In this document: positions 1-64,000 of the stretch, piece by piece | Layout: the number at the start of each line of letters is the position of its first letter | Position numbering within the stretch: the stretch's first letter is position 1 | Origin: Fibrobacterales bacterium | GTDB taxonomy: Bacteria > Fibrobacterota > Fibrobacteria > Fibrobacterales > JAOPTW01 | Assembly: GCA_051532055.1 (NCBI GenBank) | Contig: JAOPTX010000036.1 | Location: 1 to 64,000, forward strand | Direction of reading: 5' to 3' | DNA: 64,000 nucleotides | Translations under genes and position numbers: made by a program | Notes under the pieces: generated by a model | Databases searched by the model: none | Told to the model about the DNA's origin: nothing | Seen by the model: only the letters and a program-made list of their open reading frames with translations

Positions 1-559
1 CTGCTCCTGCGCCAGTAGAAATGCTGAGAGAACCGGTAGTAAGGGCATCAATAGACATTGTGATGTTATCAACTCCCGCACTGTCATTTGCACCAATGTG
101 AAGTATTGATGATGATGATCCACTGGTTCCGAATGAATTTGCACCATTACCGATGAGGGTTTGTGTGTTATATTGGGTGGCATTTGCAATTCGGTCTATT
201 TCATCACCGAGGGCAACATACTCCTGTTGTAGATATGATCTATCAGTTGAAGTAAGAGTGTCATTGGCAGATTGTACAGAAAGTTCACGCATTCTTTGAA
301 GAATACTTGAAATCTCATTAGCCGCCCCTTCAGCAACTTGTAGTAGTGCAACGCCATCTTGTGCATTAGATTTTGCACGATTTAATCCTCTAACCTGAGT
401 ACGTAACTGTTCCGAAACTGAGAGCCCTGCGGCATCATCAGCAGCTCGGTTGATACGTAGTCCGGTAGATAGTTTTTCAAGTGATTTTCCCAGTCCATTA
501 TTTGCACTTGCAAGTGAATTCTGGGTTATCAACGAATTGATGTTGTGGTTAATACGCAT
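1..559 (-). CDS. fliC: Flagellin fla1 (partial; 3' end runs off the left edge)
   Basis: ATG at 557-559 gives MRINHNINSLITQNSLASANNGLGKSLEKLSTGLRINRAADDAAGLS..., near-identical to fla4/fla6; not in the ORF track because there is no stop in the window. Confidence 0.95.
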   Translation of the reverse strand, partial: MRINHNINSLITQNSLASANNGLGKSLEKLSTGLRINRAADDAAGLSVSEQLRTQVRGLNRAKSNAQDGVALLQVAEGAANEISSILQRMRELSVQSANDTLTSTDRSYLQQEYVALGDEIDRIANATQYNTQTLIGNGANSFGTSGSSSSILHIGANDSAGVDNITMSIDALTTGSLSISTGAGA

Positions 560-602
560 AATAAACCTCCATGTTTTTTTGCGTCAGCTGCTTCCGTGCA
601 GC
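560..602 (-). promoter_or_regulatory. CsrA-type binding hairpins in the fla1 leader
   Basis: GCTGC-ACGGAA-GCAGC (587-602) and AAAC-ATGGAG-GTTT overlapping the SD. Confidence 0.75.
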
Positions 603-630
603 CAGTAGGTGTAGTAACTCCTATTATGAT

Positions 631-658
631 AGATCGGAGGGGGGGGGAGGAAACTTTA
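631..658 (-). promoter_or_regulatory. sigma28 (FliA)-type promoter of fla1, with a G9/C9 tract in the spacer
   Basis: Minus strand TAAAGTTT-N12-TCCGATCT; consensus TAAAGTTT-N11-GCCGATAA. Confidence 0.8.
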
Positions 659-897
659 ATTGTTTTCTTAAGTTTTACCTTAAGGAGTGAATTAAGTTTT
701 GTGTTAGGTGCAATGAAGAATTATGAACGGTGTTAAATGTCGTAGTGTAATGTGAAGGATTGTAAGCATCAAAAGAGTATAGGTGGCTCTATGAGAAACA
801 CATCTGTGTGTTTGTTATAGCGGTACGAATGCTCAATGGCGAATTACAAAATCCCTGACTGATTTTTAATCATAGCTATTTAATGAGCTTGATTGTC

Positions 898-1764
898 CTA
901 GCCAATAAGCGCTAGTGCCGCTTGTGGTGTGGCGTTAGACTGCGCCAACATTGACGTAGAAGATTGGGTTAGTATTTGATTACGGGTGAGTTGAGTCGAT
1001 TCCGAGGCGAAATCGACATCACGAATGCGTGACTCCGCATCTTGAGTATTGAACTCTTGATTGTAGATGTTGTTCATAGCATGTTCAAGCCTATTTACAA
1101 AAGCACCCACATTTGATCGCATAGTATTGACTGATGTTATTGCTGAATCTATTGCGGTAATAGAGCTCATTGCAGCGCTTTGCGTTGAAACACCGATGGT
1201 AGTAGTGGCACCGGCTGCAGTAGAGATACCTAAGGAACCGGTAGTAATGGCATCAATGCTAATAGCAATGTTATCAATACCGGTACCGGCATTGACCCCA
1301 ATTTGTAGAATCGATGATGAAGACCCACTTGCGCCAAATCTGTTGGGCCCATCGCCGATCACTGTTTGAGTATTGTATTGAGTGGCATTTGCAATACGAT
1401 CTATTTCGTCTGCGAGAGCGACATACTCTTGTTGCAGGTAGCTTCTGTCAGTAGAGGTGAGAGTGTCATTCGCAGACTGTACTGAGAGTTCACGCATTCT
1501 TTGAAGGGTCGAAGAAATTTCATTGGCGGCGCCCTCTGCAATTTGCAGGAGAGCAACTCCATCTTGCGCATTAGCGCGCGCCCGCCCGAGTCCACGTATT
1601 TGTGTGCGGAGTTCTTCAGATACAGAGAGTCCGGCAGCGTCATCCGATGCGTGATTAATCCGTAACCCAGTCGATAACTTTTGCAATGATGAATTCAGGC
1701 TGCTATTGGCTTTGCCAAGCGCGTCCTGTGTAATCATAGAACTGATGTTATGGTTAATCCGCAC
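898..1764 (-). CDS. fliC: Flagellin fla2 (288 aa, GTG start)
   Basis: Flagellin N-terminal motif (LSTGLRINHASDDAAGL) and C-terminal motif (AESRIRDVDFASE...MLAQSN). Confidence 0.97.
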   Translation of the reverse strand: MRINHNISSMITQDALGKANSSLNSSLQKLSTGLRINHASDDAAGLSVSEELRTQIRGLGRARANAQDGVALLQIAEGAANEISSTLQRMRELSVQSANDTLTSTDRSYLQQEYVALADEIDRIANATQYNTQTVIGDGPNRFGASGSSSSILQIGVNAGTGIDNIAISIDAITTGSLGISTAAGATTTIGVSTQSAAMSSITAIDSAITSVNTMRSNVGAFVNRLEHAMNNIYNQEFNTQDAESRIRDVDFASESTQLTRNQILTQSSTSMLAQSNATPQAALALIG

Positions 1765-1768
1765 GTTC

Positions 1769-1860
1769 AGCCTCCTTGCCTCTTTGCGCCTGTAACTTCC
1801 ATGTTACAGGGGGTGTCTTACCCTATTAAAGAGTATCGGCGAGGCTCAAGTAAAACTTTA
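1769..1860 (-). promoter_or_regulatory. sigma28 promoter and CsrA hairpins of fla2
   Basis: TAAAGTTT-N12-GCCGATAC (1833-1860); CCTGTAAC-ATGGAA-GTTACAGG (1789-1810); GGC-AAGGAG-GCT at the SD. Confidence 0.8.
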
Positions 1861-1939
1861 GCGTTATTTCAGTATTTGCTTCAGGTTTTGCATCGTGTTG
1901 TTGAAAATATCAATGAGGAAATAAAAAAATCTAAAAACC

Positions 1940-1972
1940 AAAAAAGGGGCCGGCGAATGCCGGCCCCTTTTT
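1940..1972 (-). terminator. Intrinsic terminator after fla3 (bidirectional geometry)
   Basis: AAAAAGGGGCCGGC-GAAT-GCCGGCCCCTTTTT. Confidence 0.85.
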
Positions 1973-1993
1973 GAACATGGTATTGTTTTAAGG

Positions 1994-2854
1994 TTACCCG
2001 AGGAGTGCGAGTGCCCCTTGTGGGACAGCATTTGCTTGCGCTAACATTGATGTTGATGATTGGGTTAGTATTTGATTTTTGGTAAATCGTGTTGATTCGG
2101 TAGCAAAGTCTACATCTCTGATTCTCGATTCCGCATCCTGTGTATTAAATTCCTGATTGTTTATATTGTTTATTGCGTGCTCAAGTCGGTTTACGTACGC
2201 ACCCATATCTGAGCGCATTGCATTGACAGAATTGATGGCAATATCAAGGGACGAAATTGCTAACATTGCAGCAGATTGCGTGGATACACCCGATGCCCCT
2301 GTTCCACCTGTAGTAATAGAGAGTGACCCTGTCGTAATAGAATCAATGCCTATCGAGATGTTGTCGATTCCCGCTTGGTTGTTTGCACCAACGTGAAGAA
2401 TAGAGGCAATAGAGCCGCTTGCCCCAAAAGTATTTGCGCCATTCCCAATTAGAGTCATGGTATTGTATTGAGCAGAGTTTGCAATGCGGTCAATTTCATC
2501 GGCAAGTGCTGTATATTCTTGCTGTAGATAAGAACGATCGACAGAGGTAAGGGTATCATTCGCTGACTGAATTGAAAGCTCTCTCATTCGTTGTAATATA
2601 GAAGTGATTTCGTTTGCGGCCCCCTCTGCTACTTGTAAGAGGGCGACGCCATCTTGAGCATTGAGTTTGGCCCGAGCAAGTCCTCGTACCTGAGTACGAA
2701 GTTCTTCAGAAACTGAGAGTCCTGCAGCATCGTCTGCAGCTCTATTAATTCTGAGTCCAGTAGATAGTTTTTCAAGTGATTTGCCCAGGGTCCCATTAGC
2801 AGCGTAGAGTGCATTTTGGGTGATCATTGCCGAGATATTATGATTTATACGCAT
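1994..2854 (-). CDS. fliC: Flagellin fla3 (286 aa)
   Basis: Flagellin motifs; start moved from 2905 to the MRINHN ATG at 2852-2854, which has a GGAGG SD like its paralogs. Confidence 0.97.
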   Translation of the reverse strand: MRINHNISAMITQNALYAANGTLGKSLEKLSTGLRINRAADDAAGLSVSEELRTQVRGLARAKLNAQDGVALLQVAEGAANEITSILQRMRELSIQSANDTLTSVDRSYLQQEYTALADEIDRIANSAQYNTMTLIGNGANTFGASGSIASILHVGANNQAGIDNISIGIDSITTGSLSITTGGTGASGVSTQSAAMLAISSLDIAINSVNAMRSDMGAYVNRLEHAINNINNQEFNTQDAESRIRDVDFATESTRFTKNQILTQSSTSMLAQANAVPQGALALLG

Positions 2855-2857
2855 TGT

Positions 2858-2946
2858 AAACCTCCATGTTCTTTTGCGTGTTCGCCGCATCCTTGCGACT
2901 GTCATGTTCTATATCTCTTATATCGCTTATGAAAAGAATTACTTAA
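2858..2946 (-). promoter_or_regulatory. Degenerate sigma28 promoter and CsrA hairpins of fla3
   Basis: CGCA-AGGA-TGCG (2886-2897); AACATGGAGG at the SD; TTAAGT...GCGATAT promoter-like (about 2920-2946). Confidence 0.6.
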
Positions 2947-3032
2947 TACTTTTTGCTAAGAAAGTTTCAAAAAAACAAATAAACCCAAAAAACTTAAAGT
3001 TAAATATATTGTGAAAGTTAAGAATGTGAAGT

Positions 3033-3065
3033 AAAAAGTAAAGCACCGCCTGGGGGCGGTGCTTT
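3033..3065 (-). terminator. Intrinsic terminator after fla4
   Basis: Minus strand AAAGCACCGCC-CCCA-GGCGGTGCTTT followed by ACTTTTT. Confidence 0.8.
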
Positions 3066-3094
3066 GAAAAAATGATATAGGGTTAAGTGAATGA

Positions 3095-3961
3095 TTATCC
3101 AATAAGAGCGAGTGCTCCTTGTGGAACTGCATTTGCTTGTGCCAACATCGAAGTAGATGATTGAGTAAGAATCTGGTTTCTTGTGAAGCTGGTAGATTCT
3201 GTTGCAAAGTCTACATCTCTAATACGTGATTCCGCATCTTGAGTATTAAACTCTTGATTCGAAATATTATTCATTGCATGTTCAAGACGATTTACATAGG
3301 CACCCATGTCTGATCTCATGGTGTTCACTGATGTAATTGCAGTATCAATAGCGGTAATTGATGCCATAGCTGCAGCTTGAGTAGACACGCCTATTGTAGT
3401 AGTCGCGCCTGTTCCTGTTGAAATACCAAGTGACCCAGTAGTAAGAGCATCAATTGACATTGTGATGTTATCAACACCGACATTATCATTTGCACCAATG
3501 TGAAGGATTGAAGATGAAGAGCCGCTTGTACCAAAAGCATTCGCACCATTACCAATGAGTGTTTGAGTATTGTATTGAGTCGCATTTGCAATACGGTCGA
3601 TTTCATCACCGAGTGCCACATATTCCTGCTGTAGATATGATCTATCAGTAGAAGTAAGGGTGTCATTCGCTGATTGAACCGAGAGTTCTCTCATTCTTTG
3701 AAGAATAGAAGAGATCTCATTTGCTGCACCCTCAGCTACCTGTAAGAGTGCAACGCCGTCTTGGGCATTTGATTTTGCTCTACCAAGACCACGTACTTGT
3801 GTTCTTAATTGTTCGGAAACAGAGAGTCCCGCTGCATCATCTGCTGCTCGGTTAATCCGTAGACCGGTTGAGAGTTTTTCCAGTGATTTTCCAAGTCCGT
3901 TATTTGCCGCACCGAGAGCATTCTGGGTAATAAGTGAATTGATGTTGTGATTAATACGCAT
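3095..3961 (-). CDS. fliC: Flagellin fla4 (288 aa)
   Basis: Flagellin N/C motifs; near-duplicate of fla6. Confidence 0.97.
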   Translation of the reverse strand: MRINHNINSLITQNALGAANNGLGKSLEKLSTGLRINRAADDAAGLSVSEQLRTQVRGLGRAKSNAQDGVALLQVAEGAANEISSILQRMRELSVQSANDTLTSTDRSYLQQEYVALGDEIDRIANATQYNTQTLIGNGANAFGTSGSSSSILHIGANDNVGVDNITMSIDALTTGSLGISTGTGATTTIGVSTQAAAMASITAIDTAITSVNTMRSDMGAYVNRLEHAMNNISNQEFNTQDAESRIRDVDFATESTSFTRNQILTQSSTSMLAQANAVPQGALALIG

Positions 3962-3962
3962 T

Positions 3963-4066
3963 ATAAACCTCCATGTTTATTGGTATCCTGCATCCTTGCA
4001 GTTGTTAGGAAAGCAGTAAGTCTGAATTCCTTTTAAACATATCGACGGTAGTGATTTAAAACTTGA
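3963..4066 (-). promoter_or_regulatory. sigma28 promoter and CsrA hairpins of fla4
   Basis: TCAAGTTT-N12-GTCGATAT (4039-4066); CTGCA-AGGA-TGCAG (3988-4001); ATAAAC-ATGGAG-GTTTAT at the SD. Confidence 0.78.
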
Positions 4067-4185
4067 AGTAATTCTTACTAAAATGTTAAATATTGAAATT
4101 AAAACAGGAGTTATAGTTGTAGTAGGGGCCACTATAGCTCTTTAAAGCTATGGCCAGGGGGCTGGTTATTGTGCGGGGAGAGGGC

Positions 4186-4220
4186 AAAAAAATAAAGCCC
4201 CCTGTAGGAAGGAGACTTTA
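4186..4220 (-). terminator. Intrinsic terminator (sRNA A / fla5)
   Basis: TAAAGTCTCCT-TCCTAC-AGGGGGCTTTA followed by T7. Confidence 0.75.
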
Positions 4221-4282
4221 CTTTGGAGTTAGTACTGGGTGTTACCCGAGTTGTGCATCTGCGTATCAAACATATGCACAAT
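4186..4282 (-). ncRNA. Candidate antisense sRNA A (independent transcript or fla5 3'UTR-derived), complementary to the fla7 leader and start
   Basis: Hairpin TTGTGCAT-(15-nt loop)-ATGCACAA whose loop is antisense to ATGCGTATCAATCATA; a second block antisense to 8359-8384; ends in terminator 4186-4220; upstream TAAAGTTT-N12-CCCTATAT (4285-4312). Confidence 0.55.
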
Positions 4283-4395
4283 ATATATAGGGAGAATTTC
4301 GTTAAAACTTTAGACCTTTTTATATTTTGGTATGAACGAGGGAATAATGCTGTGCATAAAAAGAGGGATTGGTTATAACGATGGAGCGTTGATTA

Positions 4396-5988
4396 CTACC
4401 CGATAAGGGTAAGTGCAGCATTGGAAACACCATTAGCTTGCGAGAGCATGGCGGTTGCAGACTGTGTTAGGATCTGCTGTTTGGTAAATGCAGTAGATTC
4501 TGTTGCAAAATCAACATCGCGAATACGAGACTCTGCATCTTGTTGATTGAACTCTTGATTGTGTAAATTTTGAATTGAGTGTTCAAGGCGATTGATATGG
4601 GCGCCCACATCAGAGCGTTTTGTTGAGACTGTTGAGATAGCCGTTCCAACGACACCGATACTGGCGTGTGCACCAGTACGACTGCCAACTGAGGCGGCGT
4701 CAACTCCTAGGGCACCACCAGAAACAGATCCTAAGCCATCGAGATCCATTGTGTCGACATCTTCTACGGCATTTGCGCCAATATGCATTTGGAGTGCCTC
4801 ACCAATATCAAATGAGACTCCGGTAAAGCCTTCACCTGTGATAGTGGTTCCGACTTGATCACCAAATGCTGATGCATAGGCTGGGTCTCCAGTATTAAGA
4901 TTTTGTGCTAAAAACCCTGCCTCAAAAGCGGCATAAGTACCGCCAAAAGTTGCAGTTATATTTGCTTCGAGTTGTGCTGATCCACTAATGGTTGTTCCGT
5001 AGATGTCATCAATAGAGCCTGCGCCATTTTGGATAAACATTGCGGCAAGATACGCAGTTGCATAATCTTCATCTGAACCACTCCATGTATTATGGTCAAT
5101 ACTTCCGCCACTTGCAAATGATGACGCCGCTATAATTGCAGCAGTATTGGCGTAACTCCCTGCTAATAAGCTGGTAACCCGAGACTCACCGCCAGCATTA
5201 CTTGCTTCAGCAGCACCTTCGGAGAACCATGTGGGTGGCTGATGTCCATTGATATACTGAAGGGCATGGGTCATTTCGTGAGAGAGAATATCTTGGGCGG
5301 AAAAAACGTTACCGAGGTGATTCATGGGTCCGTCAGCGTTGGCATCCCCTGTTACCTGGGCATTAAAATCATCTAAATCGAGGTTAATGACCGCTTGAGT
5401 ACCGTCAGATCCGCCAGTGGCTAAGAGACCTGCTTCACCATCCATGTTTTCGCCAGTGACGTGGAGGTTGCCAAAGGCCGATAGATTGCTATAGGCATTT
5501 TGTACCGTGGCAGCCGCCCCGGGAAGCCAGTCATTTGTCAGTTTGTCTATTAATTCTTCTGCGTTATCAGCTCCGCCACGTAATACTTGAATGCCATTAT
5601 ATTGTGTAGCATCATTTATGCGAGTCAATTCTTCTGAAAGAGCAGTGAATTCTTGATCGATATATGAGCGGTCTTCATCAGTAAGGGTGTCACTTGCAGA
5701 TTGTATTGCTAATTGGCGTTGGCGCTGTAAAATAGAGTGAGCTTCATTCATCGCCCCTTCAGCAACTTGAAGAAGGGCGACGCCATCCTCCGCATTGTGT
5801 CGGGCACGATTATTACCTCTGATTTGAGATCGCAGTTGTTCGGAAACAGAGAGTCCGGCAGCATCATCAGAAGCGCGATTAATCCGCAAGCCCGTAGAGA
5901 GCTTATGCAGAGAATCACCCAAAGCATTGTTCGCTGAATTAAGCGAATTCTGGGTAATAAGTGCGCTGATGTTGTGATTGATCCTCAA
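4396..5988 (-). CDS. fliC: Flagellin fla5 with inserted gluzincin metallopeptidase domain (flagellinolysin-like), 530 aa, TTG start
   Basis: Flagellin N/C domains flank a ~240-aa insert with SHEMTHALQ (HExxH, 5266-5280) and PTWFSEGAAE (5206-5229). Confidence 0.9.
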   Translation of the reverse strand: MRINHNISALITQNSLNSANNALGDSLHKLSTGLRINRASDDAAGLSVSEQLRSQIRGNNRARHNAEDGVALLQVAEGAMNEAHSILQRQRQLAIQSASDTLTDEDRSYIDQEFTALSEELTRINDATQYNGIQVLRGGADNAEELIDKLTNDWLPGAAATVQNAYSNLSAFGNLHVTGENMDGEAGLLATGGSDGTQAVINLDLDDFNAQVTGDANADGPMNHLGNVFSAQDILSHEMTHALQYINGHQPPTWFSEGAAEASNAGGESRVTSLLAGSYANTAAIIAASSFASGGSIDHNTWSGSDEDYATAYLAAMFIQNGAGSIDDIYGTTISGSAQLEANITATFGGTYAAFEAGFLAQNLNTGDPAYASAFGDQVGTTITGEGFTGVSFDIGEALQMHIGANAVEDVDTMDLDGLGSVSGGALGVDAASVGSRTGAHASIGVVGTAISTVSTKRSDVGAHINRLEHSIQNLHNQEFNQQDAESRIRDVDFATESTAFTKQQILTQSATAMLSQANGVSNAALTLIG

Positions 5989-5991
5989 AAC

Positions 5992-6082
5992 CTACATCCG
6001 TGTTACTAAAAAGAAACGCCTTCCGCTTCCATGCGGATTTAGGCCCTATTGCATTGATCGGCCGCCTAGAGTAAAATCTTGA
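5992..6082 (-). promoter_or_regulatory. sigma28 promoter and CsrA sites of fla5
   Basis: TCAAGATT-N12-GCCGATCA (6055-6082); TCCGC-ATGGAA-GCGGA (6022-6037); ACACGGATGT (5994-6003) next to the start. Confidence 0.8.
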
Positions 6083-6183
6083 GCAAAAATTTAAAAAAAG
6101 TTAAGCAAAATACTCATAAGAAAGCGAAGGCAAAACTTAATGCGGTGCATGAGCGAGGACCGCTTGTAATAAGTGAAAAAACT

Positions 6184-6208
6184 AAAAAGACCAGCTGATG
6201 CTGGTCTT
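6184..6208 (-). terminator. Intrinsic terminator after fla6
   Basis: AAGACCAGC-ATCA-GCTGGTCTTTTT. Confidence 0.8.
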
Positions 6209-6236
6209 AAATGGATTGTCTTTTGAATGAGAATGG

Positions 6237-7103
6237 TTATCCAATAAGAGCGAGTGCTCCTTGTGGAACTGCATTTGCTTGTGCCAACATCGAAGTAGAT
6301 GATTGAGTAAGAATCTGGTTTCTGGTGAAGCTGGTAGATTCTGTTGCAAAGTCCACATCTCTAATACGTGATTCCGCATCTTGAGTATTAAACTCTTGAT
6401 TCGCAATATTGTTCATTGCATGTTCAAGACGATTTACATAGGCACCCATATCTGATCTCATGGTGTTCACTGAGGTAATTGCCGTATCAATAGCGGTAAT
6501 TGATGCCATGGCTGCTGCCTGTGTTGAAACGCCAACAGTCGTTCCTGCTCCTGCTCCAGTAGAAATACTGAGAGAACCAGTAGTAAGGGCATCAATAGAC
6601 ATTGTGATATTGTCAACGCCAACATTGTCATTTGCACCAATGTGAAGGATTGAAGATGAAGAGCCGCTTGTACCAAAAGCATTCGCGCCATTGCCAATGA
6701 GTGTTTGAGTATTGTATTGAGTCGCATTTGCAATACGGTCGATTTCATCACCGAGTGCTACATATTCTTGCTGCAGATATGATCTATCAGTAGAAGTAAG
6801 GGTGTCATTCGCTGATTGAACCGAGAGCTCTCTCATTCTTTGGAGAATAGAAGAGATCTCATTTGCCGCACCCTCAGCAACCTGTAAGAGTGCAACGCCA
6901 TCTTGAGCATTTGATTTTGCTCTATTAAGACCACGTACTTGTGTTCTTAATTGTTCGGAAACAGAGAGTCCCGCTGCATCATCTGCTGCGCGATTAATCC
7001 GTAGTCCGGTAGAGAGTTTTTCTAGTGACTTTCCAAGTCCGTTGTTAGCGGAGCCAAGAGCATTTTGAGTAATTAATGAATTGATGTTGTGATTAATACG
7101 CAT
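6237..7103 (-). CDS. fliC: Flagellin fla6 (288 aa)
   Basis: Flagellin N/C motifs. Confidence 0.97.
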   Translation of the reverse strand: MRINHNINSLITQNALGSANNGLGKSLEKLSTGLRINRAADDAAGLSVSEQLRTQVRGLNRAKSNAQDGVALLQVAEGAANEISSILQRMRELSVQSANDTLTSTDRSYLQQEYVALGDEIDRIANATQYNTQTLIGNGANAFGTSGSSSSILHIGANDNVGVDNITMSIDALTTGSLSISTGAGAGTTVGVSTQAAAMASITAIDTAITSVNTMRSDMGAYVNRLEHAMNNIANQEFNTQDAESRIRDVDFATESTSFTRNQILTQSSTSMLAQANAVPQGALALIG

Positions 7104-7106
7104 AGT

Positions 7107-7193
7107 AAACCTCCATGTTTTGCGTGTTTGCCACTTCCGTGTGGCACTTAAGTCTCTAATAGAAGTATCGGTAAAACCTAAAGGAGATCTTTA
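7107..7193 (-). promoter_or_regulatory. sigma28 promoter and CsrA hairpins of fla6
   Basis: TAAAGATC-N13-ACCGATAC (7165-7193); TGCCAC-ACGGAA-GTGGCA (7129-7146); AAAC-ATGGAG-GTTT at the SD. Confidence 0.78.
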
Positions 7194-7318
7194 GAAAAAA
7201 ATAGAGAGAGGCGATAAAAGCTGGATATTTTTTAGAAAGCTAAAGTGGAACTAAATGAAGAATCTAGAGTGAAACCTGGGGCTGATGTTAATGATTGTTT
7301 TTTGGTTGATTTGAGGCG

Positions 7319-7343
7319 AAAAAAAAAGGGTCATTTCTGACCC
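7319..7343 (-). terminator. Intrinsic terminator after fla7
   Basis: GGGTCA-GAAA-TGACCC followed by T9. Confidence 0.85.
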
Positions 7344-7384
7344 CTCGTGCATTAAAGTTCTTTTTAAAAAGTGTACTGTCTTAT

Positions 7385-8242
7385 TTATCCGATAAGAGCA
7401 AGTGCACTTTGTGGTGCTGCATTTGCTTGTGCCAACATAGAAACAGATGACTGGGTTAATATTTGGGTTCTGGTAAACTCAGTTGATTCAGATGCGAAAT
7501 CAACATCACGAATTCGAGATTCAGCATCTTGCGAGTTAAACTCTTGGTTCGAAATATTGGTCATTGCATGTTCAAGTCTATTCACATAGGCGCCAATATC
7601 TGAACGCATCGAGTTTACTGAGGCAATTGCAGAGTCGAGTGTGGTTATTGCTGTTGTTGCTGCAGCTTGTGTTGAAACACCGACAGCCCCCGTACCGCTG
7701 GTACTAATACTGAGTGACCCCGAGGTCAGTGCAGTCATCGATATAGTGACGCTGTCAGCGGAAGTCGCATTAGCCCCAATATGGAGTACTGATGATGATG
7801 AACCAGAGGCGCCAAATGAGTTGGTTCCTCCATCTATGAGTGTTTGCCCATTGTATTGTGAACTGCTTGAGATACGGTCAACTTCTGCAGCAAGCGCTGA
7901 GAACTCTTGATCGAGATAGCCGCGGTCTGTTGAGGTGAGGGTGTCATTCGCCGCTTGAACCGAGAGTTCCCGCATTCTTTGGAGAATTTCTGACATCTCA
8001 TTTGCAGCACCTTCAGCAACTTGAAGAAGCGCTACGCCATCTTGTGCATTGGCCTTTGCGCGGCCCAGACCTCTGATTTGTGAACGTAACTGTTCAGAAA
8101 CAGAGAGTCCCGCAGCATCATCAGCGGCTCTATTGATTCTAAGACCAGTTGAAAGTTTTTCGAGTGATTTACCCATATTGGTATTTGCATTCGCAAGTGA
8201 GTTTTGGGTAATAAGTGAATTGATGTTATGATTGATACGCAT
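7385..8242 (-). CDS. fliC: Flagellin fla7 (285 aa)
   Basis: Flagellin N/C motifs; closest to fla8. Confidence 0.97.
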   Translation of the reverse strand: MRINHNINSLITQNSLANANTNMGKSLEKLSTGLRINRAADDAAGLSVSEQLRSQIRGLGRAKANAQDGVALLQVAEGAANEMSEILQRMRELSVQAANDTLTSTDRGYLDQEFSALAAEVDRISSSSQYNGQTLIDGGTNSFGASGSSSSVLHIGANATSADSVTISMTALTSGSLSISTSGTGAVGVSTQAAATTAITTLDSAIASVNSMRSDIGAYVNRLEHAMTNISNQEFNSQDAESRIRDVDFASESTEFTRTQILTQSSVSMLAQANAAPQSALALIG

Positions 8243-8243
8243 G

Positions 8244-8420
8244 ATAAACCTCCATGTTTATTTCTGAACAAAGCAGTGGCCCTACACCATGCAGTGTTCT
8301 ATGCATTTGTGCCACATCCATGTGGCGGGTTTTGTGTTTGGGACTGGTCTGGATTGATACTCCGTAACAGCCTGTATTAACTCCTATTTCATATTTCGGA
8401 GAGGCTTACTGAAATCTTTA
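8244..8420 (-). promoter_or_regulatory. sigma28 promoter and long (~145 nt) leader of fla7 with CsrA hairpins
   Basis: TAAAGATT-N12-TCCGAAAT (8393-8420); GCCACA-TGGA-TGTGGC (8311-8326); ATAAAC-ATGGAG-GTTTAT at the SD. Confidence 0.75.
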
Positions 8421-8545
8421 ATGTTTTTTTTGCAAAAAAAATGAAAACTGTTTATTATATGAAATAAATGGCCAATGCGTCCCATACGGGCCATATATAA
8501 AAAGAGAATTAGAAAGGGGATTTTGAAATGCTGGAGGTAGAAATT

Positions 8546-8617
8546 AAAAAAGCCCAAACGGAGCGGGCCTTTTTAAAAAGATTTGTGTACGGAAATACAC
8601 ATCAACCTTTAATGCAT
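8546..8617 (-). ncRNA. Candidate sigma28-driven antisense sRNA B (~70 nt) complementary to the fla8 leader
   Basis: Lies after the fla8 terminator; own promoter TAAAGTTT-N12-AACGATAT (8623-8650); hairpin TGTGTA-TTTCCG-TACACA; terminator GGCCC-GCTCCGTTT-GGGCTTTTTT; no ORF; 15/15 and 14/15 complementarity to 9687-9701 and 9627-9641. Confidence 0.7.
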
Positions 8618-8669
8618 TTATAATATCGTTTTATGACAATTAAAACTTTAGAGAAATATGAGAGAAAAT

Positions 8670-8699
8670 AAAAAAGACCGAAATTTTCATTTCGGCCTT
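8670..8699 (-). terminator. Intrinsic terminator after fla8
   Basis: AAGGCCGAAAT-GAAA-ATTTCGGTCTTTTTT. Confidence 0.85.
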
Positions 8700-8746
8700 C
8701 GGAGTTAATACCTGCGTATCAGGTATTGGTGTATTGTAGGGTACTT

Positions 8747-9604
8747 TTAATTGAGGAGTGCAAGGGCAGACTGCGGAGCAGTATTTGCCTGCGCTAACAT
8801 AGAGACAGATGATTGAGTCAAAATCTGAGTTCTGGTGAACTCGGTTGATTCTGAAGCAAAATCCACATCACGAATCCGTGATTCCGCATCTTGTGTGTTA
8901 AACTCCTGATTGGCGAGATTGTTGATTGCATGTTCGAGTCTATTCACATAGGCGCCAACATCAGATCTCATGGTATTTACTGAGGTGATTGCAGTATCTA
9001 TTGACGATATTGCCGTGAGTGCAGATGCTTGAGTTGATACGCCCACCGCACTTGTTCCTGATGTAGATATAGCAAGTGATCCAGTAGTGAGGGCGCTCAT
9101 TGATATACTAATACTGTCTGAAGTTGTTGCATTTGCACCGATATGGAGTACCGATGATGATGAACCGCTCACACCAAAAGAGCTGTTGCCGCCATCGATG
9201 AGGGTCTGTCCATTGTACTGAGAGCTATTGGATATTCTATCGACTTCTGCAGCGAGTGAACTAAACTCCTGATCGAGATATCCACGATCAGTTGAAGTCA
9301 ATGTATCATTTGCTGCCTGTACAGAGAGTTCTCTCATTCTTTGCAAAACTTCAGAAATCTCATTTGCGGCTCCTTCCGCTACTTGTAGTAGCGCAATGCC
9401 GTCTTGTGCATTTGCTTTTGCACGACCGAGCCCTCTGATTTGTGAACGTAATTGCTCTGATACTGAGAGTCCTGCAGCATCATCTGCAGCTGTATTGATT
9501 CTGAGTCCAGTAGAAAGTTTTTGTAGTGATTCGCCCATTTTGCCATTCGCATGAGCAAGCGCGTTCTGAGTTATCAACGAATTGATATTGTGATTGATAC
9601 GCAT
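8747..9604 (-). CDS. fliC: Flagellin fla8 (285 aa)
   Basis: Flagellin N/C motifs. Confidence 0.97.
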   Translation of the reverse strand: MRINHNINSLITQNALAHANGKMGESLQKLSTGLRINTAADDAAGLSVSEQLRSQIRGLGRAKANAQDGIALLQVAEGAANEISEVLQRMRELSVQAANDTLTSTDRGYLDQEFSSLAAEVDRISNSSQYNGQTLIDGGNSSFGVSGSSSSVLHIGANATTSDSISISMSALTTGSLAISTSGTSAVGVSTQASALTAISSIDTAITSVNTMRSDVGAYVNRLEHAINNLANQEFNTQDAESRIRDVDFASESTEFTRTQILTQSSVSMLAQANTAPQSALALLN

Positions 9605-9750
9605 TATAAACCTCCGTGTTTATAAAGATGTGTACTTCCGTGTATTGGTGATATTCGTATTATTTCCGTAAACGAGTATCTCTGTTTGCATTAAAGGTTG
9701 AGGATATGAAGTCCTCCTTAAAATTATCGGGAGGATTATCAAAATCTTTA
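9605..9750 (-). promoter_or_regulatory. sigma28 promoter and leader of fla8 with several ANGGA sites
   Basis: TAAAGATT-N11-CCCGATAA (9724-9750); TAC-ACGGAA-GTA (about 9633-9644); TTATAAAC-ACGGAG-GTTTATAA at the SD; TACGGAAATA (9661-9670). Confidence 0.8.
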
Positions 9751-9869
9751 GAGAAAACTTTAAATAAAGTTATGGAAAAGAAATAAACTTTTTAAAGTGC
9801 CTTTAATTGCGATTAAAAGAGGTTTTTTTAGAGAGTGAGATAGGGGGTTTGTGACACCGATAACGATTA

Positions 9870-10364
9870 TTATCGGTGTTGTTCTATGGTTGGCTCCTCG
9901 GAACCTTCATCTGGAGTAGTAAAATCCGAATGATTAAATTCAGAATATATATTGGAACGGAGATTTCTTTGTGATTCAAACTCCTCACGGTCGATATTCT
10001 GCATAAAGTACAGGTCTTTAGAAAAGCTACGGAGCATAATTTGTTCTTGTACTACTTTATCGAGTTCAGAATCATCAAAACCGAGTATGAATATTGAGGA
10101 TTGATCATCATCACCAAAAATTTCAAATTCTTCCATAATATTTATACTGGTGTCTGCAGATGGTTGATTTTCCAGTGTTGTGGCTACTGGTGTTTGAGAG
10201 GGTGAATTTAGGGCGACTGTATCGGGAGCTGTTGATGATGTTTGTGACTCTATAGGGGCCTCAAGTATTGGCGGTATCGAGTCTGTGGCAAGAGAATCAC
10301 TCTGCTCTGCATGGGCGATGGTTATCACACAGATGATTACGGGTATGAGGTATTTAATAATCAT
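9870..10364 (-). CDS. Hypothetical exported acidic protein
   Basis: ATG overlaps the tsaD stop (TAATG); hydrophobic N-terminus ending AHA; S/T/P-rich linker. Confidence 0.6.
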   Translation of the reverse strand: MIIKYLIPVIICVITIAHAEQSDSLATDSIPPILEAPIESQTSSTAPDTVALNSPSQTPVATTLENQPSADTSINIMEEFEIFGDDDQSSIFILGFDDSELDKVVQEQIMLRSFSKDLYFMQNIDREEFESQRNLRSNIYSEFNHSDFTTPDEGSEEPTIEQHR

Positions 10365-11371
10365 TACTTTCCAAGCTCCAGCCATGGGGTTACTGCATCG
10401 TCAGTTAAATGTAACATATTTGAATTTTTTTTGAGTTGCCCGATTGCTGCGATCATTGCTCCATTATCGGTGCAATACTCAAAGTCAGGGAAAAAGGCCG
10501 TAAAATTATTTTTCTTACCGAGGGTTTCCATTCTTTTTCTCAGATGACGATTTGCTGAAACGCCACCACATACAACAATATGGCTCAGTCCTGTTTTTTT
10601 AAGGGCCCACATGCTCTTTTCGCACAATATATCAACGATAGCCTCTTCAAGTGAGGCGCAAATGTCTTTGAGGTTTTCTTGAATGAACTCTTCACTGTTG
10701 TCCTGGACATATCTAAGGACGGACGTTTTGAGTCCAGAGAATGAGAATTCACCAGTGTCTTGTTTTGCGAAGCTTCGAGGGAATCGAACAAATTTTCTGT
10801 TGCCGCCATCGGCAGCTTTGCCAACAACGGGGCCGGCGGGGTAGCCCAAGCCAAGGAGTTTTCCACATTTATCGAATGCTTCACCGGCTGCGTCATCACG
10901 AGTACGACCCAGTAGTTCATATTCAAAGTTTTCTTTCACTAAGGTAAGTTCAGTGTGGCCGCCTGAAACAGTAAGGCAGCAAAAAGGTGGTTGAATGTCT
11001 GGATTGCTAAGGAAGACTGCAGCGATGTGCCCTTCAAGGTGGTTAATGCCAATACTGGGTATTTGAAGGTCGTGGGCAAGGCCTTTTGCAAATGATGCGC
11101 CTACAAGTAGAGGACCCATGAGTCCAGGGCCTCGGGTATAAGCAATTTGGTCGATGTCATTAATGGTAAGACCAGATGTTGTCAGGGCCTCATCCACTAT
11201 TGCAGAAATTTTTTCAAGGTGGGCACGGGCGGCAATTTCAGGAACGACGCCCCCAAAAGAACGATGTTCTTTGATTTGAGAATAAAGACAGTTTGCGTAT
11301 ACTTTTAGGGTGTCATCGACGATACCGCAAGCAGTTTCGTCACATGAGCTTTCTATGCCAAGGGTAATCAT
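10364..11371 (-). CDS. tsaD: tRNA N6-threonylcarbamoyltransferase TsaD
   Basis: LGIESSCDET, GGVVPEIAARAH, NHLEGH, VSGGHT, DDAAGEAFDK, CTDNGAMIA. Confidence 0.97.
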   Translation of the reverse strand: MITLGIESSCDETACGIVDDTLKVYANCLYSQIKEHRSFGGVVPEIAARAHLEKISAIVDEALTTSGLTINDIDQIAYTRGPGLMGPLLVGASFAKGLAHDLQIPSIGINHLEGHIAAVFLSNPDIQPPFCCLTVSGGHTELTLVKENFEYELLGRTRDDAAGEAFDKCGKLLGLGYPAGPVVGKAADGGNRKFVRFPRSFAKQDTGEFSFSGLKTSVLRYVQDNSEEFIQENLKDICASLEEAIVDILCEKSMWALKKTGLSHIVVCGGVSANRHLRKRMETLGKKNNFTAFFPDFEYCTDNGAMIAAIGQLKKNSNMLHLTDDAVTPWLELGK

Positions 11372-12303
11372 ATCAAGGTATCCTGAATGGTTGTTGAATC
11401 AACTATAAGTTCAAATTCTTTCGGGGCGAGGTCAAAAGATTGTATTTCACCCTGTATACTCACTGTTGGATTCAATTTCTTTTTGTTTTCTATGCTAAAA
11501 CGATTGTACTCAATAAAGAGTGTAATGTCATCGGGCGTTAAGGTCTCGAGAATGCTTTTTGCACCGGTAATGGTGATCGAAGCACTACTGGGTACTAAGC
11601 GATAGGTAAAGGAATCTTTTGGGGAATTCAGTAGTGAAACAGCAATATCAGAAAATGGTTTAATTCTTAATGGCTCGATAGCGATAGTTATTTTAGTTTG
11701 GTTTTCTTTTTGTTCAATAAGACTTGGAAGTGGAGAAAGGGCCACTTGCATAGTGGTGTCGTGATTCAGTGCACTCAAGGTTATGGGGGCAGTTGGAATT
11801 TCGAAAATTTTTGTTACGAGGCTCCGGGCCCCAGATATGGTGATATATTTGGGTGAAATGAGAGGTGGTTTACTGAGAATGAAGTTGGGGGAGGGCTCGA
11901 CGGTTACTCTATTGCGTACGGGTATTTGTTTTGATATTCTCGTTTCAGCATTGATTACTAAGTTCTCATCGTTAAAAATTGTAATAAGAGTCACGTCACC
12001 CGTAGGTGGCTTCATAAAATGACGTTTATGAGGGAAAATGGTGTTTTCACCAAGCTTTAAGTTGGCGAGGTCAAAGAGAAAATGTCCTGGAGTCTCTCTA
12101 TTTAAAATGAGGTCCTTCCCTTTGCCTCTGATTTCAGCCTTGATGGTCTTTGGAAACTGGTTCATTAAAGCCATGGCCCGTGGAATATTTTGAGTTATAA
12201 CGGGAAGTTCAGCGGTGTAAGTATACTGCCTTTCGGACATCACATAGAACCAAAGCAATAAGGCACAGAAAAAGGCGGCAAATTTTAAGGTCATGTTCTT
12301 CAT
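11368..12303 (-). CDS. YbbR/CdaR-like membrane-anchored protein
   Basis: N-terminal ALLLWFYV anchor and repeated YbbR-like segments (PKTIKAEIRG, PKYITISGARS, PSSASITITGAKS). Confidence 0.7.
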   Translation of the reverse strand: MKNMTLKFAAFFCALLLWFYVMSERQYTYTAELPVITQNIPRAMALMNQFPKTIKAEIRGKGKDLILNRETPGHFLFDLANLKLGENTIFPHKRHFMKPPTGDVTLITIFNDENLVINAETRISKQIPVRNRVTVEPSPNFILSKPPLISPKYITISGARSLVTKIFEIPTAPITLSALNHDTTMQVALSPLPSLIEQKENQTKITIAIEPLRIKPFSDIAVSLLNSPKDSFTYRLVPSSASITITGAKSILETLTPDDITLFIEYNRFSIENKKKLNPTVSIQGEIQSFDLAPKEFELIVDSTTIQDTLI

Positions 12304-12366
12304 AATTATCCTTGGTGTATCACAAAAATAGTATTTGTTGGTGCTTTTTCTGTAAAAAGGTATCTT

Positions 12367-13272
12367 TTGTCAGAGTGTAAGGAGAAAAGCGGGGTATCCA
12401 TTCTCTATCTAGTTCGAGAGTCGTTTCGCAGTATAATGCAGCACAGGATGATATTGCTGCCGTCAATTTTGACCATTTTTCTCTGTGCATTCATTTTAGG
12501 TGGAACGATACAATTGCTAGTATTGGGGTATGACTACTCAAATCGAGTTACCGATCACTTTCAGGTTGAGGTATTTCTTTTTGATCATCATAGAGATAAT
12601 GCTCCTGTTATAGGTCAAGAAATTCTCCGTATCGGTAATATTGATTCTGTGACTTATATCTCAAAAGAGAGTGCAAAAAAACTCTTTATCGCTCAATTTG
12701 GACATGAAATGATCGAGGACTTAGAGGTAAATCCTCTTCCATCGTCATTTAAGATCTATCCTGGTGCAAAGTTACAAAATTTGATCAATATGAAAAAGCT
12801 GGTCTATAAGCTTCAAAAATTTCCAGAAGTTGAGACGGTGAGCTCCTCTCTCGATACCATTGAACTTATTGAGGAGTGGAAATCGACATTCTATTTTTGG
12901 TCTCTCGTTATCTCTATTGGGTTAGTGGTTATGCTTTGGCTTATTATCAGTAATTCTGTTCGTTTGACTCTATTCTCAAGAGAGATTTTAGTAGAGAATA
13001 TGCATTATTGTGGGGCGAGTGAGTCTTTTATTCAATTTCCCTTTGTTATAGAAGGGTTCTTTCAGGGGGTCGTCGGCTCTGTCCTAGCGCTTACAGCGTG
13101 GTATGGAATCACCTGGGCATTTACCTTTCTCTTTCCTGAGTTTGCATCAACCCTTTCTATCTCTCTTTCTGCCCTCCCTTGGGTGACTGTTGGCATTGCG
13201 CTTCTTGGTGGGGTAACGAGTTTTAGAGTTGTACATAATTATATGAAAAATGCGGAAGCGTATAACGCATGA
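12367..13272 (+). CDS. ftsX: Cell division permease FtsX
   Basis: YISKESA, NPLPSSF, ISNSVRLTLFSRE, GASESFIQFPFVIEG; 4 TM; exact start uncertain. Confidence 0.88.
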   Translation: MSECKEKSGVSILYLVRESFRSIMQHRMILLPSILTIFLCAFILGGTIQLLVLGYDYSNRVTDHFQVEVFLFDHHRDNAPVIGQEILRIGNIDSVTYISKESAKKLFIAQFGHEMIEDLEVNPLPSSFKIYPGAKLQNLINMKKLVYKLQKFPEVETVSSSLDTIELIEEWKSTFYFWSLVISIGLVVMLWLIISNSVRLTLFSREILVENMHYCGASESFIQFPFVIEGFFQGVVGSVLALTAWYGITWAFTFLFPEFASTLSISLSALPWVTVGIALLGGVTSFRVVHNYMKNAEAYNA

Positions 13273-14561
13273 GGACGTCCTTTGTAATTGGAGTTTCGGT
13301 ACTCCTTCTATTTGTAGGGAGTATTCAAGGGGGGGCAACTCGTCTCGATCGTGACATTGTGCGGCGTAAAAAAGAATTGGCCTTAATCCAAAAAGAGCTC
13401 ATACAGAAAAAAGCTGAGATTGCTCAGGCTAAAAAAAGAGAAAAAGGGGTTCTTCAAGAAATTACCTTGTTAGGGCAGAGTATCTACCGGAATGAACTTT
13501 TTATTGAAAAATTAAAGGATAAAGAACGACTTCTTAATTTTTCTCTGTATGAAACAGAAACGACAATTGACTCCATAACAATCAGTATTGCTCATCAAAA
13601 AAAGCTTCTCGAAAAACGACTAAGAGCCATGTACAAAAAGGGTGAACCTGGGTTTTGGGAACTTTTTTTACGAGGTAAATCATCGACAGATCTCTTTGAA
13701 AACTGGTACTACATGAGCAGGGTTGTGGGGTATGATAAAGAGATGATTCGAAAGTATAATACGTCTCAAAATGAGCTTCATGAGAATCGTAATAAATTGA
13801 CCGGTAGACTTGCCGAAATTGGACGAGTGACATCGGAACAGAAGAATGCTTATGATGCGCTATTAGTACAGCGGAATGAGCAAAAAAACAGTTTGGAAGC
13901 AATTCAGAATGATAGAGAGTTTCAAGAGAGAATACTGAAAGAATTTGAGGACAATCAACTATTAATTACCAGAATTGTAGAGAAATTAGAGGAAAAGCGT
14001 CAAAAACGGATAGCTGATGCAAAGAGAAAAGCCAAAGAGCGAGCAGAGAAAAGAAAGAAGGAGATTGCTCGGGCCGAAAAAATGAAAAATAAGAAAAAAG
14101 TGAAGGAGCTTAAAAAGAAGTTACAGAGAGATTTGGCAACTAAAGAACGTGTTGAAAAAGTAAATAATCGCAAATGCTGGCCCGTAACCGGCAAGATAAT
14201 TTCTAAATATGGGATCCACATTGACCCAAAAATTAAGACCAAAACCCGTAATTTGGGTATTGAGATCGCTGGTAAATTAGGAACTCCTGTTAAAAGTGTC
14301 ACTTCGGGTGAAGTGGTAATGATCGGTAAATTGCCCGGTCATGGGACAGGGGTTGTCATAGATCACGGTGCATCTTTTTATTCGGTATATGGTCACCTTA
14401 ATACAGTGTCAGTGAGGAGTGGACAGAAAGTATCGCTCTGTCAAGAGATTGGAAGTATCGGAGATGAGGATTCATACAATGGACCCAAACTCTTTTTTCA
14501 AATTAATAAAGGGGTCAAAAATATCGACCCCATGCAGTGGCTCAAGAGTGCACGCAGGTAA
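13269..14561 (+). CDS. envC: EnvC-like murein hydrolase activator (coiled coil + degenerate M23)
   Basis: Signal peptide, long coiled coil, WPVTGKIISKYG...VIDHG...VYGHL; HxxxD and HxH zinc ligands replaced (NLGIE, KLF); follows ftsX. Confidence 0.8.
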   Translation: MRTSFVIGVSVLLLFVGSIQGGATRLDRDIVRRKKELALIQKELIQKKAEIAQAKKREKGVLQEITLLGQSIYRNELFIEKLKDKERLLNFSLYETETTIDSITISIAHQKKLLEKRLRAMYKKGEPGFWELFLRGKSSTDLFENWYYMSRVVGYDKEMIRKYNTSQNELHENRNKLTGRLAEIGRVTSEQKNAYDALLVQRNEQKNSLEAIQNDREFQERILKEFEDNQLLITRIVEKLEEKRQKRIADAKRKAKERAEKRKKEIARAEKMKNKKKVKELKKKLQRDLATKERVEKVNNRKCWPVTGKIISKYGIHIDPKIKTKTRNLGIEIAGKLGTPVKSVTSGEVVMIGKLPGHGTGVVIDHGASFYSVYGHLNTVSVRSGQKVSLCQEIGSIGDEDSYNGPKLFFQINKGVKNIDPMQWLKSARR

Positions 14562-15650
14562 GTGATGAAGATTGAAGTTGAAATTACTAAAAATCAAACA
14601 GAAGTGTGGGGCACCCTACACCGTGCGTTGGTGAGTGGAAACTTTCCACAGGCTATTTTGATTGAAGGTAAGCCAGGTGTTGGTAAGAAGGCCCTTGCTC
14701 TTAAGCTGGGAACTATTTTGAAATGTACTGATCCTGAAGTACGTCCTTGTGGAACTTGTTTTAACTGTCAATGTGCTAAAAAAGAAGAGGGTCCCAACTT
14801 TATTTGGCTTCCCCCCATAATTAAAAAAAATAGTAGTGAAGACTTTAATAATCCACAGCACCGTAGTGATGCTGTACATCGGGTGGTTCCCCATTTTATC
14901 GAAAACCCGTATGATATAAGTATTATCTCCCCGAAAGCATACATCGGGGTACCGATGGTACGAGAACTCAAAGGACAGCTCGCATATAAAGATAAAGAGA
15001 ATCGAGTGCTCTTTATCCCTGAAGCGGACAAAATGAACAAAAGTGCAACCAATGCGCTACTCAAAGTGCTCGAAGAGGTACCTAATAACTGTTACTTCAT
15101 ACTCACGACATCGAGTAGAGCGACAATATTACCAACTATTCTATCACGGTGCCTACAAGTACGCGTACCCTCTATGGATCAAGAAGAGATGGAACAGGTC
15201 CTTGCACAATTCGAGTATGAGGATGATGATAGAGAACTCCTGTGCAATTTGTCAAATGGTGCTCCAGGACAGGCAATGGCACTGATTGCTGGTGATTATA
15301 AAAACATCCGCAAAGAGGCTCTTGCCTACCTTAAGGATGCTGCCTCTGGCCGATTTCCACAGTTGTTAAAACAGATTCAGGCACTCAAGTATGATGAGGA
15401 GAAGAGTCTATCACATTGTGATTTTTTGTATATACTATTGCACGATCTTTTTCTGATACAGACGAATGATCTCGCTCACTCTGTTCGAAACAGTGATATT
15501 CGCGAAGATCTGATTGCTATAGCCGAGTGTTTTGAAAATCAAGAGGCCATTCAGAAAGCGATGTCGCAAGTAATACACTACAGAAATAGACTCTTTAGCA
15601 ATGCAAACCCTACGTTTGTACTCGGGAGTTTGGGTCTTGATTTGGTTTAG
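14562..15650 (+). CDS. holB: DNA polymerase III delta' subunit
   Basis: GKPGVGK, zinc cysteines PCGTCFNC, ADKMNKSATNALLKVLEE, LPTILSRC. Confidence 0.9.
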   Translation: MMKIEVEITKNQTEVWGTLHRALVSGNFPQAILIEGKPGVGKKALALKLGTILKCTDPEVRPCGTCFNCQCAKKEEGPNFIWLPPIIKKNSSEDFNNPQHRSDAVHRVVPHFIENPYDISIISPKAYIGVPMVRELKGQLAYKDKENRVLFIPEADKMNKSATNALLKVLEEVPNNCYFILTTSSRATILPTILSRCLQVRVPSMDQEEMEQVLAQFEYEDDDRELLCNLSNGAPGQAMALIAGDYKNIRKEALAYLKDAASGRFPQLLKQIQALKYDEEKSLSHCDFLYILLHDLFLIQTNDLAHSVRNSDIREDLIAIAECFENQEAIQKAMSQVIHYRNRLFSNANPTFVLGSLGLDLV

Positions 15651-15661
15651 AGGAATACGAG

Positions 15662-17362
15662 TTGATCGAAAAAATTGTTAAACCAGAAGCTGTTCGTGAT
15701 GAGACAGTCGTTACTTTTGCTGAGGCGATGAATGCGCCTCTGTTTGTTGCACAGCTTTTAACTGCTTTTAAAATTGGCGATACGGATTCCGCGCGTGCAT
15801 TTTTTCTTGCTGCGCAGAATGAACCCTATGATTCGTATCTCCTTCATGATATGGATAAGGCTGTGGCTGTTGTAATGGAAGCGCTTGAAGACGGAAGTCG
15901 CCTTGCTATTCATGGCGATTATGATGTTGATGGTATTACAGGTACTGCTCTTCTATATCGGGGACTCAAAGAATGTGGCTTTTCTAATATCACATGGTAT
16001 TTACCCGATAGATTTTCTGATGGATATGGAGTATCTATTCCCAATGTTCAAAAGCTCTACGATGAAGGTGCTCGGACTATTGTCACAGTAGATACTGGAA
16101 TCACTGCGTATGATGAATTGGCATTTGCAAAAAGCTTGGGAATGAAGGTTGTGGTTCTTGATCACCACCAAGAAGGGGATGAGTCTCCTGATGTTGATGC
16201 GGTCGTAAACCCTCATAAGTCAGTCTGCTCCTATCCATTTAATCACCTCTCTGGTGTTGGCGTTGCCTATAAGCTTCTTACCTGTGTGGCTGATAAATTA
16301 AAGATCACGGGACTTGATAAATATCTTGAGTTTGTCGCACTCGGGACCCTTGCTGATATGGTTTCGGTGTTGGGAGAGAATCGTATATTTATTAAACAGG
16401 GTATGCGTCAAATGTTTAACTCCTCTTTTCCTGGAGTAGCTGCACTGGTTACAGAGGCAGCTCTTGACGCTGAATTTCCGAGTAGTAAAGACTTGCTTTA
16501 TAAAGTAACCCCGCTCATAAACGCTGCAGGCCGTGTGGGTAAACCTGATAAAGCGTTAGAATTACTGATTAGTGAGACTGCTTCTGAAGCGCAGAGTTTA
16601 ATGGCTCAGCTTAAAACTGATAGTGCCCTACGCCGCTCTTTGGACCAACAGGTAACAGAAGAGGCTATCGCTCAGGTAGAGGGAAACCCTGATCTGATTG
16701 ATGCCAAGGTGTTAGTAGTGTGGGGCGAACAGTGGGCTCAGGGAGTCCTTGGAATAGCCGCGATTAAACTCGTCAATCGATTTAATCGACCGGTGAGTGT
16801 ATTATCCATATGTGAAGATGGTATTGCTGTTGCTTCAGCACGAAGTATTGGGGAGTTTGATTGGCATCAGGCCCTCGAGAAATCGAAAGACCTTCTTGAA
16901 CGATGGGGTGGTCATAAAATGGCTGCAGGATATTCAATCAAACGAGAAAACTTAGAGGCCTTTAGGCGTTCTGTTAATGACTATGCAAGCGAAGCGGCCT
17001 TAACAACACCTGAGTTTAATTATATCAATCCTCATGTTGCGCTCACGTTTGATGAAATAAATGAAGATACAATGCGTTGGTTACAGCGCTTTGAACCTTT
17101 TGGTACTGATAACGCACTCCCTCTTTTTTATAGTAAAAATGTAAGTGTGGGATATGAATGCCGAGTGGTTGGTGAAAGTCACCTTAAAATAGAACTGTCA
17201 CAAAGAGGCGTTTCAATTCCGTGTATAGGATTTGGACTTGGTCATCTGTGTGAAGCATTAAATGATGTGGGCCATGCGAGTGCAATTGCTTATACCATAA
17301 CCTGGAATAGGTTTCGTGGTAGACGCACTATTCAACTGCAGCTCACTGCAATAGAAGTTTAG
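15662..17362 (+). CDS. recJ: ssDNA exonuclease RecJ
   Basis: GDYDVDG, TVDTG, DHH, LGTLADMV, PLINAAGR, GGHKMAAG. Confidence 0.96.
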   Translation: MIEKIVKPEAVRDETVVTFAEAMNAPLFVAQLLTAFKIGDTDSARAFFLAAQNEPYDSYLLHDMDKAVAVVMEALEDGSRLAIHGDYDVDGITGTALLYRGLKECGFSNITWYLPDRFSDGYGVSIPNVQKLYDEGARTIVTVDTGITAYDELAFAKSLGMKVVVLDHHQEGDESPDVDAVVNPHKSVCSYPFNHLSGVGVAYKLLTCVADKLKITGLDKYLEFVALGTLADMVSVLGENRIFIKQGMRQMFNSSFPGVAALVTEAALDAEFPSSKDLLYKVTPLINAAGRVGKPDKALELLISETASEAQSLMAQLKTDSALRRSLDQQVTEEAIAQVEGNPDLIDAKVLVVWGEQWAQGVLGIAAIKLVNRFNRPVSVLSICEDGIAVASARSIGEFDWHQALEKSKDLLERWGGHKMAAGYSIKRENLEAFRRSVNDYASEAALTTPEFNYINPHVALTFDEINEDTMRWLQRFEPFGTDNALPLFYSKNVSVGYECRVVGESHLKIELSQRGVSIPCIGFGLGHLCEALNDVGHASAIAYTITWNRFRGRRTIQLQLTAIEV

Positions 17363-17370
17363 AGGAACCT

Positions 17371-18738
17371 ATGAAAGAAAAAATGTGGGAAGGACGCTTT
17401 GAAGCGTCAATGGCGAAATCAATGGAAGCACTCAGTTTCTCTCTTGAGTCTGACTTGACTATGGTGTATGAAGATGTTGAAGGAACAAAGGCCCACTGTT
17501 CGGGTTTAGTTCAATCAGGCGTTCTTACTGGAGATGAGTTAGAAATAATTGAAAAAAATATCGATCAAGTTTATGCAGATATAATATCTGGGAAAGACCT
17601 TTTTAATGAAAATGATGAAGATGTTCATATGGCTGTTGAAAGGATTCTTACAGAGCGCATTGGTGACCTCGGGAAAAAGATTCATACAGGCCGCAGTAGA
17701 AACGATCAGGTACAAACGGATTTTAAGCTGTATCAGAGAAATCGAGTAGTTGAGATCATTGACCTTATTAACTCACTACAAAAGACTGTATTCGCTATTG
17801 CTTCGGACTATAGAGATGAAATTATGCCAGGGTATACTCATGTGCAACAGGCGCAACCCATACTTTTTTCGCATTATATTCTCTCACTATTCTGGGTGCT
17901 TGATAGGGATAAAAAGCGATTTCAAAATTTTCTTGAGCTTCATAATGAGCTTCCTCTTGGGTCTGGTGCTCTTGCGGGCTCTGCATTCCCCTATGAGCGC
18001 GAACTTGTCGCTGAGAAATTGGGTTTTCCTGAGATTTCTAGAAACTCTATAGATGCTACAACTCATAGAGATTCGGCTCTCGAGTTGCTCTCAAATATAT
18101 CGATTGTTGGTTCAACATTGAGTCGATATGCAGAGGATTTTGTCAACTGGTCAACAGTGGAATTCGGGTTTCTTACTCTTCACGATGCGTTCTCTTCGGG
18201 AAGTAGCATTATGCCGCAAAAGAAAAACCCAGATTCAATGGAACTCATACGTGGGAAAGCAGGTCGACTATTTGGAAACCTTCAGGCACTCCTCTCTATT
18301 GTAAAAGGTGCACCGCTCTGTTATTCACGGGACCTTCAGGAAGATAAACTCCCCGTGTTTGATTCTGTTCAACAGATCAAAGTTATATTAGAAGTGATGG
18401 AAGGCGCCATGAAGACTGCTACGTGGAACTTTGAAACCATGTACAAAAAGATGGACCCGGCACTCCTTGCTACTGACTTAGCAGATCTATTAGTTGAAGC
18501 CGGAATACCCTTTAGAGATGCGCATCATATTGTAGGAACACTCATAGGTAAATCGGTAAAAGCAAAGTGCTCATTTTTAGACCTCTCTGATGAGGACTGG
18601 AAAGATGTACCTAATGCAGCTGAGACACGCGCCAAAATAACCTATAAGTTTTCTGTGAATCGAAGAAATATTGCTGGTGGGACTGGTGATAAATCTGTCG
18701 AAAATCAGCTAAAAGAGGCTGAAAAACGTCTAAAATAG
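17371..18738 (+). CDS. argH: Argininosuccinate lyase
   Basis: HTGRSRNDQ, PLGSGALAG, SSGSSIMPQKKNPD, PFRDAH. Confidence 0.97.
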   Translation: MKEKMWEGRFEASMAKSMEALSFSLESDLTMVYEDVEGTKAHCSGLVQSGVLTGDELEIIEKNIDQVYADIISGKDLFNENDEDVHMAVERILTERIGDLGKKIHTGRSRNDQVQTDFKLYQRNRVVEIIDLINSLQKTVFAIASDYRDEIMPGYTHVQQAQPILFSHYILSLFWVLDRDKKRFQNFLELHNELPLGSGALAGSAFPYERELVAEKLGFPEISRNSIDATTHRDSALELLSNISIVGSTLSRYAEDFVNWSTVEFGFLTLHDAFSSGSSIMPQKKNPDSMELIRGKAGRLFGNLQALLSIVKGAPLCYSRDLQEDKLPVFDSVQQIKVILEVMEGAMKTATWNFETMYKKMDPALLATDLADLLVEAGIPFRDAHHIVGTLIGKSVKAKCSFLDLSDEDWKDVPNAAETRAKITYKFSVNRRNIAGGTGDKSVENQLKEAEKRLK

Positions 18739-18747
18739 TGCAATTCT

Positions 18748-18778
18748 CCCCTAATTGTGTGAACAATTGGGGGTTTTT
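18748..18778 (+). terminator. Probable intrinsic terminator after argH
   Basis: CCCCTAATTG...CAATTGGGGG followed by TTTTT. Confidence 0.6.
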
Positions 18779-18814
18779 ATTACTTTTACTCTGCAATAAA
18801 TTAAGGAACTTTTC

Positions 18815-19654
18815 ATGGAATGGTTTAAAAGATCTAAGTCAGGTGTAGCAACCACAGAAAAACGGGATACTCCCACTAATCTCTGGTTAAAATGTGACGA
18901 TTGTAAAGAAGTAGTTTATAGAAAAGAACTTGAGAAAACAGCTTCAGTATGCCCTAACTGCTCTTATCATTTTAAAATTTCAGCAATGGAATATATTGAT
19001 ATTTTAATTGATGAAGGTACCTTCTTTGAGATGGACGAAAACCTTGAAGCAAATGACCCGTTGAAATTTAATGCAAAGAAAAAATATAGAGATAGCTTGA
19101 ATAATGCTATGACAAAGACTGGTCGAAAAAATGGCGTCGTTTCGGGTGTTGGTGAAATGAATGGCAGTAAAGTTGCAATTGGTGTAATGGATTTTGCATT
19201 TGTTGGCGGATCAATGGGATCTGTAGAAGGCGAGAAAATTGCTCGTGTATTCAAGAAAGCTCTCGAGCTTAAAACCCCTGCTATTATACTTTCAGCATCT
19301 GGTGGTGCACGTATGCAAGAGGGTGCACTTTCTTTGATGCAGATGGCAAAAACCGCAGCATTTCTTGCCCGTATGAATGAACAAAAACTTCCATATGTAT
19401 CAGTGTGTACCAATCCAACGACAGGTGGTGTTACTGCATCTTACGCAATGCTTGGAGATATCAATATTGCTGAACCTGGTGCGCTCATTGGATTTGCAGG
19501 TGCTCGGGTTATTCGTGAGACTATTATGCAAAATCTTCCTGAAGGATTTCAGTCTGCAGAATTTGTAGAGAAAAAAGGGTTCCTCGACTTTATCACACCT
19601 CGAAATGAGATGAAATCACGTATATCTTTGATGCTTGAGTACTTCGGCTTTTAA
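18815..19654 (+). CDS. accD: Acetyl-CoA carboxylase carboxyltransferase beta subunit
   Basis: LWLKCDDC...CPNC zinc ribbon, GGSMGS, SGGARMQEG, PTTGGVTAS, LPEGFQSAEF. Confidence 0.97.
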   Translation: MEWFKRSKSGVATTEKRDTPTNLWLKCDDCKEVVYRKELEKTASVCPNCSYHFKISAMEYIDILIDEGTFFEMDENLEANDPLKFNAKKKYRDSLNNAMTKTGRKNGVVSGVGEMNGSKVAIGVMDFAFVGGSMGSVEGEKIARVFKKALELKTPAIILSASGGARMQEGALSLMQMAKTAAFLARMNEQKLPYVSVCTNPTTGGVTASYAMLGDINIAEPGALIGFAGARVIRETIMQNLPEGFQSAEFVEKKGFLDFITPRNEMKSRISLMLEYFGF

Positions 19655-19694
19655 TAAAAATTAAGCCTCTCAACACAAACTAAATATCATTACT

Positions 19695-19726
19695 AAGGAA
19701 CTTCAATTGAGGTTCCTTCTTTATTT
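19695..19726 (+). terminator. Terminator between convergent accD and cyclase genes
   Basis: AAGGAACTTCAATTGAGGTTCCTT followed by a T-rich tail. Confidence 0.6.
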
Positions 19727-19773
19727 AATTGGATATGGTGATCAGTACTTCGGTAGGACACCGAAGGGTACTT

Positions 19774-21027
19774 TTAAGAGGGAAGGGTCGGCTCTAGAAG
19801 CCATGCCTTCATACTCTCTCTATTCTTTATTGGAATATATCCCCGAGGGCTGTATGAGAAGATGTCTTTTGTTTTATTAACAACGGTTTCTGTCACTTGA
19901 ATGCGGTTGCGTACTCCATGGGATTCCATTCGGCTGGCCGTATTAATAGTTATTCCCCAAAAATCATAGGTGTATTTGTGTGTGCCGATTATACCAGCAA
20001 TGGCGCTGCCAGTATCAATACCAATCCGTATGCCTAAATCTGTTTTAAACTCTCGATTAAGACTCTCAACATTCTGGAGAACGTCCTGACCAAAGGTAAT
20101 ACAGCGCTCTAAATGGTCTTTGGAAGGAAGAGGGCCTCCTCCAATAACCATGTAAGAGTCTCCAATGGTTTTTATTTTCTCAAGTCCATGGGTTTCACAG
20201 AGTTCATCAAGATCCGTAAAAAAGGTATCAAGGAGGGTAACAACTTGAGATGGCTGACGTTCACGAGTGAGTTTAGTAAAGCCCGAAAGGTTGGCAAACA
20301 TGACGCTCACATCATCAAAACTATTTACAATGTTTCTCTCACCATTTTTGAGGCGGTTTGCAATTTTTTTAGGGAATGTGTTATAGAGGAGTGAGTCAGA
20401 ACGTTTAATCTCATTTTCAATTGAGAAGTGTTTGAGGTAAATTTTTTGAGTAACAATATTTGTAGAAAGTGACTTTACTGTGCCAATAAGAATGGTGCCA
20501 CAGAGCAAGCTATTAATCTCGAGTACTCGAGCTGCAAAAAATGAGTAGTTAGAGTTGGCCCAAACCACGACCCAAAAAATTGCCATATAAATAAAACTAT
20601 GGATTATAATGGTTCGGTAGCTGAGTGGAATAAAGAGGGTCCAAAAAAGTAAGAGGAGGTTCATCCGGAACCAGTATGAACTTTCTATTCCTCCGGAATA
20701 ATGGGTTAGGTAGGCACAGTAAACTGCTGCAATATAAAAGGCAGCAAAAACTAAGAATTTAGTGAAAAGTGGTTTGCGCGTGAGAAGGAGCCCGGCAGTC
20801 AGTGATATAGAGCATAAACCACCAACGATTCGAACATTGAGGAGTACAGCAGCATCCATCCCCTCTGTTAGGTATTCCTGAATGTGGAGTCCTACGATTA
20901 ATAATGTTGCAACAATGGTAACGACTAAACCATAATACCTGAGATGTCGTTCGCGGTAGAGTACGAATGAATCATCACGATTGTATCGATTAACTTCTTT
21001 AAGTGCTTGGGCAAGGGCAGTTATCAT
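19774..21027 (-). CDS. Membrane class III adenylate cyclase A (first metal-binding Asp replaced by Asn)
   Basis: About 6 TM segments; LLYNTFP helix; FANLSGFT, KIKTIGDSYM, YDFWG, NTASRMES. Confidence 0.88.
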   Translation of the reverse strand: MITALAQALKEVNRYNRDDSFVLYRERHLRYYGLVVTIVATLLIVGLHIQEYLTEGMDAAVLLNVRIVGGLCSISLTAGLLLTRKPLFTKFLVFAAFYIAAVYCAYLTHYSGGIESSYWFRMNLLLLFWTLFIPLSYRTIIIHSFIYMAIFWVVVWANSNYSFFAARVLEINSLLCGTILIGTVKSLSTNIVTQKIYLKHFSIENEIKRSDSLLYNTFPKKIANRLKNGERNIVNSFDDVSVMFANLSGFTKLTRERQPSQVVTLLDTFFTDLDELCETHGLEKIKTIGDSYMVIGGGPLPSKDHLERCITFGQDVLQNVESLNREFKTDLGIRIGIDTGSAIAGIIGTHKYTYDFWGITINTASRMESHGVRNRIQVTETVVNKTKDIFSYSPRGYIPIKNRESMKAWLLEPTLPS

Positions 21028-22271
21028 TATCCGACCTCTAAAAAATAGGTTTCGATAGAGTCTTCGCTATCAAGTTCAATTGAGTGCGCTTCATTATAGG
21101 TGAAACCAATACTACATTGCTTGGTGACTGCTTTAGATACCAGGATTTGATTGGGGCTGCTGTATTTTTCAAGTTTGTTCGCGACATTTACGGTTGCACC
21201 CCAAATGTCGTAAGAGAACTTTCTTTTACCTATTACACCTGCAATAGCAGGACCAGTATGGACCCCAATTCTTATTTGAAGTGAGAGTTGGTAGTCAATA
21301 TTCACCTGCGCAACAACATCAAGCATCTCTTGTGCAAGGAAGAGGGTGCGTTCAGTGTGGCTTGCAGTGTATTGTGGTGCGCCCCCCACAACCATATAAC
21401 TATCACCTATGGTTTTTATCTTTTCAAGAGAGTACTTTTCACACAGGGTGTCAAAACCGGAAAAAATAGAGTTGAGAACAGCAACAACAAGTTCTGGAGG
21501 TTGTTCCTGAGAAAATCGAGTAAACCCAACAACATCTGAAAAAAGTACCGTTATAAGGTCATGGGTCTCAACAATTTTATGACTCTTTAGCTTGAGCTTT
21601 TGTGCTATAGCATCAGGGAGTATGTTGAGCAGAAGCCTTTCAGTGCGTTGGACTTCGTGGGTAAGGGTTGATTGCTTTTCAAAAAGTTCTATTGAATCAA
21701 GGTTGGTAACAATGGATTTTGTAGCTCCTATTGAGAGTGTTCCTAAAAAGAGGAGGTTGATCTCAATAAAGCGTTCAGTTGTAACAGGGCTGACTTCAAT
21801 GCTATAAATTATGATCCAAAAAAGGACTATGTAGAGGGCGCCATGAAATACGATTTTTTTGTAGGGGAACTGCATGAACATGAGCCAAAAAAGGAGTATG
21901 AAGTTGATTCCATACCAGTACGAGTTATGAATACCTCCTGATTGATTCGTCCAATATCCAATAAAAAATGTGGTTATATAAAAAGCGGACATTATATAGG
22001 TGTTGGTACGGGCAGCTGATTTACTGCGATATATTAACACTCCAACTATGGCGAGTACTGTTGCTGCAAACACTCGGGTTCTGAGGAGTTCGTATTTATT
22101 CGGAAGGTCGGTAATGATGTCTTGATAGTGAAAGCCAAGAACCATAGTAAGGCCTACAAAGGCCATGATTACACCATAAATTTGATTATGTCGCTCCCTG
22201 AACTGTCTGAATTCAGGATTTTTGTTTGCGATGTTAATCTTTGTAAAGGTCTCTTTAAACTGGGTAAGCAT
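21027..22271 (-). CDS. Membrane class III adenylate cyclase B (catalytic Arg replaced by Lys)
   Basis: About 6 TM segments; LLLNILP helix; FSDVVGFT, KIKTIGDSYM, YDIWG, NVANKLE. Confidence 0.88.
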   Translation of the reverse strand: MLTQFKETFTKINIANKNPEFRQFRERHNQIYGVIMAFVGLTMVLGFHYQDIITDLPNKYELLRTRVFAATVLAIVGVLIYRSKSAARTNTYIMSAFYITTFFIGYWTNQSGGIHNSYWYGINFILLFWLMFMQFPYKKIVFHGALYIVLFWIIIYSIEVSPVTTERFIEINLLFLGTLSIGATKSIVTNLDSIELFEKQSTLTHEVQRTERLLLNILPDAIAQKLKLKSHKIVETHDLITVLFSDVVGFTRFSQEQPPELVVAVLNSIFSGFDTLCEKYSLEKIKTIGDSYMVVGGAPQYTASHTERTLFLAQEMLDVVAQVNIDYQLSLQIRIGVHTGPAIAGVIGKRKFSYDIWGATVNVANKLEKYSSPNQILVSKAVTKQCSIGFTYNEAHSIELDSEDSIETYFLEVG

Positions 22272-22384
22272 AATAGTGAGCTGAGAAGCTTAGGTGTATA
22301 TGGTTTGGTTGTACTATAATAGGAATTAATTAGTACTATGGGAATGTACTGTGATAAATTAGCAGATAATACATGATGAAATTG

Positions 22385-23470
22385 TTACCCGTTGGTCAAG
22401 ATATTTGTAATCTTTTCAACTTCTTTTTGAGTAAGAAATGCATTCATCGGAAGACAGATAATTTCTTGTGCAACCTGTTCAGAAATAGGGAAAGCTCCTT
22501 CTGTATATCCTAGCGATGAAAATGCCTCTTGGAGATGGAGGGGGATGGCGTAATGAAGTGCTGTTGGAACTCCCGCTTCAGTTAAAAGGGATACAACGTG
22601 TGCGCGTTCTGTAGCACGGATGGCATATTGTGCCCAGGTGGAGGTTGATTGAGGACGGATGACAGGGGCTATAATAGAACTTGATTGAAGGGTAGAAGTG
22701 TACCACTGAGCCACTTGTTGGCGTGCGGCGAGTTCTTCGGAGTAATATTTTAGTTTAATAGAGAGAACTGCTGCTTGTATGCTATCGAGCCGACTGTTTA
22801 TTCCTGGAGTTTTATAGGTGTATGGTTTTGATTGCCCATGATTTTTTATGCGTTTGATTTTCTCGACATCATCAGGATTTTCACAAAAAACCGCTCCGCC
22901 ATCACCGTAGCATCCTAATGGTTTAGAGGGATAAAAACTTGTTGTTGCAAACGGACTTAACGCACCACTTTGTATTCCTTGAAACGTTGCACCTAAGCTC
23001 TGTGCAGCATCTTCAATCACTATCAGGTTATGTTGCGCAGCAATGCTATTGATAGCAGTCATGTGTGCTGTTTGCCCAAAAATACTAACGGGAAGTATTG
23101 CTTTGGTGTTAGGGGTTATTGCTGCTTCGATCAACTGGTGATCGATAGTAAAATAAGTAGGGTCTATATCTACAAAGACGGGAATAGCACCAATGTGTGT
23201 AATCATCTCTACGGTAGCAATAAAGGTAAATGGTGTCGTTATTACTTCATCTCCAGGCTGAATCCCTGAAGCAAGGAGGGTAAGATATAGAGCGTCGGTA
23301 CCATTGGCACAGGTAACAGCGTTTACCCCGGTGAATGTCGAAAGTTGGTCTTCAAGATGGTCAACGGTCGGTCCTCCAATATAAACTCCAGAGGATAGTA
23401 TCGTAGCGATACTTGAGTCGATTTCCTGTTTATAGGCTTGATATTGATACTTTAAGTTACAAAAGTCCAT
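22385..23470 (-). CDS. DegT/DnrJ/EryC1/StrS sugar aminotransferase (WbpE-like)
   Basis: ANGTDAL, EDAAQSLGA, SFYPSKPLGCYGDGG, NSRLD; start taken at MDFCNLK. Confidence 0.88.
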   Translation of the reverse strand: MDFCNLKYQYQAYKQEIDSSIATILSSGVYIGGPTVDHLEDQLSTFTGVNAVTCANGTDALYLTLLASGIQPGDEVITTPFTFIATVEMITHIGAIPVFVDIDPTYFTIDHQLIEAAITPNTKAILPVSIFGQTAHMTAINSIAAQHNLIVIEDAAQSLGATFQGIQSGALSPFATTSFYPSKPLGCYGDGGAVFCENPDDVEKIKRIKNHGQSKPYTYKTPGINSRLDSIQAAVLSIKLKYYSEELAARQQVAQWYTSTLQSSSIIAPVIRPQSTSTWAQYAIRATERAHVVSLLTEAGVPTALHYAIPLHLQEAFSSLGYTEGAFPISEQVAQEIICLPMNAFLTQKEVEKITNILTNG

Positions 23471-23471
23471 A

Positions 23472-24770
23472 CTACTTAACCTCGTTGCTATCTGGGGAGA
23501 GATTTCGAAACCATGCAAGGTCATCGTATTCTTCTTTAAGAAGTTCTATAAGGTCTCCCATAAAATAGAGTGAACCAGTAACAATAATGGGCTCAGTGAG
23601 GGTGGTGCAGTGGTGGAGAGCTTCTGGAATAGTTGTGCAAAGGGTGCATGGTTGAGTAAATGAATGTTTGAGAATTTCTGGAGGTGAAGATTTGGCGTGG
23701 CTACTTTGAGTGAGGATAATAGTATGGGCAAGAGGCTCTATTAATTGGGCAATTGCAGAGAAGTCTTTGTCTTCAAGAGCAGAGAGTATGAATGTAAATT
23801 TTTTGTTTGGGTACAGTTGTGTAAGGCTCTTAACAAGCGCTGTACTCCCAGCAGGGTTGTGAGCGCCATCTAAAATAAATGTCGGTTTAGACTCTTGTGC
23901 AATAGAATGCATGCGGGCTGGCCACTGAGCTGAAGAAATTGCCCTGCGTGCTGTTGTTGTACTAAAGTTTTGGAGTACTGTTTCGCAGATTGAAAGAGCT
24001 ACAAGGGCGTTTTCTTGGTAATGCATTCCAGGGTTTTTAAGAGACACATCGGTTACTCTATTCTGGTTTAATGAGAGGGATGTCGTACCCTGTGTAGAAT
24101 CTATCATGGCTCTATTGCACAGAGTGAGTGGCGCAGAGTTACTGAGGCACTGATCGTGGGCAATAGATTGGAGTGATTCTTGTTTAAGAAATGCAATATG
24201 GGGTACACTGGGCTTTATGATGCCCAATTTTTCTTTGGTAATCTCTTCAAGGGTAGTTCCTAATATTGCTGTATGGTCAAGGGCGATACTGGTAGTGGCT
24301 GTGCAAATACTCTTGCAAATGTTTGTTGAATCAAGTCTTCCGCCAAGGCCTACCTCTATAACAGCATAATCTACATTCTGTTCTTGGAAATAACAGAAGG
24401 CCATAGCAGTAATTGTTTCGAAAAAGGTGGCTTCAATGTCGTGTGAAGCTGCGGCAACTTTTTGAGTTAATACCGTGAATGCTTCTTCAGATATTACTTC
24501 TGAGCCAATTCGAAGTCGTTCACGAACCGAAATGAGGTGAGGTGAGGTGAAAAGTCCGACTCGATAGCCATGTGCCGAAATAACAGATTGAGTATAGAGT
24601 GATGTTGAACCTTTTCCATTCGTTCCTCCAATGTGAATACACTTTAGAGAGTCTTGAGGATTGTCAAGCTGATCACATAATTGTGTAATGTTGTCTAAGC
24701 CAGACTTCATTCCAAATTGTATGCGAGAAAAGAGGTACTCTTTTGCGGAGGTAAAAGTATCGATAATCAT
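23472..24770 (-). CDS. folC: Folylpolyglutamate synthase / dihydrofolate synthase
   Basis: HIGGTNGKGS, FTSPHL, EVGLGGRLDSTN, LDGAHN; start taken at MIIDT. Confidence 0.93.
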   Translation of the reverse strand: MIIDTFTSAKEYLFSRIQFGMKSGLDNITQLCDQLDNPQDSLKCIHIGGTNGKGSTSLYTQSVISAHGYRVGLFTSPHLISVRERLRIGSEVISEEAFTVLTQKVAAASHDIEATFFETITAMAFCYFQEQNVDYAVIEVGLGGRLDSTNICKSICTATTSIALDHTAILGTTLEEITKEKLGIIKPSVPHIAFLKQESLQSIAHDQCLSNSAPLTLCNRAMIDSTQGTTSLSLNQNRVTDVSLKNPGMHYQENALVALSICETVLQNFSTTTARRAISSAQWPARMHSIAQESKPTFILDGAHNPAGSTALVKSLTQLYPNKKFTFILSALEDKDFSAIAQLIEPLAHTIILTQSSHAKSSPPEILKHSFTQPCTLCTTIPEALHHCTTLTEPIIVTGSLYFMGDLIELLKEEYDDLAWFRNLSPDSNEVK

Positions 24771-25111
24771 GGAGTAAATGTAAAAAATGGGATTTGGAGT
24801 ATCATGTATAATTGTGTATTTATGGTAGATTGGGGGAAATAGCAGATGTTTGTTTTGGGTACTTCTCTGTGACCACCAGAGAGATGGGCAAGACAATGGT
24901 CAAAAATAGTAATTTATCAATTAATGCCTTAAGCCGCGTAGAAAAAATGCCGTAAATAACATGAGAGTCTATTCTACTTGAGTAAAAATCGAGTACCCTT
25001 TCTTAAGTGTTAAAACGCTAAATAATTGTTGTAGCAGCACGACAGTAAAAAAACTAAATAACAAACCAAAATAAACTATAATTAAAATTAGCCCATTAAT
25101 AAGTAGCATCT

Positions 25112-26095
25112 ATGTTTAACAATAAAAAAATCCTCATCACAGGTGGTACAGGATCATTTGGTAATAAGTTTATACAAATGACTCTCGAGAAATATAATCC
25201 TGCAAAAATTGTGATTTTCTCTCGCGATGAGATGAAACAGTGGGATATGGCGAAAAGATTTGGCCATGATAAACGATTACGTTTTTTTATTGGCGATGTA
25301 CGAGATCGCGATAGACTGTACCGCGCTATGAATGGTATTGATTATGTTGTTCATGCTGCAGCATTAAAAATTGTACCAACCGCAGAATATAACCCCTTTG
25401 AATATATCAAAACTAATATTAATGGAGCAATGAATGTTATCGATGCTGCGATTGACTGTGGTATCACGAAGGTAGTAGCGTTATCGACAGATAAAGCGTG
25501 TAACCCGATTAATTTGTATGGTGCCACAAAACTGTGCTCGGATAAACTATTTGTTGCGGGCAATGCCTATACAGGAGAGCATAAAACAAAATTTTCGGTG
25601 GTTCGTTATGGGAATGTTATGTGTAGTAGGGGGTCGGTGATTCCACTCTTTATTGATCAGGCGAAAAAGGGCAAAATTACAATTACTGACCCTAATATGA
25701 CTCGCTTTATGATTACCCTTGAACAAGGCGTTGATTTAGTCTGGAAAGCTCTAGAGGAAAGTAACGGGGGAGAGATTTTTGTAAAAAAAATCCCTTCAAT
25801 GAAAGTCGGGAAAATTGCAAACGCCATAGCGCCAGAGGCAAAAATAGATATTATAGGGGTACGGCCAGGAGAAAAACAGCACGAATTGATGATTGCTACT
25901 GAAGACGCGCCTTATACTAGGGAGTTCGATGATTGCTTTATTATATATTCCCGTATTCAAGAGAATGATACAGAGCAAATAGAACAAATGGGAAAAATTG
26001 TCGCGCCTGATTTTAGATATTCAAGTGAAAATAATACTGAATGGATGACTCGTATTGAACTTCAAAAATGGTTGGGTTCCGAAGGGTATGTATGA
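25112..26095 (+). CDS. pseB: UDP-GlcNAc 4,6-dehydratase (inverting)
   Basis: TGGTGSFG, FSRDEMKQ, HAAALKIVPTAEYNPFE, STDKACNPINLYGATK, RYGNV. Confidence 0.93.
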   Translation: MFNNKKILITGGTGSFGNKFIQMTLEKYNPAKIVIFSRDEMKQWDMAKRFGHDKRLRFFIGDVRDRDRLYRAMNGIDYVVHAAALKIVPTAEYNPFEYIKTNINGAMNVIDAAIDCGITKVVALSTDKACNPINLYGATKLCSDKLFVAGNAYTGEHKTKFSVVRYGNVMCSRGSVIPLFIDQAKKGKITITDPNMTRFMITLEQGVDLVWKALEESNGGEIFVKKIPSMKVGKIANAIAPEAKIDIIGVRPGEKQHELMIATEDAPYTREFDDCFIIYSRIQENDTEQIEQMGKIVAPDFRYSSENNTEWMTRIELQKWLGSEGYV

Positions 26096-27210
26096 TCCCA
26101 TATGGAAAACAAAGTATTGATGATGATGATATAGAAGCAGTAGTCTCGGTACTCCGGTCGGATTGGTTGACAACGGGGCCAGCCGTAGAAGCATTCGAAA
26201 GTAGCTTTGCAAAATACGTTGGGGTATCCCATGCTGTAGCATTTTGTAATGGGACGGCTGCGTTACATGCATTATGTTTTGCATGTGACCTTGGTAAAGG
26301 TGATGAAGTTATAACAACACCATTATCATTTGTTGCAACAGCTAATGCTATCGTATATACGGGAGCGACCCCGGTCTTTGTTGATATAGATCCCAATACA
26401 CTTTTGTTAGATCCTAAAAAAATTGAAAAGAGAATTACCCCCCAAACAAAAGCAGTGCTAACTGTGGATTATGCTGGACAGCCATCCTATTATTCAGAGT
26501 TACAATCCATATGTGATAAGCACGGTATTTTACTTTTGGCAGATGCATGCCATGCGGTTGGGGCTGAGTATAATGAAAATAAAGTTGGCTCTTTAGCTGC
26601 TATGTCTGCATTTAGTTTTCACCCTGTTAAGCATATTACTACGGGTGAAGGTGGTATGGTAACCACAGATAGTCTTGAACTTAAAAACAAATTAAAGCAA
26701 TTTAGAAATCATGGTATTGCCACAGACTTCAAAGAACGGGAGAAATCTGGTGTGTGGGAATATGACATGAAAAGTTTGGGGTATAATTATCGGATAACGG
26801 ACCTACAGTGCGCGTTGGGTATGACTCAATTAAAGAAATTAGATGTGTGGATCACAAAAAGAAATCAGATTGCTGAAAAATATAATGAAGCATTTGCAAA
26901 ATGCAGTGACATAGAGGTGATAGAGCAACTTGATTCAATAGTAAATGCATATCATTTGTTTGTGATCAAAGTGAAGAAAGAAAAAAGGAATAGATTAATT
27001 ACAGAGCTGAGAGAGAAAGGCATTGGGGTGAATGTGCATTATAAACCAATATATTTGCATACGTACTATAAAGATACTCTACAAATAAAGGGTAACTGTC
27101 CCGTTGCGGAATCGGTGTATGATGAAATAATTTCAATTCCAATATTTCCACTCTTAACTGAAGCAGAACAAGACTTCATACTATCAACTATTATTCAGTT
27201 ATGTGAATAA
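26092..27210 (+). CDS. pseC: UDP-4-amino-4,6-dideoxy-N-acetyl-altrosamine transaminase
   Basis: MIPYGKQSIDDDDI, WLTTGP, FSFHPVKHITTGEGG, LGYNYRITD; follows pseB. Confidence 0.9.
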   Translation: MIPYGKQSIDDDDIEAVVSVLRSDWLTTGPAVEAFESSFAKYVGVSHAVAFCNGTAALHALCFACDLGKGDEVITTPLSFVATANAIVYTGATPVFVDIDPNTLLLDPKKIEKRITPQTKAVLTVDYAGQPSYYSELQSICDKHGILLLADACHAVGAEYNENKVGSLAAMSAFSFHPVKHITTGEGGMVTTDSLELKNKLKQFRNHGIATDFKEREKSGVWEYDMKSLGYNYRITDLQCALGMTQLKKLDVWITKRNQIAEKYNEAFAKCSDIEVIEQLDSIVNAYHLFVIKVKKEKRNRLITELREKGIGVNVHYKPIYLHTYYKDTLQIKGNCPVAESVYDEIISIPIFPLLTEAEQDFILSTIIQLCE

Positions 27211-27225
27211 TAGTGGAGATACAAT

Positions 27226-28032
27226 ATGACTGCTGTTGCAATAATACAAGTAAGAATGTCTTCAATGAGGCTACCCGGAAAAGTTTTAAAACCAATTAGT
27301 GGTAAGCCAATGATTTGGCACATTTATCAAAGAGCACAACAGTGTGCACTGGTTGATGATGTTGTCATTGCGACCTCTACTGAATGTTCTGATGATGCTT
27401 TGGCAGAGTATTGTAAGGAGACTGGGCTCAATTGCTTTAGAGGAAGTTTAAACAATGTAATGGGGCGGTTTTTAGATGTACGTGCTCTTTACCCCAAAAG
27501 CACCTATTTTGTGAGAATTACTGGTGATTGCCCTTTTATTGACCCTGTTTTTATAGATCAACAAATTACTGCGTTAAAAAAACATGATGGAGATTTTGTA
27601 TGGATTAACTCTCCGCACAGTGTCCTTGAAGGGCAGGGGGTACAGTCGTGGACTTCGTTAGAATATATAGATGAACAATCAAGTACCAGTGAAGACAAAG
27701 AGCACGTAGGGTCAATATATCGATCCGAACATCCCCGTGAATTTAGAATTGTTGCATTTGTCGTACCACAGGAGTTTCAAACAACAGGATTAAGGTTGTC
27801 AGTTGATGAAATGGACGATTATATTTTTGTAAATGAAGTGTACGATACTTTGTGGAGTGGTACTTCAATTGTTAGTTTGTCAGAAACGTTGCAGTGGCTT
27901 GGTGCACATAAAGACATTGTGTCTACTCATGCCCATGTTGAGGAGAGTGCAATCAATAAAAAGGTGTATGGTACATTGAATAAGTGGAATGATATCAAAA
28001 CTGTGGGGGAGTGGCATTATGAAAACACCTGA
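27226..28032 (+). CDS. SpsF/PseF-like cytidylyltransferase
   Basis: IIQVRMSSMRLPGKVL, FRGSLNNV, RITGDCPFIDP, RLSVD. Confidence 0.82.
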   Translation: MTAVAIIQVRMSSMRLPGKVLKPISGKPMIWHIYQRAQQCALVDDVVIATSTECSDDALAEYCKETGLNCFRGSLNNVMGRFLDVRALYPKSTYFVRITGDCPFIDPVFIDQQITALKKHDGDFVWINSPHSVLEGQGVQSWTSLEYIDEQSSTSEDKEHVGSIYRSEHPREFRIVAFVVPQEFQTTGLRLSVDEMDDYIFVNEVYDTLWSGTSIVSLSETLQWLGAHKDIVSTHAHVEESAINKKVYGTLNKWNDIKTVGEWHYENT

Positions 28033-28792
28033 AATAGGTCTCAAGCTGTGGTCAACTAATACAGATATATATTTAGAAGAGACCATTCGACTTTTTGATG
28101 AGAAGGTTATAGATTATGTTGAATTGTATTGTGTGCCGGGGAGTATGGACTCAATTAACTATTGGAGAAACGCTCCTTTTCCACTGATAATTCATGCCGC
28201 TCATTCAATGCATAAATTTAATTTAAGCGATGTAAAAAGTAAAAAATTTAATGAAAATATTTTTAGAGAAAGTGTTGCTTATTTTAATGAATTGGGAGCG
28301 CAGAGAATAATTGTACATCCAGGAGTATTTGGAAAGATAGGAGAAACAATAACTCAATTAGGGGCACTGATTCAAAAGTTTGACTTGAACTGTGATGATG
28401 TTGTGGTAGAAAATAAACCCATGGTGACGTTGGCTGATGAGCCGTGTGTTGGGTCAACTCCGAGCGAACTCGTTGAACTGACAAAGGCATTAGGAGTAGA
28501 TATTGTTTTAGATGTTACTCATGCAATTAAATATGCTATTGGTGCTCAGCAGTCTTGGCAAAAAGTAGTGGCTCAGTTTATGGAATTACAGCCCAAAATG
28601 TTACATGTGTGTGATGCTCACTTGAATAGTCGGTTTGATGAGCATATGCATATTGGAACGGGTGATTTTGACTTTGATGAAATTTTTTCGATATGTACTG
28701 CACCCCAAATATCTATTGAAACAAATAAAGATTCTACAGAGAGCCTTAATGATTTTGAAGTAGATGTTCGCTTAATTAAAGGATATTTGTAA
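28019..28792 (+). CDS. TIM-barrel metal-dependent protein (xylose isomerase/AP endonuclease 2-like)
   Basis: IHA, IVHPG, VENKP, LDVTH, LHVCD, DEH, SIET ligand pattern. Confidence 0.7.
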   Translation: MKTPEIGLKLWSTNTDIYLEETIRLFDEKVIDYVELYCVPGSMDSINYWRNAPFPLIIHAAHSMHKFNLSDVKSKKFNENIFRESVAYFNELGAQRIIVHPGVFGKIGETITQLGALIQKFDLNCDDVVVENKPMVTLADEPCVGSTPSELVELTKALGVDIVLDVTHAIKYAIGAQQSWQKVVAQFMELQPKMLHVCDAHLNSRFDEHMHIGTGDFDFDEIFSICTAPQISIETNKDSTESLNDFEVDVRLIKGYL

Positions 28793-28795
28793 AAT

Positions 28796-29671
28796 ATGGC
28801 CAAGTTTGTATCCGAGGTATCGAGTAATCATGGGCAAAGCTTAAAGAGATGCTTTGACTTTATAGATGCGTCATCTAAGATTGGATGTGACGCCGTCAAA
28901 TTCCAACTATTTAAAGTAGATGAGCTTTTTTCAAGGGAAATTTTAAGTAAAAGTAAAGCACATCGGGATAGGGCGCAATGGGAATTACCCGTCTCGTTTT
29001 TAGGCGAGTTATCACAGTATATTAATGAAAAAAAGATGGATTTTTCCTGTACCCCCTTTTACTTAAAGGCAGTTGAGACGTTGTTTCCTTATATTGATTT
29101 TTACAAAATTGCTTCTTATGAATTGTTATGGGGTGAGCTACTAAAGGAGTGTGCTCAAACAGGTAAACCCGTTGTGTTGGCAACAGGAATGGCAACTATG
29201 GACGAGGTGAGATCGGGGGTTGAAATGTTGCGGTCATCTGGCTGTGATGATATTACCATACTTCATTGTGTTTCCTCATATCCGGTACCTCCCGAGGATT
29301 GTAATTTAAGGGCTATAGAAACAATTCGGGAAGAATTTAATGTTAAGACAGGTTGGTCGGACCACAGCGTGAATAGAAATGTAATAAATAGGGCTGTAAA
29401 CCGCTTTAATGCTGATATGGTGGAATTTCATCTTGATATTGATGGGCATGGAGCTGAATTTAAATCGGGACATTGTTGGCTGCCAGAAGATATTGGGAGT
29501 ACTATCAGAGGAGTTGTAAATAATGTATCGAAAGAGTGGGACAATGCAGATGGTGATGGTATAAAGAAACCAGTAGTATCAGAAATGAGCGATGTTTTAT
29601 GGCGCGCTGATCCGGTTGATGGCCTTAGACCATTTCGAGAAATAAGAGAATCATTTCTCGGAGAGGGTTAA
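28796..29671 (+). CDS. N-acylneuraminate/pseudaminate synthase family (NeuB/PseI/SpsE), no C-terminal SAF domain
   Basis: SEVSSNHG, DAVKFQ, KIASYE, KPVVLATGMA, LHCVSSYP, GWSDHS. Confidence 0.88.
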   Translation: MAKFVSEVSSNHGQSLKRCFDFIDASSKIGCDAVKFQLFKVDELFSREILSKSKAHRDRAQWELPVSFLGELSQYINEKKMDFSCTPFYLKAVETLFPYIDFYKIASYELLWGELLKECAQTGKPVVLATGMATMDEVRSGVEMLRSSGCDDITILHCVSSYPVPPEDCNLRAIETIREEFNVKTGWSDHSVNRNVINRAVNRFNADMVEFHLDIDGHGAEFKSGHCWLPEDIGSTIRGVVNNVSKEWDNADGDGIKKPVVSEMSDVLWRADPVDGLRPFREIRESFLGEG

Positions 29672-29674
29672 ACT

Positions 29675-30280
29675 ATGGATTTAAAAATAAACTATTCGAG
29701 CGCACACAAAAAATATGAAAAGAAGAGCCTTTATTTAAATGGGCGCTTATTCAATACCTACAATCGAATTATTAGGCGCTTATTTAATAAAACTCTTACG
29801 GGAGTACATGTTGATTTAGGGTGTGGGGATGGATGTTTTTCTCAGGTATGTATTGAAAATGGAGTGAAATCTTTTTCTTATGATTACCCAGAGTTTGATT
29901 TAGAGAATGGCAGCCTAGAGCATAAAGATGAATCGATTGATTTTATAACAATGAATGCAGTTTTTGAGCATATAAAAAATCCTGACACTATTTTAGGTGA
30001 AGTGACGAGAGTACTCAATATAGGTGGGTATCTGTTTATTAGAACACCTAATTGGAAAATGGACTTTAAAAACTTTTATAACGACCCAACTCACGTTAAT
30101 CCATACTCTCCTGAGAAGCTGGAAAGAACGTTGAACCTAGCCGGTTTGAAATGTGTTTTTTGTGAACCTGGTTTGATTGAGAAAAAATGGTTTTGGTGGC
30201 AACTACCTAACAGTATTAAGTGGACTATAGCAAAATACATACAAACAAAATCAGTGCTTGTTGTTGGCATAAAAGAGTAA
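29675..30280 (+). CDS. Class I SAM methyltransferase
   Basis: DLGCGDG, VFEHI, TPNW, DPTH. Confidence 0.85.
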   Translation: MDLKINYSSAHKKYEKKSLYLNGRLFNTYNRIIRRLFNKTLTGVHVDLGCGDGCFSQVCIENGVKSFSYDYPEFDLENGSLEHKDESIDFITMNAVFEHIKNPDTILGEVTRVLNIGGYLFIRTPNWKMDFKNFYNDPTHVNPYSPEKLERTLNLAGLKCVFCEPGLIEKKWFWWQLPNSIKWTIAKYIQTKSVLVVGIKE

Positions 30281-30289
30281 GAGGGAAAA

Positions 30290-31495
30290 ATGAAGTTTTT
30301 GATACAGGCAAGTTCAAAAACCTGGGCGGGCTCTCGGGAATATTGTTTATTAGAGCTGGATGGTTTCCCTGCAATTTATTGGACCATTAAAAGAATTTAT
30401 GACAATTTTGAAGAGGCAGAGGTGATGATAATTGCTCCCGAGTATGACGCTGGAGGCATGGATCATTTACGAGTTTATTTTAAAAATTTGAGCATTACCT
30501 ATTCTCATGATGCAAGTCCTCTTTCAAGAATGGTCGATGCCGTTTCAGACCTTTCAGCCGGTGAATATGTAGTGCGCATGAATGCGTTAAACTTTTTGTT
30601 TGATATAGAACTCATACAAAACCTTTATGATCAGGCAGTAACCGACTCACTTGATTGTGTAAAAGCGCCTGATGATTATCCTGTTTATTTTACTGGAGAT
30701 GTATATAGAGTTTCGAGCCTAGAGACTATTAAAAATCACTTAGAGAGTGTGATAGGTAAGGATACACAAAAGCATGAAATTCACCCAAGTTTTTTTGCAA
30801 TGAAATGTACCGAGCTTAAGACACGGTATGTAATGCCTCAAAAAGAAATTAAAGAAGATGAGGTGTCTGTATATAATGCTAAAATGAGTCAGGTTATCTA
30901 TGAAGAGCGTCAGCATGTTAAAGGGGCGGGGAATGCTATCCCGGCTGGTGATCAGCTCTCTTTTCATTATCAACTAGCACTCAATTATTTGCAAGAAACA
31001 AAGCGTGTAAATGGAAAGATTCTTGATATTGCATGTGGGCCTGGATTTGGAATAAAAATGTTATCAGGAAGAGGCTACTCGCTGGTAGGGGCTGACTATG
31101 ACAAAAAAACTATTGAAGACTGTACAAATTTTTATGATCTCGAGGATACTGAGTTTGTAACTGAGGATGTTACAAATATCACCTACGACGATAATGTGTT
31201 TGATGTCGTATTATCGATGGAAACACTGGAACATGTGCGAGATCCTAAGAAAATGTTGTCGGAAATACAACGAGTTTTAAAGCCGAATGGTCTTTTGATT
31301 TTAAGTACACCTCAGAATAGTTACTCTGGAAAACCAATATGCCCAGAGCATATTTATGAATATTCATTACAAGAGTTAACAGAAATGATGGAGCTCTATT
31401 TTAATATTGAGAAGGTAATAGGCCTGAAGGCAGGGACAATATATTTTGATGAAGACCCAATAGGCCAAAACAGTGTGTTTTTTGTGAGTAAATAA
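30290..31495 (+). CDS. Fusion of a degenerate SpsF-like nucleotidyltransferase and a class I SAM methyltransferase
   Basis: N-terminal LIQASS...PLSRM...VRMNA resembles SpsF; C-terminal LDIACGPG, ETLEH, RVLKPNG, STP. Confidence 0.7.
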   Translation: MKFLIQASSKTWAGSREYCLLELDGFPAIYWTIKRIYDNFEEAEVMIIAPEYDAGGMDHLRVYFKNLSITYSHDASPLSRMVDAVSDLSAGEYVVRMNALNFLFDIELIQNLYDQAVTDSLDCVKAPDDYPVYFTGDVYRVSSLETIKNHLESVIGKDTQKHEIHPSFFAMKCTELKTRYVMPQKEIKEDEVSVYNAKMSQVIYEERQHVKGAGNAIPAGDQLSFHYQLALNYLQETKRVNGKILDIACGPGFGIKMLSGRGYSLVGADYDKKTIEDCTNFYDLEDTEFVTEDVTNITYDDNVFDVVLSMETLEHVRDPKKMLSEIQRVLKPNGLLILSTPQNSYSGKPICPEHIYEYSLQELTEMMELYFNIEKVIGLKAGTIYFDEDPIGQNSVFFVSK

Positions 31496-31525
31496 AAAAG
31501 ACACTTTCAAAAAGGTTGGAAAATA

Positions 31526-32605
31526 ATGATAGAAAAAGAATCGAGTAACTATTTTACTCATTTTATCGCAGAAGCACGTGAACGACAGGTTGTTATATTT
31601 GGTGCTTCGTCGGCAGGGGTGACTGCTGAGAGATGGCTTAGAAATAATGATATAAGTGTGGTGGGTTTTTCTGATAATGATCAAAAAAAGTGGGCAACTA
31701 CTTTTCTGAATAAACCCGTTTTATCACCCGATGAGATGATTGGAAAAATTAGAAATGGTGCTGGATTTGTTGTTTTGATTGCAAGCGATTTTTCAAGAGA
31801 AATTAGACCACAATTAGATGCTGTTATTAAGGATAGCGTGTATCATCTTTCGAAGTTTGGTGGGTTTGACAATGTGCTGTATGATCCTAAACCGATAATT
31901 AACAATGAAGAATCTATTGGTAAATTACGCTTATTGGTCGATGATGATCGGTCAAGAGAGGTGATACAAAATATTCTTGACTATAGAATGAAAGGTGAAA
32001 TCACTAAACTAGATAAGATATATGATAAAGAAATATTTAAAAAGGATTTTTTAACACTATCAGAGACTGAAGTTATTCTTGATGCGGGAGCATATGATGG
32101 GGATTCTATTTTCACTATAGACACAGAGCTGGAAGGGGTTTTCAAAAAAATATATGCTTTTGAGCCAGATCCAGAAAATTATAAAAAGCTTCAGAATATG
32201 GTCGTTGGCACTTCGATTGCGGAAAAAGTAGAGCTGGTGCAATTAGGGCTGTATGATGAAAATACAACACTTGCTTTTTCATCTGATGGTACGACTGAGT
32301 CTTCAGTCAAAGAGGATGGCGATATAAAAGTTGAGGTGACCAGACTTGATGATTTTAAAGATGCTGCTGATATTACCTATATCAAAATGGACATCGAAGG
32401 TTCTGAAATGGCAGCATTAAAAGGGGCAAAAGAAACAATAATTGCTCATAAGCCAAAGCTTGCAATATGTATTTATCATAAGGCTAAAGACCTATGGGAA
32501 ATACCTTTTTATATCAAAGAACTTGTACCTGACTACTCAATATTTATTAGACATAACACCTGTGAAATATATGATACTATGTGTTATGCAATACCAAAAA
32601 AGTAA
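31526..32605 (+). CDS. FkbM family methyltransferase
   Basis: LDAGAYDGD, YAFEPD, IKMDIEGSE, KPKLAICIYH. Confidence 0.9.
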   Translation: MIEKESSNYFTHFIAEARERQVVIFGASSAGVTAERWLRNNDISVVGFSDNDQKKWATTFLNKPVLSPDEMIGKIRNGAGFVVLIASDFSREIRPQLDAVIKDSVYHLSKFGGFDNVLYDPKPIINNEESIGKLRLLVDDDRSREVIQNILDYRMKGEITKLDKIYDKEIFKKDFLTLSETEVILDAGAYDGDSIFTIDTELEGVFKKIYAFEPDPENYKKLQNMVVGTSIAEKVELVQLGLYDENTTLAFSSDGTTESSVKEDGDIKVEVTRLDDFKDAADITYIKMDIEGSEMAALKGAKETIIAHKPKLAICIYHKAKDLWEIPFYIKELVPDYSIFIRHNTCEIYDTMCYAIPKK

Positions 32606-32618
32606 AGGATTAAGATAG

Positions 32619-34334
32619 ATGACAAATGCAGAGGTGATAGCAAAAACACTTAAAGAGATGGGCATTGAAAAGGTGTATTTGTATCCTGGTGGAACAATAG
32701 CTCCACTATTAGATGAGTTGATAAAAATCGGCGTTGAATATGTGTGTGGAAAAACAGAACAGGGTGCTGGCTACATGGCTTTAGGGGCAGCGAAAGAAAC
32801 AGGGAAGCCTCAGGTTGTTATGGTTACTTCTGGGCCGGGAGTGACCAATTTGACGACAGTTGTTGCTGATGCTTATTATGATTCTATTCCTTTGATTGTG
32901 TTTACAGGACAGGTCAATGTTGCAAGTGTCAATACCGAAAGACGTATTCGTCAAACAGGTTTCCAAGAAATTAATGCTGTTGGTTTGTATAAAGATATTA
33001 CTAAAAAAAGTACCTTAGCTACTCATGATATCAAAATTAGAAAGCTTGTTGTAAATGCATTTATTGAATCGCAAAAGGGAAGGCCAGGTCCGGTACATAT
33101 TGATTTACCTATGGATGTACAAAAAGCTGACGGGTTATTCGAAGAGCTGGATGATGAAATGATACCTGAGTCAGAATGGAGTATGAGCAAGGATCAATGG
33201 AATACACTCATGGATTTACTCAAACGAGCCAAAAGACCACTTATTGCTGTGGGAAATGGAGTCATTCTTGCCGATGCAGTGACAGAGTTTCGAGCAGCTC
33301 TTTCAGACATGCATATTCCGGTAGTATCAAGTTTACCCGCAGTAGGAGTGTTAGCAAAAAATGATGTAGATTGTATTGGAATGGTTGGGCACACTGGTGA
33401 ATACTACGCAAACCTTGCGTTGTATCATGCTGATCTTGTTGTTGGCCTGGGCACTCGACTTGATTTAAGGCAACGTGGGAGTGAAGTTGGCGCGTTTCTT
33501 TCCAATAAAAAAGTTATTAGGATTGATGTGGATTTGGGTGAGTTACTTCACGGAGAAATAGAATCTGAGTTGAACATCGAATGTGATGTGAAAGACTTTT
33601 TAATTGAATTAAAAAACAAATCTATCGATCTGAATAAAACTGTACTGAGTGAGTGGTGTAGTGTTATAAATGGTTGGAAAAAAGAGTATGCTTCTGATCA
33701 ATTTTATAAAAATACATTGCTCACTGAAAAAGTGATTATTGAGTCGATTAGTTCACAAGTGATGAATAGGAAAGTGGTCGTGACAACGGGAGTTGGCTGT
33801 CATCAGCAGTTTGTTGCTCGGTATTTTAATTTTGACCTGCCTCAACGGAAATGGTTCACCTCTGCAGGGCATGGAACAATGGGGTATGACCTCCCAACCA
33901 ATATAGGGGCAGTACTCAATTCCTCTGAGGGCACGATTGGAGTAGTAATTGTGGGAGATGGTTCCTTTCAAATGAATATTCAAGAATTGGCACTGGTAAA
34001 AGAGTTGGACCTACCAATAAAAATTATTGTACTCGATGACAATTCACTGAATCTTGTTGCTCAGTTTCAGAATATGACGTTAGGGAGTGATCCGAGTACG
34101 GGGGGAAAAATAAATCCTGATTTTATGGCTATAGCAGAGGGGTATGGCATTAAGAGTGGTTTTGTTGATTCGTTAGAATCATTATCATCTGGCATCACAC
34201 AGTTGTTTACGGATGACAAACCTGGTTTACTTCATTGTAAGTTAACAGAAAAAGAAGATGTGTTACCCATGCTTTTAGGGGGGCAAAAACTCTCTGAAAT
34301 GTATCCTTTTGAAGGTGAGGTACTCCTTGAGTAG
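32619..34334 (+). CDS. Thiamine pyrophosphate-dependent enzyme (acetolactate synthase-like)
   Basis: YPGG, TSGPGVTN, GRPGPVHIDLPMDVQ, GDGSFQMNIQEL. Confidence 0.9.
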   Translation: MTNAEVIAKTLKEMGIEKVYLYPGGTIAPLLDELIKIGVEYVCGKTEQGAGYMALGAAKETGKPQVVMVTSGPGVTNLTTVVADAYYDSIPLIVFTGQVNVASVNTERRIRQTGFQEINAVGLYKDITKKSTLATHDIKIRKLVVNAFIESQKGRPGPVHIDLPMDVQKADGLFEELDDEMIPESEWSMSKDQWNTLMDLLKRAKRPLIAVGNGVILADAVTEFRAALSDMHIPVVSSLPAVGVLAKNDVDCIGMVGHTGEYYANLALYHADLVVGLGTRLDLRQRGSEVGAFLSNKKVIRIDVDLGELLHGEIESELNIECDVKDFLIELKNKSIDLNKTVLSEWCSVINGWKKEYASDQFYKNTLLTEKVIIESISSQVMNRKVVVTTGVGCHQQFVARYFNFDLPQRKWFTSAGHGTMGYDLPTNIGAVLNSSEGTIGVVIVGDGSFQMNIQELALVKELDLPIKIIVLDDNSLNLVAQFQNMTLGSDPSTGGKINPDFMAIAEGYGIKSGFVDSLESLSSGITQLFTDDKPGLLHCKLTEKEDVLPMLLGGQKLSEMYPFEGEVLLE

Positions 34335-35070
34335 AAAAGTAGCTCTTATAACCGGTGCAAGTCGTGGAATTGGAAAAGCAATTGCTCTTGATTTAGCAAA
34401 GAATAACATCGATGTAATCTTGACGTATTTGAATAATAAAGAGAAGGCACAAGAAGTTGTTGAATCCATCACTCAACAAGGGGGCAGAGCCTGTTCTTAC
34501 CAATTAAATACTGCTGATAGTATTCGCTCTAGGGAACTCAGTGAGGAGCTTATCAGTACATTTGGTCGTATTGATTTTCTGGTAAATAATGCGGGAATGG
34601 CTCAAGAAAAACCATTTTCTGAAATAAGTGATGATGACTGGGATACAATGTTTTCTGTAAATTTAAAAGGGCCTTTTGTGTTGACCCAATCTATTATTCC
34701 AAAAATGATAGAACAAGGATATGGACGAGTGGTAAATGTCGTCTCTATTGGAGGTCAATGGGGTGGCTTTAATCAAGTACATTATGCTGCTTCAAAAGCG
34801 GGATTGATAAACTTTACGCAGTCTATGGCAAAAATATACTCAGGTAAAGGTATTACTATCAATGCGGTTTCACCGGGATTGATTTCTACAGACATGGTTT
34901 CTAAAGAAGTTATATCTGACGCGGGTAAAAAGAAAATAGAAGGCATCCCTATTGGGAGAGTTGGCAGTGTTGATGAGGTTGCTAAGGTTGTTACTTTTTT
35001 ATGTTCAGAGGACGCGTCATATATAACAGGTCAGACTATCAATGTTAATGGAGGAATGTATTTTGGGTAA
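34309..35070 (+). CDS. SDR oxidoreductase (FabG-like)
   Basis: TGASRGIG, NNAG, YAASK, NAVSPG, ITGQTINVNGG. Confidence 0.9.
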   Translation: MKVRYSLSRKVALITGASRGIGKAIALDLAKNNIDVILTYLNNKEKAQEVVESITQQGGRACSYQLNTADSIRSRELSEELISTFGRIDFLVNNAGMAQEKPFSEISDDDWDTMFSVNLKGPFVLTQSIIPKMIEQGYGRVVNVVSIGGQWGGFNQVHYAASKAGLINFTQSMAKIYSGKGITINAVSPGLISTDMVSKEVISDAGKKKIEGIPIGRVGSVDEVAKVVTFLCSEDASYITGQTINVNGGMYFG

Positions 35071-36283
35071 AACACTCCTGATCATAAGTGCAAGTGTTGA
35101 TACGATTCCAGGGATAGTGAAAGCAAAGTCCATGGGCCTTTACGTTGTGGTGAGCGATATGAATTCTGAAGCACCCGGGATCGCTTATGCAGATGATTTT
35201 ATATGCGCAAGTACCTACCATGCAGAAGAAACAGCAGAAAAGGCTTACGCCTATAGCCAAAATGTGAGGAATATTGATGGGGTGATTTGTATCGGTGCCG
35301 ATGTGCCCTATACGGTAGCTGTTACAGCCGCCAAACTTGATTTGCCTTCTATTTCAATTCAATCAGCGTTACTTGCAAGTAATAAAATTAAAATGAAAGA
35401 TGCTCTTAAAGCGAAAGCTATTCCTATTCCGTGGTATAGAGAGATTGACTCAGCAATGGCATTAGAAAAAGAATTGACTGTGAGGCGTACACTCATTGTA
35501 AAGCCTGTAGATAGCAGAGGTGCACGGGGCGTTTTAAAGCTACACTCTGGCGATGATTGTGAGTGGGCGTATCAAGAAGCGTTGTCGTATTCTCCGAGTA
35601 ATAAGGTGATGATTGAAGAATATCTTGAAGGCCCTCAGGTGAGTACAGAGGCTATTATAGTCAATGGAGTCGGATATACTGTAGGCTTTGCTGATAGAAA
35701 CTATGAGTACCTTGAACGCTTTGCGCCCTTTATTATTGAGAATGGTGGCACAATGCCAAGTGTTCTATCAATAGCCGATCAACATTCAATGAGTTCTGTA
35801 GCAATAGAAGCAGGACTTGCTTTGGGAATTGAGAATGGGATAGTAAAAGGGGACATGGTATTGACTATAGGTGGGGCCAAAGTAATTGAGGTTGCTGCTC
35901 GGTTATCAGGAGGAAATTTTTGTACCGATCAGATTCCACTGGGTACAGGTGTGGATTTAGTTGGAAATGCTATCAAACAAGTACTAGGTGAATCAATTAC
36001 TATTTCAGAATTAACACCTCAGTTCCAAAGAAGTGTCGCAATACGGTATTTTCTGCCAGAAAATGGAACGATCAATCAAATATCTGGTGTTAAAGCTGTC
36101 CAAGAGAGACCGAGTACCTATAGCGTTAACATGTTTTTAACCGAAGGAGATGTTGTGGGTAGTGTTAGTAACCATACTACCCGAGCAGGTTATGTGATTT
36201 GCTTTGCCGAAACCAGAGAAGAAGTTCTGCGAGAAATTGATAGTGCAATATCTTCTATTACTATTTCTGTAGATCCTAGGTAA
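35042..36283 (+). CDS. ATP-grasp domain ligase
   Basis: VKPVDSRGARGV, IEEYLEGPQVSTE, IEVAARLSGG; start uncertain. Confidence 0.85.
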   Translation: MLMEECILGKTLLIISASVDTIPGIVKAKSMGLYVVVSDMNSEAPGIAYADDFICASTYHAEETAEKAYAYSQNVRNIDGVICIGADVPYTVAVTAAKLDLPSISIQSALLASNKIKMKDALKAKAIPIPWYREIDSAMALEKELTVRRTLIVKPVDSRGARGVLKLHSGDDCEWAYQEALSYSPSNKVMIEEYLEGPQVSTEAIIVNGVGYTVGFADRNYEYLERFAPFIIENGGTMPSVLSIADQHSMSSVAIEAGLALGIENGIVKGDMVLTIGGAKVIEVAARLSGGNFCTDQIPLGTGVDLVGNAIKQVLGESITISELTPQFQRSVAIRYFLPENGTINQISGVKAVQERPSTYSVNMFLTEGDVVGSVSNHTTRAGYVICFAETREEVLREIDSAISSITISVDPR

Positions 36284-36287
36284 TCGT

Positions 36288-38246
36288 ATGGTGCACCTGT
36301 ACTCTGTATTTCATTTGAACGTGGCTTTTTCTTCTATCGAAGTTACACAATATCCAGCGGTGATTGAGCGGTGTTATTGGCCATTACTCAAATTAATAGA
36401 TAAAGGAATACTACCTGCAGGCATTGAACTCACAGGATATACCTTAGAAACAATACAGCGATTAGATCCGCTATGGGTTAAAAAATTTAAGGAGCTATTA
36501 CATAATAAAAAATGTGAACTTATTGGGAGTGGGTATACCCAAATAATAGGACCTCTCGTTCCAGCCAAGGTTAACGGTTATAATCAAAAGCTCGGTAAAG
36601 AAGTATATAAAAGTCTTCTTAATGTAGATCCAACTGTGGCGTTGATAAATGAAATGGCGTATTCTCAAGGGATGCTTAAACATTATTCTCAGTGTGGGTA
36701 TTCGTCAATTATAATGGAGTGGAATAACCCGTACCATTTTAATAATGAATGGTCAAATCTTTTACGCAATCGACCACAAAAAGTGTCTGATGGAAAAGGC
36801 CAGGTTCTGTCTTTGTTATGGGCCGAGACTATTGCCTTTCAAAAGTTTCAACGGTATGCGCATAAAGAGATTACTATTGAAAAATATATGGATTTCATAG
36901 ATGGGCATGAAATTGGCGAGGAGGTCTATGTGCCACTCTACAGTAATGATGTCGAAATATTTGACTTTCGCCCAGGACGATTTGAAACGGAGGCAGCACT
37001 ATTGTCGCCGGGTGAAGAATGGGGACGTATTCGTACTCTTTATGAAACATTGAGCTGTGATGCCACAAAAAAAATGATACTCCCTTCAGATGCATTAAAA
37101 GGATTACGCTCTAGCGATAGGGAGTGTTTGCATTTAGAAACAGCAACACAACCAATTCCTGTAAAAAAACAAGAAAAATACAATGTGAACAGATGGGCTT
37201 TAACGGGACGTAGTGATTTAGAAATAAATAGTCGTTGTTATAGGGTATATCAGCAAAACATAGAATCAAATGACATACTGTTTTGGAGAGAACTGTGCTA
37301 CTTGTGGTCGAGTGACTTTAGAACACACATTACTCGAAAACGGTGGGAGGAATATGTTGAGAAGTTGGGACAGTTGGAAGCTGATTTAGTCATTTCTCGA
37401 CAAACCTTAGATTCAAAAACAAATGAACAAACCATTTCAATACTGCCTAATGCTGACAAATCTAAATCAGTGTACTCAAAAAATGACCATCTTATTATTC
37501 AAAACAAAGTATATACTATTGGTCTTGATTTAAAAAGAGGGCTTGCGGTCTCAGAGTATATTGTCAAAGGAAGTGATATGCCTTTGTTTGGGGTCGTAGA
37601 GCACGGTTATTATAATGATATTTCATTGGCTGCCGACTTTTATTCTGGCCATACGATAATCGAAAGACCTGGAAAACATAAAATCACTGACTTACAGAAA
37701 TGTGAACCAGATGTGAGTTTTAACGGCGAAACAGTTTTTGTCTCCTATGGGTTTGAAAGTACTTATTTGAATCAGCAAAAAAGTATTTCGGTATCTGATT
37801 CAAGTCTAACTATTTATAAAAAATTATCTCTGCCTCGGAGAGAATTGGCGTCCATTATTCCGTATAGCTTTACTTTTAATGAGTCTGCATGGGACTTAGA
37901 AACTCTTTACTTTGAAACGCATAATGGCGGTGATGATCTGGAACACTTTTCTCTCGCCAATCAGGAGTTAATAGATCATGGGAGGAGTGTTTCTCATCTT
38001 ATTTCTTCTAAAAGTGGTATTGGTGCAACCGAAGGAATAGTGATTATTGGAGATCAGTATAAAAAGGTGTGTTTTGAGCATGATGTAACACTGTCTGCGC
38101 TCATCCCCACAATAGTATTTAAAGTAACAAAAGAAAAGAAGATATTTTTTAGGCTTCAGTATTCGGCCCAAGAAATGGATGATACTTTTAAAAGTCATAA
38201 CAATAGTGTAATAATTGAGTCTCATATTAACATCAAGCAGTGGTAG
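36288..38246 (+). CDS. Glycoside hydrolase family 57-like protein
   Basis: FHLN, CYWPLL, ELTGYTLE, ELIGSGYTQIIGPL, NEMAYS, DVEIF pattern of GH57-type barrels. Confidence 0.65.
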   Translation: MVHLYSVFHLNVAFSSIEVTQYPAVIERCYWPLLKLIDKGILPAGIELTGYTLETIQRLDPLWVKKFKELLHNKKCELIGSGYTQIIGPLVPAKVNGYNQKLGKEVYKSLLNVDPTVALINEMAYSQGMLKHYSQCGYSSIIMEWNNPYHFNNEWSNLLRNRPQKVSDGKGQVLSLLWAETIAFQKFQRYAHKEITIEKYMDFIDGHEIGEEVYVPLYSNDVEIFDFRPGRFETEAALLSPGEEWGRIRTLYETLSCDATKKMILPSDALKGLRSSDRECLHLETATQPIPVKKQEKYNVNRWALTGRSDLEINSRCYRVYQQNIESNDILFWRELCYLWSSDFRTHITRKRWEEYVEKLGQLEADLVISRQTLDSKTNEQTISILPNADKSKSVYSKNDHLIIQNKVYTIGLDLKRGLAVSEYIVKGSDMPLFGVVEHGYYNDISLAADFYSGHTIIERPGKHKITDLQKCEPDVSFNGETVFVSYGFESTYLNQQKSISVSDSSLTIYKKLSLPRRELASIIPYSFTFNESAWDLETLYFETHNGGDDLEHFSLANQELIDHGRSVSHLISSKSGIGATEGIVIIGDQYKKVCFEHDVTLSALIPTIVFKVTKEKKIFFRLQYSAQEMDDTFKSHNNSVIIESHINIKQW

Positions 38247-39265
38247 TATTTAAAAAGAGAATGGAGGATAGCATGGGAAATAAGGAATTTTTACATACCA
38301 GACAAACAGTCGAGAATGCTCGGTGTACCTTTGAGAAACAGGTTGAGCTGCCCTCTAAGCTCGTAATAGAACTTTCAAATAGCTGCAACCATTCCTGTGG
38401 TTTTTGTGCCAATAAGTATATGACTCGTACAAAAAAAATAATCGATTTAGGATTGGCATATAAAATTATTGAAGATGCTGCTGATATGGGTATCAAAGAA
38501 TTGAGCCTTGTTGCAACGGGTGAACCATTTATTTATAAAAACATCGATAAAGTAATTGCACATGCAAAGGCCTGTAATTTTGAATACATATACATTACTA
38601 CAAATGGCGCTCTGGCAACACCTGATCGGATTAAAGGGGTCATTGATGCAGGTCTCGATTCATTGAAGTTTTCCTTTAATGCAAGTGATAGAGAATGGTA
38701 CCAAAAAGTACATGGAAAGGACGACTTTGAAAAAGTTATATCCCATATTCAATATGCTATTCAATATCGAGAAGAGGTAGGTGCGCAGCTAAATCTTGGG
38801 ATATCCTGCGTAGTTACAAAAGGTACTGTGGAAGGGGAACGTGACAAAATCATGAAATTGTTTGATGCTAAACTCGATGACGTACTCTGTCAAATTCCGG
38901 GGAGTCAGGGTGGGTATATGGTAGATGAAAATGAATTACTTATTGAGTCTGATCCTGATAGTATTAAAAAATTTAGTTGTCGGTTGCCTTTCACTACCAT
39001 TCATGTTACTTCCGAAGGTTATTATAATTTGTGTTGTATAGATTTTCAAAATTATCTAGCGGTGGTAGATTTAAAAGAGAGTTCATTGATGGAAACATGG
39101 AACTCGCCCAAAATGCAAGAGATTCGAGAAAAAATGCTCACCAAAAACTATAAAGACATGCTTTGTTATAAGTGTTTGAACAGAAAGAACGGACCAATTG
39201 TTCCTGTAAATAAAGACTTAGCAACAGAGTTCGATTTTGTAAAAAACAAACTTACCCCCAATTAA
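38240..39265 (+). CDS. Radical SAM / SPASM-twitch domain protein
   Basis: CNHSCGFC, GEP, TTNG; C-terminal C...CC.D...CYKC. Confidence 0.88.
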   Translation: MVVFKKRMEDSMGNKEFLHTRQTVENARCTFEKQVELPSKLVIELSNSCNHSCGFCANKYMTRTKKIIDLGLAYKIIEDAADMGIKELSLVATGEPFIYKNIDKVIAHAKACNFEYIYITTNGALATPDRIKGVIDAGLDSLKFSFNASDREWYQKVHGKDDFEKVISHIQYAIQYREEVGAQLNLGISCVVTKGTVEGERDKIMKLFDAKLDDVLCQIPGSQGGYMVDENELLIESDPDSIKKFSCRLPFTTIHVTSEGYYNLCCIDFQNYLAVVDLKESSLMETWNSPKMQEIREKMLTKNYKDMLCYKCLNRKNGPIVPVNKDLATEFDFVKNKLTPN

Positions 39266-39275
39266 AGGAAAAAGT

Positions 39276-39944
39276 ATGTCGTCTTATTGCTCTCTCAAAA
39301 CTCAAGCATTAACTGAATACGTATGTAAACAATTAAATGTTCAATTCCCTGATGGGCAAGAGGTGAAACCTCACGAACTACTCTCCTCAATTGATGAGGC
39401 ATTGGGGAGATCACTCGTTAATTTTGGGAAAATAAATCGAACGTGTTTTCAAAAAAATGGTGAGGCTTATTTTAATCACCTTCATTCGAATGCTTATTCA
39501 ATGTTCCTCTATTTGTTAAGTAATGTGGTATATGTAAAAGAAAATGGCGTAACACATGTAGTCGAAAAAGTATTCTATTTGAATAAACTCCTTAATGGAG
39601 TAGATGTTCTTTGGGATACGCCTTTGAAAGAATATTTTTATTTTTCTAGGCCTTTAGGTACAACGCTTGGAAATATGGCGACCTATGGTAACTATTTTGT
39701 GGTATTGCAAGGGTGTACCGTAGGGGCTTCAAGTACACGGTACCCTGAGTTTGGTGATGCCGTTGTGATGTATACTAATTCAACAGTAATGGGTGGAGTG
39801 ATTGGTAATAATGTTCAGATTTCAGCACATGCATCAACGTTTGAGGCTGATATTCCAGATAATACTACCGTCTTTGGGCTCTCAACAGGAAATACTTTTA
39901 AGCCGACTCGACCTAATATGATTGAGCGATTTTTTAACCTATAA
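39276..39944 (+). CDS. Serine acetyltransferase-like left-handed beta-helix protein
   Basis: FYLNKLLNG, PLGTTLG, YGNYFVVLQGCTVG; the usual His appears to be Arg (FSRP). Confidence 0.65.
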   Translation: MSSYCSLKTQALTEYVCKQLNVQFPDGQEVKPHELLSSIDEALGRSLVNFGKINRTCFQKNGEAYFNHLHSNAYSMFLYLLSNVVYVKENGVTHVVEKVFYLNKLLNGVDVLWDTPLKEYFYFSRPLGTTLGNMATYGNYFVVLQGCTVGASSTRYPEFGDAVVMYTNSTVMGGVIGNNVQISAHASTFEADIPDNTTVFGLSTGNTFKPTRPNMIERFFNL

Positions 39945-39955
39945 GATGAACAGAA

Positions 39956-41872
39956 ATGGTAAATGAAAAGGTGGATGAAGGGTTGATGGGCAATATATTA
40001 ATTGGTAAATGCAGTGCTCTTTCTTACAAAAACGAGTATGGACTTGATTTAGAGCGACCTCTCGTTTCGATTGATGGTACCTCTGATTATTACGGTCATG
40101 CTAGAAGTATCAAAAAATATTGTGGTTTTAGCTATGATACTCAACTTAGGTGTAATATACAGCACGCATTTGCAAACATCGTATCTAAGCAAGTGTGGGA
40201 TCAAGAATTGAAATTCCCCACTTATTTAGCACAAGGGTTCGGTAGAGCGCAATGGGTTTTTGAAAACTATCACAAATGTACTTTTGCCATTGGTCCCAAT
40301 ATTCACTACGTAGATCAGCTTATTAGTGAAGTTGAATATCAAGAAGAGTCGAAACGACTGGGGAAAAATTTATTGGTATTTCCTTTACATGCGACTCATC
40401 ATATTTCAGTTAAATACTCAATAGATGATGTAATTAAGAAAATTGATGCTGTTGCAGCTGATTATGATAGTGTCAGAATATGTGCTTATTGGAGGGATAT
40501 AGACTCTGATAATATATTAGAATTTGAGAAAAGAGGATATGAAATAACAACTGCGGGTCATATCTATGACCCCCATTTTTTACATAGATTAAAACATTTG
40601 ATCACACTCTCTACTCATACTTGTTCAATTGAGTCTTTTGAAGGGACGCAAGTACCCTATGCAATTTTTCTTAATAGGCCTACATTTATCATCAAGCTTG
40701 AAGAAGAACCTATTGTACATGGAACAACTCAGCTGGGAGAAAAAGCAGTTGATGATATGGATGTTAGAACGTTATTTAATGAGCATGATGAACGGGTTGC
40801 CAATACACCATTAAAAGAGTTGTTGACGTACCCACCGGTTATTTCACAAAATCTTTATGGGTATTATTCTGAGGTAGTGGGATTTGATCGGGTGAGAACC
40901 CCTAGCGAAATTAAAAACATCTTAGAAATTGCTCAAGAGTGTCAAGGAATTCTTGAGTATAGTATCGAAACTATTGAATTGATAATCGAAGAATATGATA
41001 AACACGGTGCATTTCACAAGGCCCGTCTCATTGAAAAAGAGTATGCTGTAAAGTTAAAAGAGTATCAGCGAGAAAAGCTAGTAGCTCAACTTAATGAGGT
41101 AAGTCCTGAAAGTAATGTTGCTGGAGAAAAAATCAATATGTACCTAGGGCATAACGAACCAGTACCTAAAGGTTGGTGCAGCATTGATTTGAGTGAGTTA
41201 TGTAAAGTAAATTACTCAATATCCTCTCAGTTTAGATTGCCCTATGATGACGGAACTGTCGATTTTCTGTATCACTCACATATTCTAGTGCGCTACTCTC
41301 GCTCTGAAGCCTATTGCTTAATGAAAGAGTGTCAGCGTATCATGAAACCTGGTGGTATTATTCGAGTAGTAGTCCCCGACCTTGAATATGCTGCTATACA
41401 ATATTTAGAACAGCTTCAGTCGGCAAAACGAGGTGATGCCCAGGGCGAAAGTCGGTACGAATGGTCGCTCATCGAGTTAATAGACCAGCAAGTGCGTACA
41501 CGCACCGGTGGAGAGATGCTCGAGTGTTTAAAATCTACTCCTCCTGAGTCTCGAGATTATGTCGTAGAACGATTTGGAAAACAGGCCTCTCACTTCTGGG
41601 GCAATAATCAGGTATCGAAAGAGGTAAAGAAGCCTGAGCCCTCTCTTGAGGAGGAAGGAGACTTCCGTAGAATGCGAGAAATTCATAAGTGGGGCTATGA
41701 TAGCTTTTCATTGAACAAGATGTTTGTGGATACAGGTTTTACTGAAATGAGTATAGGCGACCCTACTCGTTCAAAAATTCCACAGTTTACTCAATACTAT
41801 CTTGATATCGATGAAAATGGAAATCACCGTAAGCCAAATTCTTTAATAATGGAGGGGGTCAAGGCCTCATAA
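39956..41872 (+). CDS. Two-domain protein: putative glycosyltransferase-like N-terminus and methyltransferase-like C-terminus
   Basis: N-terminal YYGH...QH...LVFPLH...AGHIYDP; C-terminal LPYDDGTVDFLYHSH, RIMKPGGIIRVVVPDLE, HKWGYD. Confidence 0.6.
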   Translation: MVNEKVDEGLMGNILIGKCSALSYKNEYGLDLERPLVSIDGTSDYYGHARSIKKYCGFSYDTQLRCNIQHAFANIVSKQVWDQELKFPTYLAQGFGRAQWVFENYHKCTFAIGPNIHYVDQLISEVEYQEESKRLGKNLLVFPLHATHHISVKYSIDDVIKKIDAVAADYDSVRICAYWRDIDSDNILEFEKRGYEITTAGHIYDPHFLHRLKHLITLSTHTCSIESFEGTQVPYAIFLNRPTFIIKLEEEPIVHGTTQLGEKAVDDMDVRTLFNEHDERVANTPLKELLTYPPVISQNLYGYYSEVVGFDRVRTPSEIKNILEIAQECQGILEYSIETIELIIEEYDKHGAFHKARLIEKEYAVKLKEYQREKLVAQLNEVSPESNVAGEKINMYLGHNEPVPKGWCSIDLSELCKVNYSISSQFRLPYDDGTVDFLYHSHILVRYSRSEAYCLMKECQRIMKPGGIIRVVVPDLEYAAIQYLEQLQSAKRGDAQGESRYEWSLIELIDQQVRTRTGGEMLECLKSTPPESRDYVVERFGKQASHFWGNNQVSKEVKKPEPSLEEEGDFRRMREIHKWGYDSFSLNKMFVDTGFTEMSIGDPTRSKIPQFTQYYLDIDENGNHRKPNSLIMEGVKAS

Positions 41873-41960
41873 AGTTTAGAAGCTGACGTACAAATTTAGA
41901 CCCCCCATTTCCGCTATTTAATTATATTCCTTTAAGTTAAAGAGGGTCATAGACTTAAAA

Positions 41961-42725
41961 ATGGAGATATCTATGCAAGATAATAATTTGGCTTCAAATA
42001 CATTCCAACACGGTGGTAACTTTTATGGGAATGTTGTGCTTAATCCTGCAACATTGGCAAATATCGCAACCTCCGATGAGATATGGAGAGAGTTGATTCC
42101 CTTTTGTCGTACCCTCGCTCCCGATGTCTATGTCGATTATTTAAATGCCTATTACTCTGAATGTTTTTTGCGTTTTGGTAAACATTGGGTCTATTATGAT
42201 ATTGTAAATGTATTGTACGCGGCAGCTAAAATGGTGAAGCCCCAAAATTACCTCGAAATTGGTGTCAGAAGAGGACGGTCTGTATCGACAGTCATAAAAG
42301 CATCTCCGAGTACTAATGTATTTGCCTTTGATATGTGGCAACAAAATTATGCAGGCATGGATAACCCAGGTCCAGAATTTGTACAGAATGAAATTAAAAA
42401 ACATGGACATAATGGGTCGATTCAGTTTTTTAATGGTAACTCTCACGAAACCCTTCCTCTATTTTTTGCGGCGAACCCCGGACTAGAGCTTGATATGATC
42501 ACGGTTGATGGCGACCATACTGCTGATGGAGCCCTTCAAGATTTACGCGATGTCATTCCACACCTTGCTCTTGGGGGTATTTTGATTTTTGATGATATCT
42601 CTCACCCACAGCACATGTATTTACTTGATGTGTGGAACAAAGCTATTTCTGAACATGGGGGGATTTCTTCCTTTGAATATGTTGAGTCTGGGTATGGTGT
42701 TGCCTTCGGAATACGAGTAAAATAA
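41961..42725 (+). CDS. Class I SAM methyltransferase (Methyltransf_24-like)
   Basis: YLEIGVRRGRS, DMITVDGDH, GGILIFDD. Confidence 0.85.
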   Translation: MEISMQDNNLASNTFQHGGNFYGNVVLNPATLANIATSDEIWRELIPFCRTLAPDVYVDYLNAYYSECFLRFGKHWVYYDIVNVLYAAAKMVKPQNYLEIGVRRGRSVSTVIKASPSTNVFAFDMWQQNYAGMDNPGPEFVQNEIKKHGHNGSIQFFNGNSHETLPLFFAANPGLELDMITVDGDHTADGALQDLRDVIPHLALGGILIFDDISHPQHMYLLDVWNKAISEHGGISSFEYVESGYGVAFGIRVK

Positions 42726-42727
42726 GT

Positions 42728-43648
42728 ATGAAACGTATTTTAATCACGGGTGCCGGCGGTTTTTTAGGAACACACATTAGCATGCTTTTGGGACAACAAG
42801 GGTATGAAATTGCATTAATCGGTCGTATTCATAGCCATAATAGTTTTCTTCTTGCTATGCCCACAGTAAAGGTGTTTTCAGGAGTGACACTCCCCGATGA
42901 TTCTCTTGAGAAGTTAATCAAAGAGTTTAAACCGGATGCCTTGGTGCATTGTGCGGGGACCGCGTCGGTACCATTTTCTGTAGAAAGCCCCTACCTCGAC
43001 TTTCAATATACCGTTGATGTTTGCGCCTCTACTCTCGAAACACTGCGCCTTCATGCACCGGGTATACAGTTTATTCTACTCTCATCTGCATCGGTATATG
43101 GCAACCCCACAGAGCTGCCCGTAAAAGAAGATGCGCCTGTTGCGCCTATTTCTCCCTATGCTTTTCATAAAAAAATGATGGAAACTCTTGTAGAAGAGTA
43201 TACCGTATTGCATAATATAAAAGGGAGTGTACTCAGAATCTTTTCAGCTTATGGAGAGTTTCAAAAGAAACAGGTGATCTATGATATGTTCAATAAACTC
43301 TCTACACCAGGCGATAAAACATTAGAGTTTTTTGGCACCGGAAATGAGTCGAGAGATTTTATCCATGGGAGAGATATTGCCCAAGCGATAGCCTGTCTTA
43401 TCTCAAGTGAGAGTACTGGTGTCTTCAATGGAGCATCGGGTGAGCAAATATATATTAAGGATTTAGTAGAAAATATTCATAGCATTTGTAACAGTGATAG
43501 GGACTATACCTTTTCAGGGTCAGTTCGTCAGGGCGACCCAATCAATTGGCAAGCGGATATAGGTAAACTTAAACAGATTGGATTTGTTCCTGAGATTTCC
43601 TTTGAGCAAGGGCTCGAAAAGTTTTGGGAATGGCTCAAAGTATTATAA
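42728..43648 (+). CDS. NAD-dependent epimerase/dehydratase
   Basis: TGAGGFLG, SSASVYG, PYAFHK, RDFIH. Confidence 0.9.
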   Translation: MKRILITGAGGFLGTHISMLLGQQGYEIALIGRIHSHNSFLLAMPTVKVFSGVTLPDDSLEKLIKEFKPDALVHCAGTASVPFSVESPYLDFQYTVDVCASTLETLRLHAPGIQFILLSSASVYGNPTELPVKEDAPVAPISPYAFHKKMMETLVEEYTVLHNIKGSVLRIFSAYGEFQKKQVIYDMFNKLSTPGDKTLEFFGTGNESRDFIHGRDIAQAIACLISSESTGVFNGASGEQIYIKDLVENIHSICNSDRDYTFSGSVRQGDPINWQADIGKLKQIGFVPEISFEQGLEKFWEWLKVL

Positions 43649-43658
43649 AGGAGACAAT

Positions 43659-46600
43659 GTGCGCATTGCTTTAAACCAAGTGGGAAACAGTAAATGGCAT
43701 GGTGGTATTACCTACCTTCACAATTTACTGTGTGCAATTCGTTCATTGCCCGTTAATGACCAACCAGAACTCTTTCTCCATATCGATCAAAATACGGCAC
43801 CACATCTACAAGATAACGCGTCACTGTTCCCTTTATTAGATGGGATAACTTATAGAGGGCCAATTCCTTTACAAGAAACATCTGTTTCAGGGCTCCCCCT
43901 CAAGAGTTATACGAGTTCAGATTTGTTTTTTGAGGATATCGACTTTTTATTTCCTCTCAATACTGATGTACTCCCTGGGGTACCAGTTGCCTCATGGATA
44001 CCAGATTTTCAACACAAGTATCTACCTCATCTGTTTTCGCAAGAACTCCTGAGCAGTAGAGATACTCTGTATCAAAAGATGGCCGATGAAGCTACGGTGG
44101 TAGTACTTTCGAGTGAAGCAGTTAAAAAAGATTATATCAATCTCTATTCGTCAAATGCGGCTCCAGTAGAGATTTTACGGTTCCACACCTCGATTCCCAA
44201 AGATGCGCTCGAAATGTCACCACAGACGATAGTGAATAAATATGAGTTGCCCGATAATTATATACTGTGTTGTAATCAGTTTTGGGCCCATAAGAACCAT
44301 AGCATGCTTTTCGAAACTCTTGCATTGTTAAAAAAGCAAGGCCATTCACCTACATTGGTATGTACAGGGGGCACCGAAGATTTTCGAGACAAAAATTATT
44401 TTACTAACCTAACGAATAGCGATGCGTTTAATGCTGTAAAAGAGAATGTCAAAATTCTAGGATTCATACCCCGAGAAGATCAAATTCAATTACTCCGCTC
44501 TGCAACAGCATTGATACAACCGTCCTTGTTTGAGGGGTGGAGTACTGTTGTTGAAGATGCTCGGAGTGTTGGCTTACCACTGTTTTTATCAAATTTGGAT
44601 GTACATGTTGAACAGGCACCTGAGGCTTCATATCTATTTGATCCTCATGACCCTGCACAACTAGCAGCGCTCTATATAGAAAATATAAGTACCTGTCTTA
44701 CACGAGATAAAGTTGCGTGTGAACAAAAGGCAGCTCAAGAAAGTAGAAAGCTCGTTCAACGGTATGCAGAAACATTTCTTACCATTGCTCAGAAATATTC
44801 GCAAGACCAAGACCAAGGGCAAAGTGAAAGGTCAATTATGAATACTCGAGATGAGTTACTCCCTATAGAGAGTATGATCAAAGCGGGGAATAATGAAGAT
44901 GCGGTAAATACATTGATGCCTATTGTAAGGGGTAACCCCAATGACATAGATGCCTATTATTTGCTTATTATCTGTTTTTGGAATCTTGGTAGTTACGAGA
45001 AGGCTCAAACAATGTTGTCCATGGCCTTGGATATGGCGGCCAATCACGAGGGGCTTATCTATCTAAAAAATAAGGTTGCGCTTGCAACGATTGATAAGTC
45101 TAAAATTGCACTTCCAGAAACTACAGTACTACCTAGTGTTTTGGGGCACCATGAAGAAAACTTACCTAAAATTTCAATTGTAGTTCCTTCATACAACCAG
45201 GGGAGGTACCTTGATAAATGCCTCAGTTCTATTTTCTCACAAAACTACCCTAACCTAGAATGTTGTGTTATTGATGGGGGGAGTACTGATGAGTCAGTGG
45301 CCGTTATAAAAAAATATGATGATAAGTTGACCTTTTGGGTAAGTGAAAATGATAGAGGGCAAAGTCATGCAATAAATAAAGGGCTTGAGAGAAGCACTGG
45401 TGATATATGGGCATGGCTCAATAGTGACGATTGGTATGAACCGGGCGCGCTTTTTAAAGTGGCAGAAACCTATAAATGCAACCCCGAAGCGAGTGCCTGG
45501 GTTGGCGCGTGTTATCGACTCCATGATAATGGTTGGCTGCACTATATCTCTTATCCAAATGGTTTGACGAGAGAGCACTTAGGGAACAATTGGAACTGTA
45601 GGCAGTTTTATCAGCCATCCTGTTTTTTTAACCGGAAGTATGTCCAAGAAGTTGGTGGGCTTAAAGAGGCCCTTCATTTTACAATGGATATCGATCTTTA
45701 CTTACGAGTACTTGAGAGAGGCCCCTTTGTTCAAGGAGAGGGGATTTGGAGTACTGCACTTGCACAAACTGATGCCAAAACGGTAAAGCAAATTGGTGAA
45801 GCATTTGCAGAACATGCAGAGCTTGATCGAAGTTATGGCTTCATTCGCGGTGCTCAAAATATTGAAGAAAAAATAAAGTCTCAATATAAATATTCAAATT
45901 ATGCCGTACCTGATTCGGTACTTGATGCACTGGCATTATTATCAAGTGAGTTTGATGTTCAGGCGCCATTTGAGTTTTATACCAGAAGTCATCTCTACTT
46001 TATTGGTGACTTTTCGAATAAAGAAAATGTTCAAGAGTCTATTCGTTGGATTAAAGCATTAGTTTCTGTATTGTTTGAACGTATTCATAATCCGGTGTTG
46101 CATGTATGTGGCGCAGGAGTAACGGCAGTTTCTAGTCTTGCCCAGCCAAATCAAGTTATACTCTCCGAACGAACGGACCTCTCAAATTTAAAACAGGTGA
46201 ATAGTGTTGTTATCTCCCCTCATACCTATTCGTTAGAGTGGCTTGACGCCAATAGGACACCATTGACTCATGCTGGAGTTCCGATACATTTTTGCGGCCT
46301 TCAAGGAAGCTATACAAATTATGTTAATGGAGAAAATGCATTTCTAGGTAAAGAACCTGATGAACTGGCATTCAAAGTGATGCTCTGTATGCTTGAACCC
46401 AGTACCTATGGTAATTTTAGTGCCATGACATTACTGAACTCAGGCCCTCAAAGTACCTTAGGCACAGAGCCTACGTCCGTTGTTCAGTGCCAAGAGGCAA
46501 ATAATCAAAAGCGAGTACATGTATTTATTTATTGTTGGAACAATGAATCAAAAATCAAAGATGCATTAGAGTCCTTGCGTACTACACAATACACAAACTA

Positions 46601-47333
46601 CAAGCTGTTCCTGCTCAATAATGGCAGTAGTGACCAGACGGGTTCAGTCATGGATCGTGTAAAAGATGAATCGTGGTTTAATGAGTGTGAAGTGATTCAT
46701 CTGCCTATAAATATTGGCGCGCCTGCGGCACGTAATTGGTTGGCAGCCCTTCCCGAAAATCAAGACGCTGATTTTATTGCCTATTTTGATGATGATATTT
46801 TAGTGAAGCCCGATTGGTTAGAAAAAATGCTCGAAACACTAGAGCGTTATCCACAGGCTGGGGTGGTGGGTGCTAAAATATTAAACAGTGGCACTCCTAA
46901 GGTTATTCAACACTCGGGAGGAGTTCTTACTCAAAGTGCAGATTGGATAAATAGAGTAATACTTTCGGGGAGTGTCGAAGATACAGGACAGTTCGACAGT
47001 GTGAGTGAGCGTGATTACCTCATGGGGTGTGCAAATGTGTATCGCAAAGATGCATTTTATGATACGGGATATTTTGATCTACAATTTGCTCCCACGCAAT
47101 TCGATGATGTTGACCATCATTTACGCATGAGACTTAAAGGATATCAAGTTATTTTTGATGGAAGGGTAGAGATTGTGCACTTGAGAAATTCTGGTGGACC
47201 GGTTAATGCAAACCATATTGCAAATCGATACAAACTCGAAAATAAATACAGTGTAGAAGATGCTCAAAAAATAATTGATCAAGGAGCACTGAAAGATTTT
47301 TCAGCCAAACACCCTTGGGCTATTCCTCAATAG
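43659..47333 (+). CDS. Multi-domain glycosyltransferase (GT4 + TPR + GT2 + degenerate domain + GT2)
   Basis: WIPDFQH/HKNH/PSLFEGW (GT4); TPR-like helices; SIVVPSYNQG/DGGSTD/WLNSDD (GT2); NNGSSD/FDDD/DDVD (GT2); GTG start with AGGAG SD. Confidence 0.88.
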   Translation: MRIALNQVGNSKWHGGITYLHNLLCAIRSLPVNDQPELFLHIDQNTAPHLQDNASLFPLLDGITYRGPIPLQETSVSGLPLKSYTSSDLFFEDIDFLFPLNTDVLPGVPVASWIPDFQHKYLPHLFSQELLSSRDTLYQKMADEATVVVLSSEAVKKDYINLYSSNAAPVEILRFHTSIPKDALEMSPQTIVNKYELPDNYILCCNQFWAHKNHSMLFETLALLKKQGHSPTLVCTGGTEDFRDKNYFTNLTNSDAFNAVKENVKILGFIPREDQIQLLRSATALIQPSLFEGWSTVVEDARSVGLPLFLSNLDVHVEQAPEASYLFDPHDPAQLAALYIENISTCLTRDKVACEQKAAQESRKLVQRYAETFLTIAQKYSQDQDQGQSERSIMNTRDELLPIESMIKAGNNEDAVNTLMPIVRGNPNDIDAYYLLIICFWNLGSYEKAQTMLSMALDMAANHEGLIYLKNKVALATIDKSKIALPETTVLPSVLGHHEENLPKISIVVPSYNQGRYLDKCLSSIFSQNYPNLECCVIDGGSTDESVAVIKKYDDKLTFWVSENDRGQSHAINKGLERSTGDIWAWLNSDDWYEPGALFKVAETYKCNPEASAWVGACYRLHDNGWLHYISYPNGLTREHLGNNWNCRQFYQPSCFFNRKYVQEVGGLKEALHFTMDIDLYLRVLERGPFVQGEGIWSTALAQTDAKTVKQIGEAFAEHAELDRSYGFIRGAQNIEEKIKSQYKYSNYAVPDSVLDALALLSSEFDVQAPFEFYTRSHLYFIGDFSNKENVQESIRWIKALVSVLFERIHNPVLHVCGAGVTAVSSLAQPNQVILSERTDLSNLKQVNSVVISPHTYSLEWLDANRTPLTHAGVPIHFCGLQGSYTNYVNGENAFLGKEPDELAFKVMLCMLEPSTYGNFSAMTLLNSGPQSTLGTEPTSVVQCQEANNQKRVHVFIYCWNNESKIKDALESLRTTQYTNYKLFLLNNGSSDQTGSVMDRVKDESWFNECEVIHLPINIGAPAARNWLAALPENQDADFIAYFDDDILVKPDWLEKMLETLERYPQAGVVGAKILNSGTPKVIQHSGGVLTQSADWINRVILSGSVEDTGQFDSVSERDYLMGCANVYRKDAFYDTGYFDLQFAPTQFDDVDHHLRMRLKGYQVIFDGRVEIVHLRNSGGPVNANHIANRYKLENKYSVEDAQKIIDQGALKDFSAKHPWAIPQ

Positions 47334-48498
47334 CAAGAGAGTCATGCCTGAGGAGTTTCTTGGCAAGCTTTAATGATGCGAGGACAGCGGCATCCATGTT
47401 GTAATATGTGTATTCTCCAAGGCGTCCTAAAAAATGAACCGAGGGCCAGTTTTGAGCCTCTTTTTTATAGAGTGAAACTATGTGATCAGTACTTTCATTG
47501 TGTACGGAGTAGTAGGGGGTGGCAAATCGCGGGTCGTCTGGAGTGTAGTCATTAGGGAATTCTTTTACCACTGTAGTGGTATTTGCATCTTGACCGGTAA
47601 GTTTTTTGAATTCGGTAATTCGAGTAAATTGTTCGCTGGTGGGGTAGTTGACTACGGCGCCAATCTGATACGACTCCTGCGGATAGTGTTCCCATTTAAA
47701 CTCAAGGGTACGGTAAGGGAGTCTTCCGTGAGTGCAATCAAAAAATTCATCAATAGGTCCTGTCCAAATGACATTGCCTTTAAAGAGCTTCTTATCCAAA
47801 AACAGGTCACCATTTCTTTTATCTATTCTGCTTTCTGCTGGGGTATTGAATGTTATATCAATAAGTGGGTTATCGAGCAGTTTTTCAAAGAGTGGGGTAA
47901 ATCCATTTTTAGGCCTTACTTGATAGGTGTCATTAAAGTAGCGGTCATCTCGTGAAAGTACTACGGGTACTCTATTGGTTACAAGGGGATCGAGTTGTTC
48001 AGGGGTAACACCCCACTGTTTCATTGTATAGTGTAAAAATATTTTCTCATATACAAATTGCGCGAGCTCCTTGAAGTCGGGGTCTTCCGTCTCTTTGAGT
48101 TTTAATATCGGAACACGAGCGTCTTTTCCATAGGTTTCTATGAGTTTATTCTCTAAGGAACGTGCCTGTTCTTTAGGGAAAAGAAGATGGAGGGAGTTTA
48201 AATTAAAAGGAATGGGGGCAAGGGTGTTGTCGATATTGCCCAATACTTCATGTTCATAGGGCTCCCACTCAGTGAATCGCGAGAGGTATGTATAGACATT
48301 AGGTGAGGATGTGTGGAAAATATGGGGGCCATAGTTATGAATAAGAATACCGTGGTAATCATAGCTATCGTAACAGTTGCCGCCGATGTGATCTCGTTGT
48401 TCAAGAATGAGAACTCGTTTTCCTTGTTCTGCAGCCTGTTGGGCAAATACTGATCCCGCAAATCCGGATCCAACAATGAGGTAGTCATATTCTTTCAT
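47320..48498 (-). CDS. glf: UDP-galactopyranose mutase
   Basis: VGSGFAG, HIGGNCYD, YGPHIFHT, RYFND, LPYRTL, GRLGEYTYYNMD. Confidence 0.96.
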   Translation of the reverse strand: MKEYDYLIVGSGFAGSVFAQQAAEQGKRVLILEQRDHIGGNCYDSYDYHGILIHNYGPHIFHTSSPNVYTYLSRFTEWEPYEHEVLGNIDNTLAPIPFNLNSLHLLFPKEQARSLENKLIETYGKDARVPILKLKETEDPDFKELAQFVYEKIFLHYTMKQWGVTPEQLDPLVTNRVPVVLSRDDRYFNDTYQVRPKNGFTPLFEKLLDNPLIDITFNTPAESRIDKRNGDLFLDKKLFKGNVIWTGPIDEFFDCTHGRLPYRTLEFKWEHYPQESYQIGAVVNYPTSEQFTRITEFKKLTGQDANTTTVVKEFPNDYTPDDPRFATPYYSVHNESTDHIVSLYKKEAQNWPSVHFLGRLGEYTYYNMDAAVLASLKLAKKLLRHDSLAIEE

Positions 48499-48581
48499 AA
48501 TGGTGGTGGGTTAAGGATAGATACTTATTGAAAGTAATATATTTTTACATTCTACTGTATCGAAATAGTTATTTTTCATAA

Positions 48582-50018
48582 ATGAGTATAATCAGTCCAT
48601 TAGCAGAAAATCAGCCCCTCACAATTCTTTGGTTAAGTGGATACTATTACCCAGAAGCTCTTCGCGCCTTAGGGCATAAGGTGATTGCACTCATTACTCC
48701 TGCGCGTAAACCAGGATGTAGCGATGATTTGCCGGTTGATTTGTATGGTGACCCAGCAACTGTTGCATCAACCATCCAGAATTTAATTAAGAGCTTTAAG
48801 CCAGATGTTTTGGTTCAAGGTGATGACATGGCTCCGACTATTCATTTGGGGTTAGAGTGCATAACACTCCCCAAAATATGGCTAGCAGCCGCCTCGACGG
48901 AGCTTAATTGGCAGATACATTATGCAGCCCTTTTTTCTAAGGTGCTGTGTAGTCAGTATAGAGACCTCAATTTGCTTTCGAAGTTTCAAGAACAGGTTCT
49001 TTGGCTTCCTATGGGGGATATTGGCTATTATCTCAACGGTCGAAAACGTACCGTTTCCTTTCACGATCGGCCATCTGTTGTCGGTGTAGTAGGTCGAGGG
49101 TTAGAGTCCTTTATAGGTCAATTACAACAAGAGCTAGAGAGGCGCTCATTGCATATTGCTGTTGAAAGTATTGATATTCTTGAAACTGAGAAGGCCAAGT
49201 ATTGTATTAATGGGGAACTCAATGGCAATATCACCAATACTTTTTTTGCTATACCAGGTAGTGGCTCACTTATGTTTTCACCTCTGTTTCAAGAATGTGA
49301 TCAACTATTATTGGCCCAAAAAGATTTTATCCCCTTTTCGTCGATTACGGATATTGCGGGCGGTATTGAATGGGCTGAGTTACATCCAAATGAAGCGCAG
49401 GCAATTGCAATGTCAGGTGAGAAAAAAGTACTAGAACAGCACACGATGTTGGTTCGGGCAAAAAGTGTTGTGAATCAGATATATTCTCTAATAGGTAAGT
49501 TTACAGATGTGTCACTCAAAAGTAAAGCACACCTCGCCTACGCCTACCAACTCTGCTCCCAATACCAACTCCCTCAACACATAATTGAATTTTTCACCGA
49601 ACAAGCTCTCGAGCTCTCCGAAGAAACAAAATACGACCCAGAAGCACGTTCCTGGAGTCTTCTCACCCAAGGAATTCTCGCTTTTGATAATGAAGAGCCT
49701 CTTCGGGCATTTAGAACTCTCAGTAATATACTTGACCTTCCGAGCGATATTGAGTTTCAACTTCAATTTTATAAGTATATCGTTATGGCTTCGGTCCAAT
49801 GTGAGTATACCCCTAAAGTTTCTCAATTCCTTAATGAGGCTCTTAAAAAATTCCCTGATTACCCAGAGTTTATTACCTTAAAAGAGTCGATAAAACTTGA
49901 TGAACTAGATGAAAAGCTTGCTCAAGTGCCAGAAAAGGAAGAATCTGAAGGGGGGCAGGGTAACGATGATTGTTCAGAAGACGACTCTTCCTCAATTGAC
50001 GCGCCGTTACCGTTTTAA
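48582..50018 (+). CDS. CgeB/Glyco_trans_1_2-like glycosyltransferase with helical C-terminus
   Basis: WLPMG, FFAIPGSG, IAMSGEKKVLEQHT..RA pattern; divergent. Confidence 0.55.
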   Translation: MSIISPLAENQPLTILWLSGYYYPEALRALGHKVIALITPARKPGCSDDLPVDLYGDPATVASTIQNLIKSFKPDVLVQGDDMAPTIHLGLECITLPKIWLAAASTELNWQIHYAALFSKVLCSQYRDLNLLSKFQEQVLWLPMGDIGYYLNGRKRTVSFHDRPSVVGVVGRGLESFIGQLQQELERRSLHIAVESIDILETEKAKYCINGELNGNITNTFFAIPGSGSLMFSPLFQECDQLLLAQKDFIPFSSITDIAGGIEWAELHPNEAQAIAMSGEKKVLEQHTMLVRAKSVVNQIYSLIGKFTDVSLKSKAHLAYAYQLCSQYQLPQHIIEFFTEQALELSEETKYDPEARSWSLLTQGILAFDNEEPLRAFRTLSNILDLPSDIEFQLQFYKYIVMASVQCEYTPKVSQFLNEALKKFPDYPEFITLKESIKLDELDEKLAQVPEKEESEGGQGNDDCSEDDSSSIDAPLPF

Positions 50019-50238
50019 ATACGTGACTTGAGTCCCGTTAAATTCTTACCAAAACATCTAAAATTCAATGTAAATTCGTATCTAACAGAGGAGAAACTAC
50101 TCTTCGAAATGAGCGAATTTTGTCAAAAAACCTATATTTAGCCTACTAAGTGTTGTGGTGATGTCGGCTGAAACCTTACTAAGGGTAATACTTTTACTCT
50201 GCTTAACCCCTTGTTTTTATAGTACTTTATAGAGAGTC

Positions 50239-50271
50239 GGGAACACACAACACAATTGAGGGAACACACAA
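50239..50271 (+). repeat. 12-bp direct repeat GGGAACACACAA with 21-bp period
   Basis: Copies at 50239-50250 and 50260-50271, overlapping the SD/start region of the next gene. Confidence 0.85.
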
Positions 50272-51116
50272 TGCCGATTGTATTTGATTATTTAAACTAT
50301 AGGCTCTATCTAAAAGATCTGTTCAAAGAGGAAAAGAAAAAACCTACTTCGCAGATCACTCATAAATATATACTCGCAGAGCTTGGTATTACGTCAACGG
50401 GGTTTATGTCAAATGTTATCGCTGCGCGTAAAAATCTTACTCATATTCAGGCAACTAAAATTGGTAAGATACTGAAGTTTAAAAAACATGAGATGCAGTA
50501 TTTCGAAATACTGGTCTACTTTACCCAGTCCAAAACCATTGAAGAGAAGAATGAGTACTTCAATCGTCTGGTAACCCTTCAAAAAGTTAAAATGAAGGTG
50601 ATTGACAAGAAAAGGATGAGTCTTTTTTCAAAATGGTACTATGTGTTTGTCCGAGAGCTCCTTGAGAGTTATAATTATAAGGGAGAAACTACAGAAGATC
50701 ACACAAAACTTGCGAAGAAAATGATTCCCCCAATTAAAACGAGTGAAGCACAAGAGGCAATTAACTACTTGAGCGACATGGCTTTGATTGATAAGGATGA
50801 TGAAGGGTACTACCGCCCAGTCAATAGTGCAATTAGTACTGGCGATGAAGTGAAATCCCTTCATACAGCAAAATTTCAGCTTGATACAATGGACATGGGC
50901 AAAAATGCTCTAAATAAAGTCAATCCAAAAGAGCGTGATATTTCTTGTTTGAGTATGTCACTTTCGGAAGATACGTTCAATCTTATAAAGATGGAAATAC
51001 AGTATTTTAGAAAGCGTCTTGCGAAACTTGCAGTAGAAGAGACGAATTTACAAAGAGTATATCAATTGAATTTTCAATTTTTTCCTGTTACGACAGAGAC
51101 AAAAGACGGGAAATAA
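50271..51116 (+). CDS. TIGR02147-like protein (N-terminal HTH-like, DUF4423-like C-terminus)
   Basis: FDYLNYRLYLKD, WYYVFVRELL, ERDIS, RVYQLNFQFFP. Confidence 0.8.
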   Translation: MPIVFDYLNYRLYLKDLFKEEKKKPTSQITHKYILAELGITSTGFMSNVIAARKNLTHIQATKIGKILKFKKHEMQYFEILVYFTQSKTIEEKNEYFNRLVTLQKVKMKVIDKKRMSLFSKWYYVFVRELLESYNYKGETTEDHTKLAKKMIPPIKTSEAQEAINYLSDMALIDKDDEGYYRPVNSAISTGDEVKSLHTAKFQLDTMDMGKNALNKVNPKERDISCLSMSLSEDTFNLIKMEIQYFRKRLAKLAVEETNLQRVYQLNFQFFPVTTETKDGK

Positions 51117-51128
51117 CCGGAGCAGTAT

Positions 51129-52631
51129 ATGCGATATGTGGGATTAAAACCTGGAACTATATTAGGCACGATGATTTTGAGTGCCTTGCTTACAGCAGGT
51201 TGCTCAGTGAGTGAACAGACAGCAGGTGTCACTGAATGTGGGAATACGGGTGTTACTGAATGTGGGAATACCGACCCTATTGCTGAGGTGAGCAGTAGTT
51301 CTGTAGTGCAATTAAGCAGTGGAGGAGTTTCATCTTCTCTTACTCTATCAAGTTCGTCACAGACTATCAATGAATCAAGTAGTTCAATCGAAAAAGAATT
51401 TAGACTCGAAGGTGTTGCGCTCTATAGTGATGGCAGTCCAGCTTCATTTGCTGAAGTACTTGTACGTACCCAAGATTATCTTGCGAGTAATGGTGGCGAG
51501 CCGGTGCTCTTACAAAAAACATCAACTGCTCATCAAGGGCTCTTTAAACAATCAATGATGGTAGCCGAAGCAGTTGTCGTTATCACTGATAGTGAAGGCC
51601 GATTCTCGCTTTCATCTCTCTTTCCGGGCAACTATAATATTGAAGTAAATAACAAAGAGACGCACTCTGCATTTCAACCAATATCTATTAGTGCTGATGA
51701 TACTTTGATAACAACACAAATGACCCTTAAGGAATATGGTTCAATTACGGGCGCAGTTGAAGTCCCAGAGAATGAACAAGCATATGCAAAAGTCTATGGT
51801 CTTGAGAAGAGTGTTGATGTTGATGAGTTCGGACGGTTTGTTATAGACGATATGCCACAGGGCGATTTCAAGATCCGTATCGACTTTAAAAACAATACAG
51901 GACTCTCTATTGATGTAAAAGACTCAATTCAGCTCGATAGTGCAGAAGCTGATTATATAGAAACAGATATGAAGTATATGATATTTAGTGAAACACCTGT
52001 TGAAAATTCGGTTCGTTTCTGGGATCAGAAACCTGTGGAATTTCAAGACTCAATTTATGTATTGGGTGGTGGTTTTGTTGGAAACTTTCCTGATATCATG
52101 TTTGAAGAAAAAAAGTATATAGATTATATTCCGATGGTTGGGTATCGCGATGATAAAGCAAGCCTCGTTACCGAGGGTGACTCATCGCTCTATATTGGCT
52201 TTTATGAGTCACTCGAGTTCGAGATAGGCAGTGTCTTTTTCTACTTCCCGAACTGGCTTGACTCTCTCGAAGCTGATGATTGGCAGGCACAGGGACTCGC
52301 TCTGAGGAGAGACTTACGCCCATGGCAACATCAAGACCTCGTATTTGATATTCTCACAGAGCATAATATGCAAGTGAAAGTGAGTTCAAGAGAAAATGAT
52401 ACCTACGACCCGACAAAACCTGAAGATGTTGATGTCGTAGCAAATATATTTGAATTTGGTGCATCAGATCTGTGGGAATGGGAAACGGTGCGTGTACCAC
52501 TCTCGCACTTTACAACAGCAGACTTTTCGAAATTAAAAGTGGCTTTCTTTATTCAATATGCAGAAGAGGGCGATGTGTTCCTTGATAATATCCGCTTTGA
52601 GCCCCGTCCAGCAGAAGTGGTGAGCGAATAA
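51129..52631 (+). CDS. Lipoprotein with carboxypeptidase-regulatory-like beta domains and a C-terminal putative carbohydrate-binding domain
   Basis: Lipobox LTAGC; Ser-rich linker; TDSEGRF...PGNYNIEV; C-terminal W..VRVPLSHF...FLDNIRF. Confidence 0.7.
   Translation: MRYVGLKPGTILGTMILSALLTAGCSVSEQTAGVTECGNTGVTECGNTDPIAEVSSSSVVQLSSGGVSSSLTLSSSSQTINESSSSIEKEFRLEGVALYSDGSPASFAEVLVRTQDYLASNGGEPVLLQKTSTAHQGLFKQSMMVAEAVVVITDSEGRFSLSSLFPGNYNIEVNNKETHSAFQPISISADDTLITTQMTLKEYGSITGAVEVPENEQAYAKVYGLEKSVDVDEFGRFVIDDMPQGDFKIRIDFKNNTGLSIDVKDSIQLDSAEADYIETDMKYMIFSETPVENSVRFWDQKPVEFQDSIYVLGGGFVGNFPDIMFEEKKYIDYIPMVGYRDDKASLVTEGDSSLYIGFYESLEFEIGSVFFYFPNWLDSLEADDWQAQGLALRRDLRPWQHQDLVFDILTEHNMQVKVSSRENDTYDPTKPEDVDVVANIFEFGASDLWEWETVRVPLSHFTTADFSKLKVAFFIQYAEEGDVFLDNIRFEPRPAEVVSE
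51225..51272 (+). repeat. 2x 24-bp tandem repeat encoding GVTECGNT
   Basis: ggtgtcactgaatgtgggaatacg / ggtgttactgaatgtgggaatacc (22/24 identical). Confidence 0.95.
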
Positions 52632-52666
52632 AAAGACAATTTCAGAGTTGTGAACTTTGAGTCAAC

Positions 52667-52705
52667 AAAAATAAAAAAGCCCGGTAACCCGGGCTTTTTT
52701 ATTTT
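52667..52705 (+). terminator. Intrinsic terminator (bidirectional geometry)
   Basis: AAAATAAAAAAGCCCGG-TAAC-CCGGGCTTTTTTATTTT. Confidence 0.88.
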
Positions 52706-52832
52706 CAATAGCATGAACAGTTTATAAACCTTCATTATTTGTTCCATGTTAAATATAAGGTTACAGTAAACACACATTCTGGCAGGAACTTACTTTTACT
52801 CTCATATATTGATATAGAAACCTGGGGGAGTA

Positions 52833-55229
52833 ATGGTATCTTGCATACATAACACTGTGCTATACGGATTATTGATAGTTTTTTCATTGATTCTGGGGTG
52901 TGATAACGCATCATCGACATCACCTAAAGTTGAGGATGGTCTTCTTGACAATAATGAGTACCGAAGCTTTCATGTGGTCTTAGATACTCATGCTCATATG
53001 GGTGATTCACTCACTATATCACTGCATACGATGACGAAAGATACACTACTCTCTTGGATAGTGACCGAAGGGGGTGGGTCAAGTTATACCATTGATTCTT
53101 TGAATGGGGGCGATACGGTGATGCTCTATGCTCAATTGATAAGAACAGGGACTCTTATAGCAGACCTCACTGATACTCTTGTACAAGGCGTGGATACGGG
53201 GTATGTGAATGGCATTCCCTCTCTTATGATTAAAGCTGATACAGTGGTTATTGTGGGTGATCGATTTCTGCCTACTGTTACCGTCAGAGATGATGATCCA
53301 GCTTATCAGATAGAAATACAATATGAAGAAAATCTACCGTTTGTGCCGATTTCTGGTGGAGCACATCGATATAGTGCAGTGGGTATGAAGTTGGTAGTTG
53401 CTCGGGTAATAGATTGTTGTCATACTACGTATGATACGCTTGTGGTGTCGGTGATACCAGTCCCAAACGCTGTTGGACCATCTACTCCACAGCCAGTGAG
53501 TCCATCAATGCGGATACGAGGCACTGCGATAGGGGATGTTGAGTCTATTGGTAGTATTGAGATGGTGGTAACAAGTGCTCGGGGTGATTCTATTGCCCAA
53601 AATAGCATATTGACTCTTCCTGGCTTTTATGCTGAAATGAAAATGCCTTTTTTTGATACTCTCTATACCCTTGAGGTTAATGTGTATGATAGCGCATCAC
53701 ATGCGAGCGGTTATTGGAAGGGGACTTTTAGAGGTACTGATTCTTTAGTAACAATTGAGGAGCTTCATCTTCAAAATGGTCTTCCCTCTGTAGAGCTCCA
53801 GGGGAGTACTGAGGTTTCAGTATTCGATTTAGTTCAGATTACCGCATTGGTAAAAGACACAGTGGGAAGTAATGGCCCATTGTCTTACTATTGGAAAGGA
53901 GTTGATGGGATGTATGTTTTAGGTGCTGCAGTACATACGGTCACTACCGGTGCACTTGAAGGAGATATATCAGTTCAATGCAAAGTTGTCGATGCTGATG
54001 GAAATAGCACCGAAGCTACTCATGCCTTGACGGTTTTTATTGATGCGCCTTTGGTGTCTATGATTGGTAATGATACTACCATTAGTGATGGGGCGCTCTT
54101 TGCATTTAATTATGAGGTGACTAATCGTTTTGGAACAATTGAAAAGGTGGAGTGGGATTATAATATTCTCGATGATCTTACTGATTATGAGCTCGGGTTT
54201 GGGCCACAAAAAGAGATGCTCACCGCAGATACGATAACTGCAGTGGTTCGTGTAATAGATGATGATACACTCTATGGGTTCGATTCGATAACTGTGACTT
54301 ACGCCGCAGTGGAGCACGACTCCATTGGGGTTGATACGGTGTGGTTTAATTGGACGCGCGCATTAGGGGCTCACTTTAAGGCGTATGAGTTTTATGGCTC
54401 GACACAAAAAAAAGATCTATTTCTTGGTGAGCCATTAAAGGTTGAATCTAATGTCAAGCATACGAGTGGATTTATACCTGGATTAATACATAATACGCTT
54501 TACTATTATGGAATGAAGGTGATTCGCTTTGATGATTCGATTCCTGCTGTTTCACAAATTCATGAGTTCAAGACAATACATCAAGGGTTTGAAGACACGC
54601 ACTTTCCCTATAGTATACTGCGAGATTATAGAGATACCGTATCAAAGAAATGGTTTATCACCGACTCTGTAAGATTGAGTGATCAAGACTCCGTAATGTT
54701 TCAAGGCAAGAATCAGATGCTCGGTGGGGGAACCGTTGGTGCATGGCCCTATAAAGGCTATCCTGATACAACGTATTCTCATGGGCCAAAAATTCACAAT
54801 GATGCGAGCGGGCACTGTACCGAAGGAACCTATTGTTTGTATGCTATTTTTAAAGAGACATCTAAAGAGCCGGGAAGTGTATTCTTCTATTACCCCAATC
54901 CGTTTGATTCTACTCAAGCATTGCGCCGAGACCTACGGTCTTGGTCCAAACAAAGTCTTAAATTTGATATTAAGACGACTCATCACATTGAAGTGAAAGT
55001 GAGCTCACGGGATTCTGATCTTGTGGAGGATCTCAATGGGACTCCTGGAGATGTAGTGGCTGATGTCCTTGATTATGTTGTATCAGAAAAAGACGGGTGG
55101 AAAAGTATTTCAATTCCATTAACGTTGTTTAAGGATGTTGATTTTGGTAATATAAAAGTGCCCTTCTACATGCAATATAGAGATACCGCTACGGTGTTTG
55201 TTGATAACATTCGTTATGAAAAGCAATAG
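52833..55229 (+). CDS. Large lipoprotein with Ig/PKD/FN3-like domains and the same C-terminal domain as the upstream lipoprotein
   Basis: Lipobox ILGC; VVDADGNS, EWDY, YYYG motifs; C-terminal GSVFFYYPN...ALRRDLR...VKVSSR...FVDNIRY. Confidence 0.7.
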   Translation: MVSCIHNTVLYGLLIVFSLILGCDNASSTSPKVEDGLLDNNEYRSFHVVLDTHAHMGDSLTISLHTMTKDTLLSWIVTEGGGSSYTIDSLNGGDTVMLYAQLIRTGTLIADLTDTLVQGVDTGYVNGIPSLMIKADTVVIVGDRFLPTVTVRDDDPAYQIEIQYEENLPFVPISGGAHRYSAVGMKLVVARVIDCCHTTYDTLVVSVIPVPNAVGPSTPQPVSPSMRIRGTAIGDVESIGSIEMVVTSARGDSIAQNSILTLPGFYAEMKMPFFDTLYTLEVNVYDSASHASGYWKGTFRGTDSLVTIEELHLQNGLPSVELQGSTEVSVFDLVQITALVKDTVGSNGPLSYYWKGVDGMYVLGAAVHTVTTGALEGDISVQCKVVDADGNSTEATHALTVFIDAPLVSMIGNDTTISDGALFAFNYEVTNRFGTIEKVEWDYNILDDLTDYELGFGPQKEMLTADTITAVVRVIDDDTLYGFDSITVTYAAVEHDSIGVDTVWFNWTRALGAHFKAYEFYGSTQKKDLFLGEPLKVESNVKHTSGFIPGLIHNTLYYYGMKVIRFDDSIPAVSQIHEFKTIHQGFEDTHFPYSILRDYRDTVSKKWFITDSVRLSDQDSVMFQGKNQMLGGGTVGAWPYKGYPDTTYSHGPKIHNDASGHCTEGTYCLYAIFKETSKEPGSVFFYYPNPFDSTQALRRDLRSWSKQSLKFDIKTTHHIEVKVSSRDSDLVEDLNGTPGDVVADVLDYVVSEKDGWKSISIPLTLFKDVDFGNIKVPFYMQYRDTATVFVDNIRYEKQ

Positions 55230-55240
55230 TATTGAGATGA

Positions 55241-55268
55241 TTTGAGGGGCATTTTAAATGCCTCTTAA
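55241..55268 (+). terminator. Hairpin, possible terminator
   Basis: TTGAGGGGCATTT-T-AAATGCCTCTTAA; no clear U-tract. Confidence 0.4.
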
Positions 55269-55318
55269 AATAATCGTGTCGAGTGTGAGAGATAAGGTAC
55301 ATTTAGTTAAAAAAGCCT

Positions 55319-56275
55319 ATGAATACCGATACTTTTTTTCCAAATATACTCTTTCGAAATCGACATGTGCAAACCATCGCTCCCACCCTTTTTAGGAAGG
55401 TCTTACCGCTTCCGTATCAGCGTGTAGAGGTGGAAACCAATGATGGTGATATTCTATACCTCGATACGGTTTGTGAAAATAATAGTAAGGCTGTCATTCT
55501 CATACATGGAATGGAAGGGCACTCTGATCGGGTTTATATACGCGGTATGGGTCAGCAACTCCGTTGTGATAGTATGGATATATTTGCTATGAACATGCGA
55601 GGATGCGGTGGTGAAAATCGACTTGAAAAATTTTATAATGCTGGTTTAATAGAAGATGTTGATGCCATTGCCTCTTACGTGCAAAGTCTTGGACGGTATC
55701 GTGAACTATATTTTGTTGGATTCAGTTTAGGGGGTAATCTCCTTCTTAATTTTCTTGCAGACTCCCTCTCAAAGAAATACCCAGAGATTAAAAAATCTGC
55801 AGTAGTATCAGTGCCGATGAACTTGGAGAGCTGTGCCCGTAAGCTCAACGCGTGGTATAATAAAATTTACCGATGGCGCTTTCTCAAAGACTTTTATGGT
55901 AAAGTATCAAGCAAGGCAAAGCGGTTTCCTTCATTGAGTCCCAAAGAACATTTTGCTGCAATTAAAACATTACAAGATTATGATGACTTATATACGGCGC
56001 CCCAGGGAGGGTATACTTCCTGTAAGGATTACTATGAGAGTGCCTCAGCAATTTCACGAATCTCCGCAATCAAGACTCCCTTTTTAGTACTTGCATCTTT
56101 GGATGATCCTTTTCTCGAAGAAGATTGTTACCCTATAAATGAGCTTGAAAACCACCCAACAGGTTCAATGATTCTCACTAAAAAAGGGGGACATGTAGGC
56201 TTTTTTAATACAATACATGATTCTCGTTATTTTCATGAAACTAAGATTTCTGACTATTTTAAGTCAACAATGTAA
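55319..56275 (+). CDS. YheT-like alpha/beta hydrolase
   Basis: NRHVQTI, HGMEG, NMRGC, GFSLGG, DDPF, GGHVGF. Confidence 0.88.
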   Translation: MNTDTFFPNILFRNRHVQTIAPTLFRKVLPLPYQRVEVETNDGDILYLDTVCENNSKAVILIHGMEGHSDRVYIRGMGQQLRCDSMDIFAMNMRGCGGENRLEKFYNAGLIEDVDAIASYVQSLGRYRELYFVGFSLGGNLLLNFLADSLSKKYPEIKKSAVVSVPMNLESCARKLNAWYNKIYRWRFLKDFYGKVSSKAKRFPSLSPKEHFAAIKTLQDYDDLYTAPQGGYTSCKDYYESASAISRISAIKTPFLVLASLDDPFLEEDCYPINELENHPTGSMILTKKGGHVGFFNTIHDSRYFHETKISDYFKSTM

Positions 56276-56522
56276 ACCTCTGTAACGAAGAGTTCAGCTA
56301 TGACAACTTTGGAAAATGATCATTCACCGGTCGAGGGGACGATTAAGGGGGCAAAGTAAGCCAAAAGAGGGTTGAGAGCCCAAAACGAGCTAAAACTACT
56401 AAAACTAGTACAACGTGGGCTTATAATCAAACTCCTTTGTAAACTCTTATTTTAAAAGCAGTTACCGCAAATTTTGCTATTTTTGCGTACCTGTTTTAGC
56501 TTACGGGAATCAATTGGTTTTT

Positions 56523-57674
56523 ATGATACGATTTACAACTCTACTATTTACATTTATCACACTTTTTTTGGTTGGGTGTGCCTGGTCTCCTGGAATGAAG
56601 ATGGATGTCTCTCCAGATGAAGATGAACTCGAAGAGGAGCATGAAGTTGATGGTCATGTGGTGAACCTCAAAATTATTGGTCCACAACTTTTTGACAAAT
56701 ATCCAGAGCTGTCGAAGCTTTCAAGTGTCGCACCTCCAAAAAAACTGTTTAATCAGTTTACGCCAGAATATGTTTTGGGCAAGTATGATGCAGTACAAGT
56801 AATTGTATGGGATCAACCGGGACGTTCTCAAGCTATGGGGATGGGACTGAGTGATAACCCTACTGGTCAGGTGATTACTGAACGGGGCACTATGTATTAT
56901 CCGTATGCTGGTGAGATTAAAGCGGCCGGTCTAACAGTACCAGAGCTCCGTAGTTTGATTACTAAAAAGCTCAGCCACCTCTTACAAGATCCGCAGGTCG
57001 AAGTTCGGGTATTACAATACCGGAGTCAAAAGGTTTATGTCGGTGGCGCAGTAACGAATCCTGGAGCGGTACAGTTAACTGATACGCCACTCTCTATACC
57101 AGATGCTATTACTGCTGTAGACGGTGTCGAAAAAGATGCTGATGGGAGTAATGTGTATCTTAATCGTGATGGTACGATGTATCATATCAATATTATGGAA
57201 ATGTATCGCAGTGGTATGCCTCTAGAAAAACTTTTTCTAAAAGATGGCGATAAGATAAATGTTATGTCGAGTGAAGAGAATAAAGTCTACGTACTGGGAG
57301 CGGTTAATAGCCAGTCGGCGATACCTCTCTATCATGGCAACCTCTCTCTTTCTCAGGCACTGATGAATAGTGGTATTGATCAAAACAGAGCAAACACCGA
57401 ATCGGTCTATGTGATCCGGTCAGTAGGTGCGGGTAAAATAGATATGTACCATCTCAACGCTCAGAGTCCCATCGCGTTAGTAATGGGTGAAAATTTTAAA
57501 TTAAAACCACGGGATATAGTCTATGTTGATACCCATGGCTTAGTTCAGTGGAACAGTGTGATCAGCCTGTTGTTACCTACAGCAGCGTTTATCAGCACGG
57601 GAACGTCTTTTGGTCAGAATGTTAATGAAAATCTCTTTTTACTGCGCAATGCGATTGATAACGAGACGAAATAA
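56523..57674 (+). CDS. wza: Polysaccharide export lipoprotein Wza
   Basis: LVGC lipobox, PGM, YPYAG, DPQV, SLBB repeats, F.LKPRDIVYV, WNSVISLLLPT. Confidence 0.92.
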   Translation: MIRFTTLLFTFITLFLVGCAWSPGMKMDVSPDEDELEEEHEVDGHVVNLKIIGPQLFDKYPELSKLSSVAPPKKLFNQFTPEYVLGKYDAVQVIVWDQPGRSQAMGMGLSDNPTGQVITERGTMYYPYAGEIKAAGLTVPELRSLITKKLSHLLQDPQVEVRVLQYRSQKVYVGGAVTNPGAVQLTDTPLSIPDAITAVDGVEKDADGSNVYLNRDGTMYHINIMEMYRSGMPLEKLFLKDGDKINVMSSEENKVYVLGAVNSQSAIPLYHGNLSLSQALMNSGIDQNRANTESVYVIRSVGAGKIDMYHLNAQSPIALVMGENFKLKPRDIVYVDTHGLVQWNSVISLLLPTAAFISTGTSFGQNVNENLFLLRNAIDNETK

Positions 57675-58135
57675 TGTCAGATACAAAAGAGAAAGGAACA
57701 CTCCTCGTAACCTGTATTGGGAATATCTGTAGGAGCCCCATGGCGGCACTGTTGTTAAAGACAATGATGAAAAACAATTTTCATGTGGAGTCAGCAGGGA
57801 TTGCAGCGCTTGTTGGAGAGCAAGCACATGAATTTACACGAATACTCGCTCAGAAAAATGGACTCTCACTTGAGGGGCATAGAGCGCGTCAATTAACCGA
57901 AGAAATGGCACAACAGAGCGACCTGATTTTTGCCATGACACAAGAAGATGTAACAACCATTGAGAAGATGTACCCCTTTGCAAAAGGGAGAGTTTACTCG
58001 ATTGGTGAGTGGGGAGAGGGTGATGTTGAAGATCCCTATGGCAAAGCCATAGAAGACTTTGATGCTGCATTTGTCAAAGTTGAGCGATGTCTTGCTCAGT
58101 GGAAGCCTCGACTCAATAAGTTTGTAAAGGGGTGA
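57674..58135 (+). CDS. wzb: Low-molecular-weight protein tyrosine phosphatase Wzb
   Basis: CIGNICRSPMA, DPY. Confidence 0.93.
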   Translation: MSDTKEKGTLLVTCIGNICRSPMAALLLKTMMKNNFHVESAGIAALVGEQAHEFTRILAQKNGLSLEGHRARQLTEEMAQQSDLIFAMTQEDVTTIEKMYPFAKGRVYSIGEWGEGDVEDPYGKAIEDFDAAFVKVERCLAQWKPRLNKFVKG

Positions 58136-60453
58136 GAGGAATGAATGAAATGAAACAAGAGACACAGGGTAAAGAACCCTATAAACGTGAACTGCAACTG
58201 CAGGATATTATAAACCTTCTCCTATCAGGGTGGAAGATTATTCTTCTGTTTGCGGTGGTTTTTGGTGCATGGGGGGCTTTTACTGCATGGCGTGCAGTTC
58301 CTTATTACGAAGTAGATGCAAAGATCCTTTTTGGTGCGAAAGAAAAAGGAGTTCAGCAAGTTGTAGATGATTTTGGTGGTGATATTTTTAGTGAGTCACA
58401 AATAGCTGTTGAGATAGAGCTTCTTAAATCACGATCGGTTATAAGTCAAACGGTTGAAAACCTTGGCCTCGACCTTCAGGTTATTCCCAATTATTACTCG
58501 GTTATTGGTGAGCCTATGGCTCGGAGAAAAAAGTATCAGCGTACCGTTGAAGAACCTTTTTTAGGCCTTGAAGAGTATGCATGGGGTGGAGAACGTGTTG
58601 TCGTAGACTCTTTTAATATTCCTAAAGCGTTACGAGGTGTTGCGTTTATATTAGAAAAAAAGAAAGATGATCAGTATTTTCTTAAAACACCTCAGGGTAA
58701 AATAATTGGGCAGGGTAAAGTAGGTGAGCCACTTACGATCACCTACTCTGCCAACGCTATATCCTTATCAATTTCGACTTTTAATGCGCGACCTAAAACA
58801 AAGTTTTTCCTCATTCGACATTCGCCTTCTTCTTTAGCGGGCGCTATCCATTCAAAGATTCGTACGAGAGAAAGTTCAAAGGGTGTATTGACAGTGAGTT
58901 ATGTTGATGCGGACCCGCTTAATGGGGCAAGAGTGCTCAATGAAATTGTCCGTCTGTATATGGTACATAATTTTCAACGTCAAACGGATGAGGTTGGGAA
59001 TACTCTTACCTTTTTAAATGAACAACTTCCCGCTCTTCGTGACAATGTTGAAGAGTCAGAAAAGAAGCTCAACTGGTTTAAATATAAAATTAACTCCATT
59101 GACCTTGACCGAGAAACCTCACTGCGCCTTGGAAGAATTGATGCGTTGCGTAGCGATGTTGAGAAGGTTGAAGTAGAAATACAAGAGTTACTTCAGCATT
59201 ACAAAAAATCACACCCTACGATTAAATCACTTGAAGATAAGCATACTGAATTGACCAGACAGCTCGCAGATGCAAATACGAGTGCCAAAAAAATTCCACG
59301 GGCGCAGCAAACCCTGCAAAAGCTCCAGAGGGATGTTGAGATAAATAATAAGCTCTATATTGAAATGCTCAATAAGTTTCAACAGCTCCAGGTAGTTAAA
59401 GCAGGTCAAAAGGGTAATGTTTCTATTGTTGATGTAGCTGTGCCAGCTCGCTCTCCCAAAGGTCCTCAAAGGCTAAAGATGGTTGTCGTTAAGATTTTCA
59501 TGGGTGTTTTTCTAGGCCTGGCTATTGCGGTAGTACGCAGACTTTGGGGGAGAGGTGTTGATGATATCGATTACCTTGAAGCAAAACTCGGTATTAAAAA
59601 TTTGGCTCTTATTCCTCATAGTGATGAACAGGATGAGGTTGAGAATGCGGTATTTCAGAATGGAGTACCCTTATTGGTAGTACAGAGGGAAAATGATATC
59701 GCGGTAGAGAGCTTGCGTAGTCTTAGGACCAATATTCATTTTAACCGTACTGACGATAGCTCTAAAGTGTTGATGATTGTAGGGCCGAGCCCTGGCATTG
59801 GGAAATCCTTTGTGACCGCAAACTTAGCGGCAAGTATCGCTCAGTCTGGCTTTAGCGTGCTCCTCGTTGATGGTGATATGCGTAAAGGGCATCTCCATGC
59901 GAGTTTCGGAGGTGAACGTGATGGAGGACTTGCAGAGATTCTCGCTGCCACAGCGACTATTGATGATGTAATGCGTCAGACTGAGCAAGAGTGCCTCTCG
60001 TTTATTTCAACGGGTGCAATACCACGCCAGCCTGCAGAACTTTTAATGAATCGCCGGTTTGAAAAGTTTCTTTCTGAAGTCAAAACACGGTTCGATTATG
60101 TTATTTTTGACGCGCCTCCAATTCTGGCTGTAACTGATGCGGGAATTATTGGGAAACAGGTCGATATGACTATCTTTTTGGTACGTCATGAACAACACTC
60201 TATGAAAGAGATAGAGGCGGCAAAGCGCCAACTCGATCACGCGGGTGTTGCAATTACTGGATTAGTGGTGAATGATATTCACTATAAACAGAGTGGCCGT
60301 AAAATGAAAAATGAAAATGGCTATGTCCTGTACCAATACGGTGCGGGTGAAGTTGAGGGAAAGAAAAAGAAGAAGAAAATTAAAAAAGTGAAGCCAAAAC
60401 CTATAGTTACTGCGGACGCGTCAAAAGATGAGGAAGATGATTTACTGTTGTAA
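58132..60453 (+). CDS. wzc: Polysaccharide copolymerase tyrosine kinase Wzc
   Basis: EIELLKSR, ESLRSLRT, GPSPGIGKS, VDGDMRKG, FDAPP, C-terminal tyrosines. Confidence 0.93.
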   Translation: MRGMNEMKQETQGKEPYKRELQLQDIINLLLSGWKIILLFAVVFGAWGAFTAWRAVPYYEVDAKILFGAKEKGVQQVVDDFGGDIFSESQIAVEIELLKSRSVISQTVENLGLDLQVIPNYYSVIGEPMARRKKYQRTVEEPFLGLEEYAWGGERVVVDSFNIPKALRGVAFILEKKKDDQYFLKTPQGKIIGQGKVGEPLTITYSANAISLSISTFNARPKTKFFLIRHSPSSLAGAIHSKIRTRESSKGVLTVSYVDADPLNGARVLNEIVRLYMVHNFQRQTDEVGNTLTFLNEQLPALRDNVEESEKKLNWFKYKINSIDLDRETSLRLGRIDALRSDVEKVEVEIQELLQHYKKSHPTIKSLEDKHTELTRQLADANTSAKKIPRAQQTLQKLQRDVEINNKLYIEMLNKFQQLQVVKAGQKGNVSIVDVAVPARSPKGPQRLKMVVVKIFMGVFLGLAIAVVRRLWGRGVDDIDYLEAKLGIKNLALIPHSDEQDEVENAVFQNGVPLLVVQRENDIAVESLRSLRTNIHFNRTDDSSKVLMIVGPSPGIGKSFVTANLAASIAQSGFSVLLVDGDMRKGHLHASFGGERDGGLAEILAATATIDDVMRQTEQECLSFISTGAIPRQPAELLMNRRFEKFLSEVKTRFDYVIFDAPPILAVTDAGIIGKQVDMTIFLVRHEQHSMKEIEAAKRQLDHAGVAITGLVVNDIHYKQSGRKMKNENGYVLYQYGAGEVEGKKKKKKIKKVKPKPIVTADASKDEEDDLLL

Positions 60454-60476
60454 ACAACAGGTGATTAACTAAAATT

Positions 60477-61910
60477 ATGAGTGGTATAAATAATAACATC
60501 GCCTGGTCAATTCTTCCGCAAGTGCTCAATTTCGGTTTTTCCTTTGTGTTTACCGCAATACTTGCGCGGCTCATTTTGCCGGGTGAGTACGGGGTATATA
60601 ACCAAGTACAGACAGTCAGTGCTTTTTTTCTCATCTTTGCTGATGGGGGGCTCGTCTGGTCAATTGTTCGCGATAAATTCATTAAAAATAAAGAGGTTGT
60701 TAATCTTTTCTGGGTAAATACCTTTGGTGGAATAGTCCTCACTATTGCGTGTATTCTTATGGCGCCAGTTGTCGCGTCATTTTATGGCAATCCGGAACTC
60801 CTTAATCTTATGCGTCTAGAGGGATTTATATTTCTCCTTACAGGCATGACGGTTCCTGCAACAATGTGGATGAAGCGAACTCTTGCCTTTAAAAAGATAG
60901 CGGTCATAAATATAGCAGGTGCTATCATTGGCGGTTCAGTTGGTGTAGGCTGTGCATGGTCTGGGTATGGATATTGGTCTCTTGCGATTATGACCCTCGC
61001 AAAAGGCTCATTCACTTTAATAATATCGTTTCTCTGGTCCGGTGTACCCAAAGGGTGGTACTCTCTTAAAACACCGATTGGGCCGATGCTTTCTCTGGGT
61101 GGGAATCTTCTTGGCTTTGGATTTGTAAATTACTTTTCTCGCAATCTTGATAATGTTCTCATCGGAAAATTTATCGGAAGTGAAGCATTGGCTTTTTATG
61201 CAAAAGCTTATTTTTTAATGTTTCTTCCTAATATGCTCATTACCGGTGGGCTTCATGGACTCATGGTCTCGGCAATGGCAAGAGAACAAGATAATTCTAT
61301 AAACTTTCAAAAACTCTATAGTCGTACTCTTCGCTTGGTGAGTGTAATCTGTATTCCGGTGACGGCCTACTTTTTTCTGTACCCGAGTGACCCGGTGCTT
61401 CTTTTGTATGGATCAAACTGGGAGGCAAGTGGTGATATTCTCAGGCTCCTCGCTATTGCGTGTGTGACCCAGCCACTCTATAACTCGCTTGGATGGATTC
61501 TTACGGCCAAAGGCCAAGGCAAAGCATTTCTTAAGTGGGGAATATTCTCAGCGACCATGCTTGCTATAGGTTTTACTGTTGGTATTCAATGGGGGGTCAA
61601 TGGTGTCGCTCTCAGTTACTCTCTCGTGATGGGAGTTGGTCTGTTGGTTATCGGTTCATGGTTCGTCCACCGTCTCAATAATATGTCATTAGCAGTGAGC
61701 TACAAAGGGGTAATCCCTGTAGTATCTGCGGGGGTGATTTCTGCGGTGCTCACCTATGGAATAATTTCAGCACTCCCCATGCCACAAAATTTACACCTTT
61801 CAATACTTATTAAAGGGTCACTCCTTATGGTGTTGTATGGTGCCACTATGATGCTCTTTTATAAAGGTAATATCCGTCAATTATTTGATATTGAGGGAAA
61901 ACACGAGTGA
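60477..61910 (+). CDS. wzx: Wzx/WzxC-like flippase
   Basis: LARLILPGEYG, DGGL, SRNLDNVLIGK, multiple TM segments. Confidence 0.85.
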   Translation: MSGINNNIAWSILPQVLNFGFSFVFTAILARLILPGEYGVYNQVQTVSAFFLIFADGGLVWSIVRDKFIKNKEVVNLFWVNTFGGIVLTIACILMAPVVASFYGNPELLNLMRLEGFIFLLTGMTVPATMWMKRTLAFKKIAVINIAGAIIGGSVGVGCAWSGYGYWSLAIMTLAKGSFTLIISFLWSGVPKGWYSLKTPIGPMLSLGGNLLGFGFVNYFSRNLDNVLIGKFIGSEALAFYAKAYFLMFLPNMLITGGLHGLMVSAMAREQDNSINFQKLYSRTLRLVSVICIPVTAYFFLYPSDPVLLLYGSNWEASGDILRLLAIACVTQPLYNSLGWILTAKGQGKAFLKWGIFSATMLAIGFTVGIQWGVNGVALSYSLVMGVGLLVIGSWFVHRLNNMSLAVSYKGVIPVVSAGVISAVLTYGIISALPMPQNLHLSILIKGSLLMVLYGATMMLFYKGNIRQLFDIEGKHE

Positions 61911-63052
61911 ATATCTTAATGGTCTGTAATGAGTTTCCCCCCATGGAATGTGGTGGAATAGGCATTTTCGTTAAAGAGCTGTCTGAACTCATGGTAAAAG
62001 AAGGTCATACAGTTCATGTAGTGGGTCTGTATGCCATTGAACGGACTATTGAAGAGACCATTAACGGGGTTCATGTCTATCGGCTTAAAAAAATGAAAGG
62101 CCTTTTTGGAGTACTCTGTAATCGAGTACTGCTCTTTAAAAAAATTAAAGCATTAGTGAGTATGGGTGTGGACTTGGTGGAAGTCCCCGATTTTGAAGGG
62201 CTCGCTGCCTGGTGGCCTCAGCTGAATGCTCCGGTAACTATTCGTATTCATGGCAGTAGTTCATATTTTGCAAATGAGATGGGCCGTACTCCATCTAAAA
62301 TTATTAAATACCTTGAACGTAAAGCCCTTGAACGTGCTGATAATTTGGTAGCGGTATCTGAATACGCGGGCCTGCAAACGAATTTAGTTTTTGAGACAAG
62401 TAAACCGTATCAAGTTGTCTATAATGCAGTGGATATGCCCATGCATGACCTACGAAAACAAGACTACAGCGCAACAGCAAAAGTGGTTTATGTGGGAACA
62501 ACGATTAGTCGTAAAGGTATCTATGCCCTTGCCCGCACCTGGCCAAAAGTAAAAGAGCAATTCCCTGCAGCAGAGCTGTATGTCGTAGGCAAAATGGTGA
62601 CCGAACAAGGTGAGCCCGTCTCCACTCACGTGAAACGCCTCGCAGGTGATTACGGGAATTCAATCCAGTTTACTGGATTTGTCTCTAAAGAAGAAGTACA
62701 AAAGCATTTTATCAATTGTGATGTTGCAGTCTTCCCCTCATACTCTGAAACCTTTGGGCTTGCAGCTCTAGAAGCGATGAGCTTAGGGGTTCCGGTTATT
62801 TACACGACACGCTCATGTGGCCCAGAAGTGGTAGGTAAAGGGAGTGGGGTTGTTCTCAGAGACCCGGATGATTCAGATGGACTGGCCGACTCAATTGTCA
62901 CCTTTCTAGAGTCAGAGGAAGCGCGATGTAAAGCGGGTGTTAATAATTGTACTTCTGTCGGTGAACGGTACGATCCACATGAAATTTTCAAAAAAAATAG
63001 TATGTTTTGGGCCAAGACCATAATTCAATGGAAAAAGACAAGAGGGAAATAG
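61907..63052 (+). CDS. GT4 glycosyltransferase
   Basis: NEFPP..GGIG, RKG, PSYSETFGLAALEAM. Confidence 0.92.
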   Translation: MNILMVCNEFPPMECGGIGIFVKELSELMVKEGHTVHVVGLYAIERTIEETINGVHVYRLKKMKGLFGVLCNRVLLFKKIKALVSMGVDLVEVPDFEGLAAWWPQLNAPVTIRIHGSSSYFANEMGRTPSKIIKYLERKALERADNLVAVSEYAGLQTNLVFETSKPYQVVYNAVDMPMHDLRKQDYSATAKVVYVGTTISRKGIYALARTWPKVKEQFPAAELYVVGKMVTEQGEPVSTHVKRLAGDYGNSIQFTGFVSKEEVQKHFINCDVAVFPSYSETFGLAALEAMSLGVPVIYTTRSCGPEVVGKGSGVVLRDPDDSDGLADSIVTFLESEEARCKAGVNNCTSVGERYDPHEIFKKNSMFWAKTIIQWKKTRGK

Positions 63053-63057
63053 TACCA

Positions 63058-64000
63058 GTGAAAAAAGTTTTGATAGTGACACCATTTTTTGCTCCACAAA
63101 ACCATGCCTCTGTCTTTCGAGCTTACAAACTTGCAAAATATCTCCCACAGTATGGCTATAAGCCCTATGTTCTCACCGTTGATAAAAATTATATGTATTG
63201 GGAGAATCAACGACTCATTCAAGACCTCCCTCCCGAAGTAGAAATTTGCACTGCAAAATATATTGAGCCAACAGTAAGAGGCCTCCGTATGATGCTTGGT
63301 GGGGCTGATAGAAGCTTTTCATCTATACAGCTTCAAGAGAAATTACAACCGCAACAAAGTTCTATAGTTCAAGGTACTCAAAAGAAACGTAAGAGAAAGC
63401 CAGGATTGGGTAGAAGACTCTATCAATGGATGATTGAAAATGTCAGCGATCTTCCAGATTGGTATTGGCTTTGGGCAGGGGCTGCAAAGAAAAAAGCGGT
63501 AGCACTCGTAAAAGAGCATGATATTGATCTTGTGTATACGACCTGTGTACCCTACTCAAATTTGAGAATTGGGCGTCATGTTCAGGAAGAGACGGGGATC
63601 CCTTGGTGTTCTGACTTTAGAGACCCCTGTGGTTATGGGATTAAACACGCTTCAGATCGTTGGCATCAGAAAATGATAGAACAACATCTCATGAAAATGA
63701 CAATGGAAAATGCAGACCATATAACCGGGCTTGCGGCAAGTTACAGTTCGGTGTTTTATGATATGTATGGAATGGATGACACCCGATTTACCTTTATTCC
63801 AACGGGTGCGGACGACGCCTATATCACAGAAGCAGAAAAAGCAGAAGCGCCAGAAGGGTATGGTACAGTAAAAACCCTTCTCTTTATTGGTGAGTTTCAA
63901 GCATACTACAATCGATACTTTTTCGAGCTCCTTAATGAGGCAATTGAACAGGGTTCAATTGATCATCAATGGAGGCTCCTCTTTGTGGGTCATCATGAGG
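63058..64000 (+). CDS. GT4-like glycosyltransferase (partial; runs off the right edge)
   Basis: GTG start MKKVLIVTPFFAP...RAYKLAKYLPQYG...YTTCVPYS...PWCSDFRDP...IPTG; open to the end of the window. Confidence 0.8.
   Translation, partial: MKKVLIVTPFFAPQNHASVFRAYKLAKYLPQYGYKPYVLTVDKNYMYWENQRLIQDLPPEVEICTAKYIEPTVRGLRMMLGGADRSFSSIQLQEKLQPQQSSIVQGTQKKRKRKPGLGRRLYQWMIENVSDLPDWYWLWAGAAKKKAVALVKEHDIDLVYTTCVPYSNLRIGRHVQEETGIPWCSDFRDPCGYGIKHASDRWHQKMIEQHLMKMTMENADHITGLAASYSSVFYDMYGMDDTRFTFIPTGADDAYITEAEKAEAPEGYGTVKTLLFIGEFQAYYNRYFFELLNEAIEQGSIDHQWRLLFVGHHE

Follow-up and report, generated by a model that had tools for sequence, protein, structure and literature searches.

A tandem array of flagellin genes raises the question of whether the DNA between and behind its genes encodes RNAs that control individual flagellin paralogues. 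We addressed this question in a window of 64,000 nucleotides from an uncultured marine Fibrobacterales bacterium, in which all eight flagellin genes of the array lie on the minus strand, the strand that also carries every feature of the array described below. The first gene of the array, fla8 (8747..9604), encodes a 285-aa protein with Flagellin_N and Flagellin_C domains; fla7 (7385..8242) encodes another 285-aa flagellin recognised by Pfam; and fla5 (4396..5988) encodes a 530-aa flagellin, also a Pfam match, with a metalloprotease-like insert (NF033876 flagellinolysin, E = 8e-35, its 121 bits being under the 205-bit cut-off). The contig ends within fla1, and a 171-aa ORF adjoining the array gave no family match. 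The genome also contains FliA and an operon of adjacent fliW and csrA genes, with a further flagellin gene beside it. Sigma28 promoters and CsrA/FliW control of flagellin leaders are established, and the B. subtilis hag leader is subject to FliW-CsrA control. In the array, the flagellin leaders carry GGA motifs at the SD and, according to the folds, in hairpin loops.

Between fla8 and fla7, we identified a candidate small RNA, sRNA B (8546..8617, about 72 nt), whose predicted fold leaves a 5' seed (nt 2-16) single-stranded and also includes a UUCC-loop hairpin and a terminator. Its putative sigma28-type promoter (8624..8650) matches the pattern TAAAG-N17-CGATA, and that of fla8 (9724..9750) matches TAAAG-N16-CGATA; the bare pattern is not rare, with 10 matches observed in the genome for 18 expected. 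The fla8 leader (9605..9717) contains a 5' hairpin, an SD (9617..9612), and three sites complementary to sRNA B. Site 1 (9701..9687) is the perfect 15-nt complement of 8616..8602; site 2 (9643..9630) pairs with 8603..8590 over 14 bp, including one G-U, and spans the second ACGGAA motif of the leader; and site 3 (9674..9662) pairs with nt 21-33 of sRNA B through 10 contiguous bp, on the ACGGAA in the loop of the hairpin 9681..9651. The arrangement of the two main sites precludes one coaxial helix, so their simultaneous binding is uncertain. The body of sRNA B has 32 genome-wide sites with a score of at least 35, and the fla8 leader is its best two-site target, ranking first of 127 clusters over both strands of the 5.17-Mb assembly.

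A second candidate, sRNA A (4186..4282, about 97 nt), is predicted to consist of a 5' hairpin, a middle antisense segment (4245..4225), and a terminator (4214..4198). Its sigma28-like promoter (4286..4312) has the same -35 context as that of sRNA B, with a -10 element, CTATA instead of CGATA, which is without the G of the CGA core. The fla8 3'UTR contains a hairpin element (8698..8726) paralogous to the core of sRNA A, TGATACGCAG and GTAYTAACTCCRAAG being common to both, and an intrinsic terminator (8673..8700) was predicted there by terminator scan and folding. Both elements are complementary to the same two sites of fla7, whose sigma28-type promoter (8394..8420) was found by pattern match and whose leader extends over 8243..8388. 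The first site, at the extreme 5' end (8384..8364), pairs at 18 of 21 positions with the middle segment of sRNA A, and its 8384..8374 part pairs with 8711..8701 of the fla8 3'UTR (11/11). The second, at the start codon and just within the coding sequence (8241..8226), faces the 5' hairpin loop of sRNA A (4276..4260), with 4272..4260 complementary to 8241..8229, and 8721..8713 of the fla8 3'UTR pairs with 8241..8233 (9/9). The identical 14-mer also exists in fla8, so this second site does not single out fla7; genome-wide, the sRNA A-fla7 cluster ties at rank 2-4 of 224. The matches of sRNA B to the fla8 leader and of the two other elements to fla7 had been proposed in an earlier note, and are confirmed as sequence; its observation that fla7 and fla8 have the longest leaders also holds (about 144 and about 113 nt, versus about 55-71 nt for the others, as counted from predicted promoters only).

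We then compared these pairings with shuffled controls. With 3000 replicates, the single best site is only modest in family-wise terms, at p = 0.031 for sRNA B and p = 0.10 for sRNA A, and the simple score does not raise the match of the fla8 3'UTR to fla7, taken by itself, above chance (family-wise p = 0.24). Two-site sums, a statistic picked after the sites were known, reach 65 for sRNA B with fla8 and 61 for sRNA A with fla7, whereas the family-wise null lies at 45.5 +/- 3.0 and peaks at 58, so that none of 700 replicates attains them. On their opposite strands, these elements score no more than 19-28. The predicted dimer ddG is -14.5 for sRNA B with the fla8 leader, -18.8 for sRNA A with the fla7 leader, and -17.3 for the fla8 3'UTR with the fla7 leader, while the other 21 regulator-leader pairs range from -1.3 to -8.6 (-2.5 to -6.4 for the fla8 3'UTR with the seven other leaders); not one of 119 replicates had three pairs at -14.5 or lower. 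Net site energies, opening costs included, are -13.8, -10.2, -8.6, and -5.3 kcal/mol. These calculations support a complementarity of the units to the fla8 and fla7 leaders that is specific and goes beyond shuffles.

All conservation figures rest on a single comparison, with the only relative found (G001). In this genome, sRNA B is identical at 70 of 72 positions and sRNA A at 93 of 97 (96-97%), versus 50-63% in the flanking spacers and 63% at four-fold sites (950/1516). All six substitutions in the sRNAs fit the predicted structures or pairings: both changes in sRNA B turn an A-U into a G-U pair; in sRNA A, one pair of changes is compensatory (G-C to A-U), and two changes in the pairing segment lift the fla7 duplex from 18/21 to 19/21, the predicted ddG passing from -18.8 to -27.5. 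The paired blocks are all reported invariant. In the sRNA promoters, the -35 and -10 elements are unchanged (8/8 at -35 and 14/14 from -10 to start for sRNA B; 16/16 and 10/10 for sRNA A), while the spacers between them are only 55-58% identical (6/11 and 7/12). For fla8, the promoter region 9759..9718 is identical at 37 of 42 positions, the leader at 111 of 113 (both changes are in the linker that immediately follows site 1 on the 3' side), the protein at 282 of 285 residues, and the 3'UTR throughout as far as the terminator loop. The fla7 promoter (8426..8389) is conserved at 38 of 38 positions and its leader at 143 of 146. This pattern supports purifying selection on the units. It also supports the view that the array holds, on the mRNA strand, conserved small units apparently bounded by promoter and terminator, together with conserved 3'UTR blocks.

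One such block (7348..7376) lies in the fla7 3'UTR, where it is identical at 29 of 29 positions in the relative while the adjacent terminator is at 15 of 32. It repeats CTTTAATGCA of fla8 leader site 1 and may serve sRNA B as a partner or decoy. The match between the two, also put forward in the earlier note, stands as to its 10 bp (8616..8607 with 7358..7349) and is moderate in dimer energy, at -14.2 kcal/mol, equalled by 1 of 164 shuffles, the 15 other sRNA-element pairs being at -4.4 or weaker. In the simple score, the best site is a shared palindrome (p = 0.025, uncorrected). On the contrary, the proposed link between a fla5 3'UTR loop and the shared SD was rejected: the match covers 6 nt only (CTCCAT/ATGGAG), is not significant against the 8 leaders (p = 0.39-0.90), and lies in a stretch that is not conserved (53/75).

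We favor, with a probability of about 0.55, the reading that the array encodes trans-acting antisense RNAs exerting post-transcriptional control over individual flagellin paralogues. sRNA B would be a separate gene with its sigma28-type promoter. sRNA A would have its own sigma28-like promoter and probably a terminator common with fla5, and would consequently also be the end of the fla5 3'UTR; the terminator scan detected no terminator-like site from the fla5 stop codon to the sRNA A terminator. The paralogous element in the fla8 3'UTR would be a further regulator. The free 5' end of sRNA B and its UUUCCGU hairpin loop would bind the fla8 leader by pairing at positions -97..-83 and on two CsrA-site-type ACGGAA motifs, with an effect on translation, on CsrA access, or on mRNA stability. 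For sRNA A and the element in the fla8 3'UTR, the partners would be the extreme 5' end and the start-codon region of the fla7 mRNA, and this pairing should block 30S binding. The fla7 3'UTR block, which copies part of the sRNA B target, may titrate sRNA B. Transcription as drawn, pairing in the cell, and the sign of each regulatory effect are what we infer from these predictions.

The elements could also act in cis, a possibility that we consider unlikely: sRNA B and sRNA A would be promoter-proximal leaders with regulated terminators, i.e., would give fla7 and fla4 a second promoter with an attenuator, in the manner of E. coli MotR, which lies upstream of motA, or the 3' elements would fold back on the 5'UTR of their own transcript. 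Indeed, each sRNA lies directly upstream of a flagellin gene and ends with a terminator, and readthrough of MotR into motAB is described in PMC10578931. The RNA data consist of metatranscriptome contigs, which by themselves do not show transcription; they cover 8735-9641 of fla8 (run X2), extend to 8692 within its 3'UTR, include 7344-8208 of fla7 with the 3'UTR block, and lie over parts of fla6, fla5, and fla4. The sole RNA contig over sRNA A (4185-4289, 3x, a G001-like variant) runs on 82 nt beyond the terminator, a point in favor of the cis reading. However, attenuation leaves unexplained why the sRNA B seed fits the upstream fla8 leader and not fla7, and every downstream gene has its own conserved promoter. 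Moreover, the DNA from each unit to the next promoter is unconserved (75/119 identical for 8427..8545, between sRNA B and the fla7 promoter), and a natural DNA variant in run X1 omits 8431..8535, which is only non-conserved spacer. As for folding back, the fla8 3'UTR element forms isolated duplexes of nearly equal strength with the start regions of fla8 and fla7 (-23.0 and -23.4), whereas as whole molecules the 3'UTR prefers the fla7 leader to the fla8 leader, for which ddG is -6.0.

It is still less probable that the complementary blocks are relics of duplication or inversion of paralogous flagellin 5' regions, devoid of regulatory role and conserved by low local divergence or gene conversion. 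On inspection of the sequence, the fla8 3'UTR element, when reverse-complemented, resembles a flagellin region from SD to start codon, and the 5' portion of the fla7 leader has the look of a degenerate version of that region. sRNA A is paralogous to the fla8 3'UTR element, and the array is a recombination-prone repeat, with a contig break in fla1 and a chimeric fla6/fla4 RNA contig. Against this reading stand the high identity of the sRNAs with its sharp edges, the promoter hexamers conserved around a spacer that is not, and the substitutions that keep structure. The sRNAs are single-copy, so gene conversion has no donor, and the two sRNA B sites come in a permuted order compared with the leader, hence not as a simple inverted copy. 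Very improbable is the idea of phase variation, with an invertible DNA segment that carries fla8 and recombines at the perfect 15-bp inverted repeats (9701..9687 and 8616..8602): these do flank the entire fla8 gene, each just downstream of a sigma28-type promoter, but the DNA contigs of runs X1 and X3 (which drop rare variants) contain no joint with a change of strand, the orientation is the same in the relative, no recombinase was recognised beside the array among the family matches of neighbouring genes, and the second and third sRNA B sites and the sRNA A pairings are left unexplained. Finally, a route through protein, in which the units would serve as decoys that titrate CsrA or sRNA A would encode a small peptide in its 14-codon ATG-to-TAA frame (4274..4230), is hardly credible, as, despite the csrA gene and the near-conservation of this frame in the relative (one synonymous change and one Gln to Leu), neither sRNA contains a GGA motif, no Rfam family matches at threshold (RsmY/RsmZ-like matches of 21 bits, for cut-offs of 57/44, lie on the other strand and elsewhere), and the frame lacks an SD, with its start codon buried in a hairpin stem.

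Trans-acting control of flagellin paralogues has a precedent, and the earlier note was wrong to suppose that no equivalent had been described. In Vibrio, FlaX and FlaY/FlaZ (Vcr77/Vcr78) are sRNAs from flagellin 3'UTRs and form a close functional analogue, as presented in PMC11879080 and bioRxiv 10.64898/2026.08.28.747715. As here, the genes for these RNAs directly follow flagellin genes in a locus with several flagellins; their pairing involves several separate sites of a paralogous flagellin 5'UTR, including the ribosome-binding region; a second 3'UTR RNA, FlaY, may act as a FlaX sponge (bioRxiv 10.64898/2026.08.28.747715); and the role put forward concerns the order and the composition of the filament's flagellins. 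Nevertheless, the phylum differs, the likeness is functional without any Rfam match, and everything in our array is prediction. Two of our units would have their own sigma28-type promoters, whereas those of Vibrio are, in the same sources, cut by RNase E from a sigma54-driven mRNA; our targets include ACGGAA motifs in a fliW-csrA genome; and neither Hfq nor ProQ was detected in our genome, which is 94% complete.

Other systems share single traits with the array. E. coli sRNAs such as MotR are sigma28-controlled and feed back on flagellar synthesis, MotR being a unit of promoter and terminator that precedes a flagellar operon; unlike here, they are Hfq-dependent, their documented pairing lies within the fliC coding sequence and ribosomal protein mRNAs, and E. 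coli has one flagellin gene, hence no control between paralogues (PMC10578931). In Campylobacter jejuni, a CsrA-FliW bacterium, FlmR (CJnc170), a short (47-nt), unprocessed, FliA-dependent sRNA, and FlmE (CJnc230) tune flagellar gene expression; the targets reported or suggested for them are flgM and class II genes rather than the leaders of paralogous flagellins, and they are encoded outside any flagellin array (PMC11187230). FliW-CsrA control also applies to the C. jejuni flaA leader (PMC4894983). That control involves protein and RNA only, whereas here, on the predicted folds, an RNA with a complementary UUCC loop would occupy the same GGA-type motifs. We know of no described sRNA masking CsrA sites on a flagellin leader, and none was stated among the titles listed in a non-exhaustive literature search.

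Judging from sequence, the two conserved sRNA units and the 3'UTR blocks look like an independent version of the Vibrio flagellin cross-regulation. We infer that, in this bacterium, such a circuit might serve to set flagellin stoichiometry, order, or mutual exclusion.

At positions 1-9604 the window, which is the beginning of contig C36 in an assembly of 5.17 Mb and 181 contigs, carries eight flagellin genes, every one of them on the minus strand. Seven of these are complete, with the Flagellin_N and Flagellin_C domains of Pfam, namely fla8 (9604..8747), fla7 (8242..7385), fla6 (7103..6237), fla5 (5988..4396), fla4 (3961..3095), fla3 (about 2854..1994) and fla2 (1764..898), and fla1, which runs from 558, is incomplete, being truncated by the contig end. 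The longest ORF of fla3 begins at 2905 with an upstream ATG that sits in the leader (2854-2905, minus strand); we placed the start at 2854 because of the flagellin domain and the SD-plus-ATG arrangement common to the paralogues. Among these genes, fla5 (4396-5988, minus strand) encodes a 530-aa flagellin with an HExxH-containing insert, 518/530 identical in G001, a genome of the same genus; it matches the NCBIfam family NF033876 'flagellinolysin' with E = 8e-35 and 121 bits, under the 205-bit cut-off, and its start codon is TTG with a weak SD upstream. Proteolytic flagellins are the subject of PMC5595980 and PMC7643111. Two more flagellin genes are found elsewhere in the genome (G000:C10:98811-99647, directly upstream of fliW-csrA, and G000:C2:44584-45270). 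Between tsaD and the array, a 171-aa ORF (9870-10385, minus strand) is 73% identical in G001, where the ORF has 150 aa, and matches no Pfam or NCBIfam family.

Upstream of each flagellin gene we identified a sigma28-type motif, T[AC]AAG-N16-18-CGAxA, with a poorer fit at fla3 (-35, TTAAG). The same motif and spacing precede two short gene-free units on the minus strand: sRNA B (promoter 8650..8624, RNA about 8617..8546) and sRNA A (promoter 4312..4286, with CTATA replacing CGATA, RNA about 4282..4186). The spacing of TAAAG-N17-CGATA matches 5/8 flagellin promoters, those of fla8 and fla6 being off by one base; the bare pattern is not rare in the genome (10 found vs 18 expected). In the predicted fold of both units a 5' hairpin comes first, then a terminator hairpin with a U run behind it, and their own promoters suggest, from the sequence, that they are primary transcripts. 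From the fla5 stop codon down to the terminator of sRNA A, the terminator scan found no terminator-like site, so that the fla5 3'UTR probably ends with sRNA A. On the other hand, sRNA B is located past the fla8 terminator and is thus a separate unit, and a third element, in the fla8 3'UTR, lies between the fla8 stop codon and that terminator. Two other promoter regions present peculiarities of their own. That of fla1 contains a nine-C run (639-647, minus strand) between -35 and -10, interrupted by a G in G001; slippage on this homopolymer could alter the promoter spacing and render fla1 phase-variable. Just upstream of the fla4 -35, an AT-rich block (4067-4099, minus strand) is identical at 30/33 positions in G001, the promoter spacer and early leader being diverged, and could serve as an UP element or bind a regulator.

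The earlier note had claimed that elements of this kind pair with the leaders of specific paralogues, and for sRNA B we located the sites precisely. Its nucleotides 2-16 (8616..8602) are a perfect 15-nt complement to the fla8 leader at 9701..9687. Nucleotides 15-28 (8603..8590), which form the 5' arm and loop of the sRNA B hairpin, match 9643..9630 over 14 bp with one G-U and cover an ACGGAA motif, and nucleotides 21-33 offer an alternative pairing with 9674..9662, i.e., 10 contiguous bp in an ACGGAA-containing loop of the leader hairpin. Among the exact matches that the fla8 leader has in the assembly, the perfect 15-mer is exceeded only by a 19-nt sense match, which falls on the ribosome-binding region of fla4, and exact matches of 14 nt number 14. 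Two blocks, TGATACGCAG and GTAYTAACTCCRAAG, are common to sRNA A and the fla8 3'UTR hairpin (8726..8698), which makes these two elements paralogous. Both match the same two fla7 sites, as had been noticed: at the predicted 5' end, 8384..8364 pairs with sRNA A at 18/21 positions and 8384..8374 with the fla8 3'UTR at 11/11, and the second block matches the start-codon region 8241..8229; this start-codon site is present in fla8 too, and is therefore not proper to fla7. The match of the fla7 3'UTR to sRNA B was also recovered. Its block at 7376..7348 includes CTTTAATGCA, a copy of part of the first fla8 leader site, which is complementary to nucleotides 2-11 of sRNA B, with a ddG (dimer MFE minus monomer MFEs) of -14.2 kcal/mol that only 1/164 shuffles attained; the other 15 sRNA-element pairs gave -4.4 or weaker.

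To compare these pairings with chance, nine elements (the two sRNAs and seven 3'UTRs) were set against the eight leaders, with 500 dinucleotide shuffles of the element per pair, the best ungapped site being scored as GC 3, AU 2, GU 1 and mismatch -4. The best sites reached 35 for sRNA B-fla8 (null 19.1 +/- 2.9, p = 0.002), 32 for sRNA A-fla7 (21.0 +/- 3.0, p = 0.010) and 26 for fla8 3'UTR-fla7 (18.9 +/- 2.6, p = 0.014), and the opposite strands of the same elements scored only 19-28. Correction over all 72 pairs (3000 replicates) left modest p values (sRNA B, 0.031; sRNA A, 0.10). Summing the two best non-overlapping sites, a statistic picked after two sites had been noticed, gave 65 and 61 against a family-wise null of 45.5 +/- 3.0 with a maximum of 58, equalled in 0/700 replicates. 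The 3'UTR of fla7 did no better than shuffles against any of the eight leaders (p = 0.47-0.99), and neither did that of fla5 (p = 0.39-0.90), whose loop had been thought to match the shared SD; this match covers 6 nt only and we abandon it.

An independent measure, ddG, which is energy-based and charges the opening of internal structure, led to the same pairs. For sRNA B it was -14.5 kcal/mol with the fla8 leader (-2.1 to -4.4 with the others); for sRNA A, -18.8 with fla7 (fla8 -8.6, fla1 -8.2, the rest -1.3 to -3.4); and for the fla8 3'UTR, -17.3 with fla7 (-2.5 to -6.4 with the others). When the sRNA bodies, and only these, were shuffled, three pairs at or below -14.5 arose in 0/119 replicates, 111 giving none, seven one and one two. 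As a control with natural sequence, the whole assembly was scanned on both strands. For the sRNA B body the fla8 leader came first among 127 two-site clusters, with 70 against 63 for the runner-up, and the sRNA A-fla7 cluster, at 61, was tied at rank 2-4 of 224; single sites scoring at least 35 for sRNA B are common (32 genome-wide). Whole-length RNAduplex energies were dropped, being about -30 kcal/mol for nearly every pair because of long internal loops and GC-rich terminators. The relevant pairs were not among the 25 longest repeats of a generic inverted-repeat search, the two sRNAs do not interact with each other (24 vs 19.3 +/- 2.8, p = 0.06-0.075, ddG 0.0), and an Rfam search over 1-12000 returned 11 weak matches, none near the gathering score.

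We consider that these units are sigma28-driven antisense regulators of individual flagellin paralogues, a reading based on prediction and one comparative genome, to which we give a probability of roughly 0.55. The same elements could instead act in cis, as attenuators or by pairing between the 5' and 3' UTRs of one transcript, which we hold to be unlikely. A search of 40 relatives from the order with the two long spacers gave matches in G001 alone, setting aside a 30-nt hit at chance level; counting the own genome, the spacer between fla5 and fla4 was found in 2/41 genomes and that between fla8 and fla7 in 3/41, this hit included. A fla5 query retrieved only G001 and a Lachnospiraceae flagellin at 54% from genome contigs, and from metagenome contigs four loci at 48-59% identity, none related. 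G001 has the same eight-gene array, likewise broken at a contig end; since C36 begins inside fla1 and the G001 contig also ends there, the array may be longer.

Between the two genomes, four-fold degenerate sites of ten common genes are identical at 950/1516 positions (63%) and the spacer stretches between units at 50-63%, vs 70/72 for sRNA B and 93/97 for sRNA A. The fla8 leader (111/113), the fla7 leader (143/146) and the fla7 3'UTR block (29/29) are as well preserved, the terminator adjoining this block being identical at 15/32 positions. In both sRNA promoters the -35 and -10 are invariant, with 6/11 and 7/12 identical bases between them. None of the paired blocks differs between the two genomes, and the six substitutions within the sRNAs are all (6/6) compatible with the modeled structures or pairings. 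In sRNA A, a compensatory pair of changes turns G-C into A-U, one change turns G-C into G-U, and one replaces an A.A mismatch against the fla7 leader by a U-A pair; for sRNA A with fla7 the predicted ddG is -27.5 in G001 vs -18.8 in the own genome. In sRNA B, two A-U pairs become G-U, both outside the seed. That the elements are functionless relics of recombination is very doubtful, since this conservation pattern speaks against it. Within sRNA A (4230-4274, minus strand), a 14-codon ATG-to-TAA frame lacks an SD and has its start codon in a hairpin stem; G001 presents one synonymous and one amino-acid change in it (Gln to Leu).

One DNA run and one metatranscriptome run from the same sample hold the locus, both stored as contigs, which give neither strand, transcript ends nor levels for the RNA. 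RNA contigs cover fla8 (8735-9641), fla7 including its 3'UTR block (7344-8208) and parts of fla6, fla5 and fla4. A 3x RNA contig over 4185-4289, from a G001-like variant, extends 82 nt past the sRNA A terminator; its three substitutions and its sequence past this point are of the G001 type, which indicates that a G001-like species co-occurs in the sample. The RNA contigs have holes at sRNA B (8617..8546), part of the fla7 leader and the non-conserved spacers, the library being random-primed and uninformative for a 72-nt RNA. On the DNA side, a variant contig skips 8431..8535, i.e., 105 bases that are exactly the non-conserved spacer, and does not touch sRNA B or the fla7 promoter (depth 252 vs about 780, shorter side 30 nt); it is a co-occurring strain without this spacer. 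A DNA inversion switch working through the 15-bp repeats is highly improbable: the inverted repeat is present, but no strand-changing joint appears in the DNA contigs, which drop rare variants, and G001 has the segment in the same orientation. That the units serve as a protein decoy or encode a small peptide is barely credible.

FliA is present in the genome, and fliW and csrA are adjacent on contig C10, just downstream of a ninth flagellin gene. The leaders carry GGAGG at the SD and, for the most part in the loops of predicted hairpins, ACGGAA, AUGGAA or AAGGAU, so that by sequence they would be of the CsrA/FliW type. GGA in hairpin loops and at the SD is the layout typical of CsrA-controlled flagellin leaders. 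For C. jejuni, such control is the subject of PMC4894983. A CsrA-sequestering sRNA of the Csr/Rsm type was considered and rejected: sRNA A and sRNA B are without any GGA motif, and no Rfam match lies at either locus. Neither Hfq nor a ProQ/FinO-domain protein was found in the 94%-complete genome, which does not amount to absence.

In the antisense scheme, fla7 should be repressed when sRNA A or the fla8 3'UTR element covers the 5' end and start-codon region of its mRNA. The expected target of sRNA B is fla8, at CsrA-type motifs that lie upstream of the SD; its effect there may go in either direction, and the fla7 3'UTR block may titrate it. Given how the two main sRNA B sites are ordered, they cannot stack into a single helix, and they may be alternatives or be bound by two sRNA molecules. 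If sRNA B acts as a paralogue-specific mask, its UUUCCGU loop and 5' seed would occupy the ACGGAA motifs of the fla8 leader, and fla8 would thereby escape, or change its response to, the FliW-CsrA assembly checkpoint. Taken together, masking of the fla8 CsrA sites by sRNA B, repression of fla7 by the fla8 3'UTR and titration of sRNA B by the fla7 3'UTR would constitute an RNA-only toggle between the first two flagellins, layered over a protein partner switch and independent of Hfq and ProQ; we regard this extension as distinctly speculative.

The closest known system is Vibrio FlaX. According to PMC11879080, FlaX pairs with the flaB 5'UTR at three sites and alters filament composition, and its authors suggest that 3'UTR-derived RNAs may generally let flagellin mRNAs hold down other flagellins. 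A second report (bioRxiv 10.64898/2026.08.28.747715) describes that FlaX of V. parahaemolyticus activates some flagellins and represses others, and that FlaY, derived from a flagellin 3'UTR, may be a FlaX sponge. The likeness lies in arrangement and predicted pairing: the fla8 element and sRNA A are encoded in or at a flagellin 3'UTR, sRNA B being a separate unit, and pairing at several sites in the 5'UTR of a flagellin paralogue is, here, a prediction. However, FlaX is ProQ-dependent and RNase E-processed, and no ProQ/FinO-domain match is detected here at 94% completeness. Other related cases are the sigma28-dependent sRNAs of E. coli (PMC10578931) and the FliA-dependent FlmR of C. jejuni (PMC11187230). 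With all of these the logic is common, whereas here the lineage is another one, the units have their own sigma28 promoters, the targets are CsrA-type motifs, and Hfq is, like ProQ, not detected. Among titles on Fibrobacter flagellin and small RNA, nothing relevant was found.

As the fla5 3'UTR carries sRNA A, the dose of the enzymatic filament subunit may be tied to the same circuit. Since the organism is uncultured, it matters that the locus supplies sequences testable in a heterologous reporter, i.e., two sRNAs, three fla8 leader sites and two fla7 sites. If the antisense reading is true, a non-homologous arrangement in Fibrobacterales with the logic of FlaX, built here from sigma28-promoted units aimed at CsrA-type sites, would mean that evolution has reached this solution repeatedly, and would represent a general answer to the ordering of many co-transcribed flagellins.

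Follow-up and report, generated by a model that had tools for sequence, protein, structure and literature searches.

Behind the flagellin gene fla5 of a Fibrobacterales bacterium lies a discrete, conserved element of about 95 nt, here called sRNA A (4186-4280, minus strand, in the 64,000-nucleotide stretch of DNA analysed here, the window), which is complementary to the mRNA of a second flagellin gene of the same array, fla7. With slightly more confidence than doubt, we read it as a functional regulatory RNA that would form the 3' end of every fla5 transcript and lower fla7 translation by a predicted pairing at two sites. An earlier reading of the same DNA (the sequence-only reading) had proposed at this place an sRNA, or a processed fla5 3'UTR, that blocks fla7 translation and so links the expression of a protease-flagellin to the repression of a structural paralog. 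What stands of that proposal is a discrete RNA element under selection, situated in the fla5 3'UTR, directed at fla7 and bounded by a promoter-like block and a terminator; from it we infer the accumulation of the RNA, its production, the direction of its effect and the link to the protease-type flagellin.

The window carries eight flagellin genes, all on the minus strand and within its first 9.6 kb: fla1 (2-559, truncated by the contig end), fla2 (898-1764), fla3 (1994-2854), fla4 (3095-3961), fla5 (4396-5988), fla6 (6237-7103), fla7 (7385-8242) and fla8 (8747-9604). The fla5 product, of 530 aa and with a TTG start, has Flagellin_N and Flagellin_C domains at its ends and a central insert with the motif HEMTH (HEXXH), and the matches of this insert to the Pfam entries Peptidase_M91, BSP and M9 are all sub-threshold, so that the designation "protease-flagellin" is no more than plausible. 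All eight genes are preceded by a sigma-28-type promoter with a TAAAGTTT-like –35 and a –10 with a CGA core (CGAT in seven of them, CGAA in fla7), and each leader, read by eye, shows a hairpin with GGA in the loop and a GGAGG Shine-Dalgarno sequence. Since the fla5 promoter (TCAAGATT...GCCGATCA) is of the sigma-28 type, the 3'UTR form of the RNA would depend on sigma-28, and the genome encodes FliA (259.5 bits). CsrA and an RNase E/G homologue (304 bits) are also encoded, while neither Hfq nor a member of the ProQ/FinO family was matched in this genome, which is 94% complete. A genome-wide scan with a sigma-28 regular expression gave 146 mostly random hits and was set aside as too permissive to define a regulon.

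As an RNA running from about 4281 to 4186, the element has a minimum-free-energy fold of –33.1 kcal/mol and consists of two hairpins, a single-stranded linker and a terminator. In the minimum-free-energy folds hairpin 1 (4252-4280) has a 7-bp stem (4280-4274 with 4258-4252) and a 15-nt loop, AUGUUUGAUACGCAG (4259-4273), antisense to the flagellin start codon region, the loop core UUGAUACGCA being complementary to UGCGUAUCAA. A second pairing segment (4225-4251), antisense to the 5' end of the fla7 leader, comprises the weak hairpin 2 (GGGU at 4247-4244 with ACCC at 4240-4237) and the single-stranded ACUAACUCC. The pairing segments are followed, as had been claimed, by a Rho-independent terminator (4186-4224), in which an A/U-extended stem with a G+C core of six pairs (4214-4198) leads into the U tract (tail CTTTATTTTT; the T run of the DNA), which reaches 4186; in the minimum-free-energy fold this stem is extended to 15 bp. 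The proximal fla5 3'UTR (4313-4395) forms weak A-U pairing only, and on the minus strand from 4396 to 4214, between the fla5 stop codon and the sRNA A terminator, there is no terminator-like site, so that at the sequence level nothing upstream of the element's own terminator suggests an end of fla5 transcription before 4290. Because fla5 lacks a terminator of its own, its transcripts must enter the element, and sRNA A is part of the fla5 3'UTR.

Upstream of hairpin 1, the perfect sigma-28 –35 and poor –10 described in the sequence-only reading are found as TAAAGTTT-N11-TCCCTATA at 4312-4286: a –35 box TAAAGTTT (4305-4312), an 11-nt spacer (4294-4304) and a degenerate –10 block (4281-4293) composed of TCCCTATA (4293-4286) and TATAT. 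The –10 (CCCTATAT) reads CTAT, with T in place of the G in the CGA of the cluster's nine other sigma-28 promoters (those of the eight fla genes and of sRNA B, described below), and for want of this CGA core independent sigma-28 transcription of sRNA A is doubtful. For the block 4281-4293 three readings are conceivable: a weak sigma-28 –10, a sigma-70-like TATATT and an AU-rich processing site. The RNA may, besides, be produced as a separate molecule, with this conserved degenerate promoter or RNase cleavage within the AU-rich block as its source. By the first route transcription would start at the purine 4279, which suits the sigma-28 spacing and would make a co-varying pair the first base pair of the RNA; by the second, the fla5 transcript would be cleaved in the AU-rich UAUAUAUAUU stretch (UAUAUAUU tract), upstream of hairpin 1. 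In a comparison of positions 1-10400 with a marine metatranscriptome stored as contigs, the only RNA run found to contain the locus, contigs fell on several flagellin genes; the 347-nt bin with the element had a depth of 0.89 and none of the contigs listed lay over the element, in a type of data, contigs, that cannot show ends or small RNAs.

Of 41 genomes of the order searched at the DNA level, a single one, of the same genus (G001), contained the region; it is syntenic for all eight flagellin genes, and the identities given here come from a global alignment of two 15-kb stretches, one from each genome. The body of the element is identical at 91/95 positions, to be compared with third codon positions of tsaD (201/336, 59.8%), ybbR (184/312, 59.0%) and fla5 (322/531, 60.6%) and with intergenic spacers that are 42-73% identical. 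The conserved block extends from the promoter-like motif to the end of the U tract: the –35 box (8/8) and the –10 block up to the stem (13/13) are unchanged, whereas the promoter spacer 4294-4304 between them keeps only 6/11 positions; the proximal 3'UTR is identical at 61/83, and directly downstream of the U tract divergence sets in (84/125 in the following spacer). Judged by these alignments, sRNA A is under strong purifying selection. Beyond the genus no homologue of sRNA A is detectable from sequence: a covariance model run over 22 sources recovered the two known copies and no others (the next best match scored 14.4 bits, E 0.46) and gave nothing convincing in five whole genomes (best E 0.086). 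Scans with the fla5 protein found one close locus among genome contigs and none among metagenome contigs, the others being flagellins about 50% identical. The Rfam scan of positions 1-12000 returned eleven matches at E ≤1, none of them at the gathering score, and the only one that overlaps the element (ctRNA_p42d, 24.6 bits) lies on the terminator.

The four substitutions that separate the two copies spare the loop, the linker and the terminator. Two of them form a compensatory pair, in which G4279-C4253 of hairpin 1 becomes A-U in G001; of the other two, one turns a G-C of hairpin 2 into G.U and one affects a base outside the predicted pairs. With the CA to UU double change of G001, hairpin 2 drops in stability (–6.0 to –2.6 kcal/mol) and the duplex with the fla7 leader, itself unchanged, becomes stronger (–23.0 to –25.4 kcal/mol), a hint, from a single species pair, that the segment 4225-4251 is a pairing surface and not a structural hairpin. 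Conserved stems and terminator, with one co-varying stem pair, would also be expected if the element acted in cis only, as a 3'UTR module whose hairpins and terminator end transcription and shield the fla5 mRNA from 3' exonucleases, the complementarity to fla7 being left over from an inverted duplication and having no function in trans; that fla5 has no other terminator and that the –10 lacks the CGA core agree with this as well. A stability element, however, needs neither a 15-nt loop nor a 9-nt linker kept invariant where neutral identity is about 60%; it gives no reason for the only substitutions in hairpin 2 to weaken the hairpin and yet improve the pairing with fla7, nor for the –35 and –10 blocks to be preserved around a diverged spacer.

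The predicted partner of the loop is the start of fla7 (site 1, 8227-8242, minus strand), covering the start codon and codons 2-5. The complementarities reported in the sequence-only reading were all recovered: the reverse complement of 4260-4274 (TATGTTTGATACGCA on the minus strand) equals 8227-8241 at 14/15 positions, the same reverse complement shares a 10-nt perfect run (TGCGTATCAA) with the fla8 start, and with the starts of fla1, fla4 and fla6 the one differing position is a G.U pair. The second pairing segment is antisense to the first ~25 nt of the fla7 leader, just 3' of the sigma-28 –10 (site 2, 8359-8384, minus strand), where its reverse complement aligns at 22/27 identities with one 1-nt gap, and the last 11 nt of that reverse complement also match fla1 at 611-621 (10/11). 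The duplex energies are –20.8 to –22.6 kcal/mol at site 1 and –23.0 kcal/mol at site 2, or about –6.3 and –6.4 kcal/mol net once opening costs are subtracted, which is modest for each site. Compared in this way with all eight flagellin mRNAs, the element has favourable sites on fla7 only: the other seven score –1.0 kcal/mol or worse, and the secondary targets suggested earlier (fla8, fla1, fla4 and fla6) become unfavourable when accessibility is taken into account. In these models fla7 thus stands out as the only target predicted well, both at its start codon and at its leader 5' end. RNAduplex applied to whole leaders was dropped, as it allows huge interior loops and is uninformative, and windowed duplexes with opening energies were used instead.

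As to chance, among dinucleotide shuffles of the 60-nt non-terminator core, 16/1000 had a Watson-Crick run of 10 nt or longer with the eight flagellin start regions, and 9/300 had a 24-nt-window duplex energy equal or better. The antisense local-alignment score against the fla7 leader, 27 (15 in the sense-orientation control), was reached in 6/2000 core shuffles and in 0/2000 when the 27-nt segment was shuffled by itself. Of 6223 translation start regions called crudely across the genome and paired with the loop segment, that of fla7 comes fifth in duplex energy, at –20.8 kcal/mol (mean –9.1, sd 2.8). Taken singly, the complementarities are therefore no more than moderately improbable as chance events (p about 0.003-0.03), so that the significance of the pairing, at the start (16/1000) as at the leader (6/2000), is moderate, as a module acting in cis only would also allow; the case for pairing is made by the combination of these complementarities with the conservation.

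The confidence in the sRNA reading is raised most by recurrence of the design, in the same cluster and in other genomes of the order. A miniature of it occurs in the fla8 3'UTR (8701-8727, minus strand), where a 6-bp hairpin with a 9-nt loop, UGAUACGCA, is followed by AACUCC and a terminator (8700-8673), and where the loop and UGCGUAUCA, a sequence found at the starts of fla8 and fla7, are perfectly complementary. The loop core GAUACGCA is common to hairpin 1 of sRNA A and to this different hairpin, and its recurrence in another stem speaks against a purely structural module. Between fla8 and fla7 lies sRNA B (8545-8650, minus strand), which consists of a short terminated RNA behind an orphan canonical sigma-28 promoter (8650-8623, with CGATAT in the –10); its antisense matches are to two sites in the fla8 leader, 9687-9701 (15/15 positions) and 9661-9670 (10/10), a result reached by 0/1000 shuffles. 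In G001 its body is identical at 73/75 positions and its promoter spacer has diverged. A 21-nt piece of sRNA B shows no antisense to the flagellin start regions (393 and 424/500 shuffles), its targets being further upstream in the fla8 leader.

Flagellin genes were present in 17/121 sampled genomes, and the flagellin loci of 11 further genomes were fetched for a survey. In five of them (G002, G005, G067, G079 and G086, of families f2 and f4) an orphan sigma-28 promoter, an RNA of 60-100 nt and a terminator stand beside a flagellin gene, and the RNA contains a perfect antisense run to a flagellin start region of the same genome, of 13, 9, 15, 16 and 10 nt, respectively, found in 0, 7, 0, 0 and 2 of 500 shuffles. 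The versions of G067, G079 and G086 are mutually homologous, with 6 compensatory pairs, and those of G002, G005 and G000 look unrelated in sequence. In the stretches fetched from genus g11 (G057, G069, G084, G090, G112 and G118) no orphan sigma-28 antisense sRNA was seen. A further plus-strand candidate at locus L040 (5796) was set aside, as its promoter match is weak (CAAAGAAA...CGAAT) and it lies within a flagellin gene, in antisense orientation.

We define the orphan class here by the loci L035, L038, L040, L043 and L044 together with sRNA B. Like sRNA A, its members lie directly downstream of a flagellin gene, have a TAAAGTTT-type –35, carry a 5'-proximal segment antisense to a flagellin start region, and are short and closed by a Rho-independent terminator. 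They differ from it in their canonical CGAT or CGAA –10 (CTAT in sRNA A) and, at the loci where this was examined (L038, L040 and L043), in that the upstream flagellin gene has its own terminator, which fla5 does not have before sRNA A. Accordingly, a regular expression for the canonical class promoter (TAAAGTTT-like –35, spacer of 11-15 nt, CGA(T/A)) finds sRNA B and the five foreign examples and not sRNA A, and the covariance model detected no sequence homology between sRNA A and the other orphan sRNAs. When the class is taken instead as a short terminated RNA beside a flagellin gene with nine or more nt perfectly antisense to a flagellin start region (–25 to +15), sRNA A falls within it with its 10-nt run, found in 10/500 shuffles. 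Free-standing antisense sRNA genes of the same design in five other genomes also speak against a module acting in cis only, and together with the points raised above they make that explanation unlikely, even though the similarity of sRNA A to the fla7 leader could in itself be the trace of an inverted duplication and not a working interface.

Under the regulatory reading, the 15-nt loop of hairpin 1 would pair with the start codon region of fla7, and the segment made up of the linker and hairpin 2 with the initial ~25 nt of its leader, so that the ~115 nt between the two sites would loop out. The 10-nt seed with the fla7 AUG region is worth –12.9 kcal/mol, against opening costs of 3.5 and 2.8 kcal/mol; to extend the duplex past the loop hairpin 1 has to be melted, which raises the opening cost to 10.9 kcal/mol. 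Pairing over the AUG and codons 2-5 normally prevents 30S binding, and it is from the position of the loop on the fla7 AUG that we take repression as the direction of the effect: with the start codon occupied, the 30S subunit would be kept off and fla7 translation would go down. The output of fla7 would then fall as fla5 and the late flagellar genes are transcribed, and the flagellin mix of the filament would shift. Since neither Hfq nor ProQ was found, the pairing probably starts as a contact between a loop and a single strand, independent of both proteins. Target-complementary bases in a hairpin loop, and no evident chaperone, are also features of plasmid and toxin-antitoxin antisense RNAs, in which pairing is initiated by loop-presented bases through kissing loops; those RNAs are cis-encoded and fully complementary to their targets, whereas sRNA A is trans-encoded and would pair over 10-15 nt per site. 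Both GAUACGCA loops begin, on the 5' side, with UUGA or CUGA, which by eye we take to be YUNR-like.

It is improbable, to our judgement, that sRNA A pairs with fla7 and activates or stabilises it, either by covering the leader's 5'-terminal nucleotides, and so keeping off 5'-end-dependent RNases, or by remodelling the long structured leader. The stronger of the two net energies is indeed that at the extreme 5' end of the fla7 mRNA, and the leader is unusually long (~150 nt), highly structured and conserved (178/181 in G001, the sole other genome with the element, where all the predicted target sites are unchanged). The loop of hairpin 1, however, lies directly over the AUG and codons 2-5, where 30S binding would normally be hindered, and the fla7 start region is already fairly open in the predicted fold (2.8 kcal/mol to open the 10-nt site), with no occluding structure to be relieved. 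A precedent in favour of activation comes from Vibrio, where a preprint describes FlaX as an activator of two minor flagellins through the opening of a structure that occludes the RBS (10.64898/2026.08.28.747715).

Three further explanations carry very little weight. A 14-codon peptide (MFDTQMHNSGNTQY) could be read from an ATG within the loop of hairpin 1, in a frame that is open in both genomes and in which one of the four substitutions is synonymous (CAC to CAT); we hold it very improbable, as the ATG has no preceding Shine-Dalgarno sequence and sits in a hairpin, the other in-frame change is a two-base replacement of Q by L, and conservation continues through the non-coding linker and terminator. 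A role as a protein-binding decoy, such as a CsrA sponge, is suggested by the presence of CsrA and by the GGA-loop hairpins and GGAGG sequences seen by eye in every fla leader, and is just as hard to credit for an element with no GGA in any loop or single-stranded part. That the element is a non-functional relic of recombination in the tandem array, as the resemblance of its plus strand to a flagellin leader start fused to ATG-proximal codons might suggest, is the least probable of all, with 91/95 identity against a neutral ~60%, sharp limits and a compensatory pair weighing strongly against it.

The regulatory reading describes a compact pair, an RNA of ~95 nt and a leader of 150 nt with two sites, and hints at a possible way of balancing the entry of an enzyme-bearing flagellin into the filament against that of the structural flagellins. 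More tentatively, and as a possibility on which we would not yet rely, flagellated Fibrobacterales may possess a chaperone-independent and fast-evolving network of paralog-specific antisense RNAs, some from sigma-28 genes and some embedded in 3'UTRs, each having arisen by inverted duplication of the 5' region of its target, an origin also proposed for young plant microRNAs. If so, sRNA A (on fla7), sRNA B (on fla8) and the loop of the fla8 3'UTR would jointly set which flagellins enter the filament, and sRNA A would couple a rise of the protease-type flagellin to a fall of one structural paralog. That the design occurs in three families of the order, in at least four forms unrelated in sequence, points to convergent evolution of RNA control over filament composition.

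Control of flagellin paralogs by sRNAs from flagellin 3'UTRs has been shown only recently, in Vibrio and E. coli, where it depends on ProQ or Hfq (PMC11879080; PMC10578931; 10.64898/2026.08.28.747715). In the literature that was searched, with subscription journals outside its scope, no report of such RNAs in Fibrobacterota was found. FliX of E. coli depends on sigma-28, arises by processing of the fliC 3'UTR, binds Hfq and has its pairing site within the coding sequence of fliC (PMC10578931). It resembles sRNA A in coming from the 3'UTR of a sigma-28-transcribed flagellin gene and in acting, as sRNA A is predicted to, on flagellin mRNA, and differs from it in its sites, which are located in the fliC coding sequence and in ribosomal protein mRNAs and not, as predicted for sRNA A, at the AUG and the leader 5' end of a paralog, as well as in binding Hfq, which was not found in the genome of sRNA A. 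That a 3'UTR sRNA may also have its own sigma-28 promoter is illustrated by UhpU, which together with FliX, MotR and FlgO represents the sigma-28-dependent sRNAs of E. coli (PMC10578931).

By analogy, the closest known system in function is FlaX of V. cholerae, which blocks 30S binding and alters filament composition (PMC11879080); for Vibrio three flagellin-3'UTR sRNAs are described, and the preprint also reports activation of other paralogs (10.64898/2026.08.28.747715). FlaX of V. cholerae and V. parahaemolyticus (with the siblings Vcr77/Vcr78 or FlaY/FlaZ) is, like sRNA A, located in the 3'UTR of one among several flagellin genes; on the mRNA of a paralogous flagellin it has, as predicted for sRNA A, more than one pairing site within the 5' region, where it hinders initiation, and it belongs to a cluster with such elements at several flagellin genes, as is the case here (PMC11879080; 10.64898/2026.08.28.747715). 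FlaX is freed from its parental mRNA by RNase E, a step for which the genome of sRNA A offers an RNase E/G homologue and the AU-rich stretch before hairpin 1. FlaX is, on the other hand, ~265 nt long against the ~95 nt of sRNA A, and is bound and stabilised by ProQ, whereas neither ProQ nor Hfq was found in the genome of sRNA A; FlaX lacks a promoter of its own, whereas sRNA A has a conserved internal promoter-like block, and the predicted pairing of sRNA A over the AUG itself, from a hairpin loop, sets it apart from FlaX. FlaX, of Gammaproteobacteria, is experimentally proven, and sRNA A, of Fibrobacterota, is known from its sequence. As to their relatedness, the Rfam scan of 1-12000 gave no match at the gathering score, and sRNA A is best described as a non-homologous flagellin-associated sRNA directed at a flagellin paralog, which on sequence grounds does not appear to be a member of the FlaX or FliX families. 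The same logic would operate in an unrelated, uncultured phylum that seemingly has neither chaperone, with parts not homologous to known sRNAs, and what sRNA A and its counterparts add to the Vibrio and E. coli systems is a recurrent, apparently chaperone-free design across an uncultured order.

A second small RNA gene, sRNA B, lies between fla8 and fla7 (8545-8650, minus strand): an orphan sigma-28 promoter of canonical form (TAAAGTTT...CGATAT) is followed by a short RNA with a terminator. Conserved in the congener, sRNA B is antisense to the fla8 leader in two stretches, at 15 of 15 positions in 9687-9701 and at all ten in 9661-9670. Other Fibrobacterales, too, have orphan sigma-28 sRNA genes beside flagellin genes. 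The copies in loci L040 (G067:C51, 4334-4435, minus strand), L044 (G079:C480, 2557-2660, minus strand) and L038 (G086:C42, 3973-4085, plus strand) are homologous to one another, have terminator stems that co-vary, and begin with AUGCGCAUUG(A/G)AAAC, antisense to GUUUUCAAUGCGCAU where the neighbouring flagellin gene starts. Two other such genes, whose sequences are unrelated, carry a 13-nt anti-Shine-Dalgarno segment, UUAAACCUCCAUG (L035, G002:C74, 1369-1500, minus strand), and a 9-nt anti-start segment, UACGCAUUC (L043, G005:C3, 3141-3240, plus strand).

Antisense segments are also present in flagellin 3'UTRs. That of fla8 folds into a hairpin with a 9-nt loop, UGAUACGCA (8701-8727, minus strand), followed by AACUCC and a terminator; the loop shows perfect complementarity to the start region of fla8 itself and to that of fla7, which could bring the two ends of the mRNA into 5'-3' contact or allow pairing in trans. 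This element has a parallel in the flagellin 3'UTRs of L040 (9 nt, 4279-4287, minus strand) and L046 (G079:C178; 13 nt, 2912-2924, minus strand), where the antisense segments stand directly before the terminator of orthologous flagellin genes and are complementary to ACCAUGAGAAU at the starts of other flagellin paralogs.

In its 5' part, GGAGUUAAUAC...CGGAGUAUCAAUCC (8350-8385, minus strand), the long fla7 leader looks like a degraded duplicate of the Shine-Dalgarno and start region of a flagellin gene, and the entire 150-nt leader is 98% conserved. In a flagellin leader of locus L042 (G005:C124, 3694-3730, plus strand), AUUCUCAU is located about 20 nt upstream of the gene's own AUGAGAAU start, with which it could form an 8-bp stem sequestering the start codon. 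Opposite-strand matches to flagellin start regions, of 22 nt in L053 (G112:C51, 3537-3580, minus strand) and 14 nt in L052 (G090:C76, 3765-3778, plus strand), may be duplicated leader fragments; no sigma-28 promoter was found near either of them.

In the marine metatranscriptome run X1, stored as contigs, those covering parts of fla3, fla4, fla5, fla7 and fla8 have no listed differences from the window (scope 1-10400), so this RNA library contains flagellin mRNAs of the source organism or a very close strain. The fla5 gene (4396-5988, minus strand) has a TTG start and a weak Shine-Dalgarno, and its leader (5989-6089) contains a terminator-like hairpin (6030-6012, minus strand); the encoded insert has HEMTH, with all peptidase matches below threshold.

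All eight fla leaders of the window combine A(C/U/A)GGA(A/U)G in a hairpin loop (for example at 585-600, 7130-7150 and 8300-8330, minus strand) with a GGAGG Shine-Dalgarno. Together these two features are the pattern of CsrA sites, and csrA itself (G000:C10:100228-100383) adjoins another flagellin gene.

Follow-up and report, generated by a model that had tools for sequence, protein, structure and literature searches.

A short gene, here called sRNA B, lies directly downstream of the flagellin gene fla8 in an uncultured marine Fibrobacterales bacterium, and the RNA that it would encode is complementary to the 5′ leader of fla8 to an extent far beyond chance. The gene is supported in silico as a discrete non-coding transcription unit, with its own predicted promoter and terminator and no conserved open reading frame (ORF). 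We tentatively favour, with a little less than even confidence, the reading that sRNA B is a FliA-driven trans-acting sRNA that lowers the translation and/or the mRNA stability of fla8; its transcription, FliA dependence, duplex formation and regulatory sign are what we infer from the analyses below. The window, that is, the whole stretch of DNA analysed (64,000 nucleotides), makes up the initial 64 kb of a 100-kb contig in a 5.17-Mb MAG that is 94% complete, and matching DNA occurs in marine and plastisphere metagenomes.

The first 9.6 kb of the window hold eight tandem flagellin genes on the minus strand, one of which runs off the window start. Both Flagellin_N and Flagellin_C domains were found in all array flagellins scanned (7/7), and TsaD and a 171-aa ORF lie upstream of fla8. 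A ninth flagellin gene is located on another contig (C10), directly before an adjacent fliW-csrA pair. As read from the sequence, all eight array leaders contain a GGA-in-hairpin motif and a GGA-containing SD; the hairpin is short with a (A/C)(C/U)GGA(A/U)G loop, and the SD is embedded in A(C/U)(A/G)(U/C)GGAGGUUUA. Such a two-site GGA layout is known from CsrA-controlled flagellin mRNAs. Because the fliW-csrA pair is present and the GGA hairpin and SD motifs recur in all eight leaders, it seems reasonable to call the GGA motifs of the fla8 leader putative CsrA-type sites. Neither Hfq nor ProQ was found in the 94%-complete genome. An RNA chaperone is not required in many phyla, and Hfq and ProQ are the partners of enterobacterial and Vibrio sRNAs.

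Two other members of the array differ from their listed or typical form. In one ORF, given as 303 aa with its start at 2905, Flagellin_N begins at residue 20 and the genome search aligns flagellin from 2854; its true start is probably 17 codons downstream, which would place the GCAAGGAUGC hairpin in its leader. The gene at 4396-5988 (minus strand) starts with TTG and encodes an array flagellin of 530 aa whose central part carries a long insert, compared with 285-288 aa for the others. Across the collection, flagellins were present in 140/296 genomes, a tally that includes the unpublished G253.

The sequence-only reading had placed an additional sigma28-type promoter after the fla8 terminator, with no ORF behind it and a terminator about 70 nt further on, and pattern counts, the predicted fold and an ORF check all confirmed this arrangement (Table 1). 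When the sigma28 consensus was derived from this genome's own flagellin genes (−35 TAAA(G), −10 (G)CCGATA(A/T)), the strict pattern TAAAGNNT-N12-14-CGATA had three matches in the 64-kb window, compared with 0.09 expected from shuffled sequence (0/100 shuffles reached three). All three are inside the flagellin array, and the two matches other than the sRNA B promoter are flagellin promoters. The distance from TAAAG to CGATA is 17 in the sRNA B promoter, and this genome's flagellin promoters show distances of 16-17; the sRNA B −10 box has A in place of the consensus C directly before CGATA. A profile search detected fliA in the genome (259.5 bits, with a cut-off of 189.6 bits). The RNA would begin with AUGCAUUAAAGGUUGAUGUGUAUUUCCGUACAC, 6-8 nt past the −10 box. 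A sigma70-like match on the plus strand at 8596-8624 (10/12) was also noted, and it would yield an RNA antisense to the sRNA B promoter.

The predicted fold of the RNA consists of a free 5′ tail of 7 nt, a first hairpin (hairpin 1) with a UUCC loop and the terminator hairpin, with a minimum free energy of −24.1 kcal/mol (z = −4.7) that none of 200 shuffled sequences equalled. The anti-GGA hairpin loop UUUCCG described earlier is recovered in this fold as UUCC, that is, UUUCCG minus its closing U.G pair. No conserved ORF was found in sRNA B; overlapping ORFs of at least 20 aa start in sequence that is unconserved in the sister genome, and a coding reading of the 31-aa plus-strand and 57-aa minus-strand ORFs that overlap the region was rejected for the position of their starts in such sequence. 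No GGA motif is present in sRNA B, which contains the complement UUCC instead. A CsrB/RsmZ-type CsrA sponge requires several GGA loop motifs, and this identity was rejected. When both strands of the whole window were searched with Rfam, no family reached its gathering score; the match to Thr_leader (RF00506) was sub-threshold (21.9 bits with a gathering score of 55, E = 0.051) and was set aside.

Contigs from metatranscriptome run X2, which comes from the same sample as the best DNA match, cover fla8 at 8692-9641 and leave both the sRNA region and the part of the leader upstream of 9641 without coverage; contigs of such a standard library cannot reveal a 73-nt RNA. One fla8 contig of X2 starts at 8692, inside the terminator stem, after adapter letters, and the longest ends at 9641, the 5′ edge of target T2, without a loose end, although contigs cannot define RNA ends.

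Table 1. Features of the sRNA B gene, of fla8 and of the predicted pairing sites (window coordinates)
Feature	Position	Strand	Details
sRNA B sigma28 (FliA)-type promoter	8623..8650	-	−35 TAAAGTTT (8650-8643), N12, −10 AACGATAT (8630-8623)
Predicted sRNA B, ~73 nt	8545..8617	-	Both ends predicted: 5′ ~8617-8618, 3′ in U-run ~8545
Seed block 1, UGCAUUAAAGGUUGA	8602..8616	-	15/15 with 9687-9701, duplex dG −20.6 kcal/mol; 5′ part unpaired in sRNA fold
Seed block 2, GAUGUGUAUUUCCGU	8589..8603	-	14 Watson-Crick (WC) + 1 G.U with 9627-9641, dG −22.0 kcal/mol
sRNA B intrinsic terminator hairpin	8544..8576	-	UUAAAAAGGCCCG / loop / UGGGCUUUUUUAA; GC-rich, then U-run
fla8 intrinsic terminator, upstream of sRNA B promoter	8665..8700	-	12-bp stem (8700-8673), then T-run
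fla8, 285-aa flagellin, first array gene	8747..9604	-	Flagellin_N 6e-42, Flagellin_C 1.3e-28; RNA-library contigs over CDS
Weak start-codon sites	9592..9606	-	UAAUGCGU + sRNA 5′ AUGCAUUA: 8 bp, 1 G.U; AAUGCGUAUCAAUC + sRNA nt 12-25: 14 bp, 4 G.U
fla8 5′ leader	9605..9720	-	TSS predicted ~9720 from promoter TAAAGATT-N-CCGATAAT, 9750-9723
Target T2, ACGGAAGUACACAUC	9627..9641	-	Second GGA motif; −37 to −23 relative to AUG
Target T3, GUUUACGGAAAUA	9661..9673	-	First GGA hairpin loop
Target T1, UCAACCUUUAAUGCA	9687..9701	-	Just 3′ of the leader's 5′-terminal hairpin; mostly unpaired in leader fold; −97 to −83

The collection contains one further genome of the genus (G001). Its gene arrangement is the same, and its comparison with the present genome argues that the sRNA B gene is under purifying selection. 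The sRNA B body is identical at 71/73 positions; both substitutions convert a predicted A-U pair to G.U, and one of them sits in the terminator hairpin. The fourfold-degenerate sites of fla8 differ at 46/156 positions (29.5%), and the 120 columns downstream of the sRNA B terminator include 44 differences. The −35 and −10 boxes are identical at all 16 positions, whereas the 12-nt spacer between them is identical at only 7/12 (5 differ). Because the boxes and the body are kept while the spacer and the flanks diverge, the locus is better interpreted as a transcribed, structured RNA gene than as a decaying remnant. In DNA run X1, a variant strain is represented by contigs that match the window at 8536-8630 and leave 8431-8535 and 8631-8688 uncovered. 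This pattern fits selection on sRNA B, and the variant may be the same sister lineage.

The search of related genomes envisaged in the sequence-only reading was made with a two-copy covariance model, which matched only in the present genome and G001 (110 and 109 bits) among 151 genomes of the order; within the genomes searched, the sRNA B sequence family appears to be confined to this genus. The next-best match, 34 bits on contig C44 of the present genome, was rejected as an ordinary terminator. Because only two genomes carry sRNA B and the two copies are nearly identical, there is no within-family covariation to draw on.

The two main blocks of complementarity to the fla8 leader were both recovered at their previously described extent, block 1 by BLAST and a repeat search and block 2 by a duplex scan and a repeat search. 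The third, in which UAUUUCCGUA (8588-8597) pairs 10/10 with the GGA site at 9661-9670, was likewise confirmed by duplex and repeat searches and is extendable to 13 with one mismatch. Block 2 consists of the 5′ arm and the loop of hairpin 1, with the anti-GGA UUCC loop at 8591-8594. When both strands of the 5.17-Mb genome were searched for non-self sites that pair with the first 40 nt of sRNA B over at least 15 contiguous bases with at most one G.U, four were found. Two of these four fall in the fla8 leader, 45 nt apart and 1 kb from the sRNA gene. Shuffled sRNA B seeds never matched the observed blocks (0/500), nor did the flagellin leaders of other Fibrobacterota loci reach them (0/86). The complementarity between sRNA B and the fla8 leader is not due to chance. 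What is exceptional is the contiguous pairing alone: fla8 does not stand out by duplex energies that tolerate loops, and 5/28,006 random 140-nt windows in the part of the genome scanned reach its −28.8 kcal/mol. Other 14-16-nt complementary sites (on contigs C23, C51, C64, C75 and C25) were considered as a second target and rejected, as they are in no evident 5′ region.

At the DNA level, the same matches form two 15-bp inverted repeats, one perfect and one of 93%, that bracket the fla8 CDS, with arms 1070 and 1023 nt apart, and they could represent a phase-variation inversion or the remnant of a rearrangement with no RNA function. We regard this explanation as very improbable. The block order is unlike that of a simple inverted duplication, in that the reverse complements of T1 and T2 abut in the wrong order while T1 and T2 themselves are 45 nt apart. 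No strand-changing joint was seen in the DNA-run contigs examined, which drop rare variants, and the present genome and G001 share the same orientation. Moreover, this explanation leaves the conserved promoter boxes, hairpin and terminator unaccounted for.

The pairing could also take place within one mRNA, if read-through from fla8 carried the sRNA sequence as a cis-acting 3′ extension and 5′-3′ UTR pairing controlled translation or decay. The complementarity is indeed to the leader of the same transcript, and the sRNA gene lies on the same strand ~50 nt past the fla8 terminator. That terminator, however, has a 12-bp stem and a T-run, the conservation of the −35 and −10 boxes across a diverged spacer points to an independent start, and the seeds of all the analogues described below are near predicted sRNA 5′ ends. 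Cis action is improbable on this evidence, and we return to the reading of sRNA B as a separate, trans-acting RNA.

Blocks 1 and 2 occur in parallel order on the target, as had been pointed out before, and a single sRNA molecule cannot engage both T1 and T2 in a simple nested duplex. In the best complex obtained by co-folding, sRNA nt 2-15 pair with T1 and the UUCC hairpin stays intact, with a net energy of −14.4 kcal/mol (−14.3 kcal/mol when T1 was enforced). When T2 was enforced, sRNA nt 15-29 paired with 9641-9627 and an additional AUGCAU:AUGCGU helix formed at the start codon (net −13.5 kcal/mol). T3 alone gave a net −6.9 kcal/mol and the G.U-rich start-codon helix −3.6 kcal/mol. The predicted T2 plus AUG mode is consistent with antiparallel pairing and is approximately equal in energy to the T1 mode, and it would offer a simple way out of the topology puzzle; its layout is that of G005a, an analogue in another genus. 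These models suggest that one sRNA B molecule can bind either near the 5′ end of the leader or at the second GGA motif and the AUG, and that two molecules could do both. In both predicted modes the SD hairpin is uncovered.

We scanned Fibrobacterota flagellin loci (sets of 23, 8, 40 and 13) for a sigma28-type promoter after which a terminator, not a flagellin start, comes first; 76 promoters in the scan precede flagellin genes. Convincing orphan units were limited to flagellated lineages of the same order, namely G002, G005 (two units), G125, G124, G231 and the metagenome contig L088. None was found in the loci of 27 genomes of other orders or of five g9/g11 genomes, which were covered over a few kb per flagellin. 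Pattern matches in L177, L190 and L036 look like chance and were discarded. The orphan units lie directly after a flagellin gene. Each combines a sigma28-type promoter and a terminator with a 60-100-nt RNA whose 5′ seed is antisense to the translation initiation region of a flagellin, to a GGA hairpin or to both.

In G125, G124 and G231, the 5′ 16 nt of the predicted RNA (AUGCGCAUUGRAAACY) are antisense to flagellin positions −8 to +8 (0/500 shuffles, p < 0.002). In G125 and G231 the targeted flagellin directly precedes the sRNA gene, and in G124 it is on another contig. G005a, found in the order TsaD, two small ORFs, flagellin, sRNA, is by its gene order a positional orthologue of sRNA B in another genus. 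It is predicted to form a near-continuous 25-bp duplex over the SD, the AUG and four codons (−12 to +12, −31.3 kcal/mol), and it also matches a GGA hairpin loop 10/10. For the second G005 sRNA, the predicted partners are flagellin mRNAs from another contig, at a GCAAGGACG site (10/10) and an SD-AUG spacer (9/9). When ranked by block score, foreign leaders were as good in 2/86 cases for G005a and in 21/86 for L088, so these two matches are not significant. The seeds of the analogues are no more than a few nt away from the predicted sRNA 5′ ends; they vary among lineages and match their own leaders. Such lineage-specific seed-leader matches may be taken as the nearest thing available to covariation. 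The orphans pair mainly with the SD and AUG, whereas sRNA B pairs mainly with upstream leader sites, and their sequences cannot be aligned with that of sRNA B; a multiple alignment was uninformative.

One conserved family among these orphans, in other flagellated Fibrobacterales genera, comprises units at L168 4569-4667 (minus), L169 2349-2444 (minus), L184 2973-3086 (plus) and L088 1303-1402 (plus). In the first three, a sigma28-type promoter and a terminator enclose an RNA whose 5′ seed, AUGCGCAUUGRAAAC, is antisense to a flagellin SD-AUG region. The L088 unit is without this seed and pairs with codons 1-5 of its own flagellin, and it is assigned to the family through the terminator, in which, compared by eye, the stem differs between G125 and L088 and the loop AUU(C)GCCCU is constant. 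The two G005 orphans are at L166 3141-3235 and 5022-5135 (plus), the second beyond a divergently oriented chemoreceptor gene. Another orphan was noticed in the window itself, at 4190-4310 on the minus strand between two flagellin genes, with the −35 sequence TAAAGTTT, a poorer −10 box (CCCTATAT) and a terminator. It would produce a ~90-nt structured RNA (−28.3 kcal/mol), whose loop UUGAUACGCA is antisense 10/10 to positions +2 to +11 of fla8 and fla7 and forms 10 bp, including one G.U, with three other paralogues.

We favour repression as the sign of sRNA B because in five other lineages the analogues are directed against the SD and/or AUG and because the Vibrio cholerae sRNA FlaX represses flaB through three 5′-UTR sites; the plain anti-SD/AUG layout of G005a, by analogy, tilts the sign in the same direction. 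In the favoured mechanism, sigma28 (FliA) would transcribe the stand-alone ~73-nt sRNA B together with the flagellin mRNAs. The free 5′ tail and hairpin 1 would then pair with T1, with the GGA hairpins T3 and T2 and weakly with the AUG, and occupancy of the standby and CsrA-hairpin sites and of the AUG would reduce the translation and/or stability of fla8. fla8 and the RNA that restrains it would thereby both be under sigma28, forming an incoherent feed-forward loop that could set the share of the fla8 paralogue in a filament of up to nine flagellins. Direct occlusion is weakened by the positions of T1 and T2, which miss the SD and the AUG, and by the pairing at the AUG, which extends over just 6-8 bp. 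The earlier inference that sRNA B binds the fla8 leader and either represses or activates it has thus gained a defined gene anatomy, conservation and a complementarity beyond chance, with binding at the level of prediction.

The opposite sign would result if sRNA B masked T3 and T2 from CsrA and left the SD free, in which case fla8 would escape the homeostatic FliW-CsrA brake and sRNA B would be a paralogue-specific activator working at the mRNA and not through sequestration of the protein. Because the main blocks avoid the SD and coincide with the presumed CsrA sites, activation by CsrA exclusion is a serious rival, although we consider it unlikely. Of the GGA motifs upstream of the SD, the two that are best defined are those to which the loop and arm of hairpin 1 are antisense (10/10, and 14 WC + 1 G.U). 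The SD hairpin is uncovered in either predicted mode, fliW lies next to csrA, all eight array leaders have the GGA-in-hairpin motif, and sRNA B, being without GGA, would not act as a CsrA sponge. On the other hand, the CsrA sites of the fla8 leader are putative, some weak complementarity to the AUG region is still present in sRNA B, and the pairing with the SD and/or AUG in five other lineages is a repressor layout. A broader proposal, which we rate as rather unlikely, is that flagellated Fibrobacterales have a class of sigma28 sRNAs, at least one for each flagellin array, co-evolving with the leaders of individual paralogues, and that in this genus the class has shifted from AUG blocking to CsrA-hairpin masking. 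sRNA B would then be an mRNA-level 'anti-CsrA' and a private exit for fla8 from the FliW-CsrA checkpoint.

The closest known case among the sources consulted is FlaX of V. cholerae, which pairs at three sites in the flaB 5′ UTR and controls filament composition (PMC11879080). FlaX is cut by RNase E from the flaA 3′ UTR, is ~265 nt long, belongs to the RpoN class and is bound by ProQ, and its authors propose that such sRNAs are general at flagellin loci (PMC11879080). As far as that account describes FlaX, sRNA B shares with it a gene directly downstream of a flagellin, an organism with multiple flagellins and, by prediction, three-site pairing in a 5′ UTR. In contrast to the 3′-UTR-processed FlaX, sRNA B appears to have its own sigma28-type promoter after the fla8 terminator and a length of ~73 nt, and a search of its 94%-complete genome returned neither ProQ nor Hfq. 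FlaX acts on another paralogue (flaB), whereas the predicted target of sRNA B is the gene just upstream. In addition, the sRNA B sites are GGA (CsrA-type) hairpins and the phylum is different; this separation from FlaX is by description, not by sequence.

The E. coli sRNAs FliX, MotR and UhpU are sigma28-dependent, UTR-derived and Hfq-dependent and pair inside the fliC coding sequence, and FliX, which comes from the flagellin locus, reduces fliC mRNA and flagellin (PMC10578931). On the features given there, sRNA B would share with them the FliA link and the pairing with a flagellin mRNA, but it differs in being a stand-alone gene, in its predicted pairing with the leader and in a genome in which Hfq was not found. 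CJnc170/FlmR of C. jejuni, an organism with FliW-CsrA-controlled flagellin, is a FliA-dependent stand-alone sRNA whose overexpression shortens filaments (PMC11187230). Its proposed targets are class II genes rather than a flagellin leader, and the parts of that paper on which this comparison draws report no antisense to CsrA sites (PMC11187230).

What is new in sRNA B, if the predictions hold, is the phylum, the stand-alone sigma28 unit, the adjacent upstream paralogue as the target and the antisense to GGA hairpins in a FliW-CsrA organism. A full-text search, which covered openly readable rather than subscription literature, found genomic and isolation papers on Fibrobacterota and none on their sRNAs or flagellar regulation. 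To our knowledge, the flagella of Fibrobacterota are known from genomes alone. If the favoured reading is true, flagellin-locus sRNAs that set filament composition would be no peculiarity of Vibrio and the enterobacteria, and the same solution would have arisen in a distant phylum. sRNA B would also be a specific example of competition between an sRNA and CsrA for the same hairpins of a flagellin leader under FliW-CsrA control, and the lineage-specific seed-leader pairs of the Fibrobacterales would constitute a natural set of compensatory variants.

Follow-up and report, generated by a model that had tools for sequence, protein, structure and literature searches.

The locus considered here raises the following question: does the untranslated region at the 3' end (3'UTR) of one flagellin mRNA control the translation of another flagellin gene of the same array? 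The DNA analyzed, here called the window, comprises the first 64 kb of contig C36 from the 5.17-Mb, 94%-complete genome of an uncultured flagellated Fibrobacterales bacterium. The minus strand of positions 1-9604 carries eight tandem flagellin genes, here called fla1 to fla8 in order of increasing coordinate, with fla8 upstream-most and fla7 following it. The original prediction held that the fla8 3'UTR contains two antisense seeds, identical and in identical order to those of a free-standing small RNA of the array (sRNA A), and that the fla8 mRNA, or a 3' fragment of it, may regulate fla7. For this element, the sequence, the predicted fold, the conservation and the predicted specificity of pairing were computed and, at the level of prediction, the shared seeds, the conservation of 49 nucleotides out of 49 and the specificity of co-folding support that reading. 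The answer that we favor, with moderate confidence, is that the fla8 3'UTR would act as a FlaX/FliX-like riboregulator repressing the translation of the downstream paralog fla7.

The closest relatives of these flagellins all come from Fibrobacterota MAGs, and the fla8 protein is 99% identical to its orthologue in one other species of the genus (G001, hereafter the congener). All leaders of the array contain a hairpin with a GGA loop and a second GGA in the Shine-Dalgarno (SD) sequence, and a pair of adjacent fliW and csrA genes is present in the genome; a ninth flagellin gene is located directly upstream of this pair, on another contig (G000:C10:98805-100383). Models of Hfq (PF17209) and ProQ (PF04352) had no matches in the 94%-complete genome, which encodes an RNase E/G homologue. 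The array is possibly larger than its assembled copies, since the contigs of this genome (G000, window 1) and of the congener (end of L012) both break inside fla1. A separate observation concerns a 530-aa flagellin (4396-5988, minus strand) with a large central insert that includes HEMTH, an HExxH motif, near 5266-5280; the Pfam matches of this protein are the flagellin N and C domains only, and the insert is, we presume, reminiscent of protease-bearing flagellins.

The fla8 3'UTR element and its predicted target sites

The element (8701-8727) is found 19 nt past the fla8 stop codon (8747-8749), directly before the intrinsic terminator. The minus strand from 8727 to 8701 reads AATACCTGATACGCAGGTATTAACTCC, that is, AAUACCUG-AUACG-CAGGUAUU-AACUCC, exactly as had been described for the interval between stop codon and terminator. 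In the predicted fold, an 8-bp hairpin partly masks both seeds and leaves the loop AUACG exposed, with the tail of seed 2, AACUCC, unpaired; alternatively, the CUCC of this tail can pair with the SD sequence GGAG. Hairpin followed by terminator is predicted to fold with an energy of -24.2 kcal/mol (z = -5.5), and none of 200 shuffled sequences folds as well. If a 3' fragment is released, the processing cut would be expected in the unpaired segment between the stop codon and the hairpin (Table 1).

Is the element an independent transcription unit? Consensus scans revealed neither a sigma-70-like nor a sigma-28-like promoter upstream of it on the same strand, in contrast to the six sigma-28-type matches that precede flagellin or sRNA units in the array. 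Because no promoter-like site of its own lies upstream and a terminator lies downstream, the element appears to be part of the fla8 transcript. With its position between the stop codon and a shared terminator, and with no promoter of its own in consensus scans, it corresponds, in these two respects, to the 3'UTR-embedded (type II) class of sRNAs. In the metatranscriptome run X1, 47% of the sampled words are present and the flagellin array is represented in RNA; one RNA contig begins at 8692, inside the ascending arm of the terminator, and the bin 8401-8800 is covered, although this run, used as contigs only, carries no information on transcript ends, a processed fragment or the expression level. 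At gathering thresholds, Rfam yielded no matches in the 64-kb window, and the three sub-threshold matches in 3900-9800 (E 0.05-0.99) all fall outside the element. The element, AAUACCUGAUACGCAGGUAUUAACUCC, contains no GGA motif and, hence, does not qualify as a CsrA decoy.

Seed 1, TGATACGCA (8713-8721), has exact complements at 8233-8241, in the start region of fla7, and at 9595-9603, in that of fla8; this 9-mer occurs four times in the window against 0.47 expected, and at least four occurrences were reached in 0 of 100 shuffles. Seed 2, GTATTAACTCC (8701-8711), is complementary at 11 of 11 positions to 8374-8384 in the fla7 leader and at 10 of 11 to the corresponding place in the fla1 leader (611-621), and its core TAACTCC alone is not enriched (9 in the window against 7.1 expected; at least 9 in 29 of 100 shuffles). 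The matches anticipated for both seeds (9/9 to the fla7 and fla8 start regions; 11/11 to the fla7 leader and 10/11 to fla1) are thus all found where they had been placed. The combination is rare genome-wide: the pattern TGATACGCAG-N(1-40)-TAACTCC occurs in exactly two places in 5.17 Mb, the element and 4225-4268 within sRNA A, which confirms that the two share the seeds in the same order, and the reversed control pattern has no matches. Other single seed occurrences in the genome are in unrelated, apparently coding sequence and look like chance.

The location of the second target site depends on the assigned start of fla7 transcription, which was predicted from promoter spacing. A reading of the array places sigma-28-type promoter-like sequences upstream of the flagellin genes, and a search with an N17 sigma-28-type pattern found them for fla1, fla2, fla4 and fla7 as well as for two small non-coding units; there are 13 matches in the window against 4.5 expected, a number reached in 0 of 100 shuffles. 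Target site 2 follows the sigma-28-type -10 element at a distance of 8-9 nt and would, therefore, form the very beginning of the fla7 mRNA; with a start at least 3 nt further downstream than predicted, part of the site would be lost. Two further features of the fla7 leader were noted. By predicted transcription starts, it is about 145 nt long, compared to roughly 60-100 nt for the other flagellins, and its first ~35 nt (8350-8386, minus strand), GGAGUUAAUAC...GUAUCAAUCC, resemble a degenerate flagellin SD-plus-start region.

Table 1. Features of the fla8-fla7 region and the two small RNAs (window coordinates)
Feature	Position	Strand	Basis or remark
fla8 flagellin CDS, 285 aa, first of the array	8747..9604	-	ORF list; start motif MRINHN
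Unpaired 5' part of the fla8 3'UTR, AAGUACCCUACAAUACACC	8728..8746	-	predicted fold; identical in G001
Hairpin AAUACCUG-AUACG-CAGGUAUU	8707..8727	-	predicted fold; hairpin alone -8.1 kcal/mol
Seed 1, UGAUACGCA, complementary to UGCGUAUCA at the start codon	8713..8721	-	9-bp duplex -11.9 kcal/mol
Seed 2, GUAUUAACUCC, antisense to the predicted fla7 mRNA 5' end	8701..8711	-	11-bp duplex -13.6 kcal/mol
fla8 intrinsic terminator, 12-bp stem, GAAA loop, T-run	8665..8700 (stem 8700-8673)	-	terminator scan and fold
sRNA B (8545-8618) with sigma-28-type promoter (8624-8650) and terminator	8545..8650	-	conserved in G001
fla7 sigma-28-type promoter, TAAAGATTT-N-TCCGAAAT	8393..8420	-	pattern match, 1 mismatch; identical in G001
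Target site 2, GGAGUUAAUAC, about +1..+13 of the predicted fla7 transcript	8374..8384	-	identical in G001
Target site 1, UGCGUAUCA, U of the fla7 AUG through codon 3	8233..8241	-	co-fold pairing with seed 1
fla7 flagellin CDS, 285 aa, predicted target	7385..8242	-	86% identical to fla8
sRNA A including sigma-28-type promoter (4286-4312) and terminator	4186..4312	-	pattern match, conserved block

Predicted pairing, conservation and the alternatives

Pairing was computed as windowed duplexes and then as full co-folds that include intramolecular structure. By the first measure, 22 nt of the element, CUGAUACGCAGGUAUUAACUCC, pair contiguously with the SD-to-start region (CUCC:GGAG, GGUA:UAUC and UGAUACGCA:UGCGUAUCA). 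The resulting duplex has an energy of -23.4 kcal/mol with fla7, -23.0 with fla8, -21.1 with fla6, -17 to -19 with four other flagellins and -11.5 with the long flagellin fla5L; the fla7 and fla8 values were reached in 0 of 300 and 0 of 400 dinucleotide shuffles, respectively. The first 25 nt of the fla7 leader form a still stronger duplex (-24.8 kcal/mol) than the SD-to-start region. Opening the 22 nt of the element, where most of both seeds are inside the 8-bp hairpin, costs about 10.8 kcal/mol.

The co-folds of the 79-nt fla8 3'UTR with each of the eight predicted flagellin 5' regions single out one partner. For fla7, the ddG is -14.0 kcal/mol, compared to -0.4 to -5.9 for the other seven leaders; shuffled elements give a mean of -3.7 (sd 2.4), and -14.0 was reached in 0 of 150. 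In the minimum-energy co-fold, seed 1 sits on UGCGUAUCA and seed 2 on GGAGUUAAUAC simultaneously, and the fla7 leader between the two sites keeps its own hairpins. Thus, fla7 comes out as the preferred partner, with pairing at exactly the two sites that had been proposed. The energy of a single site, however, is not specific, as 14 unrelated sites in the genome score better: in a genome-wide seed-and-extend scan with 2,340 seeded sites, the fla7 5' site (-24.8 kcal/mol) ranks 17, a rank that also counts two matches at the element locus itself. Hence, it is not the energy alone but the location, the cooperativity of the two sites, the conservation and the twin sRNA that carry the case.

On these predictions, the following mechanism can be envisaged. 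The acting unit would be a 21-nt bipartite antisense element, UGAUACGCA-G-GUAUUAACUCC, carried on the sigma-28-dependent fla8 mRNA, either full-length or as a fragment of about 60-80 nt that ends at the fla8 terminator. Pairing in the cell would be initiated where the element is accessible, in the loop AUACG and in the tail AACUCC, upon which the 8-bp hairpin would open and the element would clamp together the extreme 5' end of the fla7 mRNA, GGAGUUAAUAC, and the region of its start codon, UGCGUAUCA. The fla7 leader of roughly 130 nt, with its CsrA-type GGA hairpin, would be looped out and the start codon occluded; we infer that the direction of regulation is negative, such that fla7 translation would fall as the fla8 mRNA rises. 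The 5'-end site would serve as the specificity anchor of the interaction, and sRNA A would be a longer, free-standing relative aimed at the same two fla7 sites.

Could the element instead act in cis? By local duplex, it is about equally complementary to the start region of its own gene, and it might pair with the fla8 SD/start region and thereby throttle fla8 translation or alter fla8 mRNA decay, the fla7 match being a side effect of near-identical start regions. There are precedents for such action, icaR in Staphylococcus aureus (PMC3868564) and hbs in Bacillus subtilis (PMC5737220), as far as these are described in the cited sources. A partial parallel is found in the nearest other flagellated family (G005, locus L014, contig G005:C124), where the 3'UTR (3514-3580) of a fla8-like gene, although of a different sequence, matches the 5' portion of the gene's own leader as an antisense (ddG -16.2, 0 of 150 shuffles). 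In that locus, however, the same 3'UTR shows equal complementarity to the downstream paralog, in its SD-to-start region (ddG -16.2, 0 of 150 shuffles), and the duplex that it forms with the SD-to-start region of its own gene does not stand out, 82 of 400 shuffles being as good. Likewise, when intramolecular structure is taken into account, the full co-fold of the element with the fla8 5' region yields only -4.6 to -5.1 kcal/mol, compared to -14.0 for fla7, and the seed 2 match, complete in fla7 and present at 10 of 11 positions in fla1, is absent from the fla8 leader. Accordingly, we consider the cis-acting reading unlikely and continue to favor fla7 as the target.

The comparison with the congener bears on whether the element is maintained by selection at all. 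The array is syntenic between the two genomes, with 87.6% identity over 8.9 kb and in the same orientation. The third codon positions, which are identical at 213 of 286 sites in fla8 (0.745) and 202 of 286 in fla7, and the spacer 8421-8544 (80 of 124; 0.645) show how far sequence has diverged between the two; against this background of 65-75% neutral-like identity, the fla8 3'UTR is identical at 76 of 79 positions and, from the stop codon to the terminator stem, at 49 of 49. The fla7 promoter and leader are almost as invariant (175 of 178). Elements for which only the structure matters do drift between these genomes, as judged from the fla7 terminator, whose stem is kept through sequence changes in the congener. 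Taken together, the 49/49 identity, the level of neutral-like divergence and the drift of structure-only elements indicate a constraint on the exact sequence of the element, and purifying selection on the fla8 3'UTR appears clear from this comparison. The expectation that the seeds would be conserved in a related array is therefore borne out. Both the seeds and the fla7 sites are invariant in the congener, so that within the genus there is no variation from which covariation of the pair could be read.

The original prediction went further and held that the reuse of both seeds argues for selection. Selection is indeed indicated, by the 49/49 identity, but reuse in the sense of independent invention does not hold: the element reads as sRNA A minus its middle 23 nt, the two look homologous and, therefore, the shared seeds are better seen as retained after common descent. 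This kinship invites another view of the element, namely that it is an evolutionary by-product of tandem duplication, in the course of which leader, start and 3'UTR modules were copied in both orientations, with the hairpin serving only as a stability or termination structure. Possible traces of such copying can be seen. Read in reverse complement, the element resembles a flagellin SD-to-start region in which GGAG is followed, after 7 nt, by CUG instead of AUG and then by CGU AUC; a degenerate version of the same module seems to make up the first 35 nt of the fla7 leader, and sense copies occur too, for example, CACCAAUAC in both the fla8 leader and the fla8 3'UTR; furthermore, UACG-type loops recur in the flagellin 3'UTR hairpins of other lineages and could be merely stable loops. 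What this account does not explain is the constraint itself: the 49/49 identity extends to unpaired positions and is not that of a stem alone, unlike the drifting fla7 terminator, and sRNA A keeps the same seeds behind a promoter of its own. The by-product reading, hence, seems improbable to us, and a regulatory element directed at fla7 remains the interpretation that we prefer.

The least attractive option, a DNA-level inverted repeat functioning as an invertible promoter switch or as a protein-binding palindrome, is very hard to credit: the arms (8701-8724 and 8361-8384), complementary at 11 of 11 positions and, with wobble and mismatch, over about 23 nt (-24.8 kcal/mol as RNA), do bracket about 316 bp that include sRNA B together with the terminator of fla8 and the promoter of fla7, but there is no recombinase among the seven neighboring ORFs scanned, no strand-switch joint in the X1 contigs (which can miss them), and a single orientation, shared by the congener, while the third seed copy, in sRNA A 4.5 kb away, comes with its own promoter and terminator, which indicates that the seeds are used at the RNA level.

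Small RNAs of the array and of other Fibrobacterota

In sRNA A, the two seeds are 23 nt apart. Compared with the congener, this RNA forms a conserved island, from the -35 element to the T-run, inside flanks that are 70-74% identical, and the base of its first hairpin shows a compensatory change from G-C to A-U. Its co-fold with fla7 has a ddG of -16.3 kcal/mol, compared to -9.3 or weaker elsewhere, and the predicted pairing reaches well beyond the two short seeds, with 20 bp at the start codon and its surroundings and another 22 bp within leader positions 3-28. The impression is that sRNA A derives from an ancestral, short fla7 5' region copied in antisense.

A second small RNA, sRNA B, is encoded in the interval that separates the terminator of fla8 from the promoter of fla7. 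Its predicted target is the fla8 leader, which would make it part of the same circuit. Co-folding gives a ddG of -17.2 kcal/mol with the fla8 leader, and none of the other seven leaders does better than -5.2. Positions 6-20 of the fla8 leader are matched perfectly, over 15 nt, by the 5' end of sRNA B, and the hairpin region of sRNA B complements the CsrA-type GGA hairpin of fla8 over 15 nt with one G-U pair. The fla7 3'UTR, in turn, contains a 29-nt block, GUACACUUUUUAAAAAGAACUUUAAUGCA (7348-7376, minus strand), that is identical in the congener, next to a terminator that changes with compensation; the first 21 nt of the block, GUACACUUUUUAAAAAGAAC, also occur in the metagenome contig L094, which ends at that point. 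This block is predicted to pair with the seed of sRNA B (ddG -12.9 kcal/mol, 0 of 200 shuffles) and is a candidate sponge for it. Together, the predicted links from sRNA B to fla8 and from the fla7 3'UTR to sRNA B would close a feedback loop that connects fla7 and fla8.

These predictions can be assembled into a more ambitious scheme, in which the array is a closed, apparently chaperone-independent RNA-RNA circuit with mRNA tails as regulators and sponges: the fla8 3'UTR and sRNA A would clamp the fla7 5' end and start codon, sRNA B would clamp the fla8 leader, and the fla7 3'UTR block would soak up sRNA B. We offer this scheme tentatively, as it is rather doubtful in its entirety. If it is true, mutual sensing of their mRNAs, layered on FliW-CsrA control, would set the proportion of the two flagellins that resemble each other most, with the modules of the circuit having arisen by sense and antisense copying of leader pieces during tandem duplication.

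How far does the arrangement extend beyond the genus? In the context of flagellin genes, the two-motif pattern was found in only two of 41 genomes, those of the present bacterium and of the congener. A relaxed pattern, searched in 40 relatives, occurs at the flagellin-array position in the congener only; in the seven other matches, the intervening sequences are unrelated. Three close metagenomic relatives (L093-L095) encode flagellins with 83-87% amino-acid identity on contigs of about 1 kb, on which no fla8-type 3'UTR was seen; L094 and L095 are fla7-like, on contigs that start immediately past site 2.

Across this array and 24 others, 67 flagellin 3'UTRs were compared by alignment score with cross-array controls, and no general complementarity between 3'UTRs and start regions of the same array emerged: 5 of the 67 outscored every cross-array control, where chance would, by our estimate, account for about 3-4. 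Four loci considered as further cases of 3'UTR-to-start complementarity (L015, L044, L179 and L188) were set aside, 1-15 of 400 shuffles being as good. The motif RTACGC, present in 6 of 68 3'UTRs of other lineages compared to 1 of 68 for a control motif, was also rejected, as it may be no more than a reflection of UACG-type loops.

Small transcripts associated with flagellins are, by comparison, a recurrent feature; in other flagellated Fibrobacterota, they are located downstream of flagellin genes. Behind sigma-28-type promoters next to flagellin genes, such transcripts (L173 2641-2740, L096 1303-1400, L015 3937-4030 and L191 1973-2080) contain 9-10-nt exact complements of their own local start regions, as identified by eye and without shuffles, and the sequence of these complements differs from lineage to lineage. 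A weaker, anti-SD version, also recognized by eye, is found in L020 (1369-1500) and L100; with these included, the set amounts to 8 of the 13 promoter-plus-T-run candidates listed. Given these recurring small transcripts with complements of local starts, antisense control of flagellin start regions looks like a habit of the lineage, whereas support for the 3'UTR-embedded form comes from this genus alone and, in another form, from G005.

Comparison with known regulators of flagellin synthesis

To our knowledge, gamma-proteobacteria are the only group in which riboregulators of flagellin 3'UTR origin have been described; these are FliX and FlaX, and they depend there on Hfq or ProQ. The closer of the two parallels is FlaX of Vibrio cholerae, which is described as an RNA of about 265 nt that is transcribed from the flaA promoter, released by RNase E from the flaA 3'UTR and stabilized by ProQ; it represses the paralog flaB via three sites in the 5'UTR and, acting partly through a ribosome standby site, prevents 30S subunits from binding and alters the composition of the filament (PMC11879080). 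The fla8 element is similar to FlaX, so described, in being encoded in a flagellin 3'UTR, in using the promoter of the parent gene and in having several separate, here predicted, sites in the 5' region of a paralog mRNA. The differences are also substantial. Instead of about 265 nt, there are about 21 nt of seed in a 79-nt 3'UTR; FlaX needs ProQ, whereas neither ProQ nor Hfq was found in this genome; and the predicted sites are not simply in the 5'UTR but at the extreme 5' end of the target and at the start codon itself. There is no sequence relationship between the two RNAs, which belong to different phyla.

FliX of Escherichia coli is sigma-28-dependent, derives from the fliC 3'UTR and acts negatively on flagellin; according to its description, it is a ligand of Hfq, base-pairs within the coding regions of fliC and the S10 operon and probably promotes cleavage (PMC10578931). 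The fla8 element shares with FliX the sigma-28 dependence, the origin in a flagellin 3'UTR, a negative action on flagellin, here proposed, and the coexistence with other sigma-28-dependent sRNAs, but its predicted sites, at the start codon of a paralog and at the 5' end of that paralog's mRNA, contrast with pairing within coding sequences. The free-standing twin, sRNA A, is a feature that we count as a difference from both FlaX and FliX.

Pairing of an mRNA segment with a ribosome-binding region, without a dedicated sRNA gene, is also represented by the interaction between the 5' and 3' UTRs of icaR in S. aureus (PMC3868564) and by the mRNA-mRNA interaction between hly and prsA2 in Listeria (PMC8722363). 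The element resembles both, in so far as a 3'UTR or mRNA segment is antisense to a ribosome-binding region in the published outlines; however, icaR acts within one molecule, whereas the thermodynamically preferred partner of the fla8 3'UTR is another mRNA. The relation to FliW-CsrA-flagellin homeostasis, as outlined for B. subtilis (PMC6529632) and Campylobacter jejuni (PMC4894983), is one of layering: the same flagellin mRNAs are likely clients, considering their GGA leaders and the fliW-csrA pair, but the element would add to CsrA control a further layer, based on RNA-RNA pairing.

If the proposed function is true, Fibrobacterota would possess a non-homologous counterpart of the gamma-proteobacterial RNAs, and cross-talk of paralogs via mRNA tails would be a recurrent way to set filament composition. 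The mode of action would be regulation by the joint clamping of the 5' terminus and the start codon, and the classical chaperones, on which FliX and FlaX rely, may be dispensable for it. For an uncultured lineage, the 79-nt 3'UTR and the roughly 145-nt leader constitute a compact pair, accompanied by further predicted RNA-RNA links in the same array.
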